IMG/VR virus record: IMGVR_UViG_3300042486_000183
Span: 1-40,323 of that record
DNA length: 40,323 nt
Reading direction: 5' to 3' (one strand)
Source: a virus
Taxonomy: Duplodnaviria > Caudoviricetes
A program made the position numbers and the translations under genes. Every line of letters starts with the position of its first letter. Position 1 is the first letter of the stretch. Shown here one piece after another: positions 1-40,323 of this stretch. The notes under the pieces were generated by a model, which did no database searches, had not been told where the DNA came from, and saw nothing but the letters and a program-made list of their open reading frames with translations.

Positions 1-1
1 A

Positions 2-1276
2 GCAATACTTGCTAATGGCAAATTAGATTATGGCAAACTAGGTGAAATTAGACAAGCTGTATCTGACATTAAAGACCTTAAGGCAGGTTATGACTTAGGG
101 GCTAAGGAGTATGAAAGAATGCTTCAAATAGGATTAGCAAACAAAGAAAACTTAACGAGCTTTGAAGGTTTTTATAAGGATTTGTCAGCTAAAATGTCTG
201 ATGAGAACTTGATTAAGAATCCTCGTGATTTGCAAACTGCATTAGCAGATACTTATACCAAAAGTTTGGATGCTACTAAGATGTATATTAAATCTTTTGT
301 AGGAGCAAATCCTTATCAGCCATTATTTAAGGAAGTTAAAGATGCTAAAGGTAATTTAATTCGGGTTCAAGGAGAATTACCAGTTGGATGGGATGCAGAT
401 GCAAGCGGTAAGCTTATTCCTCCAGCTCCAGTTACTATTCAAAATGCCGACGGAACAACTTCTACTGTTGATTATGCCGATAGAACTGTTGCTCAAATTA
501 AGGCAACTAATCCAGATGTACTTGCAGCAATGCGTCGTCAAGCAGGATTTGCAGGTCAAAATTTAACTGACAAGGAATTAGTGGAATTTTATACTACTAA
601 AGTTCCAATGTCAGCTAAGCCACAGCAAATAGCTTCTGCTGACGAGTTAAAGGGTAAAGCTGCTCAGGCTGAAAAACTTACATTTGAGGCTAAAATTGCT
701 CCAGAAGAATGGGCAATGAAGAAGAAACTTATAGCAGCACAAATTGCAAATTATCAAGAGCAAAGTGGTGGCGGTTCAGGAGCGGCAAATTGGCAACCTA
801 AAAGCTTAGGAGATTTGGGAATTACAGTTAATCCAAATGGAAAAATTGCTTCATTTGGAGGAGATGGAATAAAGATTGATGTACCAACAGGAACTAGAAG
901 GCAACCAGGGGCAACGGTTCCATTTAAAGCTGTTAGAACAAGAACACTTGCGAATGGGAAACGTCAAGTTGGCGGATATTATTTAGATGCTGAAAATAAG
1001 ACTAGAAATCCTCAGTTAATCTATGTAGACTATGATGAAGGAAGTAATCAAATACAAAGCGGATTGACTTCTGCAATTAATAAAATGCCAAAAGAAGATA
1101 GGCTATTTTATCAGACACAATTGCTTAACTTTGATAAGGCAGAAATACCTCAAAAGCAGACTAGTTCTACTCCTTCAATGTCTAATAGTGATATATTAAG
1201 TTACAAACCAAGTAATTGGAAGGCAACTGATGCTGAGTTTATTTCGGCATTTAAAACTAAAAATAACATAAAATAA
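2..1276 (+). CDS. Probable internal virion/ejection protein, 5'-truncated by the window edge
   Basis: The frame of track ORF 119..1276 is open back to position 2. Its stop overlaps the start of the giant gene (TAATG). Function is inferred from position only. Confidence 0.55.
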   Translation, partial: AILANGKLDYGKLGEIRQAVSDIKDLKAGYDLGAKEYERMLQIGLANKENLTSFEGFYKDLSAKMSDENLIKNPRDLQTALADTYTKSLDATKMYIKSFVGANPYQPLFKEVKDAKGNLIRVQGELPVGWDADASGKLIPPAPVTIQNADGTTSTVDYADRTVAQIKATNPDVLAAMRRQAGFAGQNLTDKELVEFYTTKVPMSAKPQQIASADELKGKAAQAEKLTFEAKIAPEEWAMKKKLIAAQIANYQEQSGGGSGAANWQPKSLGDLGITVNPNGKIASFGGDGIKIDVPTGTRRQPGATVPFKAVRTRTLANGKRQVGGYYLDAENKTRNPQLIYVDYDEGSNQIQSGLTSAINKMPKEDRLFYQTQLLNFDKAEIPQKQTSSTPSMSNSDILSYKPSNWKATDAEFISAFKTKNNIK

Positions 1277-4200
1277 TGGGCAAACGTCAATTTGTTATTC
1301 CTACAGAAAAAGATATACAATTATTATCTAGCAGCAAATTTGCTATTCCTACTGAAAAAGACTTAGAACTTTTCTCTCAAAAAAAAAATCCAAACCAACC
1401 CGATATGGGGTTATCTGGGGTAAAAGCTTCTGCGGATACGAATCAGGAAGAGGATGGGTTTTTCTCAAACTTTGCTAAGGATTTAAAAAATATTGACTTA
1501 GCTAAAGACTTTAAGAATACTGTAATTAATGATTTTAATGCTGTTAAAGACTTTGTAACTTCAACGGGCAAAGGGGCATATGCTCGTATGGCAAAATCTG
1601 GCACAGAAATGGGTCGTGAATTTGCTGTTAATATACTTCCTGATATGTTCTTTTCTAAAGAGAAAATGACATTTGACCAGAAGATGGATGCCTATAATAA
1701 AAACATAGCCTTACCAGTTGAAAAGGTTATGCCAAAATTTAGACAAGGGGCTAGTGCAGATATATACAGCGAGAAAGATGGATTAAGAATACCAGATGCA
1801 GACGCCCTAGGTCAAGTAGTTGGTGAGCAACTAATGCAATTAGGTTTAAATTCTAATACAGGTGGACTTATCCTTAATCATTTAGCTAATACAGAATCTA
1901 ACTATCAAGAAGCTAGAGCTAAAGGATTATCTAATACTGAGGCATACACTATGGCTCATACCATTGGTCTTACAGAGACTTTAATGGACAAATATCTTGG
2001 TGTTGACAAACTAGTAGGTAAGGCTATGCAAAAAGCTGGTTCTACGCAGATTGGTAAAGACGCCGTACTTCAATTAGCAAAAGACGCATTAGGTCAGGAA
2101 TCTTTTGCCGCTGGAATTAAGACAACAGAAGGCGCATTTAAGCGTTTACTTAAGCAGGCAATCTTGCCTGAGGCAGGAGATGAATTCTTACAGACATACG
2201 CTTCTGAGGCAGAAAAATTATTATTTGATACTTATAAAAAGGCTAAATATTCTGACGACGACAACTCTAAGTTAAATATTTATGATGCTGATTTATTGTC
2301 TAAGAAGACTTTTATAAATGCCTTAAATTCAGGATTTGTAGGAGGATTAATAGGTAGTATGGGTGGAGCAATTGTAGGCACAGATAGCTACAATCCTACT
2401 GTATACGCAACACTATTAAACTCTTATGATTCTAATGGTAAGAATGGGCTAGCTGAGGCACAGGTTGAGGTATTAAATGGTATTAATAAGGCAGTATCAA
2501 AAGGAACATTATCTCAAGAGGATGCTGCTAAAGCTCAGAGAAGCTTAGAGTTGATTGGACAAAACATTGCATCATTTGACCAAAAGTCAGACCTTGACGA
2601 ATACTCTAGATATCAAGTATACAACTTCAAGAACAATGTAATCCCTGGGGCAGTAAATAGTATGGCAGTTGATTTTGCTAAGTCAGTTGCATCTAAAGAA
2701 TCTCCTAGCCAAGATGCTATAAATAATGATTTAGAAAATGGGAATACAACAGAGTTTTCTGTAAGAGGCTCGATAGCAAATGCTCCATCTGAGTTCAGAC
2801 AATTTATCGGCAAAGAGGCTGTTGAAGATAATGGAGAAATGGTATTTAAAGGTCAAATACCAAATTCTTTAATTCAAGCAGAAGAAAACAATAACGCTCA
2901 AATTCAAGCCATAGCACAAGAAGCTGCAGGGGCGTTGGCGTCATTAACAGACAACGAGAGAATTGTTAGCGTAGACGATATTAAGAGACTTGGTCAACAA
3001 GGTTCTCCTATATTTAAAGATTCAAGAAATCAACTTGCGTTTGAATATGCATTCCAGCAAAACGAGAAGGCATTCCAAAAACAAGCAAGAGGCATTAACT
3101 TGTTAAAATCTATTGTAAAAGAAATAGAGACAACACAAACGCCTTTAGAGCCTAATGCAATTCAGCAAAGAATAGAGAACTTATATAAGTTTAATACTGG
3201 GGATACAATCTTTGTAGATAATAAGTCAGCTAAGATTTTAGATATTAGTAATGACGGACAAAAGCTTAAGGTATCTGGATTTAATGAACAATTAAATGCA
3301 AGTGACCCTAGAATTGCTTTAGCCGATGAGCCTATGCCAGAAGTTATGGTTGAAGGTCAAGTTGAGCAAGCGCCAATTGAAGAAGCGCCAATTGTAGCAC
3401 AAGAAGAAGTTAAGCCATTAGCTGAGGAAGAGCAAATCACAGGCAGAACTATGCGTGATGCTGTATATGAATTAATTCCATTTACTTACAGAGGAGAGAC
3501 AGGGGAGATATATAAACAACGCAATGGAGTTGTAGTATTTGAAAGCCCTAATCGAGTTTACGAATTTGGAAACATTAATGATATTGGTGACAAGTCTATT
3601 GACGAATTTGATATTATTCCTCAGGAGATGGAGATTGGAAATGATTTCTCTGTAACTATTGATGGAAAGAAATTTACTAATAAGAGCCAGAATCCTTTCA
3701 AAGCAATCACATACGATGCTGAAGGAAACGCTGTATCTATTAAATTAGATAATGATAAGGGACAGACTCGTGTAATTAAAGGTTCGCGAGCTATGTTAAT
3801 TGACGCTAATTATAAAATAAAACAACTTTTCAATGATGCAACAAGAGACCAACTTGCAGCCGCAGCAGATGATGCCGCAAGACAAGCAGCAGCAACTCCA
3901 GAAACTACAGGAGAGCCTAAACAAACTACCCCTACAACAGAGAATAAACCTGTTGAACAAGCACCTTCAATTGCTCAACAAGAAAGAGCCGCAAGAATTA
4001 GAGAAATAGCTAAAAAATTAGCTGAGCAAGAGAATCCGCAAACCACTAAGAATAAACAGAGTATTGCTAGTTTAGCTAACTCATTGTTTAGTTCAGGCAT
4101 TAAGGTAGAGGTATTAAGCAACGAAGGCATAAAGGCTAAATACGGAAAGACTGTATCTCAGGGTATGTTCTTGAGCCAAGAAGGTACTGTTGTAATTAAC

Positions 4201-7200
4201 GAGGATATGCTGCCTAGTGAATGGGGAAAGACAGTTATCTTCCACGAAGGTACTCACCCTATTATTAACATTATTCGTAATACTGAGCCTAAGTTATATA
4301 AGCAGTTAGTAGCTGCGGCACAGCAAGAAGCTAAGGACAATCCAGAGGTAAACGCAATCTTACAACAGATTAAGAATAGCAAAGCGTATGGCGATGAATT
4401 TACTCGTAATGATGAATTAGTTGTCGAGATGATTGCGCGTGTAGCTAGTGGAAGACTAAACCTTAATAACGTTAAGCCTAGTCTTAAGCAGGCGTTTATT
4501 GACTTTGTTAATAAGATAGCTAAGATGATGGGATTAAATCCTGTGCTTAGTGATTCTGACCAAGTTGCTTTCTCTAGATTAGCTAACCAAATATCAAGCA
4601 CTTTAAATACAGGTCGCGATATTGCAGAAATTGTTGGAGCTGAGAATGTAACCAAATTTGCTATTGCATCAGATGTTAATACAGAGAGCGAAAATAGCGC
4701 AATTTATGGTGGTGGAATTCAACAATCAGAGATTGAAAGGGCTAAGGTTTCAAATAAGCCAGTAATTAACGTATACAAAACAGAAGGTGTTTCTGAATTG
4801 CCTGTAAGGTCTTTAAAGGAGATATATGATACTTATGGAGGCAAGGTCGTATTTATTAATTCTGACCCAACTAAAGTAGGGAATCTTAAACTTATTTCTG
4901 GTAAAGAAATATTCCTTTACGGAGGTCCTGAGTATATGTCTTTAACAAAAAATGTTGAAGGGAATGTTGGATTTGCTACAACACTAGAATCTAAAGTAAG
5001 GACTCACGATAAATTAAGAAATAAAGTATTTGGCGACAATAAAGGAGTTACAATTGTAGCAACGCAATCTCCTGACTCTATTATGTCTAACTCTTATTCA
5101 TTAAGATACATTCTTGATGCAATAACTCAGTTACCTAAAAAGATAACTTCAGACCCTGTATTTAAAAAAGAATTTTTTGGTGAAGATATTAAAGCTTTAC
5201 AGCTTGCATTTGGCACTGAAGCATATGATGCTTTCCTTAAGAAATTCAAGAATACAGATTTTAGTTCAGCAGAATCTATAGGCTTAATGATAGATGAATT
5301 AGGATATAAATTATCAAGTGCTTCTACGCCAGCAAGTTTTAAGGCAAGAAAAGCTTTAACTAATAATCTTGTAGCAGGATTTGTTACTAAAAGCTCTAGG
5401 GTAGACACGAAAAATGAGAAGGGTTTTGTTTCTGTCTCATCTAAAAAATTCATAGCAAAATCTTTATTTGATGAATTTGGCGTAAATGCTGAAAGTATCA
5501 TTAAAAAAATAGGGAATAAAGATATTGTTGATAAATTCTTTGATGAAGGGATTTGGGGATTAGCAGTTAGTGGATTTGAGACATCTCCAGAATCAAACTA
5601 TGGTTCTATTCAAGATAAAGGCGTCGAACATCCATTATTTAACGCTAAATTCTACGGAGAAAATCCGTTTAAATTAGATGCAGCTTATAAAGTTGATGAC
5701 TTGATTTTGCCTATTGAAAGCAAAGAAAGTAAGCTTGGAAAACTTTATGTAGATAAATTTGGAAATCCAGACCCATATACAAAGAAAACATCATTACAGT
5801 TAGCAGCTTCAATTTATGTTGGTGGAGACATTGAAGCTCAACTTTCTGATATTGAGAGAGAAACTCTTATCGCTCCTAATGGTAAGCCATCTAACTTAAA
5901 CGCAAATCAGTATAGCCAAGTAAGAACTCCTGAGTTTAAGGCTTGGTTTGGTGATTGGGAGAATGACCCAGAAAACGCATCTAAGATTGTAGATGAGAAT
6001 GGCGAGCCAATGGTTATGTATCACGGTACGTCTAAAGACAAAGACTTTGATACATTTAAGATAAGCGATAGGGGTGCCTGGTTTAGTAGCTCGCCTGAAG
6101 AAGCTTCTAGCTATGCCTCAAGTAATGATAGTCAGAAAATGAAGTATGACTTTGATTCAGGAAATTATATCAAAATAAATACTTCGTCTCGTGTACTTCC
6201 TGTATTTTTAAATATAAAAAATCTTGCTAGACAGGAAGATATTGATAAAAATATATTAGATGAATACAGAAAAACAGGCAACAAGAGCTATAGAAATGCA
6301 CAGAAATATTTATTTAATCAAATTCGATACAATGACAGAACTGTAGAAGGATTTGCTTTTGATAAAAAAGAGGCAGGAGCGGCTTATAATTATGCGCAAG
6401 TAATTGTTCTATTTGATGGAAAAACTTTAAAAGACGGAGATTATTACAGATTTGTTAGTAATCAGCCTAATATAAAATCTGCAATTGGAAGTAAATTTTC
6501 TCCGACGAATCCTAAGATTCAGATGTCTGAGATAGACCGTACTTATTCACCAGAAACTACTGTTGCTGATGCGGGTATGACAATGGCTGAGAGAGAGGCT
6601 TGGAGAAACAAAAACAAAGTAAGTCAAAAGCAGAAGAGAGTTCCTGTAGTTATGCAGGCGTCAAGAGACCTATACAATGGGAACATTACTTTTGATGATT
6701 ATGTAAAGACTGTTCGGGATAATATGGCTATTATGCCGTTTACAGATGTACCTAAGATACCTTCTCTAAAAGAAATTATTTCTGCTTTAAATGAAGATAA
6801 ATTAAGTAGTGGAGGAGTAGTTGGCGTCAACCGTTCATTTAAAGACGGGGAAAGAGTTGCTAGTAGATTAGATATTCCAGCATACGAAAATTATGATACT
6901 TGGGTTGTATCTATTCACGATTCAGCAAAAGAGAGAATTCTTGGGTATGGACAGACAGCTGTATTAAAAAATGTTCAGTTCAAAACGAGTCCTAAGATTG
7001 GTCTTTCTATAGCGGCAAATGCCACCTTCTTAAACGATATGGATAAGGAGGGTAAAGGTAAAGCTACAATTGCTCGTATCCACGGAGATTGGGTAAATGA
7101 ATCCCCTGAATCAGCACACAAAAGAGCAACTGAATTAATGAATGACCCTCAATGGGTACAGGTTGGGATGAATCCATTCCGCCATAGTTTCTTTTATGAT

Positions 7201-10200
7201 AAATCAACTGGGGAAGCTGTGACGTCTGCCGAGGAGGTTATTCAGATTGGGGCATTAGTGTTAGCTAAAAATCCTGTTAGAGCACCATTTGGAAGTCAAG
7301 CATTTATTGACAACTTCTCTATGAAAAACAAACTAGGAGAAACTATCCAGTTCTCTGATATGAACCGAGACGACAAGCGCATTCAGTTTGTTAGAGATAA
7401 CATCAATAACTACTCTAAGTCAGAATTGACTGAAGGTTTGATGCAAGCGTTCAATATGAGTAAGGATGCAGCTGAGCGTATTGTTGCTCAAGCTACAGCT
7501 GACCCATTAGCACCATCTATTCCTCAAGATAATCCTGATACATCTATCCCTAAGGGAGCTAAACTTAATCAGAAGAGCGAAACTACAGAAGAATATAATA
7601 GTGGTTATGATAAAGCCAAGAAAGCTCTTCTTGAGAAAACTGGTATTTCTTGGGATAAGTTGAAGAAATACATTGCAGAAGAGTATGATAGCAAATTCTT
7701 TGGAAGAAGAAATTTAGGTCAAGCTAGTTCTCAAGAAAGTTTAGCGCAGGCTAGATTAAGAAACCTTAATGGTATAGCTTACTCTGCAAGTCAAGACTTA
7801 GCAGTAATCTACAATGATATCTTTGGTAACGGTCTAGAGGCTGAAGGCGAGCGTACATTAAATGCAATGATATTTAATCTTCGCATACTTCAAGTAGACG
7901 CTAATACTGAAGCTAAGTTTGCAGACGAAATAGAGAAGTTAACACTTGAGTTTGCTGATAAAAATAATAGATTACCTAGTTCAGCTGAGTCTGTATCTAT
8001 TCAGAGACAAGCAAGACTTAATGTTCCTATCAAGAAGCACGGCAAGACTTTAGATGGCTCAGTTGATGCAACATCTGCAACAGCACAAGCTTATTTAGAC
8101 GCATTACGAATAGAGTTAGGTGAGTCTGAATATAATATGCTCAAAGCTCGTGCAGATATGTATCGCAAAGTTGGAAATGAGCAAGTAGCTAAATTACAAG
8201 CTGCTGGCATTATTTCTAAAGAAGTTGCTGACAATTTTAAGGATGACTTCTATTCATATAGAAAGACACTAGATAGACTATACGGTGAGCAAGATTTGTC
8301 AATAACTATGCTTAGCGGCGTTGCATCTATCAAAGGTTGGGCATCGTTATCTAAGGAAGGTACAGAAAACTATCTTGAGCAAGATGCACGTCTTCTATTA
8401 GCTGAAAGTTATGTGGGAACGGCTAGAGCGATTGCTAAGAATAAACTTAGAGAATCTATATACGAGGAGAATATTAAGATTGACGAAGACGGAAATGAGT
8501 CATCTGTAATTGATAAAAATGGCAATAAAATAACGTTCATTAAACCTGCAACATACATTCGTGATAAGGATGGAAACATCCGCTCTAATAATAAGCAATT
8601 ATCTGTTAGAGATGCAGATGAAGGATATGTTAATGTTCCATTCAAGAAAAATGGTGTCATTAATTTCTTTCAGATGGAGCGCGAAATGTTTGACCAAATA
8701 GAAGGCAATAATATCGTTTGGAATGATGCGAAAAATTCAAATGCCTTAGGCAATGCTTACTATTATGTGACAGATAAAACTAATAGATTGCTTACAGGTA
8801 TGGCAACTAGAAAGAACCCAATGTTCTGGATAGGTAACGTACCAATGGACTTGCAGCAACAAATATTCTTTACAGATATCTGGACTCAGGGCAATGTATT
8901 ACAATCAAACGTTTACTCAGCGGGAGCAAGAGCATTCGCAAGAACAATTAAATTCTCTAATTTCTTTGGTAGAAATAAAGATTTTGTAGACAATACCCTA
9001 GAAGAATTTATTTCAGCGGGTGGAGCTATGGACAGAATGTCTACAATGAAAGAGCAGCGCGAAAGAACTATTAAGATAGCTCTTAATGAGGGAGAAAAAA
9101 ATCCTAAGTTTGAGATGATTAAGAAGAAAGCTAATGCATTTTTCTTTGGACTTAATGAAAGAACTGAACTTGCAATGAGACTAGCAGCTTACGACCAAGC
9201 TAAGAATAATCTTATTAAGAAGTTTAAGGAAGACAATGGCTCTAATCCATCAGAAACTGATATGCTTAAGATTCAAGAAATCGCAGCATCTCAAGCTAGA
9301 GGATATACGGATTTTGCACAGCGAGGGAAGAACTTACCTAACTTGAACATTGCTTACTTAAACTCAAGTATTCAAGCTGCTGGTAGTGCATTAGAGTACT
9401 CAGTGGATAATCCTGGAAAAATTGCTTCAAAGCTATCTCAACTTGCTATTGGTAAATTTGCAGGGACTATTGCTTTGATGGCTATAATGGGAGAGGCTTA
9501 TGACGACTTAGATGAGTACACTAAGGATTTATATTCATTTTTATACTCTCACGACTTAGCAATAAAAGATGGCAATGGGAAACCTATTCAGGTTGTAGCT
9601 ACTGTAAAAAATAACCCTTCTTTAGTTCCATTTATGGGGGTTACAAGAACATTTGCTGAGATGACAATGAGATACTTACAAGGCAAAGAACAAAAAGAAA
9701 TAACAGCTCAGGGTTCTGCAGATAGATTCTTTGAATTGATTAATATCTCTTCGCCTATACCAATTCCTAATGTTACATCATTAGACGGTATAACTAGTTC
9801 TGCAGCAAAAATTGTAACAAAGCACACATTATTTAATGCAGCAATAAAAGCATATGGCTATGATGCATTTAGGGGAAAGGATGTTATTAGCGTAGCTGAT
9901 GAGAGCTTATCTCCTTATATGAGAGGAATGAATGACAAGAATGTAGCTTATTTCTACAAGGCTATTGCTAAATCTATGGCTGATAATTCATCAAATAATC
10001 AAATATCGCCAGCTAAGATGCAAGCGGTTGCTGAAACATTTATTACATCACCTGCTACGAATGGATTCGTTGCGATTGCTTATGGTGTATTATCTAGTGC
10101 AGCAAATACAATTGTCCCAGCTGAAAGCCAATCACAAAGAGGAGATTATGCAATAGGAGATGCAAGTAAAATAATTAAATCAGTCACTAAGAGATTTGCT

Positions 10201-10662
10201 TCATACACTGATTCAGAAAAGACAGAGTTTAGGAAGAATGAGGAGCTATACAAGAAAAGTAAAGAGGAGGCTATGAAGTACAATGACATTGAGAGAAATA
10301 TCGATGTCAAGCTAAAGGAACTTTATAAGACTGACCCTAATAATTTCTTTAATAATGTAGATGCGTTTGCTAAAGAAAAAGGGTTCTTTGATAATGATAT
10401 CTTAATGGAAAGAATTGACCGCAAAGCTGACTTAATAGATAAGAATGAATATAATCGCTCATTTATTAAAGAGAATATTGCTAATGAGGTTAGAATCCTT
10501 CATTTTACTCCAGGAGCTGAAGGTAAAGCTAAGTTGTTGAAGTATATGTTTGAAAAGGATGCAACTAAGGCAAGAGAAGTTATTGATGGAATGATTGACT
10601 ATGGAACGTCTAAAAAAGAAGCATACGACGCAGAAGATTTGTACTTAAAAACAATTAAATAA
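1276..10662 (+). CDS. Giant polyvalent (probably virion-ejected) protein, 3128 aa: zincin-type metallopeptidase, ADP-ribosyltransferase-like module, LPD38-like C-terminus
   Basis: VIFHEGTH...ELVVE (HExxH, nt ~4243). VRTPEFKAWFGDWE...VDENGEPMVMYHGT...GAWFSSSPEEASSYA...VLPVFLNIKN is typical of polyvalent-protein ART domains. The C-terminal part has E..MRLAAY...ARGYTDFAQRG...AYLNSSIQ, as in the region leading into LPD38 domains. Confidence 0.75.
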   Translation: MGKRQFVIPTEKDIQLLSSSKFAIPTEKDLELFSQKKNPNQPDMGLSGVKASADTNQEEDGFFSNFAKDLKNIDLAKDFKNTVINDFNAVKDFVTSTGKGAYARMAKSGTEMGREFAVNILPDMFFSKEKMTFDQKMDAYNKNIALPVEKVMPKFRQGASADIYSEKDGLRIPDADALGQVVGEQLMQLGLNSNTGGLILNHLANTESNYQEARAKGLSNTEAYTMAHTIGLTETLMDKYLGVDKLVGKAMQKAGSTQIGKDAVLQLAKDALGQESFAAGIKTTEGAFKRLLKQAILPEAGDEFLQTYASEAEKLLFDTYKKAKYSDDDNSKLNIYDADLLSKKTFINALNSGFVGGLIGSMGGAIVGTDSYNPTVYATLLNSYDSNGKNGLAEAQVEVLNGINKAVSKGTLSQEDAAKAQRSLELIGQNIASFDQKSDLDEYSRYQVYNFKNNVIPGAVNSMAVDFAKSVASKESPSQDAINNDLENGNTTEFSVRGSIANAPSEFRQFIGKEAVEDNGEMVFKGQIPNSLIQAEENNNAQIQAIAQEAAGALASLTDNERIVSVDDIKRLGQQGSPIFKDSRNQLAFEYAFQQNEKAFQKQARGINLLKSIVKEIETTQTPLEPNAIQQRIENLYKFNTGDTIFVDNKSAKILDISNDGQKLKVSGFNEQLNASDPRIALADEPMPEVMVEGQVEQAPIEEAPIVAQEEVKPLAEEEQITGRTMRDAVYELIPFTYRGETGEIYKQRNGVVVFESPNRVYEFGNINDIGDKSIDEFDIIPQEMEIGNDFSVTIDGKKFTNKSQNPFKAITYDAEGNAVSIKLDNDKGQTRVIKGSRAMLIDANYKIKQLFNDATRDQLAAAADDAARQAAATPETTGEPKQTTPTTENKPVEQAPSIAQQERAARIREIAKKLAEQENPQTTKNKQSIASLANSLFSSGIKVEVLSNEGIKAKYGKTVSQGMFLSQEGTVVINEDMLPSEWGKTVIFHEGTHPIINIIRNTEPKLYKQLVAAAQQEAKDNPEVNAILQQIKNSKAYGDEFTRNDELVVEMIARVASGRLNLNNVKPSLKQAFIDFVNKIAKMMGLNPVLSDSDQVAFSRLANQISSTLNTGRDIAEIVGAENVTKFAIASDVNTESENSAIYGGGIQQSEIERAKVSNKPVINVYKTEGVSELPVRSLKEIYDTYGGKVVFINSDPTKVGNLKLISGKEIFLYGGPEYMSLTKNVEGNVGFATTLESKVRTHDKLRNKVFGDNKGVTIVATQSPDSIMSNSYSLRYILDAITQLPKKITSDPVFKKEFFGEDIKALQLAFGTEAYDAFLKKFKNTDFSSAESIGLMIDELGYKLSSASTPASFKARKALTNNLVAGFVTKSSRVDTKNEKGFVSVSSKKFIAKSLFDEFGVNAESIIKKIGNKDIVDKFFDEGIWGLAVSGFETSPESNYGSIQDKGVEHPLFNAKFYGENPFKLDAAYKVDDLILPIESKESKLGKLYVDKFGNPDPYTKKTSLQLAASIYVGGDIEAQLSDIERETLIAPNGKPSNLNANQYSQVRTPEFKAWFGDWENDPENASKIVDENGEPMVMYHGTSKDKDFDTFKISDRGAWFSSSPEEASSYASSNDSQKMKYDFDSGNYIKINTSSRVLPVFLNIKNLARQEDIDKNILDEYRKTGNKSYRNAQKYLFNQIRYNDRTVEGFAFDKKEAGAAYNYAQVIVLFDGKTLKDGDYYRFVSNQPNIKSAIGSKFSPTNPKIQMSEIDRTYSPETTVADAGMTMAEREAWRNKNKVSQKQKRVPVVMQASRDLYNGNITFDDYVKTVRDNMAIMPFTDVPKIPSLKEIISALNEDKLSSGGVVGVNRSFKDGERVASRLDIPAYENYDTWVVSIHDSAKERILGYGQTAVLKNVQFKTSPKIGLSIAANATFLNDMDKEGKGKATIARIHGDWVNESPESAHKRATELMNDPQWVQVGMNPFRHSFFYDKSTGEAVTSAEEVIQIGALVLAKNPVRAPFGSQAFIDNFSMKNKLGETIQFSDMNRDDKRIQFVRDNINNYSKSELTEGLMQAFNMSKDAAERIVAQATADPLAPSIPQDNPDTSIPKGAKLNQKSETTEEYNSGYDKAKKALLEKTGISWDKLKKYIAEEYDSKFFGRRNLGQASSQESLAQARLRNLNGIAYSASQDLAVIYNDIFGNGLEAEGERTLNAMIFNLRILQVDANTEAKFADEIEKLTLEFADKNNRLPSSAESVSIQRQARLNVPIKKHGKTLDGSVDATSATAQAYLDALRIELGESEYNMLKARADMYRKVGNEQVAKLQAAGIISKEVADNFKDDFYSYRKTLDRLYGEQDLSITMLSGVASIKGWASLSKEGTENYLEQDARLLLAESYVGTARAIAKNKLRESIYEENIKIDEDGNESSVIDKNGNKITFIKPATYIRDKDGNIRSNNKQLSVRDADEGYVNVPFKKNGVINFFQMEREMFDQIEGNNIVWNDAKNSNALGNAYYYVTDKTNRLLTGMATRKNPMFWIGNVPMDLQQQIFFTDIWTQGNVLQSNVYSAGARAFARTIKFSNFFGRNKDFVDNTLEEFISAGGAMDRMSTMKEQRERTIKIALNEGEKNPKFEMIKKKANAFFFGLNERTELAMRLAAYDQAKNNLIKKFKEDNGSNPSETDMLKIQEIAASQARGYTDFAQRGKNLPNLNIAYLNSSIQAAGSALEYSVDNPGKIASKLSQLAIGKFAGTIALMAIMGEAYDDLDEYTKDLYSFLYSHDLAIKDGNGKPIQVVATVKNNPSLVPFMGVTRTFAEMTMRYLQGKEQKEITAQGSADRFFELINISSPIPIPNVTSLDGITSSAAKIVTKHTLFNAAIKAYGYDAFRGKDVISVADESLSPYMRGMNDKNVAYFYKAIAKSMADNSSNNQISPAKMQAVAETFITSPATNGFVAIAYGVLSSAANTIVPAESQSQRGDYAIGDASKIIKSVTKRFASYTDSEKTEFRKNEELYKKSKEEAMKYNDIERNIDVKLKELYKTDPNNFFNNVDAFAKEKGFFDNDILMERIDRKADLIDKNEYNRSFIKENIANEVRILHFTPGAEGKAKLLKYMFEKDATKAREVIDGMIDYGTSKKEAYDAEDLYLKTIK

Positions 10663-10663
10663 G

Positions 10664-10807
10664 ATGATAAAGAAAATAAAAGGAGGCTACAAGTTAGTCT
10701 CCAAAACTACTGGACGCAACCTAGGAACTGCTAAGACTAAGGCAGGTATAGAAAAACGTGAAAAACAAGTGAATTATTTTAAGTATCTTGCATCGAAAAA
10801 GAAGTAA
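10664..10807 (+). CDS. Small basic protein, 47 aa (not in ORF track)
   Basis: Manual translation MIKKIKGGYKLVSKTTGRNLGTAKTKAGIEKREKQVNYFKYLASKKK; 1-nt gaps to both neighbours. Confidence 0.75.
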   Translation: MIKKIKGGYKLVSKTTGRNLGTAKTKAGIEKREKQVNYFKYLASKKK

Positions 10808-10808
10808 A

Positions 10809-10955
10809 ATGAAAAATGGGTTATACGCTAATATTCACGCTAAGCGGGAACGAATTGAAGCTGGTTCTGGAGAAAAAATGAGAAAGGTTGGAAGCAAAGG
10901 TGCTCCAACAGCTAAGCAATTCAAGCAAGCCGCTAAAACAGCTAAGAAGAAATGA
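10809..10955 (+). CDS. Small basic phage protein, 48 aa (not in ORF track)
   Basis: Manual translation MKNGLYANIHAKRERIEAGSGEKMRKVGSKGAPTAKQFKQAAKTAKKK; ATGA overlap with the next gene. Confidence 0.8.
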   Translation: MKNGLYANIHAKRERIEAGSGEKMRKVGSKGAPTAKQFKQAAKTAKKK

Positions 10956-11263
10956 TTAACGATTCAATAAAGAATAAGCTAGAAAAGTACGGTCTCTCAG
11001 GTGTTAATAAGCCTAAGAGAGATACTCATAACGGTAAGTCTCATATTGTCTTAGCTAAAGAAGGAGACCGTTTAAAGCTTATTCGCTTTGGTCAGGCTGG
11101 GGTTAGAACTAATCAAACCGTTGGTCAACGTGAGGCGTTTAAATCTCGTCACGCAAAGAACATTGCTAAAGGAAAAATGAGTGCAGCCTATTGGGCAAAT
11201 AAAGTTAAATGGTCACCAAGTAAAACAGCATCCCCATCTAAGAAATGGGTTAAAGGTTCATAA
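10952..11263 (+). CDS. Conserved basic phage protein, 103 aa
   Basis: KLIRFGQ.G...AFKSRH....SAAYWANKVKW pattern, which I recall from aquatic phage proteins; tightly packed in the operon. Confidence 0.75.
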   Translation: MINDSIKNKLEKYGLSGVNKPKRDTHNGKSHIVLAKEGDRLKLIRFGQAGVRTNQTVGQREAFKSRHAKNIAKGKMSAAYWANKVKWSPSKTASPSKKWVKGS

Positions 11264-11265
11264 TT

Positions 11266-11910
11266 ATGTTATCTAATTTATCAGATTTATTAATGAGCAG
11301 GGTAGACCCTGACCCAGTTAAGGCTCAAACAGCTGTATCGCAGACTTCTATGATTGGAATGTCACCACAATCGCAGGCTCAGGCAATGCAACCAGTTGCG
11401 GCAGCTCCAGCTGAAGCACAATACTTGCAAGCTGCGGCTAAAGGCAAACCAGGGAAAACGCCTCAGAATGTTTTAGACTATTTGAAATTAATGGAAGAAG
11501 GCGGCGTTTATACTCCTCCAGGAGAAGTTCCAGCTTTTTTAAATGAAGGAAATCAGCAAGCACAAGGAGGGAAACCTACTAAGAAACTTAATCTTTCGGG
11601 AGTAAAAACAACTACAACAGACCTTGAGGGAGACGCAAATAATCCTTACAAAGCATTACTAAAAGGCAAATATGGCACTAAAGAGGTTAACTATCTTACA
11701 GGGAAATATGAAACAGAAGAGGATACATATAGGAGGTTTTTACTTGGTCATAATGTAGGAGGTGAAAAATTAGATAGGGCTTTATATATAAAAGAACGTA
11801 TGATGGAATTTAAAAGTAAGATTCCAGATTCCGTAACAGGGAAAGCGAAAGAGAAGATGCTAACAGACTACTTGAATAAAATACAAAAAGAAGGTCCTGT
11901 AGCTTGGTAA
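11266..11910 (+). CDS. Hypothetical protein, 214 aa
   Basis: Long ORF packed in the operon; Q/A/P-rich N-terminus. Confidence 0.7.
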   Translation: MLSNLSDLLMSRVDPDPVKAQTAVSQTSMIGMSPQSQAQAMQPVAAAPAEAQYLQAAAKGKPGKTPQNVLDYLKLMEEGGVYTPPGEVPAFLNEGNQQAQGGKPTKKLNLSGVKTTTTDLEGDANNPYKALLKGKYGTKEVNYLTGKYETEEDTYRRFLLGHNVGGEKLDRALYIKERMMEFKSKIPDSVTGKAKEKMLTDYLNKIQKEGPVAW

Positions 11911-12380
11911 ACGAAAAGCCTCATACACGCCTCTGTCCAATGTGCCAAAAAGAACTGGCATATAAAGAGGTGTCTGAAAGGAATAGGTCAGTAAAGAAAA
12001 ATATACCTTGTAGGTCTTGTTCTAATCAAGGAAGAGGGCTTAATAATTACTTCGAATCAATCCCTACCGCTTGGTATAATGGAAAGGTTAGAAGGGCAAC
12101 ACAAAGGGGTTACGAGTTTACAATTACAATAGAGGAAATTTGGGACATCTACATCGCGCAAGATAAAGTCTGCGCCTTGTCTGGTGTCCCAATTGCATTT
12201 AATGACACTGCATCTTTGGACAGAGTTGACAATGCAGTAGGATATGTGCGCGAGAATATACAGATAGTCCACAAAGACGTTAACTATATGAAGTACACCT
12301 ACTCTCAGGATTACTTCATAAAAATGTGTAACTTAGTGGCTTCAAAACATAATGTTGAGCGTGATGAAGAAATCAGCTGA
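11904..12380 (+). CDS. His-Me finger/HNH-type endonuclease with N-terminal CxxC..CxxC (start uncertain)
   Basis: CPMC, CRSC, and CALSG...SLDRVDNAVGYVRENIQIVHKDVNYMK. Confidence 0.75.
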   Translation: MVNEKPHTRLCPMCQKELAYKEVSERNRSVKKNIPCRSCSNQGRGLNNYFESIPTAWYNGKVRRATQRGYEFTITIEEIWDIYIAQDKVCALSGVPIAFNDTASLDRVDNAVGYVRENIQIVHKDVNYMKYTYSQDYFIKMCNLVASKHNVERDEEIS

Positions 12381-12633
12381 GTACTACAAGAAAAATCCAG
12401 AGAGTTACGCTAAGAAATTAGCATACGATAAACAGCATAACGCTAAACCAGAACAACGCGCTAAGCGGGCAGGGTTGGTTAAGGTTAACCGCGATAGGGG
12501 AACTTATGGTAACGGAGATGGCTTAGACGCATCTCACACTAAGAGAGGTATTGTAATGAAGAAAGCATCTGTTAACAGAGCATCTAAGACAGATACTGCA
12601 GGCGACAGACGTGCGCGCGGAGGAAAGAAGTAA
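12364..12633 (+). CDS. Small basic HNH-like protein, 89 aa
   Basis: GNGDGLDASH...KASVNRA resembles a minimal HNH-like motif. ATG at 12364 is preferred to the TTG at 12352. Confidence 0.55.
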   Translation: MKKSAEYYKKNPESYAKKLAYDKQHNAKPEQRAKRAGLVKVNRDRGTYGNGDGLDASHTKRGIVMKKASVNRASKTDTAGDRRARGGKK

Positions 12634-12780
12634 TTACTTTGTATCTACATCTTCCCCTAAGAAATCTTCCCCTTTATAATCAGGATGATTCTTTTGCATA
12701 TACTCTATATTTTGTACCCAGTTATAGACAATAACTCCTAATATAGATAAGCATAAAATAATAATTAATACTGCTGTCAT
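12634..12780 (-). CDS. Small single-pass membrane protein, 48 aa (not in ORF track)
   Basis: MTAVLIIILCLSILGVIVYNWVQNIEYMQKNHPDYKGEDFLGEDVDTK; its ATG overlaps the upstream stop codon. Confidence 0.75.
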   Translation of the reverse strand: MTAVLIIILCLSILGVIVYNWVQNIEYMQKNHPDYKGEDFLGEDVDTK

Positions 12781-13301
12781 TGTAGTAAGGTTGATTCGTA
12801 AATAACTTTTTTATCTAATCCTTCTTTCTTAGGCTTCTCGTATATTTCTAATACATCTACAGCCTTAATAAAGTACGCGTTAAAGGAATTATCTGCCTCG
12901 ATAGAAACAAGCGCTAGGAAGTCTTTGTTTGATGGATTAATTGTCACAGGGTCATTAGGTTGGAATATCCAACTGATAGGATATACTCCCATTGCAACGC
13001 AAGACTTGACGTGTATTTTAATATCACCGCAGGTAATATCTGCGTCGTAAGATTTCTTCTTAGCAGGATAGATTGCAATATCAGGAAACGTAGCATCTTT
13101 GCCATCTCGTTGTAGATAATTCCACACAGCATACTCAGCCATCTTTCCTATATAAATGTCAGAGATAATCTTCTTTACATCTGACTGATTGCGCTCAGCG
13201 TACTTCTCAATGTTAGTATTAAATACTTCTTTTGAAAACATATCCGCCAACTTCTCTTGATAAGTATCAGGCGCGATAAGCTTTAGTTTCTTTGGTTGCA
13301 T
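12777..13301 (-). CDS. Putative PD-(D/E)XK-fold nuclease
   Basis: GKMAEYAV...YDADI...IHVKS pattern. Confidence 0.5.
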   Translation of the reverse strand: MQPKKLKLIAPDTYQEKLADMFSKEVFNTNIEKYAERNQSDVKKIISDIYIGKMAEYAVWNYLQRDGKDATFPDIAIYPAKKKSYDADITCGDIKIHVKSCVAMGVYPISWIFQPNDPVTINPSNKDFLALVSIEADNSFNAYFIKAVDVLEIYEKPKKEGLDKKVIYESTLLQ

Positions 13302-13668
13302 AAGATAGGATGTGAACTGTTAACTTATAGTGTTTCTTACCTAAGTTTTCATCTGGATAAATTTGAATACCTTTACAGAATTTTTTAGAGTCATCTATAA
13401 TGTAGTGAGCCTTCTTCATAGTATCCTCTAGAATCTTAATCATAGGCACGGTATTGCTGGCGTCTAAGCGACTATTGAAGTACATTGTGATAACATACTT
13501 GTCTATCTTTTTTGTGCGCTTAGGAAGCAACTTAAGGAAGAGGTTAGCCCAAAACTCTTTCTCTTTGTTACGGAATGACCAATGTCTATTCGCGTACCAT
13601 TTGTTAAGAGACAGGTCAACCCCTTCCCATTCAATATTGATTGTTGCAATCTCTTCGTCTATTACCAT
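13267..13668 (-). CDS. rusA: RusA-like Holliday junction resolvase
   Basis: SLNKWY..HW; RLDASN...KILEDTM...IIDDS matches the RusA D..N..K...D...DD catalytic pattern. Confidence 0.7.
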   Translation of the reverse strand: MVIDEEIATINIEWEGVDLSLNKWYANRHWSFRNKEKEFWANLFLKLLPKRTKKIDKYVITMYFNSRLDASNTVPMIKILEDTMKKAHYIIDDSKKFCKGIQIYPDENLGKKHYKLTVHILSYATKETKAYRA

Positions 13669-13898
13669 TAGTGGATTCTTAGTGTCTTGTCTCCAACTGT
13701 CAGGTTGACGTCAAGATTGATTGGATGACCATTAGCGGACAGATTTCTAACCATCTTACCTAGGAGATTAAATCCTATGCCACGTTGGTTATTCTCTAGT
13801 CCTGATATTTGTTGGACGGTATTGAATCCCGCCTCTTTTGCAAATACTGCCTGAGTCATTCCTAATTCAGTCCTAATCTCTTTTATTATGTTTATCAT
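13668..13898 (-). CDS. XRE/Cro-family HTH regulator
   Basis: IKEIRTELGMTQAVFAKEAG...ISGLENNQR; ATG start at 13898. Confidence 0.85.
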   Translation of the reverse strand: MINIIKEIRTELGMTQAVFAKEAGFNTVQQISGLENNQRGIGFNLLGKMVRNLSANGHPINLDVNLTVGDKTLRIH

Positions 13899-14010
13899 CT
13901 TTTTTTTCTTTGGCAAACTTAGCTTTAGCTGAGTCTATCTTTTGGCGGTGTAAGTCATAGAGCTGTGCTCCAATATTATCCCACACCTGATTGAATGTTC
14001 TATTTTCCAT
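13873..14010 (-). CDS. Small hypothetical protein, 45 aa (not in ORF track)
   Basis: MENRTFNQVWDNIGAQLYDLHRQKIDSAKAKFAKEKKDDKHNKRD; TAATG coupling to the upstream stop. Confidence 0.6.
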   Translation of the reverse strand: MENRTFNQVWDNIGAQLYDLHRQKIDSAKAKFAKEKKDDKHNKRD

Positions 14011-14480
14011 TATGATAGGGTTACTCTTATTGAAGTTGAACTAGTCTTAACAGGTGGATAGTATTCTAACATCTCACCTGTATCTTGATTTACGGTTGTG
14101 GTCTTAGACTTAATACTCTTAGCAAATGCTTCGATTTCCTTGAGTTTTTTTGCCTCAGCATCTACGCGAGATTTTTGTTCTGCCCACGCTTTTGACTCTG
14201 AGAAATCCCACTTAACTCCAGCCTCTACCGACTTAACGGTTGTACCTAGTACGTCAGTTTCATTTCTGTCGTATGCTTCTAGTTCCTTAATTGCAAAGTC
14301 TTTAAGACCCTTCTCTAACTCCTCTAGCAAGAATATGTACTTTCTACATAATGCTAGGTCTTTTAGAGGTTCTCCGCCATCGTAAGCCATATCCTCAAGA
14401 TATCGGCTCACAATGTTTGTCATTTCTTCTTTGTTTGCGGAGACAATTGTACTAGACTTTAATGTTGCTAGTTCGTTCAT
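14010..14480 (-). CDS. Hypothetical coiled-coil phage protein, 156 aa
   Basis: ATG at 14480 lies 1 nt after the upstream stop; the longer start in the track overlaps the SSB-like gene. Confidence 0.7.
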   Translation of the reverse strand: MNELATLKSSTIVSANKEEMTNIVSRYLEDMAYDGGEPLKDLALCRKYIFLLEELEKGLKDFAIKELEAYDRNETDVLGTTVKSVEAGVKWDFSESKAWAEQKSRVDAEAKKLKEIEAFAKSIKSKTTTVNQDTGEMLEYYPPVKTSSTSIRVTLS

Positions 14481-14481
14481 C

Positions 14482-15204
14482 TTAAAATGGTAACTCTGAT
14501 GAATCAGATGGTTCGTCAAATACTGGAATAGAAGACTCTTGTACTGGCGCAAATATAGATTCAGCAGTGTGACTCTGAACCTCTTCAGAAGCCGCCGCTG
14601 AGTTAGCCTTGCGCGCTTTAAAGTAAGCAACTAATTCATCATAGTTCTTGTCAGACAAATCACTTGTTGAAGCATCAATGTTATTGCCAATAGTGAACAC
14701 AGGAACGCTGTACTTAACAGAACCTTTCTTCTCATCAGATGCAGAAAGAACATTGATGTAGTTTCCTAAAAACTGTTTGCGATTCTCTTTTGAGAACTCA
14801 GACCATTTCATTAAAGCCGCTCCCTTGAATGTAAAGTTGACAACCTCTCCACCCAATTCAGCGTACAAGCTAACGTAATAATCGCCACCTGATGCATTAA
14901 CTTTTCCTTTGATGTCTTGGTATAAGCCCGTGGCAATTTCGCCTCCCTTGAACGCGCGAACCGTAAGTGGTTCAGTCTTTGTAGACTTAACTTCGTTAGA
15001 GTAAATACCTGACCCAGACGCGTCGTGCCATCCTTTGATGGTAGCCATCTCGTCGTAGTGAATAAACTTCACAGGTAACTGGAGTTTCTTATTCTCCTTT
15101 GCTTCCTTATCCCAATAAGTGAAACATTTTTCGTTAGAAGACCAAGAAAGGTACTTCTTAACTGGGGATTGTGCTGTTGTAGCGTAAGCATCTGAACGTG
15201 CCAT
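14482..15204 (-). CDS. Putative single-stranded DNA-binding protein
   Basis: Aromatic-rich beta-type core and an acidic tail ending DEPSDSSELPF, the typical SSB C-terminal tip. Confidence 0.6.
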   Translation of the reverse strand: MARSDAYATTAQSPVKKYLSWSSNEKCFTYWDKEAKENKKLQLPVKFIHYDEMATIKGWHDASGSGIYSNEVKSTKTEPLTVRAFKGGEIATGLYQDIKGKVNASGGDYYVSLYAELGGEVVNFTFKGAALMKWSEFSKENRKQFLGNYINVLSASDEKKGSVKYSVPVFTIGNNIDASTSDLSDKNYDELVAYFKARKANSAAASEEVQSHTAESIFAPVQESSIPVFDEPSDSSELPF

Positions 15205-15221
15205 ATTTTTATTTGTTTGGT

Positions 15222-15401
15222 TTAATAATTAATAATTTCTTCTGGTTGTTCGAACTGTGTAAGGAATACTATCCTAGTAGTCATCCTACTTAATCTGCGT
15301 TCAACTTTTGACTTAAGTGCACCTCTTCTGGTGTAACTGTTGGGGTCGTTTGCGAGTACCTCAGCCTTGCTGACTACATCGCTGTAGCGTGTTTTTCTCA
15401 T
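15222..15401 (-). CDS. Small hypothetical protein, 59 aa (not in ORF track)
   Basis: MRKTRYSDVVSKAEVLANDPNSYTRRGALKSKVERRLSRMTTRIVFLTQFEQPEEIINY, directly downstream of a promoter. Confidence 0.65.
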   Translation of the reverse strand: MRKTRYSDVVSKAEVLANDPNSYTRRGALKSKVERRLSRMTTRIVFLTQFEQPEEIINY

Positions 15402-15421
15402 TGTTTGATTGATTTCTTTAA

Positions 15422-15453
15422 CAAAGATACGTTATTGATTTTTATAAAACAAA
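15422..15453 (-). promoter_or_regulatory. Bacteroidota sigma70-type promoter
   Basis: TTTG-N20-TATCTTTG on the - strand. Confidence 0.75.
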
Positions 15454-15461
15454 TAGTTTAC

Positions 15462-15491
15462 AAAAAAAGATAGCCCGTATAACAGGCTACC
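15462..15491 (-). terminator. Intrinsic terminator
   Basis: GGTAGCCTG-TTATA-CGGGCTATC followed by T7 on the - strand. Confidence 0.8.
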
Positions 15492-15525
15492 TTTTCGCAC
15501 ACACTTATGAAAATCAAATAAACAA

Positions 15526-15867
15526 CTATTTCTTGTTTGGTTGGGTAACGTACTTATATGTAACAAATTCCGCGCCATCGTAGAATTTTACTTCAGATTC
15601 TGACTTAGTGTCATTACGGTGCGCTTGCAACTCTTCTTCTAACTTAATAATATCTTTCTTTAGTCTTGTAAGGTACACTAGACCATCCATTAACTCTTCT
15701 CTTAGGTGCTGTGCCCAGTCAGCTACGGATAGGTCTGTTCTGTCCATATCTGTGCCATACTTATTGTAACCTTTCTCAGCTCTTTCGCCAAACTCTTTGA
15801 TTATTTCGAATACTACACTATCTGTAAACGTAGTGGTCTGCTCTACTTCACTATTTTTCAACTCCAT
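15526..15867 (-). CDS. MazG-like all-alpha NTP pyrophosphohydrolase
   Basis: R.EKG..KYGT...DW..HLREELMDGLVY (EExxD). Confidence 0.6.
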   Translation of the reverse strand: MELKNSEVEQTTTFTDSVVFEIIKEFGERAEKGYNKYGTDMDRTDLSVADWAQHLREELMDGLVYLTRLKKDIIKLEEELQAHRNDTKSESEVKFYDGAEFVTYKYVTQPNKK

Positions 15868-16213
15868 ATTCTTTAAAAATTGCTGATACTTTGGTTGCAC
15901 ATTCTATTTTTTTATCCTCTTCTAGTAATTCTAGTTTTAGTGCTATTTCAAATAGATAGTCTGCCTGCTGAGATGCGTCTACAAACTGCTCAACTACTGA
16001 TATTGAATCGTTGGCATCGCCCGCCTTAATCAGCGCATCAACTTGTGCTTCTAATTCTTTGACTAGCAAATTAGTATATTGCTTTATCCTGTGGTAATGG
16101 AAATTAGATGGAGCTACTTTCTCATCTATAAAATCTCTTAGGGATTGACACTTTGCGTAGTAGCAAATCATATCCCGAATTTCTTGGTCATCCAAGGCTC
16201 TTTTCTTTTTCAC
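15851..16213 (-). CDS. Hypothetical protein, 120 aa
   Basis: Overlapping operon packing. Confidence 0.65.
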   Translation of the reverse strand: MKKKRALDDQEIRDMICYYAKCQSLRDFIDEKVAPSNFHYHRIKQYTNLLVKELEAQVDALIKAGDANDSISVVEQFVDASQQADYLFEIALKLELLEEDKKIECATKVSAIFKEYGVEK

Positions 16214-16671
16214 GTTGTTGTTTGGTTTATGTATGATTGTATCGTTCTTAAGTCAATTATTCCGCCGTTGTTTCTAAAGAACTTAAAGATATTCCAAGCG
16301 GATATTCCTAGCATATGTGCCTCCTCGACAAACATCTTGCGAGCTTTCAAAACCCAGAGCCACTTACCTTCTTTGTAGAACTTTTCTAGCAGGTCTTTGT
16401 TGTACTTGCCTGAGAATCGTTTTATTTTCTTCTTAATTAACTCGTTTAAGTAAGCCTCATTATCCCACATCTCCTTCTTTCGCAGGTAAATTTTGTTTCG
16501 TTCATTTCGTTTATGAAGATGAAAGAATCCATTAGAAGTCATCTCAACTAGATGCGGATACCCACACTTTTCACAACGGAATGTTCTATCAAGATGTCTA
16601 CGGACAAGTCTTAACTCGTGAGGATTGTGACACTCTCTGCAGTCTGTTCTGTGGAAATCTATTTTAGGCAT
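16210..16671 (-). CDS. Zinc-finger protein with possible C-terminal DnaA-C-like HTH
   Basis: CREC...CEKC; C-terminal ARKMF...GISAWNI...DLRTI. Confidence 0.5.
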   Translation of the reverse strand: MPKIDFHRTDCRECHNPHELRLVRRHLDRTFRCEKCGYPHLVEMTSNGFFHLHKRNERNKIYLRKKEMWDNEAYLNELIKKKIKRFSGKYNKDLLEKFYKEGKWLWVLKARKMFVEEAHMLGISAWNIFKFFRNNGGIIDLRTIQSYINQTTT

Positions 16672-16916
16672 TAGTCCCAGTCGGTGTCAACAAACAAGGG
16701 GGAATCAAATGTCAGACTACCTCGTACATTAAATTCAAAGTAGTCTATAGCGTCATCTACGGACATACCTTCTTTTACTAGCACATCAATACACATAGGT
16801 ACAGAGTAAACTAGCTTCATTTGCTGTTGTTCTAATCCAATGATAGCATCATCAAATCCATCTGCCTTAATAAAAGTAGTCTCGTCGTTAAAGTATTCTA
16901 ATATTTTATCTAGCAT
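16671..16916 (-). CDS. Conserved phage hypothetical protein
   Basis: ADGFDDAIIG...VYS...A.DYFEFNV.GS pattern, which I recall from aquatic phages. Confidence 0.7.
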   Translation of the reverse strand: MLDKILEYFNDETTFIKADGFDDAIIGLEQQQMKLVYSVPMCIDVLVKEGMSVDDAIDYFEFNVRGSLTFDSPLFVDTDWD

Positions 16917-16917
16917 A

Positions 16918-17169
16918 TTACATCTTTGAGGATAAGCGTCCAATAACTTCGTTAACAATGTCTTCAGTCAACTGCTCTTTATCTGATACAACAGACTTAT
17001 TCTTTTCAGCCACACTTACTTTCTTAAGTAGCCATTGCAGTTCATCTATTCGAGTCTTGTATTCGTCGCAACGTTCTTCGCTGACATACTTAGTTAGCTT
17101 CTCGTGGTTTGCTTCTTTGAGTTTAGCCCGCATATTATTCATACGGTCTAGTATTATTTTCTTTATCAT
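16918..17169 (-). CDS. Hypothetical protein, 83 aa
   Basis: Operon packing. Confidence 0.6.
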   Translation of the reverse strand: MIKKIILDRMNNMRAKLKEANHEKLTKYVSEERCDEYKTRIDELQWLLKKVSVAEKNKSVVSDKEQLTEDIVNEVIGRLSSKM

Positions 17170-17183
17170 ATTTTAAATCTAGT

Positions 17184-17300
17184 AGACAATACAGGATTCG
17201 AACCTGTGAAAATGTGAGCCTTCAGTTGTATGCGACAGCTCATCCTGCTTAATTCTGATTTGCATACTTTCAGTGCGTGTTCCTGCCCCGCCTATTGTCT
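17184..17300 (-). ncRNA. tRNA-like RNA with expanded, non-canonical anticodon/variable region
   Basis: 7-bp acceptor stem AGACAAT/ATTGTCT, T arm ACAGG-TTCGAAT-CCTGT, D-like arm GCG..CGC; no canonical 7-nt anticodon loop. Confidence 0.7.
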
Positions 17301-17308
17301 ATAAAATT

Positions 17309-17358
17309 GCTGTCTTTCCAGCTGTCAATAGTTATCCTCACACCAACTCAGATAACTA
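17309..17358 (-). ncRNA. Structured RNA element (8-bp hairpin + TGACA + GAAAGA-loop hairpin)
   Basis: TAGTTATC...GATAACTA followed by TTGACA-GCTG-GAAAGA-CAGC. Confidence 0.5.
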
Positions 17359-17435
17359 CGTTTGCTCTCCTCCCTACTCACGCTGAGACTTTACGATTTC
17401 GGTAATATGGTGACTAACTGTCCTTAAACCTTATT

Positions 17436-17467
17436 CAAAGATAGGTAAACGTTTTTGTTAAGTCAAA
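17436..17467 (-). promoter_or_regulatory. Bacteroidota sigma70-type promoter upstream of the ncRNA cluster
   Basis: TTTG-N20-TATCTTTG on the - strand. Confidence 0.75.
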
Positions 17468-17697
17468 TTTTGAGACAAATAAATCTTAAATTCCCTTATT
17501 GCTCTATAAGCCGCCTGTTGTGCACGACCTTTGGAGTGAATCAATCTACCAAGATTGGTTCTAACCATATCAATGTCACTATGGCAAACAATTCCTTGCT
17601 TATACCTTACTTCTTTCGGCTCAGTATTCTTTTCAAGATATTCTGTAGCCCATTGAATGGCTTTTTCATAGTTTTTATCCTTTGCATCGTCTGCCAT
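17458..17697 (-). CDS. Hypothetical protein, 79 aa
   Basis: ATG ORF in the - strand block. Confidence 0.6.
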   Translation of the reverse strand: MADDAKDKNYEKAIQWATEYLEKNTEPKEVRYKQGIVCHSDIDMVRTNLGRLIHSKGRAQQAAYRAIREFKIYLSQNLT

Positions 17698-17864
17698 CTT
17701 ACATCTACCTTATAAAAATACCACTCAAATAATCTAATATGGGGGACAATATTATAGCGCAACTCTCTAGGAACATCCTGATATTTTTCTGCGCGGTATA
17801 TGATTCCCCAGAGTTTAAGGTAGTAACCCCTAACTCTGCGAAAGTTATAACGTTTGAACTCCAT
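17607..17864 (-). CDS. Hypothetical protein, ~85 aa
   Basis: Likely start MEFKRY; overlaps the next ORF by ~90 nt, so boundaries are uncertain. Confidence 0.45.
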   Translation of the reverse strand: MEFKRYNFRRVRGYYLKLWGIIYRAEKYQDVPRELRYNIVPHIRLFEWYFYKVDVRWQTMQRIKTMKKPFNGLQNILKRILSRKK

Positions 17865-18072
17865 CTCTGAATTTGTTGATAGTGGCGGCGTTCGTTTTAA
17901 TCCATCCGTTATAGGACAGGTTAGCTTCAATTCTGTCGTTGACCGCTCCAAGCAATCGGTAGCGGTAGTTTCCTGCTTTGTCATAATAGTTTACTTTAAG
18001 TTCGTTATAATCAACGACACAAACCTCGTTTCCATCAGCTGACTTGTAGTGCATTAATTTAATCTTCTTCAT
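17845..18072 (-). CDS. Hypothetical protein, 75 aa
   Basis: Operon packing. Confidence 0.6.
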   Translation of the reverse strand: MKKIKLMHYKSADGNEVCVVDYNELKVNYYDKAGNYRYRLLGAVNDRIEANLSYNGWIKTNAATINKFRDGVQTL

Positions 18073-18247
18073 CTTCGTCGTAGGTTAATTGTTTAACTAA
18101 GTCTTCCATATAACGCGCCTTCATAGCGACGTTTTTGTTGCCGTTCCAAAAATCGCTATAATGTTCGCGAGGGATAGCGTACCATAGGTCTTCATATGCG
18201 TTCCTCCAGAACACATACGGGTACAAAAAGATTGATTTATTTTGCAT
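18059..18247 (-). CDS. Hypothetical protein, 62 aa
   Basis: YVFWRNAYEDLWYAIPRE..FWNG; operon packing. Confidence 0.65.
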   Translation of the reverse strand: MQNKSIFLYPYVFWRNAYEDLWYAIPREHYSDFWNGNKNVAMKARYMEDLVKQLTYDEDEED

Positions 18248-18258
18248 AGTATTATTGT

Positions 18259-18516
18259 TTATAACATTTCTTTTAAATGTTGAAATACGGATTGGGGTCT
18301 TTCCCAGTTCTTGTATGCATCTTCCACTGTTTCTTCGAAGTGTTTTTTAAATACGGGCACTGCTGTCGGATAGTCTTTAAAAAATTTAGCTAAATTGATG
18401 TAATCTTGTAGGTGGTATAATTCTCCACGAGAGTTGCTTCCGAATATTCTTTCTTCATAGTCCTCGATATCAAGAATCTTTAATGCTTCTTTAAATGTAA
18501 TTTGTTTGGTTTCCAT
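18259..18516 (-). CDS. Hypothetical protein, 85 aa
   Basis: Operon packing. Confidence 0.65.
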   Translation of the reverse strand: METKQITFKEALKILDIEDYEERIFGSNSRGELYHLQDYINLAKFFKDYPTAVPVFKKHFEETVEDAYKNWERPQSVFQHLKEML

Positions 18517-18535
18517 TATCTTATTGTTTAAATTT

Positions 18536-18871
18536 TTAGTAATCTCTTACAAGCGAATATGTTCCGCAGTATTCGTCTTTTTTGCCATTAACCAATGCTT
18601 CAAGGAATAAGAAAGAATCTGTGTCAAAGACCATATATTCCTCAATCCATTCCTTATTATAATCACTCCAGATTTGCCGAATAATACTTACTGATTCGTG
18701 TTTTGTATTTTTACACAAAAACAATCTTGTTCTCGAACCATATCCAGATTGGTCTGTGTATTCGTAAACTTCAACAAATCCATCCCTGCATTCCAAGTAA
18801 TCATTTACGAATGATTCTTTTTTGTTTTCTGAATCAAGAAAAATCTTTTCCCCTCTATTTAATTTTTCCAT
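18536..18871 (-). CDS. Hypothetical protein, 111 aa
   Basis: Operon packing. Confidence 0.65.
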   Translation of the reverse strand: MEKLNRGEKIFLDSENKKESFVNDYLECRDGFVEVYEYTDQSGYGSRTRLFLCKNTKHESVSIIRQIWSDYNKEWIEEYMVFDTDSFLFLEALVNGKKDEYCGTYSLVRDY

Positions 18872-18886
18872 AAGTTTTATTATTTA

Positions 18887-19084
18887 TTACCACCTTGAAA
18901 CGCCATACTTACCCTCTTTCCATCCCTCTTCCCTTGCCTTGCTTGCAATCTTCCTATGTTCTTCCTCTTCTACCTTTAGTAATGATTCAATCTTATCTTC
19001 AATCATTCTTGGTATATCTAAATCCATTGGGAATGTTTTCCTTGTCCATTCCAACATTTGTTGCATTGCTGTTTTATTTGCCAT
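18887..19084 (-). CDS. Small helical protein, distant member of the KQTAVEWL-type paralog group
   Basis: NKTAMQQMLEW...LLKVEEE. Confidence 0.6.
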   Translation of the reverse strand: MANKTAMQQMLEWTRKTFPMDLDIPRMIEDKIESLLKVEEEEHRKIASKAREEGWKEGKYGVSRW

Positions 19085-19313
19085 AAGTTTCGTTGTAATA
19101 TTCTTCTGTATCTAAAACTTCATTATAACATTCGGGAGGTATTTCCCCATTCCAACCTTCTGCTGATGACATAAATCCATCTTCCCAAGCATCTTTTATC
19201 TGCTCTTTAAACAGTTGTTGTGCTTCGTTTAATACTCTTTTTAATTGATTAAGTTGTATTGGATAAAACAAATTATCCTCTATGTAATCAATTGGTGTTT
19301 GTTTATTTTTCAT
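19074..19313 (-). CDS. KQTAVEWL-type small protein, paralog 2
   Basis: NKQTPIDY...KEQIKDAW...EEYYNETYGK. Confidence 0.7.
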   Translation of the reverse strand: MKNKQTPIDYIEDNLFYPIQLNQLKRVLNEAQQLFKEQIKDAWEDGFMSSAEGWNGEIPPECYNEVLDTEEYYNETYGK

Positions 19314-19515
19314 AAGTTTCGTTGTAGTATTCTTCTGATAATATAGTTTTACTATGTAGATGTCTAACAACACCATTAGAATAAGCATCTTTTATCTGCT
19401 CTTTCTCCATTTGTTTGGCTTGTTCAACCATTAAATGAATACCTCCAATTTCGTGTGGAAAATATTCTCCCAATTCTTCAATTAACCATTCTACTGCTGT
19501 TTGTTTATTTTCCAT
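19303..19515 (-). CDS. KQTAVEWL-type small protein, paralog 1
   Basis: NKQTAVEWL...EKEQIKDAY...EEYYNETYEK. Confidence 0.7.
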   Translation of the reverse strand: MENKQTAVEWLIEELGEYFPHEIGGIHLMVEQAKQMEKEQIKDAYSNGVVRHLHSKTILSEEYYNETYEK

Positions 19516-19774
19516 TGTCTTTTTGTTCAAAGTTTTTCATTAACCAATATGCCATTCTTTTAGCACCTTCTTCTAATCCCTGATAATGATTGCGTTGCAT
19601 TACAAAATAATTATGAGCAATACTTTCTGCTTCATCACAAATATCATCATCACTTGGTAGTTCAATAGGTGTTAATTCATTTACCAAATCATCAGGTGTA
19701 TCATTATCATAGAAATCTCCACAATATGTTTTTCTTACAAGTTCTCTTACTTGTTCTTCTGTATATAGTTTCAT
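19505..19774 (-). CDS. Hypothetical protein, 89 aa
   Basis: MKLYTEEQVR...LTPIELPSDDDI; coupled start/stop. Confidence 0.65.
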   Translation of the reverse strand: MKLYTEEQVRELVRKTYCGDFYDNDTPDDLVNELTPIELPSDDDICDEAESIAHNYFVMQRNHYQGLEEGAKRMAYWLMKNFEQKDNGK

Positions 19775-20403
19775 TATCCCTCTTCTTTAAATTCAGTTAC
19801 ATAACTATAATCTGTTTGGTAGTTTGTCTTGTTCTCGATTGAGTAAACTGACATATCAATCTGATAGCCTGGGTTCTTATCAATGCGATTATAAGTCCAA
19901 GCGTTATCCATCCAAATGATTCTATTGTTTGGGTAGATAAAATAATTGCCATTGTCCATCTTGAATACATGACCACACTTGTGCTCAGGTGTCTCTGAGA
20001 AGTTAGTGTCTAACATACCCTTGTTCTCAAATGCCCAGTCTAGCGTAAACAAATAAGTACCTTGCCTTTTGACGCCTGATATAGATATTAAATCTGCTTT
20101 TAATCCCGACATCCTTGCCCTAACTTGAACATCTACGTATGAGCTAAAGCAGTCCCAGTACATATACTCTGTAAGCGGTAACTCTTCAGCATCTTTTCTC
20201 CAGCAGAATGCGTGGATAGGTCGACGTGTCCAGTTAACTCCGTTCTCAAGGAATGCTTCAAACAAAGGAATTCTTTTCTCTATAGATGCTACTGAGTGTA
20301 CATCGCATAGCGTGTATTCTCCGTGACCTTTAGTGTGGTTGAACAAGAACTCATTGCGGATGAAACAAGTTAGTGTGGGGATGTTATGATTTAAGTATGG
20401 CAT
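19774..20403 (-). CDS. Conserved aquatic-phage hypothetical protein, 209 aa
   Basis: YLNHNIP...HGE...PIHAF...WDCFS...SETPEHKC...GN...PNNR pattern. Confidence 0.75.
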   Translation of the reverse strand: MPYLNHNIPTLTCFIRNEFLFNHTKGHGEYTLCDVHSVASIEKRIPLFEAFLENGVNWTRRPIHAFCWRKDAEELPLTEYMYWDCFSSYVDVQVRARMSGLKADLISISGVKRQGTYLFTLDWAFENKGMLDTNFSETPEHKCGHVFKMDNGNYFIYPNNRIIWMDNAWTYNRIDKNPGYQIDMSVYSIENKTNYQTDYSYVTEFKEEG

Positions 20404-20598
20404 TTATTTTATTTTTATAATATCTTTTAATTGTTTCCAAATAGACTCTGACTTTTCTCCCCAGTAATGGTCGCATTTACCATCTTTGTCGACAGGTGGT
20501 ATCAAGAAGTACGCCTGATATTCATCTGCTTTAGCGGTAAACCGATAGCATTTCTCTTTGTGTGGACAATCTTTGCCCGAGCATTTAGTTATGTCCAT
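20404..20598 (-). CDS. Small Cys-rich protein, 64 aa
   Basis: DITKCSGKDCPHKEKCYRF...CDHYW. Confidence 0.7.
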   Translation of the reverse strand: MDITKCSGKDCPHKEKCYRFTAKADEYQAYFLIPPVDKDGKCDHYWGEKSESIWKQLKDIIKIK

Positions 20599-20851
20599 TT
20601 CCCAAATATTTAGCGATGCCTTTCTCAACATCATTGAATGTTTCAACTTCTATTTCAGCAATACTAAAATGACGCCGTTCATGCTCCCACGTTCTATTAC
20701 GTCCTGTAAAGATAATCATAAGGTAATGATAGGTATCATTTTCCTTTAAAAGCATTAGGCTTCCTGCATCAGGAACCATATAATACAAGTACCCTAACGA
20801 AGCAATATGCTTTTTAGTTTTATTAATAAGTTGTGTTTTAGTCCTAGTCAT
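20585..20851 (-). CDS. Hypothetical protein, possibly a degenerate VRR-NUC-like fold
   Basis: Layout recalls phage VRR-NUC proteins but there is no E-x-K. Confidence 0.45.
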   Translation of the reverse strand: MTRTKTQLINKTKKHIASLGYLYYMVPDAGSLMLLKENDTYHYLMIIFTGRNRTWEHERRHFSIAEIEVETFNDVEKGIAKYLGNGHN

Positions 20852-21131
20852 TGTCGTAGTCGTACTTGAGTAAGAAAAGGTTTATGATATTCTCATCCAT
20901 ATAAACGTAGTTGTTGTTAGAGAAACGAATTTCTCCGTCAAGCATTGTCATCTTATAGTTTTTAATGAACTTAATGAAATCCCCAAGGATTAAATTTGGG
21001 TTTGATAGCTTTGAATTAATCAGAGCCTGTCCTTTTTCGCCGTGAACATAGCCACGATGATACGCTCCTCGTAAGGAAATCTTAACTTCCTCAAGGATGT
21101 CTTCTAGTGTGTCTTCTAGTACGTCTTTCAT
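20844..21131 (-). CDS. Hypothetical protein, 95 aa
   Basis: Operon packing. Confidence 0.65.
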   Translation of the reverse strand: MKDVLEDTLEDILEEVKISLRGAYHRGYVHGEKGQALINSKLSNPNLILGDFIKFIKNYKMTMLDGEIRFSNNNYVYMDENIINLFLLKYDYDND

Positions 21132-21904
21132 TGTTTGGTTGGTTTATAATTTTTAAACATTAACTCAATAGTTGATTGATAATCTTTACATTCAATTACC
21201 TGATACGATTCATTCTCCTCAAACAACCATACCAAATACAATCTACCAATCTTTATGTTGGTATTCTTCTCAATGATATACTTGTATAGGTTTAACTGAA
21301 GCGAATACGCCTCGAACTCACATTCCTCTATGAAAGAGATAGGTGCTTTGAAACGTTTTCGATACTCGGACTTCATTCGTATCTGCTTGTTGGTCTTGTA
21401 ATCCCATATCTGAAACTCCTTAAGTTTCTCATTATAAAATAGACAATCCACCATCCCTCCTACCCCAAGTTCAGCATCCCCAATAACTAACTCCATTGTA
21501 ATAGGTGTTAGGGCAGGGGAGGCGTCGCGATAAAAGTCAAGAAACATTTCCACGCATCTATCATATCGTTCTTTGATATGGTCTTCTCCGAATTTATCTA
21601 TAACGACTTGCGAGTTGTATGGGAATATCTTATTGAACCAATAGTTCTCAGCAAAGTTGTGGACTAGAGTGCCCTTCATACCAGCGAACTCTCGTTTGTA
21701 TTCCCAGTCGGCAAGGACATCCTCTACAGGAACGCCTAGCTTTTTAGCTGACTTTTCAGCCATTACCTTGGCATTAAACTCAGGCTTAAATAGCTTAAGG
21801 AATCCCGTACCTGATACTAACTCTTGCTTTCCTATAAAATACTTATGAGGTTCATCATAGTACTTGATGTGGGAAAACTTCTTGAGTTCTTGGTATATGT
21901 TCAT
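21128..21904 (-). CDS. PD-(D/E)XK exonuclease (RecB/Cas4-like fold)
   Basis: GTLVH...E...GGMVD...IWDYKTNK...YSLQLNLY. Confidence 0.85.
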   Translation of the reverse strand: MNIYQELKKFSHIKYYDEPHKYFIGKQELVSGTGFLKLFKPEFNAKVMAEKSAKKLGVPVEDVLADWEYKREFAGMKGTLVHNFAENYWFNKIFPYNSQVVIDKFGEDHIKERYDRCVEMFLDFYRDASPALTPITMELVIGDAELGVGGMVDCLFYNEKLKEFQIWDYKTNKQIRMKSEYRKRFKAPISFIEECEFEAYSLQLNLYKYIIEKNTNIKIGRLYLVWLFEENESYQVIECKDYQSTIELMFKNYKPTKQ

Positions 21905-22296
21905 ATTTTATCGTTATTTATTAGTTTTTTATCTATCCAAGACCAAGAGTTTTCGTACCACTTCTTCCAATTTTTAGCATATAATTTACCGCATTTAGGG
22001 TAATAATTAAATTCTCCCCAAAATTGATTTTTAGTATCAATCTTTAGTATAGCGCCATTAAATTTAAGGTCAAATCCTTTATCTAAAAGAGTGTCAACTT
22101 TATTGCTATTAAAAAAGTTGAATTGTCTATTAGTAGCTATAATTTTAGTATCAAGGTGCAATCTTCTATGCAACCCGTGATTTGAATCATCACCTTTTAA
22201 TCTTTCCCTTTCATCTTTAATGTTTTTAATGCATTTTCTGTAGAATTCAACAATACTAAGTTTGTCTTCTTTAGTTTTAATTGGTATTAATGCCAT
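21901..22296 (-). CDS. Hypothetical protein, 131 aa
   Basis: ORF between the helicase and nuclease genes; AT-rich. Confidence 0.65.
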   Translation of the reverse strand: MALIPIKTKEDKLSIVEFYRKCIKNIKDERERLKGDDSNHGLHRRLHLDTKIIATNRQFNFFNSNKVDTLLDKGFDLKFNGAILKIDTKNQFWGEFNYYPKCGKLYAKNWKKWYENSWSWIDKKLINNDKI

Positions 22297-22297
22297 A

Positions 22298-23719
22298 TTA
22301 AAAAGGGGCTATTTTTACATCGTTATCAAAGTCAACTTCCATCTTAGATAATACAGAGTTCTTGTAGGCAGGCTCTTGTACCGTGAACCTAAACAATTCA
22401 TCCTCTTCATCCATAATTCTATTAGTAGTCACATCACAATACCTAACCACACCGCCTGTCATACCATCTCTATTCTTTAGTAATATAAACTCTAGCGTGT
22501 AGTCTATATCAGGAACGGGTAAGTTGTTGGCGCGCGCATCCGCTTGAGCATAGTAGTATGGTCTATACAATCCAATAACAACAGATGCATCCTGCTCGAT
22601 ATTCCCCGAACTTCTGATATCAGATAACTGAGGACGCTTGTCGCTTCTACCCTCAGCACCACGAGATAGTTGACTTAGGCAAATGATTGGAATGTTCAAC
22701 TTCCTAGTTAACTTCTGTATCTTATTGGACACAGATGATACCTGAGTAAAGTCATCCTGCCCGCGCATCTGATTGTCTCGAATCAACTGCATATAATCTA
22801 TCACCACAATATCTATTCTATTCTTGCGACACTCTGATGTCAACACCATTGATAGGTAGTTGATGTCTCGATTGTCTGAGTCGTAAAAGAATATAGGTAA
22901 TCTCTTAAGTTCTCTAGCATTAGATAATCTAATCTTAGCTACGTCATCTTGGGTGATTCGATTAGCCTTGATGTCCGAGTACTTATAGTCGGGTGCTTCA
23001 GATGAAATGTAGCGATACATCAGCGATTCCTTCGGCATCTCCAAAGAAAGAAACAAGACACGCTTACCTGCCTTAGCGGAGGCTTTGGCGAAGTCTAATC
23101 CAACGATAGTCTTTCCCATAGAGGGACGTGCCGCTACAACAATCATCCCCTCTTGCCATCCACCTAGTGCATAGTTTAACTTCCGTGAGCCTGTGTCTAT
23201 TCCCGAAAACTTTACATTGCCAGCGTTAGCTTCTAGCTTATCCATCACGTTGTCGTAAACTTCGCCAAGGGAAAAGATTTCAGAACTAACTGAACTTGTC
23301 TCTACAAATGATACACCCTGTTCGATGATGCTCTGAATAACAGATACATCCTCGCCGTGGGTTATTGCCTTATCTATCTCATTAGCTATAGACTGATAGA
23401 TTCTTTTCTGTTCTAATGCCTTTAATTCTTGACACGCTGAAGTCAACTCAATCGTTGTCTTTGGAGTCATTGTTAATAGCTTAGGCGGTTCGTCTGTTAA
23501 GAACCGAGAACTATCGCTGATGGGCTTAAAAATATCAAAACGAGTGTACGCCTTATTACTTAAATAAAACTCTCTCATCGCCAAATATGCCGTCCTGTGG
23601 AGGTCGTAAGTAAACGCATCCTCCCCTATTATTTTAACCGCGTCCTTAACTAGGTGTGGTTTATCTAATAGGTAAGCTATTACGTCTTCTTCTAGTAACT
23701 TATCGTGTGTGTGTGCCAT
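22298..23719 (-). CDS. dnaB: DnaB-like replicative helicase
   Basis: AARPSMGKT, IDYMQL, LSQLSR..EGRSDKRPQLSDIRSSGNIEQDA, KNRDG. Confidence 0.97.
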   Translation of the reverse strand: MAHTHDKLLEEDVIAYLLDKPHLVKDAVKIIGEDAFTYDLHRTAYLAMREFYLSNKAYTRFDIFKPISDSSRFLTDEPPKLLTMTPKTTIELTSACQELKALEQKRIYQSIANEIDKAITHGEDVSVIQSIIEQGVSFVETSSVSSEIFSLGEVYDNVMDKLEANAGNVKFSGIDTGSRKLNYALGGWQEGMIVVAARPSMGKTIVGLDFAKASAKAGKRVLFLSLEMPKESLMYRYISSEAPDYKYSDIKANRITQDDVAKIRLSNARELKRLPIFFYDSDNRDINYLSMVLTSECRKNRIDIVVIDYMQLIRDNQMRGQDDFTQVSSVSNKIQKLTRKLNIPIICLSQLSRGAEGRSDKRPQLSDIRSSGNIEQDASVVIGLYRPYYYAQADARANNLPVPDIDYTLEFILLKNRDGMTGGVVRYCDVTTNRIMDEEDELFRFTVQEPAYKNSVLSKMEVDFDNDVKIAPF

Positions 23720-23721
23720 TG

Positions 23722-24369
23722 TTAAAAGTTGTCTGGTATTATGATTTCCGTAATCTTAGTTGTTGCTATTGGAGTTGTCGTTAGCGTAGTGTTTGGTATC
23801 TCATCCTCCCATACTCTATGACTAAGGTATCGCTCAGGGTCTTTCCTATACTTCACTTCTCTAGTAGCTATGTAATTAGGTAGCGCTAAAAATATAGCAT
23901 CTATCTCTTTCTCTTTTAACTTAATCCATTTAGCCTTAGTCTTATCCTTACCTACCTTCTTATTATAGATATTCCAAAAATCTTCAAAGCGCTCAATAGA
24001 GTTATTATTTTCTTTTTTATTATATTCTTTATTATGTGCCCCTGTAGGGACAGAGGTATGCCCTTCTACGGACATAGGGGTATGTCCCTGTAGGGACATA
24101 GGGTATGTAAGTCTAATCTCCCTAGATTCTATCTCATTATTAGCCTTTCTTTTTATTACCGAATTTATAAGATTCATTGATTCTAGCTTGTATATACACT
24201 TTCTAATACCTGATACTCCTATCCCAAGTGCATTCCCCAAGTAAGCATTACTAGCAAAGCAGTAGCCTTCCTTAGCCGACAAACTATGAATTAATCCCAT
24301 CAGATTTTTTTCTGATGCGGTCAAATCTGTTCGCGCCAATAAATCATATGGGATTGTTATAAAATTCAT
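23722..24369 (-). CDS. Phage replication initiator (N-terminal HTH, lambda-O-like layout)
   Basis: CFASNAYLG HTH, internal iterons, C-terminal FEDFWNIY.KK...KDPERYL...WEDE; immediately upstream of dnaB. Confidence 0.85.
   Translation of the reverse strand: MNFITIPYDLLARTDLTASEKNLMGLIHSLSAKEGYCFASNAYLGNALGIGVSGIRKCIYKLESMNLINSVIKRKANNEIESREIRLTYPMSLQGHTPMSVEGHTSVPTGAHNKEYNKKENNNSIERFEDFWNIYNKKVGKDKTKAKWIKLKEKEIDAIFLALPNYIATREVKYRKDPERYLSHRVWEDEIPNTTLTTTPIATTKITEIIIPDNF
24001..24098. repeat. Replication origin: three palindromic 16-bp iterons plus AT-rich tract inside the initiator gene
   Basis: TGCCCCTGTAGGGACA 24037-24052, TGCCCTTCTACGGACA 24059-24074, TGTCCCTGTAGGGACA 24083-24098; AT-rich 24001-24035. 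Confidence 0.8.
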
Positions 24370-24584
24370 ATTGCTCTTCTTAACTTCTCATTTACTTCGT
24401 TCAAATCATTTACCATATCCTGAACAATATCTACTAACTTCTTGAATGCTTCCATTTCAGGTCTCGCATATTTGAATAGAGCAGAGTAATCTTTTATATC
24501 TTGCTCAAGGTTAACTTTGCGCAGGTTAAGTACCGCTCGATGACACATTATCTCTAGTTCATCGTTGACAGGTTGTATGTTCAT
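24366..24584 (-). CDS. Hypothetical protein, 72 aa
   Basis: First gene of the replication operon; ATGA overlap with the initiator. Confidence 0.65.
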   Translation of the reverse strand: MNIQPVNDELEIMCHRAVLNLRKVNLEQDIKDYSALFKYARPEMEAFKKLVDIVQDMVNDLNEVNEKLRRAI

Positions 24585-24590
24585 AAGCAC

Positions 24591-24683
24591 AAAAATAAAC
24601 CCCCAAACCTTGTTGCGCAGGTAAGGGGGCGGTTCAAGTTGCCTTGAATACCGAATGAGATGACCGCAACTTCACCTCATCCG
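24591..24683 (-). promoter_or_regulatory. Attenuator-like structured 5' leader
   Basis: 12-bp hairpin, GCAA-tetraloop hairpin, and a CCCCC..GGGGG-TTTATTTTT terminator-like hairpin, all between the promoter and the ATG. Confidence 0.65.
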
Positions 24684-24694
24684 ATTGTACGATT

Positions 24695-24725
24695 CAAATG
24701 TACAACATTAGTTTTAATTAGTCAA
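24695..24725 (-). promoter_or_regulatory. Bacteroidota sigma70-type promoter of the replication operon
   Basis: TTG-N20-TACATTTG on the - strand. Confidence 0.7.
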
Positions 24726-24990
24726 CTAATGTAAGATTATTTATATTCATTGTCGGAATACCAATAGTCCTAAACATCTCTTTTGGATGCGTAAAGATTA
24801 GCGTTCTAAAGTCAGGCGTTCCCTCAAGGAATACACCAAAATCAGAGACCAATTTGTTCATTAGTCGATACTCTACAAGATATCTCGCTCCCTGAATTAA
24901 CTTACTTGTATTTACGTTAGGGTTAAATACCTCATAGATTTCTTTTCTTGCACCTGATTCTGTCAAATATGTTCCTACTACTTTTCTCAT
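24718..24990 (-). CDS. Hypothetical protein, 90 aa
   Basis: Operon packing. Confidence 0.65.
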   Translation of the reverse strand: MRKVVGTYLTESGARKEIYEVFNPNVNTSKLIQGARYLVEYRLMNKLVSDFGVFLEGTPDFRTLIFTHPKEMFRTIGIPTMNINNLTLVD

Positions 24991-24991
24991 C

Positions 24992-25228
24992 TTATTGTTT
25001 GTTTAAAATTATTTCAAAATTTCCTTGTGTTACTACTACCTTCCCATCAACTGATGTGAAAGTTACTCCGTGACCATAAACCCTAAAGGTATTTGCACAA
25101 TAGGTGCTAAACTCGGTCTTAATTATGTACTTACTTGTTGGTCTTGATAAATACAATGTGATTGCCACACCTAATAAACAAAACACGCCAACAAGAATTA
25201 CGATTAACTCTCCTGATAACTTTTTCAT
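24992..25228 (-). CDS. Small membrane-anchored protein, 78 aa
   Basis: N-terminal hydrophobic helix LIVILVGVFCLLGVAITLYL. Confidence 0.65.
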   Translation of the reverse strand: MKKLSGELIVILVGVFCLLGVAITLYLSRPTSKYIIKTEFSTYCANTFRVYGHGVTFTSVDGKVVVTQGNFEIILNKQ

Positions 25229-25548
25229 ATCTCTACCTCGATTTGTTTAACGATTGTGTTTCCCTTGTAGGTAGTTACCTCTTGATAATCAGTAACGCGA
25301 GACGTTAGTACGCCATCGGGTGATTCGATAATATGAACCCATACCTTGCGCGGGCGTTTAAATAGATGAACTTTATCGATACTTGTACTAGTAGCAATAT
25401 TACCAACCCATCCAATTGCCATACCATTTCTGATAGATGTTATCTCAAAAGGTTCTGTTTGCGGATTGTTAGTTATATTAATGTAGGCATCGTACAATCC
25501 TGTATTGTACAATTCTTGATTGAACTCAATTTTTTCTTGATTTTTCAT
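25225..25548 (-). CDS. Hypothetical protein
   Basis: Likely start MKNQEK after an A-rich leader. Confidence 0.6.
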   Translation of the reverse strand: MKNQEKIEFNQELYNTGLYDAYINITNNPQTEPFEITSIRNGMAIGWVGNIATSTSIDKVHLFKRPRKVWVHIIESPDGVLTSRVTDYQEVTTYKGNTIVKQIEVEI

Positions 25549-25641
25549 TCCTTTGTTTGGTTTTATAAAACGATTAAATAATAAGCAAAACATATTGATG
25601 CAATAATTATAACGACCTCTATTAGGTCGGCATAGGTGTTC

Positions 25642-25914
25642 TTAGAATTCATCTTTAGTTCGGATAGTTAGTTTAACAACGCAAGGCGCGTTATAGTCTG
25701 AAGGATGACCATCAGTAGCGTCATATATACTAACCGATACGTCCTCCTCATATAATAGATGTAGGTCATACAACCTACCATTAAAATCAAATGAATGCCA
25801 TTCGTCTAGTTCTAGATAATCTATTAGAGTCTCGCATTCAACCTTGTTGACACGAGCGTACACACACATCCTCTGCTTGAAAGGATTAATTATCACGTTG
25901 AAGTGTGTTGCCAT
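25642..25914 (-). CDS. Hypothetical early protein, 90 aa
   Basis: Operon packing. Confidence 0.65.
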   Translation of the reverse strand: MATHFNVIINPFKQRMCVYARVNKVECETLIDYLELDEWHSFDFNGRLYDLHLLYEEDVSVSIYDATDGHPSDYNAPCVVKLTIRTKDEF

Positions 25915-26125
25915 TTGCTATGATTTGTAATAGTTTAAGGTTCTCTACATTAGCCTTGGAGATATTGTCTTCTAGGGCTTGATGTTTCTCGTATAATTCG
26001 TTAATCAACACGTCGACTAGGTCGTCCGTGTACAACTTTGCAAAGTGTTCCATCTCTCTTACGGAGATGTCTTCAACACGACAATCTGATATCGCGTTGA
26101 TAATTTTTTCTCTTTGGTTTCCCAT
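25886..26125 (-). CDS. Hypothetical early protein, 79 aa
   Basis: ATG at 26125 is coupled by TAATG to an upstream micro-ORF. Confidence 0.6.
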   Translation of the reverse strand: MGNQREKIINAISDCRVEDISVREMEHFAKLYTDDLVDVLINELYEKHQALEDNISKANVENLKLLQIIANGNTLQRDN

Positions 26126-26178
26126 TACTTGTTGTTGTTTAGTAGCCACATTAGGTGGGCTAAGTCTTCGTGATTCAT
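26125..26178 (-). CDS. Putative 17-aa micropeptide
   Basis: MNHEDLAHLMWLLNNNK fills the gap exactly; TAATG coupling. Confidence 0.4.
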   Translation of the reverse strand: MNHEDLAHLMWLLNNNK

Positions 26179-26184
26179 ATGTGT

Positions 26185-26352
26185 TTAGTCTAATGCGCTG
26201 ATAAGCGCTTGAATGTCATCTATTAAAGTAAATTCTTCGTAGAACTCTCCATTAGTTCCGCCATCGGACGTGTACATTCTGTCCGCTAATTTTGTGCGTA
26301 ATTCTTCTAGCAATCTATCTGCTAGGTCTTTGGTTGCTTCGTGCTTGGTCAT
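26185..26352 (-). CDS. Hypothetical early protein, 55 aa (not in ORF track)
   Basis: MTKHEATKDLADRLLEELRTKLADRMYTSDGGTNGEFYEEFTLIDDIQALISALD. Confidence 0.65.
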   Translation of the reverse strand: MTKHEATKDLADRLLEELRTKLADRMYTSDGGTNGEFYEEFTLIDDIQALISALD

Positions 26353-26354
26353 GG

Positions 26355-26549
26355 CTATTGATTTAAGTTTTCTAAATAATTCTCAATGTGAAAGTCTATT
26401 ACTCCCCAATTTATACCGACCTCGGCATCGTGATGTCTATATACATTTTCTAGTATTTCATCACCCGCTTCTTCTGATATTGGTAGACCCATATCATCCG
26501 CGCGCATTAGCACATCGTCCGTACTCCATTTAATTGCTATAGTCTTCAT
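26355..26549 (-). CDS. Hypothetical early protein, 64 aa
   Basis: WSTDDV...HDAEVGINW pattern. Confidence 0.7.
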   Translation of the reverse strand: MKTIAIKWSTDDVLMRADDMGLPISEEAGDEILENVYRHHDAEVGINWGVIDFHIENYLENLNQ

Positions 26550-26550
26550 A

Positions 26551-26748
26551 TTATATTTCTGAATCGTCGTTTAAAAACATTATTGATATTAATTCTGAGT
26601 TATTTTCTTCGTCGTATAAATCCTCTTCGACGTGCCATACACGCTCTTCGTTTGAGTCTCTGTCAGTACGATAGAACATTTCTACCTTGGATAAATCGTG
26701 AGCCTTATCTAATTCTAATAGATAAGTCAATAGTTCGTTCGCTCTCAT
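26551..26748 (-). CDS. Hypothetical acidic early protein, 65 aa
   Basis: Operon packing. Confidence 0.65.
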   Translation of the reverse strand: MRANELLTYLLELDKAHDLSKVEMFYRTDRDSNEERVWHVEEDLYDEENNSELISIMFLNDDSEI

Positions 26749-26752
26749 AAGT

Positions 26753-26974
26753 TTAGTCTATTAAGTTAGCTACATATTGTTCCATACAACTCTCTAATGT
26801 CTCATCTACATCATTGAAATCTGACTTTACAAAGTCTTCGTATAGGTCGATTAATTGCACAAAGATGTCTAGGTGTTCCGCCTCTTCGGTGCGTGTAAGG
26901 TATGCTCTTGTAGCTATTCTACTGAACATAAAGAAGTCATAATTGTACTTCTCGTAAGGTGTGTTAGTGCTCAT
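26753..26974 (-). CDS. Hypothetical acidic early protein, 73 aa
   Basis: Operon packing. Confidence 0.65.
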   Translation of the reverse strand: MSTNTPYEKYNYDFFMFSRIATRAYLTRTEEAEHLDIFVQLIDLYEDFVKSDFNDVDETLESCMEQYVANLID

Positions 26975-27234
26975 TATTGCTCGGTTAAAATGTTGCTCGT
27001 GGAATTTGTTGTTACCACGGTGATTTGATTCTTAGTGGCATAGCGTACTACCCAATCCATTTGCTTCTCGGATATCTCACCCATCCAAAAGAATATGTCC
27101 ATAATATTTCTGATAGCGGGTGCTTCTTTATCGCCTGACTTGGCATACATACGCTCCTTGCAAAAGTCTCTGATTGCACTTGCATAGCGTGAGCGCAACT
27201 CATTGTTGGTTTCTAAGATTTCTCTGACATTCAT
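26974..27234 (-). CDS. Hypothetical early protein, 86 aa
   Basis: Operon packing. Confidence 0.65.
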   Translation of the reverse strand: MNVREILETNNELRSRYASAIRDFCKERMYAKSGDKEAPAIRNIMDIFFWMGEISEKQMDWVVRYATKNQITVVTTNSTSNILTEQ

Positions 27235-27238
27235 AAGA

Positions 27239-27568
27239 TTAAATTTTAATTGATTGCTTATTTATTTTGATTGTTCTATCTGCAAAAATTCCAACCCTTA
27301 TCTTTGTTTTGCAGTGAATGAAATAACCTATATTATCATCGTCACCTCCTATGTATTGCATAATATCCCCACTATTAAAGTCATCTAATACATTATTTGC
27401 ATCTCTTAGTAAAACCAAATCACCTTGTACAAGAGTATTATTTTTCCTATCAAGTATTGGAGTTTCAATGTTGCATTTTTCACATAAATCCCCTTCAAAC
27501 CAAAGGTCGTGTCTGCCTTGTGGATTGCCACATTCGTAGCAGTTCCAAATATCTTCCGCGTGTGTCAT
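27239..27568 (-). CDS. Early protein with N-terminal zinc finger
   Basis: CYECG...CEKC. Confidence 0.65.
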   Translation of the reverse strand: MTHAEDIWNCYECGNPQGRHDLWFEGDLCEKCNIETPILDRKNNTLVQGDLVLLRDANNVLDDFNSGDIMQYIGGDDDNIGYFIHCKTKIRVGIFADRTIKINKQSIKI

Positions 27569-27575
27569 AATAGTT

Positions 27576-27602
27576 ATCGGTTGACCTATGCACCGAAAGG
27601 TT
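27576..27602 (-). repeat. Pre-start hairpin/pseudoknot element, copy 4
   Basis: AACCTTTCGGTGCATAGGTCAACCGAT, 7 nt before the ATG at 27568. Confidence 0.8.
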
Positions 27603-27609
27603 ATTGTTG

Positions 27610-27885
27610 TTAGTTATTCAATGACTCTTTATAAGAATCAAATATGGCTACAAACTCAGGTAGACAATCCTTTGCCGAACGACCTTTCAGTCCGTAGTAT
27701 TTTTTGATGTCCGTAAACTTGATACCTCTACAAGTCATCCCTGAAGCCATTATGCTTAGGTTAAACTTGTGCACCGCTAACTGATATGCGAAATAGTCTA
27801 TCTTACCATTTGCTGAAGATACACTTGGTGTCCGTAGAGCGCCTAATCTAGCTTGCTCAACTGATTGTTCGAATTGTGATTTCAT
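27610..27885 (-). CDS. Hypothetical early protein, 91 aa
   Basis: True start is MKSQFEQ; the track's MYRQPL start lies inside the repeat element. Confidence 0.7.
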   Translation of the reverse strand: MKSQFEQSVEQARLGALRTPSVSSANGKIDYFAYQLAVHKFNLSIMASGMTCRGIKFTDIKKYYGLKGRSAKDCLPEFVAIFDSYKESLNN

Positions 27886-27893
27886 GATAGTTA

Positions 27894-27919
27894 GCGGTTG
27901 CCTATACACCGCAAGGTTT
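27894..27919 (-). repeat. Pre-start hairpin/pseudoknot element, copy 3
   Basis: AAACCTTGCGGTGTATAGGCAACCGC, 8 nt before the ATG at 27885. Confidence 0.85.
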
Positions 27920-27931
27920 GTGATAGTGAAA

Positions 27932-28849
27932 TTACTTGGATAGGATTAATTCTACTGCTTCGTGCGCTTTGGTAGATGCACTCATAATTAACTTAGGGTC
28001 AGACTTCAATTTGCTAATCCATCCGTTGATGTATGCTTGAGAATTTTTGACATCGTCGACGATTGCCTTAATGCCCGTGATAGCCTCTAAATATAGCGCG
28101 CCTAACTCAGCTACCAATTCCTCCTTACTATATTCATCAGAGCCAAAGTTTGCCGTCTTATCAAGGCGATTTAGTCTAGACTCGTGACCCGTAGAGTGTA
28201 TAGCCTCGTGAAAGAATACCTTGTAATAGTCCCCGTTAGATTTCCATTGCTCGGTAGTCTTTGCGGGCATATGGATGTAGTCACCGCTCGGTGAATAGTA
28301 AGCGCGACCTTGACCGCTATGCTTAAGTGTTACCTCCTTGCACCACGCCTCAAGGATAGCTTCAGCGTGTGCATCCGCCTCGAGTTCTGTAACCTCGATA
28401 GGTTGCGCGGGAGTGTCTATGGGCAAAGTCGTTTGAGAGATAGAAAACACCTTGAAAGTCTGTAGGAAAAACGCTTTCTTAGCTTGCTTTTGTAGGTGTG
28501 CGGGTACATCTTCTAAACGTGCAAAATAATTGATCTTGCCCGCGATTTCTACCGCGAAGTTGACCTTCCATAGGTATACATCCGTGGACTTTTCGCCCTT
28601 GTTAACCCTTGCATCCAACTTGCTTACCTGATTGAAAGTAAACCATTTATTTACCCATCCGTTTTCGATTGCCTTAGCTGATAGGATGAACTGATTAACA
28701 CCGCGGTAAGCCTTACCTTGGGAGTTGATAGCGTTCCATTGATTGGTTACGCTATCCTTGAAAGGTTTAAACCATTGTAAGCCTTTAGTCTGTAAGCCTT
28801 CGATGATTGTATTATTGATTTGGTCGATTAATTCTGCTTGAGTTGCCAT
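27932..28849 (-). CDS. ardC: ArdC-like ssDNA-binding antirestriction protein with zincin-like domain
   Basis: WFKPF...YRGVNQ...WFTFNQ...KGEKS; AYYSPSGDYIHMP...FHEAIHSTGH..RL.R...FGS..YS.EELVAELGA...NS.AYI.GW. Confidence 0.9.
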   Translation of the reverse strand: MATQAELIDQINNTIIEGLQTKGLQWFKPFKDSVTNQWNAINSQGKAYRGVNQFILSAKAIENGWVNKWFTFNQVSKLDARVNKGEKSTDVYLWKVNFAVEIAGKINYFARLEDVPAHLQKQAKKAFFLQTFKVFSISQTTLPIDTPAQPIEVTELEADAHAEAILEAWCKEVTLKHSGQGRAYYSPSGDYIHMPAKTTEQWKSNGDYYKVFFHEAIHSTGHESRLNRLDKTANFGSDEYSKEELVAELGALYLEAITGIKAIVDDVKNSQAYINGWISKLKSDPKLIMSASTKAHEAVELILSK

Positions 28850-28860
28850 AAGTTTGTGAA

Positions 28861-28886
28861 GCGGTTGCCTATACACCGCAAGGTTT
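28861..28886 (-). repeat. Pre-start hairpin/pseudoknot element, copy 2
   Basis: Identical 26-mer to copy 3, 11 nt before the ardC ATG. Confidence 0.85.
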
Positions 28887-28900
28887 TGATAGTTGAATAA

Positions 28901-29023
28901 TTACATTAATGGTAAAAGAAAAGCGCAAAGGATTGCGATTGCTATGGCGGTGATTAGTTCGCCCTTGTCTTGAGCCGCCTCTTCCCCTAGGAAGTAAACG
29001 ATTACTTTGTTTAATGATTTCAT
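28901..29023 (-). CDS. Small membrane protein, 40 aa (not in ORF track)
   Basis: MKSLNKVIVYFLGEEAAQDKGELITAIAIAILCAFLLPLM; preceded by the repeat element like its neighbours. Confidence 0.65.
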   Translation of the reverse strand: MKSLNKVIVYFLGEEAAQDKGELITAIAIAILCAFLLPLM

Positions 29024-29035
29024 AAGAATTTTGTC

Positions 29036-29056
29036 GCGGTTACCTACACCGCAAGG
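29036..29056 (-). repeat. Pre-start hairpin/pseudoknot element, copy 1
   Basis: CCTTGCGGTGTAGGTAACCGC, 12 nt before the ATG at 29023. Confidence 0.8.
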
Positions 29057-29071
29057 ATAGTTGAATAATAG

Positions 29072-29113
29072 AACCTAGGAGGGAATCGAACCCTCCGTGC
29101 TCCAAGCTAGGTT
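29072..29113 (-). ncRNA. Minimal tRNA-like element (acceptor stem + T arm, 42 nt)
   Basis: AACCTAG-CTTGGAGCACG-GAGGG-TTCGATT-CCCTC-CTAGGTT. Confidence 0.75.
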
Positions 29114-29318
29114 AGAATAAGTCTACATTCTCAAGGTCTGCATCCTCCATAATGGTGGTTACAACGTGCAGTTCTAGGTGGTCTTTCTTCTTGACTGATA
29201 TGAGTGCATCAAGGTATGCTCTATCTAGGCAATACGTTGGGTCAGCGTTCTCATAAAATTTCATTTCGTAAAGGTCTAGTGTACGATTGTTTTGGTCAGC
29301 GATGTGATATACTTTCAT
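29112..29318 (-). CDS. First early gene, hypothetical, 68 aa
   Basis: ATG after an A-rich leader, downstream of the early promoter. Confidence 0.65.
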   Translation of the reverse strand: MKVYHIADQNNRTLDLYEMKFYENADPTYCLDRAYLDALISVKKKDHLELHVVTTIMEDADLENVDLF

Positions 29319-29339
29319 AATGTGTTTGATTTAAGTTAG

Positions 29340-29392
29340 TGACTAGGAAGACTTGCGAAGCCTTGCCACATCCCTTACGCTTGGGCTAGTCA
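29340..29392 (-). ncRNA. Degenerate tRNA-like element (53 nt)
   Basis: TGACTAG/CTAGTCA 7-bp stem enclosing CCC-AAGCGTAA-GGG and AAGGC-TTCGCAA-GTCTT. Confidence 0.5.
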
Positions 29393-29485
29393 TTTGATTA
29401 CATTAACACCCATCTCACCGAGTGTATCGCATTGGCGTCTCTCGAACGTCGCACCATTGAAGGTGTCACAATGCTTATTCCGTTA

Positions 29486-29497
29486 TTTCAAAGAACA
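29486..29497 (-). promoter_or_regulatory. boxA-like antitermination site
   Basis: TGTTCTTTGAAA in the early leader, similar to the rrn/nut boxA consensus. Confidence 0.5.
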
Positions 29498-29605
29498 TTC
29501 CCCAATGCTAGGGTTTGCAACTAACCACTACTGAGCCAATTCGTGCGTTCGTGGGATTTTTCAATCTAGTAGATTATCTCTTTTCGTTTGTCTCGTTCGA
29601 CATTA

Positions 29606-29635
29606 CAAAGGTATACTAAACTTTTTGTTTTACAA
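29606..29635 (-). promoter_or_regulatory. Major early Bacteroidota sigma70-type promoter
   Basis: TTG-N19-TACCTTTG on the - strand at the head of the early block. Confidence 0.75.
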
Positions 29636-30314
29636 TAGGGGACATTTAAAATAAGTCTGATATGCGACGAAATCCAAGAATGTGTCGACGAAATCCCCAT
29701 TTTCTTAGAATAATACAACGAAAATATACCGTTTTTGCACTTTATCAAGAAACTCCCCTTTATATACTATAGGAATAGCGCATAAAATCGGTAATAGATT
29801 ACTGAAATTGCGTGTAATCGATTATCTGCCTCAGGGCTTATAGAATGGACATTTGAGGGGGTAAAATGTCTTAAATCAAAGATATGACCCCTTAAAACGA
29901 ATGCTAGTAAAATGGGGTGTTTTTTCTTAGGGTCGATGTGTGGCGGATAATTCCCTTAGGACAAACACGCCCTTGATTTAATCCTTTGGGCATTTATTCC
30001 CTTACATAGTTTCCTTTCCTTGCAACACTATTGCATTTATTCCCTTGGTCGGTGACAATCGGAAAGATAATACCGATGATAGTGAACATTGTACCGAAGG
30101 GATACATTGGAAAAAGTTTATTGTACCACATAGATACATTGACCCGAATTTCGGAATTTGGATTTGGGAAAGTGACCCCACCCAGTTGTCATTTGTCGTT
30201 TGTCGTTTGGTGCGACGACCTCGTGTATAATATATATAACCCTCAACAAACAACTACACGCTACAAAAACTGCGTTTAAAGCAAACTGACCGACGAAGCA
30301 TATGATACTAATTA

Positions 30315-30345
30315 TTGGATATGTAACCTTATCTATCTATCTTTA
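30315..30345 (+). promoter_or_regulatory. Possible promoter of the packaging operon
   Basis: TTG-N20-TATCTTTA, one mismatch to TAnnTTTG. Confidence 0.45.
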
Positions 30346-30371
30346 CCTTTACAAACCAAACAAACATTTTA

Positions 30372-31016
30372 ATGCTTACTTACGATATTAAAAAATCGCC
30401 ACCAAATACTGTTGTGGTTGAGGTTGGTGCTTCAATGGATGACACTGTCCAATACGGTAATTTAAAGCTTCATATAGACCCTGAATTTAATCCTACGCAG
30501 TATGCTAGAATCTATGGTCGCGTAATAGCTGTGCCAGAAGGAAAGGCTTACAACGAGGAGTCTTTTGAGATAGAGAAAGAAGTGCAGGTTGGGGACATTA
30601 TTTACTTTCATTACTTAACTACATCCGATGAAACGAACTGTATCTACGGCAACTATTATAAAGTACCTTATTATTGGATATTTTGTGTCGTTAGGAGTGG
30701 TAATATATTACCTGTTGGTGGCTGGACTTTATGTGAAACGGTGGTTGAGGAAGATTTCAATCAAGTTGAAGTTGATGGTCAGAAAATTGAAGCTATAACA
30801 TCGGCATCTGGACTAGTAATTGGTATCAATAAAAAGCCATCAACTAAGTTCGCTCGATTGTCTCACATTGGTCGACCATTAATTGGAGAAGATGAGTTAA
30901 AAATAAGCCGAGGTGCGCTAGTAATCTTGAATAAAAACTCAAACTTTAAGAACACCATCGAGGGAAAAGAGTACTATACAGTGCGTCAGGCGGATATTTT
31001 ATGTTCTAAAGACTAG
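30372..31016 (+). CDS. Tandem-domain GroES-like co-chaperonin
   Basis: YGRVIAVP...EVQVGDIIYF and ITSASGLVI...IEGKEYYTVRQADIL look like two cpn10-like units. Confidence 0.7.
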   Translation: MLTYDIKKSPPNTVVVEVGASMDDTVQYGNLKLHIDPEFNPTQYARIYGRVIAVPEGKAYNEESFEIEKEVQVGDIIYFHYLTTSDETNCIYGNYYKVPYYWIFCVVRSGNILPVGGWTLCETVVEEDFNQVEVDGQKIEAITSASGLVIGINKKPSTKFARLSHIGRPLIGEDELKISRGALVILNKNSNFKNTIEGKEYYTVRQADILCSKD

Positions 31017-31025
31017 CTACCCCTA

Positions 31026-31150
31026 TGCCCCTGTAGGGACATACCCCTCTGTCCCTAGAAGGACATACCCTATGCCCCTGTGGGGACATACCTCTGCCCC
31101 TAGAAGGGCACATAATATATAATATAATAAATAAGATTAATATATACTAT
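31026..31150. repeat. Second iteron array (four 16-bp palindromic units) plus AT-rich tract, intergenic
   Basis: Units at 31026-31041, 31050-31065, 31073-31088 and 31095-31110 match the initiator-gene iterons; AT-rich tract 31112-31150. Confidence 0.85.
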
Positions 31151-31294
31151 TTTGCGGAGCCTAAAGGCTATCCAATATTGCAACAAAAAGAAGAAGCTTG
31201 CTTCTCTTAATTGATAAAAAAAGAAAAAGAATTGGGGCGCCGCGCCGCCGCCGAGTTTCAATACCACGTAACATATAGTAGGAGCATAACAGAT

Positions 31295-31855
31295 ATGGCA
31301 TTATTTAATAAAGAAGATTTCTCAGATTTAGCAATACCTATCTATGATAGCAACCTTGCTAAAAATCCAATTATCAAACAGGTATTTGGCAACCCACCCA
31401 GTTCGGATATTCCAATCCTTATTTACGTTGCACTCATATACGACCAAAAGAGTCCACTGCGATTAAAGATATCTAACATACAGGAGCGTAAGGAGGAGGC
31501 TGCTGAAATGGCGGGTATTAAAACAGATACAGCTGATATCTTTGATTTAAGAGACAATAATATCCTTGGCTATATAAACTCCTATCTGCGCCATCAATCG
31601 TCCAAGGTGTGGTCAGTATTAGCCGCTAACGAAGAAGTGTTGTGGCAGTACCAGCAAGAGTTATTAACTCCTATCAAGGATTTTAAAAATGACAAAGATA
31701 AACTGCAAGCACTTGAAATTAAAACCAAGTTGATGCAGGAGTGTGATGCTATCATTAAAAGAATAGATGCCTACGAAGATAAGCTCTTTGGCGATACTAA
31801 AGAGAAGAAGAGTGAGATTCTTAACCTAACGCCTGAAGCAATAGCAAATGTATAG
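31295..31855 (+). CDS. Putative terminase small subunit
   Basis: Overlaps the TerL start; helical/coiled-coil. ATG at 31295 is preferred to the TTG at 31211. Function inferred from position. Confidence 0.5.
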   Translation: MALFNKEDFSDLAIPIYDSNLAKNPIIKQVFGNPPSSDIPILIYVALIYDQKSPLRLKISNIQERKEEAAEMAGIKTDTADIFDLRDNNILGYINSYLRHQSSKVWSVLAANEEVLWQYQQELLTPIKDFKNDKDKLQALEIKTKLMQECDAIIKRIDAYEDKLFGDTKEKKSEILNLTPEAIANV

Positions 31856-33857
31856 GAAGCATCTAAAAGGAAAGGAGTACGAGATAAATGGTATCAAGGT
31901 AAACATCCCGCCAAATGGTTATGTTTATAATATTATAACTAACCAATGGGAGAAGCGCGAGATAATGTCTCGTTCTGTTAAGAAAGACTACCAGTACTGG
32001 GAGAGACCCGAGCCGCCTAAAGACTACGAAACAAAACGTAAGAAAGAGATTGCGGCTCAAAAGTCAAGTCCAGGATATTATAATCCTGAGTTGCAAGAAT
32101 ACCGCAACCAAGAATGGGACAGACGTCTTAATGGATTCTGGTTCTACAACAACGGTCACGCTACTTATATAACAGGCTTACATTATTTCTACTTGGTGCA
32201 TTGGAAACTTGACGTAGGGTATCCTTCTTTCAGGATGACTGACAGAGACTTCTTTATGTTCTTAGAGTACTGCGTACAAGACCCTAACTGCTTAGGAATG
32301 GTCGAGGTCACTAAGCGCCGACAAGGAAAGACTATGAGAGCAGGTGCATTCCTTTTTGAATTAACATCTCGAAGCAAGAACAAGAACGCGGGTATTCAAT
32401 CTAAGACATTTGAGGATGCTAAGGAGAATGTATTTGCCAAAGGAGTGGTGATGCCATTTAAATACCTACCCGATTTCTTTGTTCCGATTTACGATACGGA
32501 AAAGGGTATGACTCCTAAAGGAGAGCTTCGTTTCTTTAAGACTAATAAGCGAGGCAAGGATGATGATGTTTTTGCAGAAAAGATTGAGCTAGAATCTTCT
32601 ATTACATTTAAGTCTGCGGATAAGTTTGCTTACGACGGTATGAAGCTCCACAGATACTTAGGAGACGAGGCAGGTAAGACAAAGAACGTTGACGTGTACG
32701 ACAGACATCAAGTCTTACAGTTCTGTCTCCAGCAGGAAGAGAATATTATTGGCAAAGCCTTATACACCACTACCGTCGAGGAGATGGAGGACGGAGGAGA
32801 ATCCTTTAAGATGTTATGGGACGCTTCTAATCAAAACGAGAAGAATAAGAACGGCAGAACACGTTCTGGGTTGTACCAGTACTTTATGCCTGCTTACAAG
32901 ACATTGTTCTATGACAAGTTTGGTCAAGCTGACGAAGAAAAGGCAAAAGAATTTTACTTAGCAGAACGTGCTGCTTTAGAGATGGACCCGCGCGCATTGG
33001 CTTCTTTTATACGCAAGAACCCTTTTACAATAGGTGAGGCATTCTTTAGTGAGGCAGAGACTTGTTTGTATGATGCGATGGCATTGAACAGACAGATGGA
33101 ATCTATATCGTGGATTGCTGAAAAAGATTTATATTTGCGTGGAGAATTTGTTTGGGAAAAAGCAGAGCGTGACAGTAGAGTTGTTTTTAACGAGACGTCT
33201 AATGGAAAGTTCTTAGTTCATAAGAAGCTTAACATATACGACTACGCTAACTTTAACCAAGTAGAGGAGTATGGCAGCAGAAAGGTGCCAAAAGAAAGTA
33301 AGAAGTACGCGATAGCAGTTGACCCCTTTGACCATAGCATTACAACAAGTAAGGAGCGGTCAGATGGTGCGTGTTATGTGTACAGGAGATATGATGCGGT
33401 AGATGAGTTTAGTGAGACATTCTTAGTTGAATATCTTAACAGACCCGAGAAAGCTGAGATATTCTACGAGGATATGATTAAGCTTTGTCATTTCTTTGGA
33501 TGCGAGATATTGTCCGAGGATAACAAGGTTGGATTGATTAAGTACTTTGAGTACAGGGGATATGAGAAATTTTTAGTTAAATTACCTGGTGCAAATAAGT
33601 ATGGAATCTCTGCAACAGTTAAGACGCACCAGCAGATTGCAGAAGTTACAGAAAGTTATATTACAGAGAACGTAGAAAAGGTTATCTTTATGCGATTATT
33701 AAAAGACTGGTTAACTTTTGATATTAATAAGACAACCAAGTTTGACGCCGCGATGGCATCTGGTTACACATTAATACAGGCTAACAAGTCTAAATTTAGT
33801 GAAAGAGTAGAGCAAAAACAGAAAATATACGATATAAGGGAGATATTCCCATTTTAA
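31848..33857 (+). CDS. terL: Terminase large subunit
   Basis: VTKRRQGKT (Walker A), YLGDEAGK (Walker B), AVDPFD nuclease Asp, C-terminal FDAAMASG. Confidence 0.93.
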   Translation: MYRKHLKGKEYEINGIKVNIPPNGYVYNIITNQWEKREIMSRSVKKDYQYWERPEPPKDYETKRKKEIAAQKSSPGYYNPELQEYRNQEWDRRLNGFWFYNNGHATYITGLHYFYLVHWKLDVGYPSFRMTDRDFFMFLEYCVQDPNCLGMVEVTKRRQGKTMRAGAFLFELTSRSKNKNAGIQSKTFEDAKENVFAKGVVMPFKYLPDFFVPIYDTEKGMTPKGELRFFKTNKRGKDDDVFAEKIELESSITFKSADKFAYDGMKLHRYLGDEAGKTKNVDVYDRHQVLQFCLQQEENIIGKALYTTTVEEMEDGGESFKMLWDASNQNEKNKNGRTRSGLYQYFMPAYKTLFYDKFGQADEEKAKEFYLAERAALEMDPRALASFIRKNPFTIGEAFFSEAETCLYDAMALNRQMESISWIAEKDLYLRGEFVWEKAERDSRVVFNETSNGKFLVHKKLNIYDYANFNQVEEYGSRKVPKESKKYAIAVDPFDHSITTSKERSDGACYVYRRYDAVDEFSETFLVEYLNRPEKAEIFYEDMIKLCHFFGCEILSEDNKVGLIKYFEYRGYEKFLVKLPGANKYGISATVKTHQQIAEVTESYITENVEKVIFMRLLKDWLTFDINKTTKFDAAMASGYTLIQANKSKFSERVEQKQKIYDIREIFPF

Positions 33858-33860
33858 GCT

Positions 33861-36155
33861 ATGATGGAACAAGATGTACCAAAGAATATGGACTTCCCAA
33901 GTCATTTAATCGAGACTGAGAAGAAAGACAAGAACTGGATTTCACAATACATTAAAGCTGCGTGGCGAGACTTTGGAACCTATTACCCTAATCAATTATA
34001 CAATGGTCGCGAAAACTATCATGAAATCAAGCTTTATATGCTTGGTAAACAATCTATTAGCAGATATAAGAAGTTGGTTAACCCATCGTCCACTGCTAAT
34101 GAAGACCAGTCAACAGCTAACATAAGCTGGGACATCCTTCCTATTATCCCTAAGTTCCGTCGTATTGCTCTTGCTACATTAATGAAGTCTGACTTCAATA
34201 TCTCTGTAGATGCAATTGACCCTATCGCACAAGACGATAAAAATAAATTCTACGCAGATAACGCTGCGAAGTTAATCCTTAAAGAAGAGTTTGAGAAGCA
34301 AGGTGTTGACCCATCGTTGATTCCTGAAGCCGATGTTGACGCAGCTAATCTTCAGGAGCTTGATATGTATATGAATTACTCATATAAGCATAGAATGGCT
34401 ATTGAGATGGAGCAAGCTATTGACCTTGTGTTAAATATGAATAGCTTTCCACAGGAACGCGCTCAAGTTATAGAAGACCTTCACGACTTTGGTATTGCTG
34501 GATACAGAGAATACTTTGACGCTGCGGGAAATATTAAACTTCGTCGCGTAAATCCTTCTAATATGGTTATGTCTTATACGACTAATCCATCATTTAAGGA
34601 CGTTCAGTATATGGGCGAGGTAGTAGAGATGACAATCGCTGACTTAAAAGAACTAGCTGGCGACCAGATTACTGCTGAGCAGTATGAAATGATTGCAACT
34701 AAGTACACTAACAAGATGGGTAATCCAACGTTAGTTAAGAACACTGGTTTTAATCAAACTCGTAACTACGATGGTTTCCGTATTTCAGTATTAGATATTG
34801 AGTTCTACTCTGTTAATAGCTTAATCTTAGAAGAACGTGTTAACTCAAAAGGCAACACAGTTGTAGGTCGTGCTTCCAAGGTTAAAGGGAATCGCAAAGA
34901 TAAGAAATATTCTAAGACAGACTATAAGGTAGTTTACCAAGGTAAGTGGATTGTTGACAGCGATGTATTCTTTGACTGCAAGTTAGCTACAAATATGAAG
35001 CGCGCTAAGTCAGATTTGACTAATACGTCTTTGTCTTACCACGTTGTGGCGCCTAACATCTATCAGATGGTTACTTACTCGTTAGGTAGTCAAATGAAAG
35101 CTATTGCTGACCAGATTCAGTTAGCGTGGTACAAGCTACAGAATGTGATGCTACGCGCACGTCCTCGTGGTATTATGATTGAAATTGGTGCGTTAGAAAG
35201 TGTGCCTATTGGTAAGGGTGGTAAAGCTCTTAAGCCAATGGAAATCATTGACCTATACAACCAGACAGGTAACTTAGTTTACCGTAGATTGTCTGATGAA
35301 GGTAATGCTAGTAACTATAAGCCTATTGAAGAGCTTGATAACGGTATTGGTAATGAAGCGGTACAATACTTCAACATTATTACTAATAATATCCAGTTAC
35401 TTCGCGACATTTTAGGATTTAATGAGATTACTGACGGTTCAACACCTGACCCACGTACATTAAATGGTGTGGCGAAGTACGCGTCTGAATCTACTAACAA
35501 CTCTTTAGACTTTATTAAACGTGCTGAAAGAGAGTTGCTAGAGAAGTTGTGCTACAACTTAACACTTCGCATTCAAGATTCTGTAGAGAATGGTGGTATT
35601 GAAGGATATATTAGAGCATTAGGTAGTTCATCGGTTCAATTCTTTAAATTAGACCCTAACACAAGTGCACACGAGTGCGGATTGGTTGTTTCTCAGAAAC
35701 CAACAGAGTTTGAGAAAGAAAAACTTGCACAAAGGGTAAACTTAGCAATTCAATCTGGACAAATTACTTTGGCAGACGCAATTATGCTAGAGAACCTTGA
35801 AAATATGAAGTATGCTGAGGTAATGCTTGCATACAAGATTAAGCAGAACGAGGAGGATAAGCAGAAGAAAGCAGTTGAAATGCAGCAGATGAATGGACAA
35901 ATTCAAATGCAATCAGCTCAGGCAGCAGAGCAGGCTAAACAGCAGACTATTCAAGTACAAACTGCAGCCGAGTTGCAGGTAATGGAGAGAAAAGCGCAGC
36001 TAGATGCCCAAATATTAGCAATGAAGTTGCAGAATGAGGCAACAATTGAGCAAGGTAAAATTGAGGGCAAAATTAATACGGCTAAGATTGAGGCAGACAG
36101 CCGAGAGTATATTGCCCAGATTAAGAAGAGCGAAAAAGCAGTTGGAAATAAGTAG
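33861..36155 (+). CDS. Portal protein
   Basis: 764 aa directly after TerL; ISWDILPIIPKF, ILGFNEITDGS.PDP motifs; Q-rich coiled-coil tail. Confidence 0.85.
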   Translation: MMEQDVPKNMDFPSHLIETEKKDKNWISQYIKAAWRDFGTYYPNQLYNGRENYHEIKLYMLGKQSISRYKKLVNPSSTANEDQSTANISWDILPIIPKFRRIALATLMKSDFNISVDAIDPIAQDDKNKFYADNAAKLILKEEFEKQGVDPSLIPEADVDAANLQELDMYMNYSYKHRMAIEMEQAIDLVLNMNSFPQERAQVIEDLHDFGIAGYREYFDAAGNIKLRRVNPSNMVMSYTTNPSFKDVQYMGEVVEMTIADLKELAGDQITAEQYEMIATKYTNKMGNPTLVKNTGFNQTRNYDGFRISVLDIEFYSVNSLILEERVNSKGNTVVGRASKVKGNRKDKKYSKTDYKVVYQGKWIVDSDVFFDCKLATNMKRAKSDLTNTSLSYHVVAPNIYQMVTYSLGSQMKAIADQIQLAWYKLQNVMLRARPRGIMIEIGALESVPIGKGGKALKPMEIIDLYNQTGNLVYRRLSDEGNASNYKPIEELDNGIGNEAVQYFNIITNNIQLLRDILGFNEITDGSTPDPRTLNGVAKYASESTNNSLDFIKRAERELLEKLCYNLTLRIQDSVENGGIEGYIRALGSSSVQFFKLDPNTSAHECGLVVSQKPTEFEKEKLAQRVNLAIQSGQITLADAIMLENLENMKYAEVMLAYKIKQNEEDKQKKAVEMQQMNGQIQMQSAQAAEQAKQQTIQVQTAAELQVMERKAQLDAQILAMKLQNEATIEQGKIEGKINTAKIEADSREYIAQIKKSEKAVGNK

Positions 36156-36173
36156 TAATAGTTTATACATTTG
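36142..36173 (+). promoter_or_regulatory. Promoter for scaffold/capsid genes
   Basis: TTG-N21-TACATTTG. Confidence 0.6.
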
Positions 36174-36195
36174 CATAACCAAACAATAAAATAAT

Positions 36196-37266
36196 ATGGC
36201 AGAGCCAATTAACCTAGACGATTTATTGTCTAAAGACGAACCAATTGAGACAACAGAAGAAACTACAGAGACTTCCGAAGAAACTAGTAGCGCAGATGAT
36301 GCTACTGAAGTTGAAGGAGTTGATGTTTCTAATGAAGATAATGAGCCTCAAAATGTTGAGGATTCAGTAGAAAATACTTCGCAAGAGGAAAGTACCGAAG
36401 GATACGCAGAAGAAACTGTAGTTCAAGAACCTGATACGACTCAGGATGACACAGAATCTGTTCCAGAAGAACAACCAAAAGCGCAGTATCAGTTTAAAGA
36501 CCCGTTCATTGAGAAAGCTGTGCAGTACTACGAGACGTATGGTACACTACAGCCCTTCTTAAGAGCAACCGAAGTCGATTACACAGAGATGACTGACCTA
36601 GAGGTGCTTAAAGTTAAGTTCGACACAGAGAACTCTGACTTAAGTCCTAAAGCAAGACAGAAACTGTTTGACAAGGAGCTAGAAAAATACGGGTTAGATT
36701 CTTATGATGAGGAAGACAAGGAAGTCGGAGAAGCTTTGTTAAAGCGAGATGCACAAAAGCTAAGAAAGACTTTTATTGAGGAGCAACAACAGTTCCTAAA
36801 CAATGTTCAATCACCACAAGCATCAACAGGTCCTTCGCAAGAAGAGCTTGCTGCTCAACAAGAACAGAGCAGAAAAATTATCAGTGAAGGAGTATCAAGT
36901 GTAATTAAAGACAACATTATTAAAGTTGGAGCTAACGGAGAAGGTATTAATTACCAGATTCAAAATCCAAACGATGTAGTTGATTATGCACTAGACTCAA
37001 ACAAGTTTCTTTCCATCTTTGCAAAAGACGGAAGTGTTGATTGGGATAAGTGGACAAAAACAGTTGCATTCGCACAGAATCCAACTCAATTTATAAGCGA
37101 ATTAATTAAACACGGAAAGTCTTTAGGACGCAAGGCGATGGAGTCTGAACTAAAGAATGTTGTACCTCCGACGATTAACAAGACGGTTGTTGAGTCTAAC
37201 AGTATTGAAAGACCATCAGATGACCCAATTGGATTCTTACAAGGTATGACTATTACTAAAAAATAG
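36196..37266 (+). CDS. Capsid scaffold/assembly protein
   Basis: Very acidic disordered N-terminus; lies between portal and MCP. Confidence 0.7.
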   Translation: MAEPINLDDLLSKDEPIETTEETTETSEETSSADDATEVEGVDVSNEDNEPQNVEDSVENTSQEESTEGYAEETVVQEPDTTQDDTESVPEEQPKAQYQFKDPFIEKAVQYYETYGTLQPFLRATEVDYTEMTDLEVLKVKFDTENSDLSPKARQKLFDKELEKYGLDSYDEEDKEVGEALLKRDAQKLRKTFIEEQQQFLNNVQSPQASTGPSQEELAAQQEQSRKIISEGVSSVIKDNIIKVGANGEGINYQIQNPNDVVDYALDSNKFLSIFAKDGSVDWDKWTKTVAFAQNPTQFISELIKHGKSLGRKAMESELKNVVPPTINKTVVESNSIERPSDDPIGFLQGMTITKK

Positions 37267-37292
37267 TGTTTAACAATTAAATTATTTAAAAC

Positions 37293-38624
37293 ATGGCTAT
37301 CGCAGCAGGTAACATCGACAGAACATTCTTGTCGACTGTTTCATTCACAAACACGTTAGAGCAACGTGAAATTTTAAAGGACGTACTTGACATCTATGAT
37401 GAAGAGGCGTCTATGTTGGACGTATTAGATTGGACAGGTAAGTCAAAGGCTTCTGCTCAAACTGAATACTTCACAGTACAAAACAACTTCTTGTATGCTA
37501 CTGCTACAGTTAAAACTCCAGGTACATCTGCGGGTTCAGCTGGTGCTGCTGTAGATATCACTTGCGTTGGCGCAACTTCTGTTAAGCCATTAGTAGGTGA
37601 ATTGATTTTGTTCGCTAACGGTATCGTTGGTTATGTATCAGCTATTTCTTCTGCTACAGACTTCGTTCTTACTGTTAAGCCAGTTAACTCTGCAGATGCA
37701 ATTCCTGCTGCTACAACTGGTTCTAAGTTATCATTTATGTCTAACGCATACGCGGAAGGAACTGGTTCTAACCAAATGCGTAAGTCTGACTTGATTAAGC
37801 GTTCTAACAAGTTACAGATTTTCAAAACTAAAACTTCTATCACAGATATCGCTTACGGTTCTAAGATTGAGGTTGAGTTTAAAGGAAAACCTTACTACTT
37901 CTTAAAGCAACAGCACGATGCATATTTGAAGCACCGTATGGATATCCTTTATGCAGTATTGTTCGGTCGTGAGTCTGCAGGTTTAACTGATGCTGCTGGT
38001 AACGCTATCAATACAACTCGTGGTTTACGCGATACTATTGTTAATGCAGGTGGTATTTCTTCTTCTACAGGAACTTCAAACACAGTTGGATTAGCTGACT
38101 TATCTGCATTATCTCGTTTGATGGATGCTAACCGTTGCCCTTCTGAGTACTTATTATGGGCTGGAGCTGATTTCGATAACGCTTTTGATACAACTATCAC
38201 AGCTGCGACTCAGTTCATCAACGGAGGTATTAACTATGCTTCATTCGGTGGTAAGAAAGATGTTGCTTTAGCTTTAGGTGTTAACTCTATCGCTGCTTAC
38301 GGACGTACTTTCCACAAGAAGCGTCTTAACGCTTTATCTCACCCACAAATCACTTCAGTAGGTGGTGCTACAGTATTCTCTAAAGAGGCTTACTTAGTTC
38401 CTGCTGGAAAGATTAAGGTTGAGCAAGGTGGTGGTCAAGTAGACCGTATGATGATGCGTTACTTAGAGATGCCAGATGGCGTTAACAGTCGTTTTAGAGA
38501 AAAAATGCTTGGGGGACTTGCCCCAACTCCGACATCTGATACAGACACGTTGGACATTGTTTATAGCTCAATCGAGGGACTAGAAACAGTTGGTAATGAG
38601 CACTTTGTGAAATATTCAGTATAA
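37293..38624 (+). CDS. Major capsid protein
   Basis: 443 aa after the scaffold; NAYAEGTG...N.LQIFK, TRGL motifs; biased codon usage by eye; followed by a terminator. Confidence 0.85.
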   Translation: MAIAAGNIDRTFLSTVSFTNTLEQREILKDVLDIYDEEASMLDVLDWTGKSKASAQTEYFTVQNNFLYATATVKTPGTSAGSAGAAVDITCVGATSVKPLVGELILFANGIVGYVSAISSATDFVLTVKPVNSADAIPAATTGSKLSFMSNAYAEGTGSNQMRKSDLIKRSNKLQIFKTKTSITDIAYGSKIEVEFKGKPYYFLKQQHDAYLKHRMDILYAVLFGRESAGLTDAAGNAINTTRGLRDTIVNAGGISSSTGTSNTVGLADLSALSRLMDANRCPSEYLLWAGADFDNAFDTTITAATQFINGGINYASFGGKKDVALALGVNSIAAYGRTFHKKRLNALSHPQITSVGGATVFSKEAYLVPAGKIKVEQGGGQVDRMMMRYLEMPDGVNSRFREKMLGGLAPTPTSDTDTLDIVYSSIEGLETVGNEHFVKYSV

Positions 38625-38648
38625 TTTTGCTTAATGTTTGTCTTAAAA

Positions 38649-38674
38649 GGGAGGAAGAAATTCTTCCCTTTTTT
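38649..38674 (+). terminator. Intrinsic terminator after MCP
   Basis: GGGAGGAA-GAAA-TTCTTCCC-T6. Confidence 0.85.
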
Positions 38675-38685
38675 GTTTTAAATAA

Positions 38686-38717
38686 TTTGCAACTATAAAC
38701 TTTTCTCTCTACCTTTG
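38686..38717 (+). promoter_or_regulatory. Bacteroidota sigma70-type promoter of the HNH gene
   Basis: TTTG-N20-TACCTTTG. Confidence 0.75.
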
Positions 38718-38739
38718 TTTTGTACCAAACAATAAGGAG

Positions 38740-39486
38740 ATGAATAAAGTATGCACAATTTGTAAACAAGAAAAAATTCTTGAAGATTTTACATTTGAAA
38801 AAGGAAACAAAAAAGACGGACGCCGAGCATCCTGCAAAGAATGTTGTCGGAAGAAAAATGCTGAATACATAAAAGCTAATCCTGGCAAGAAACTTGAGTC
38901 AGATAAAAAATCTTACGAAAAATTAAAAGAAAAAAAGTTAGCTCAAAAAAAAGAATACTACCTTAAGAAACGAGAGGAGATTTTATTGAAGCGCAAAGAA
39001 TATGCAGAAAACAATAAAGAAAAAATATCCATAAAAAACAAAGAATACAGAGAGGCAAACTTGGAGCGATTAAAAAAGCATAACAGAGAATACCAAAGAA
39101 AATATGCAAAATTGCTATCATCTAAAAGGAAGCAATTAGTGAATTCAACCCCATTGAGACAATTTAAGGAGCGCATTCGTTTACTAACAAAGGGAGCCTT
39201 TTATAGGCTAAAGCAAGATAAAAGATTTAATACACATACCATCTTAGGAGCAGATTGGGAAGTCGTAAAAGAGCACTTCATTTCTCAATTTAAAGACGGT
39301 ATGACTTGGGAAGCATTTGTTGCAGGTGAAATACACGTCGACCATATTCAGCCACTGGCATCTGCTAAAACAGAAGAGGAGCTAATGGCACTTTGTCATT
39401 ACACCAACCTGCAACCTTTATGGTGCTTGGATAATTTATCCAAAGGAGCTACCTTTGAAGGAGTAAATTATAAAACCAAACAATAA
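38740..39486 (+). CDS. Free-standing HNH endonuclease
   Basis: CTIC...CKEC, basic helical repeats, IHVDHIQPL...HYTNLQPLW..DNLSK. Confidence 0.9.
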   Translation: MNKVCTICKQEKILEDFTFEKGNKKDGRRASCKECCRKKNAEYIKANPGKKLESDKKSYEKLKEKKLAQKKEYYLKKREEILLKRKEYAENNKEKISIKNKEYREANLERLKKHNREYQRKYAKLLSSKRKQLVNSTPLRQFKERIRLLTKGAFYRLKQDKRFNTHTILGADWEVVKEHFISQFKDGMTWEAFVAGEIHVDHIQPLASAKTEEELMALCHYTNLQPLWCLDNLSKGATFEGVNYKTKQ

Positions 39487-39490
39487 TAAA

Positions 39491-40309
39491 ATGAAAGCAT
39501 CCGATTTTAATCTTCTATCAGAGAAGATGATTAGAAAGCTCAAGCCAGACGAGAGAGCTATTTACAGAGTACTTAATGTTCGCCCTGACCCTGATAATGC
39601 AGGAAAATTCTTAATGCCATCTGCATTACAGATTCGTGCAACTGACACTATTTTAGACAAAGGTACAGGAGAGTTTGTTAATATTGCAGCCATTGAGCGT
39701 ACAGACTTAGAGGGTAATGCGATATTTATTAATATTATTTTTAATGCATCGAATATGGGTTACTTATTTTTAAATGGTAATAACCCGTTGCATCAGAAAA
39801 TCTATCAGTATGTAGAGTTATGTAATTATAACGAATCAAACCCTGATAGAAATGCTAATGACTACGAAGCATTATTTTCTCGCATTGATGCACAGAAAGA
39901 AGCTAAGACTGAAAGAAACTTGCGTAAATTAATCGTAAAAGCAGTTAACTTAGCGTTAGATTTAGATGACACTAAAGCAAGAGAGGTTGCTTTGGCGCTT
40001 GGTATTGACGCTGAAAGTAATGATGAATTGCGTAATGAGTTAGAGGATTATGCTGGAGATTATCCAGAAGAGTTCTTAGAAGTTGTTGAAAGAGCTTCTT
40101 TAGTGAATGAGACTGCGTTAAAGGACGCTGTTAAGAAGAACATTATTAAGAATGATGTGAACGCATCATGCTTTAAATGGGTTGAAACAGGAAAGGTAAT
40201 CTTTACTTACGTTAAAGGTAAGGACAAGAATTACTTTAAGGAATTAGCCGACCATTTATTAGAAACAAATCCAGATGAGCTAGAAGCCATCAAGAGCCGT
40301 GTAGGCTAA
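39491..40309 (+). CDS. Conserved post-capsid (probable virion) protein, 272 aa
   Basis: Long ORF in the slot occupied by the conserved MCP-downstream gene in crAss-like layouts; positional call. Confidence 0.55.
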   Translation: MKASDFNLLSEKMIRKLKPDERAIYRVLNVRPDPDNAGKFLMPSALQIRATDTILDKGTGEFVNIAAIERTDLEGNAIFINIIFNASNMGYLFLNGNNPLHQKIYQYVELCNYNESNPDRNANDYEALFSRIDAQKEAKTERNLRKLIVKAVNLALDLDDTKAREVALALGIDAESNDELRNELEDYAGDYPEEFLEVVERASLVNETALKDAVKKNIIKNDVNASCFKWVETGKVIFTYVKGKDKNYFKELADHLLETNPDELEAIKSRVG

Positions 40310-40323
40310 ATCCGATTACAGGA

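Follow-up and report, generated by a model that had tools for sequence, protein, structure and literature searches.

Four early genes of the phage analysed here are each preceded, at a short distance from the start codon, by a copy of one compact and apparently folded element, and the question is what such a fold does there. The issue bears on how start codons are chosen by Bacteroidota ribosomes without Shine-Dalgarno (SD) pairing; structure close to the AUG is thought to hinder initiation. The window, i.e. the whole stretch of 40,323 nucleotides that was analysed, is a phage record (63% complete) in which the plus strand carries the genes for terminase, portal and capsid, and the minus strand those for replication along with small genes.

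Element copies and early operon in the window

A match to TTG-N19-TAnnTTTG, which we take to be the Bacteroidota promoter consensus, is located on the minus strand (29606..29635) and is the likely start of the early operon. Relative to this match, all four element copies lie inside the early transcript and not at its start. Together with the SD-free start regions, the promoter match points to a Bacteroidota host. The genes following the elements, all on the minus strand, encode a 40-aa protein with a hydrophobic tail (28901..29023; homologs in relatives), the anti-restriction protein ArdC (27932..28849; 305 aa, phrog_7245), a 91-aa protein (27610..27885) and a 109-aa protein with two CxxC pairs (27239..27568). 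Of the gene names given in the initial annotation, ardC stands (PF08401 and PF18818), the hydrophobic tail is the only ground for "membrane", and the two CxxC pairs visible in the sequence are the only ground for "Zn-finger" in the 109-aa ORF; no Pfam or PHROG match was obtained for the 40-, 91- and 109-aa ORFs.

The four minus-strand copies reported initially are real, as the pattern matches the window exactly four times with none expected by chance and none in 100 shuffles, and a covariance model returns the same four (E 2e-7 to 8e-3). A fifth copy was not found in the window, either by a structural descriptor or by the covariance model, which gave nothing else below E 1.5. The element is 21–24 nt long, and all four copies are intergenic, as annotated. 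Copy 1 (29036..29056), with a short loop 2 of 2 nt, starts 15 nt downstream of a mini-tRNA unit and lies 12 nt upstream of the 40-aa ORF. Copy 2 (28861..28883) is located 17 nt past the preceding stop codon and 11 nt upstream of ardC, copy 3 (27894..27916) 15 nt past the ardC stop and 8 nt upstream of the 91-aa ORF, and copy 4 (27577..27600), which has a compensated outer pair, 9 nt past the preceding stop and 8 nt upstream of the 109-aa ORF. The spacing to the ATG is hence 8–12 nt, and the lower end of 7 nt claimed before was not reproduced. The 5-bp stem is closed by G-C in three copies and by U-A in copy 4, and CCU and AGG are present in all four, with an A-U pair extending their pairing in copy 4; both observations agree with the initial description, as does the 5' flank common to copies 1 and 2. 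Copies 2 and 3 have 27 identical nt, as a recent duplication would leave.

The unit in front of copy 1 (29072..29113, minus strand) is an anticodon-less mini-tRNA with a 7-bp acceptor-like stem and a T-arm, a candidate RNase P/Z cut mark; it gave a weak tmRNA T-arm match in the Rfam search, and ARAGORN called no tRNA at this position. A second tRNA-like unit with a three-way fold (29341..29391, minus strand) lies upstream of a 68-aa ORF and has a counterpart in the relative L123, where an element follows it. A third, weaker unit (29429..29474, minus strand; fold z only -0.4) is found in the operon leader. Relatives carry the anticodon-less tRNA-like units as well as type I hammerheads at gene junctions, and the locus L198 has four mini-tRNA copies without the pseudoknot. 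An additional T-arm motif was seen in the window region 23070-23130 (given as near plus-strand 17200), with L001 also named. Elsewhere in the window, an iteron-like array of 24-nt GC-rich repeats is located within the replication initiator gene (24011-24115) and recurs inverted at 31010-31136 (31.0–31.1 kb), and a virion-type protein of 3128 aa (1276-10662, plus strand) gave a short PHROG match only.

Distribution among phages and hosts

Scanning IMG/VR, metagenomes and GTDB genomes with the pattern gave at least 401 distinct contexts in at least 320 loci (numbered with the prefix L), overlapping loci of one contig being counted apart and many sequences being related, so that the counts overstate independent events. 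Carriers are the crAss-like Kolpuevirus Bc03 (one copy), Bacteroides fragilis phage BF486P1, a 327-kb phage, prophages and ssDNA microviruses (MK496766, MT135418); Bc03 and BF486P1 are culturable. No cultured phage was among the results of a blastn search for one gut phage group. Copies cluster in one region and on one strand in each of five whole records (1–8 per record), and one relative has 13 pattern matches. The strict pattern occurs in at least 27 stretches of cellular genomes, 24 of those listed being titled Bacteroidota, and by our own reading of 51 scanned proteins, 16 of the 27 listed stretches adjoin phage or mobile-element families. The covariance model found no match in 150 other Bacteroidota genomes, with 45 candidates scored per genome. 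The element is phage-side. An integrated microvirus was seen in L306 (587-4361), where a microvirus capsid gene lies within a Bacteroidales contig and is followed by the element, and L188 (1500-1565) has two tandem copies before an acidic protein.

Predicted structure

In alignment A2, CCU occupies positions 7–9, loop 1 position 10, the 5' strand of stem S2 positions 11–15, loop 2 positions 16–19, AGG positions 20–22, loop 3 positions 23–25 and the 3' strand of S2 positions 26–30. With the outer pair of S2 left free, 112 of 132 listed contexts were Watson-Crick paired, with all four pair types (shuffle control: mean 41.5, maximum 65). When positions 11–14 were free and their 3' partner was unseen by the pattern, 53 of 103 paired at all four positions and 78 of 103 when G-U was allowed, with 16 different tetramers (shuffle control: mean 7.3, maximum 16). 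S2 covaries at four of the five pairs, and the compensatory change claimed for the stem is borne out by both counts. In total 44 different S2 stems are known; among 39 distinct stems, G-U was found seven times and A-C once, an excess that fits an RNA made from the coding strand. The covariance model was built from 85 rows with a 3-nt loop 3, and its pair counts therefore lean toward structure. Judged by these sequence comparisons, S2 is almost certainly real.

The pairing of CCU with AGG (S1) is weak on its own (-0.9 to -1.6 kcal/mol). With S1 left free, 32 of 49 matches had both CCU and AGG and 17 neither. Both are present in 100 of 108 metagenome copies, the others being U-G wobbles (three), a broken pair (one) and chance-like sequences (four). 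No compensatory swap in S1 was found in the free-S1 scan, the model alignment or the 108 metagenome copies. Covariation of CCU with AGG, which had been named as a test of the pseudoknot, thus did not appear: the pairing is near-invariant, the wobbles from U-A to U-G being its only change. In natural copies, U9-A20 is broken twice (L071, L366), and one copy in L367 lacks CCU.

In H-type pseudoknots, loop 1 runs across the deep groove of S2, and covariation of base 10 with pair 14-27 is therefore the expected signature of a base triple. Where base 10 is U, pair 14-27 is G-C in all of 69 copies; where it is C, the pair is A-U or C-G in 27 of 29. Counted on 31 distinct stems, the relation holds in 20/20 and 9/11 (p=2.7e-6), and both types occur within single loci (L001, L019, L071, L167, L307). 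A triple of loop 1 with pair 14-27 is thus suggested as a sequence signature. The predicted compact H-type pseudoknot of the initial annotation is probably correct, through the covariation of loop 1 with S2 and not through that of CCU with AGG. In L366 (2960-3000 and 5810-5850), a sister hairpin has the same S2 stem and ATG spacing, its flank and loop containing GC where the element has CCU/AGG, and is possibly a second class. Pseudoknot PK1 of tmRNA, compared by eye in one Bacteroides genome and one phage, does not resemble the element.

CCU, AGG, U15-A26 and A25 form an invariant face of the predicted pseudoknot. Such a face would suit a translational operator, where a bound phage or host RNA-binding protein would turn off the early genes jointly, in the manner of gp32 at the leader of T4 gene 32, and the clustering of copies in one early region per genome and the position of the fold within the initiation footprint agree with it. 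However, six-gene microviruses carry the element, no common phage protein is evident, Bc03 has a single copy and the downstream genes are unrelated, and we consider an operator improbable.

Position relative to start and stop codons

A start codon lies 7–12 nt downstream of 193 of 304 elements, compared to 4% of random sites, and the usual distance is 8–10 nt. The claimed fixed distance is kept in homologs: among protein-clustered cases without SD, 136 of 166 are within 7–12 nt of the start and four are closer than 7 nt. In 42 cases with SD, the distance ranges from 8 to 57 nt. No ORF start was found within 40 nt of 66 of 289 elements. On the other side, the stop codon of the upstream gene is closer than 7 nt in 3 of 214 clusters, with a peak at 8–9 nt, and the start-side window is the tighter one (136/166 vs 91/214). 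Among close stops, 4 of 147 are below 7 nt, though a stop triplet was available at 0–6 nt in 101 of the 147. A floor of at least 7 nt on both sides suggests that the fold is kept just outside terminating and initiating ribosomes. As the stop-side floor equals the start-side floor, the spacing may also be steric packing only.

The spacer has A at -3 in 118 of 186 cases and at -6 in 103 of 186; both positions are initiation determinants according to the available text of PMC6847099. Within the phage family, the spacer lengthens with a short loop 2 (rho -0.36), but not outside of it. In ten relatives, the element was found in 31 junctions of at least 30 nt, while 53 junctions of up to 6 nt and 18 gaps of 30–60 nt are without it.

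Signals in the transcript were considered as well. A stimulator of read-through or frameshifting was rejected, as the upstream stops are TAA in 110 of 123 cases without in-frame bias, and a conserved U-tract is not present at the element. A promoter directly upstream is not enriched (27/177 vs 16/138 and 24/138 in controls). A hairpin-stabilised transcriptional pause has a geometry resembling that of the element, with a 5-bp stem and an 8–10-nt loop about 11 nt upstream of the U of AUG. The element might on this account hold RNA polymerase at the start codon or act as antiterminator. We regard a transcription signal of either kind as highly unlikely, considering that there is no G enrichment at -10 and no pyrimidine-G at a fixed offset in the 94 copies without a near start codon, and that the stop-side floor would be left unexplained.

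Neighbouring genes and RNA processing marks

The 225 proteins encoded downstream of elements fall into 158 clusters of unrelated small proteins, so that no single function goes with the element; most of the 146 representatives scanned are without PHROG. The ardC leader is unstructured and A/C-rich in 9 of 11 close relatives, which indicates gain and loss of the element gene by gene, and no copy was found at 32 distant ardC loci. These two results speak against the ssDNA or hairpin promoter tied to ardC that the initial annotation had offered as an alternative. Frpo-like ssDNA promoters drive leading-region genes such as ardC and consist of a long stem-loop with -35 and -10 boxes; the promoter check and the ardC loci gave no such picture here. 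That the element acts as DNA, be it as an ssDNA hairpin promoter as in plasmid leading regions with ardC or as a protein site in dsDNA, could be entertained given the copy before ardC and the single-stranded microvirus genomes. It can practically be dismissed, since sequence alone cannot be what is read in 44 different stems, the coding strand shows more G-U than A-C, and the spacing follows stop and start codons with no tie to ardC.

In the phage family, type I hammerheads and mini-tRNA units are interspersed along the early operon. By our own descriptors, a hammerhead or tRNA-like cut mark precedes 17 of 285 elements; among forms with the short loop 2 the count is 12 of 31, compared to 5 of 242 among those with the long one. 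The element often lies only 10–16 nt past a hammerhead; two of the hammerheads were confirmed by Rfam, and a single phage family accounts for all seven hammerhead tandems. In six cases, the element is followed by a tRNA or ribozyme and not by an ORF (L038, L313, L180, L173, L144, L033). The tandems with cut marks and these six neighbours count against a role in translation only. In L173 (1502-1596), L144 (1502-1653) and L033 (3000-3080), a pistol or hammerhead ribozyme comes immediately after the element, and L180 is a phage tRNA cluster with tmRNA, the element being located between tmRNA and tRNA-Arg.

The element could itself be a cut site at which cistrons are separated, in the slot used by hammerheads, pistols and mini-tRNAs, either as a minimal RNA that cleaves itself or as a fold recognised by an endonuclease. 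We know of no natural ribozyme that is not far larger than 21–24 nt, a cut 10–16 nt past a hammerhead would be redundant, and no Rfam ribozyme matches the element. One function would, in exchange, cover the ORF, tRNA and ribozyme neighbours among which the element is found, the stand-alone form has the longer loop 2, longer RNAs with extra domains exist (the COG2908-like forms described below), and a review expects more self-cleaving classes in such places (PMC6765202). All in all, a cut site appears slightly more improbable than an operator.

The neighbourhood of cut marks and RNA genes also agrees with a decay insulator, in which the pseudoknot, with or without a host protein, slows RNase E/G scanning or 3' exonucleases at cistron borders and each piece of the cut early transcript keeps its own half-life. 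Such a fold must survive both ribosomes, as the 7-nt floor on both sides (4/147 close stops below it) would provide; RNase E/G is encoded in 60 of 61 Bacteroidota genomes, and H-type pseudoknots, unlike stem-loops, impede RNase E scanning (available text of PMC9943677). In the same text, however, protection is graded with length and modest for an 11-bp pseudoknot, and the element has 8–9 bp. Hammerhead cuts moreover leave a 5'-OH (PMC6765202), whereas scanning starts from a 5' monophosphate, all seven hammerhead tandems belong to one phage family, and the upper limit of about 12 nt to the AUG is unexplained. RNase J was found in none of the 61 genomes, which also renders unlikely the block of a 5'-3' exonuclease at the 5' end that had been suggested initially. 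An insulator is the main, though rather unlikely, alternative.

Proposed role in translation initiation

The initial proposal of a cis-acting RNA module for early genes in SD-poor hosts is supported by the covariation of S2 and the spacing to the start codon, although the element also precedes SD-led genes and RNA genes. We tentatively favour, at a probability of about 45%, a module for landing and positioning the host 30S subunit on the next start codon. According to this proposal, which is built on sequence comparison, the element would sit between uncoupled early genes, and a 3–4-bp S1 (CCU with AGG) would stack on S2, the single base of loop 1 forming a triple with the second S2 pair. In Bacteroidota, the ribosomes of which do not read SD sequences (available text of PMC7797042), the folded unit would end 8–10 nt before the AUG, at about the place of the SD helix; in SD-using hosts, it would lie further upstream and act as a standby site. 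The binding partner would be a part of the host, possibly the 30S platform or bS1, since microviruses of 6 kb, which have no gene in common with tailed phages, use the element. It may be regarded as a swappable leader, as relatives place an unstructured A/C-rich leader in the same slot. The tight limits to the AUG, A-3 and A-6, the leader swap and the use by microviruses together argue for a host partner acting at initiation. Low pairing in the zone from -20 to +20 favours initiation (PMC6847099, in the part available), and a fold at -8 to -32, which covers this zone and A-12/A-13, could thus repress.

Landing on the 30S subunit and insulation against decay are not exclusive. A bolder version of the former, in which the 24-nt pseudoknot serves as a portable ribosome entry module independent of SD and as minimal COG2908 core, docking on the 30S platform at the SD-helix site across phyla and in dsDNA and ssDNA phages, is possible but doubtful. 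If true, no smaller structured translation enhancer would be known from bacteria, and Bacteroidota would gain a ready-made expression part. Insulation, if true, would mean that phages naturally employ obstacles to RNase E/G scanning, and would round off the view of early operons that hammerheads and mini-tRNAs cut into pieces. Unrelated phages keep a defined fold close to the AUG, at a fixed spacing.

Comparison with known RNA elements

A description of the motif was not found in the literature searched, motif strings included, though supplements not covered may list it. COG2908 is not named in the main text of PMC5737381, no motif match was obtained in six supplementary files of PMC10690425, and the motif is not mentioned in the available portions of 2026 genome-language-model preprints and a tRNA-mimic preprint.

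Several known classes were rejected. Riboswitch aptamers (preQ1-I, SAM-II, guanidine-III and others) gave no match at E<=10, and 158 unrelated downstream clusters do not suggest one. No known self-cleaving ribozyme class matches the element in Rfam. A type III antitoxin (ToxI-like), defined by tandem repeats upstream of a toxin gene (PMC3401426), does not agree with copies dispersed one per gene junction and gave no Rfam match. The coremin/xrRNA type of 5'-3' exonuclease block has a different architecture of two hairpins with a YGAD-type loop (PMC10520033, as far as available), apart from RNase J being found in none of the 61 Bacteroidota genomes.

Among phage elements, the leader of T4/T2 gene 32 is the closest in form. 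According to the available text of PMC3014915, it is also a small H-type pseudoknot with two coaxial stems, and an A/U-rich linker to the start codon is common to both. It belongs, however, to a single gene, lies 67 nt upstream, is bound by the gene's own product as a repressor and is not conserved even in RB49, whereas the element precedes many unrelated genes at 8–10 nt and has no known binder. The PeSL cassettes of T4-type phages are likewise short repeats between small early genes with a content variable among relatives, but comprise a promoter and a terminator hairpin per repeat (available text of PMC2839356), and the element has neither. The RNase E obstacles of PMC9943677 have, as far as described in the available text, a compact coaxial H-type fold in a single-stranded leader, like the element; the demonstration was made in E. 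coli and used engineered pseudoknots as well as riboswitch aptamers, and the 8–9 bp of the element would be at the weak end.

Pseudoknots needed for translation are known from toxin mRNAs under sRNA control, the standby pseudoknot of tisB being long-range and located far upstream. The timP leader, in which an upstream pseudoknot is needed for translation, is a precedent for the element, but again with a long-range fold far upstream in a single toxin mRNA under sRNA control and no repeated 24-nt cassette (available text of PMC11228461).

The closest relation was found with the orphan cis-regulatory RNA COG2908 (RF02939). No Rfam family reaches its threshold at the element (searched at the gathering threshold for the whole window and at E<=10 for the region and 20 small loci), in line with the novelty expected initially, yet the 16 nt at the 5' end of the short-loop form are contained in the Rfam consensus of COG2908. 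RF02939 matches the window at three places only, all of them element copies (7.4–8.3 bits, model positions 9–23), and scores far below the gathering threshold of 58.7 bits of this 45-position model, and none of 49 element-bearing records was above the cut-off. By score, the element is not a member of RF02939. Rfam draws COG2908 as a CC/GG hairpin in a three-way junction without S2; its closing stem and second hairpin are absent in the four window copies and present in L532 and L536. In the COG2908-like RNAs L532/L404 and L536/L562, however, an exact S2 partner follows 66 and 82 nt past AGG. These long forms (L532:690-815, L536:388-520) comprise about 110 nt with extra stems and the distal pseudoknot partner, that of L532 being located just upstream of an SD and an AdoMet decarboxylase gene in the 327-kb phage; both are below the cut-off or unscored and have one stem sequence in common. 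Among the other 20 distinct matches listed, two were ordinary short copies and 18 had no distal partner, and no additional long form resembling COG2908 came from a further scan. Because of the distal S2 partner, the short element is likely the minimal core of this larger orphan RNA, in which loop 3 is expanded, and whichever mechanism applies, a corrected structure is suggested for the orphan Rfam family COG2908.
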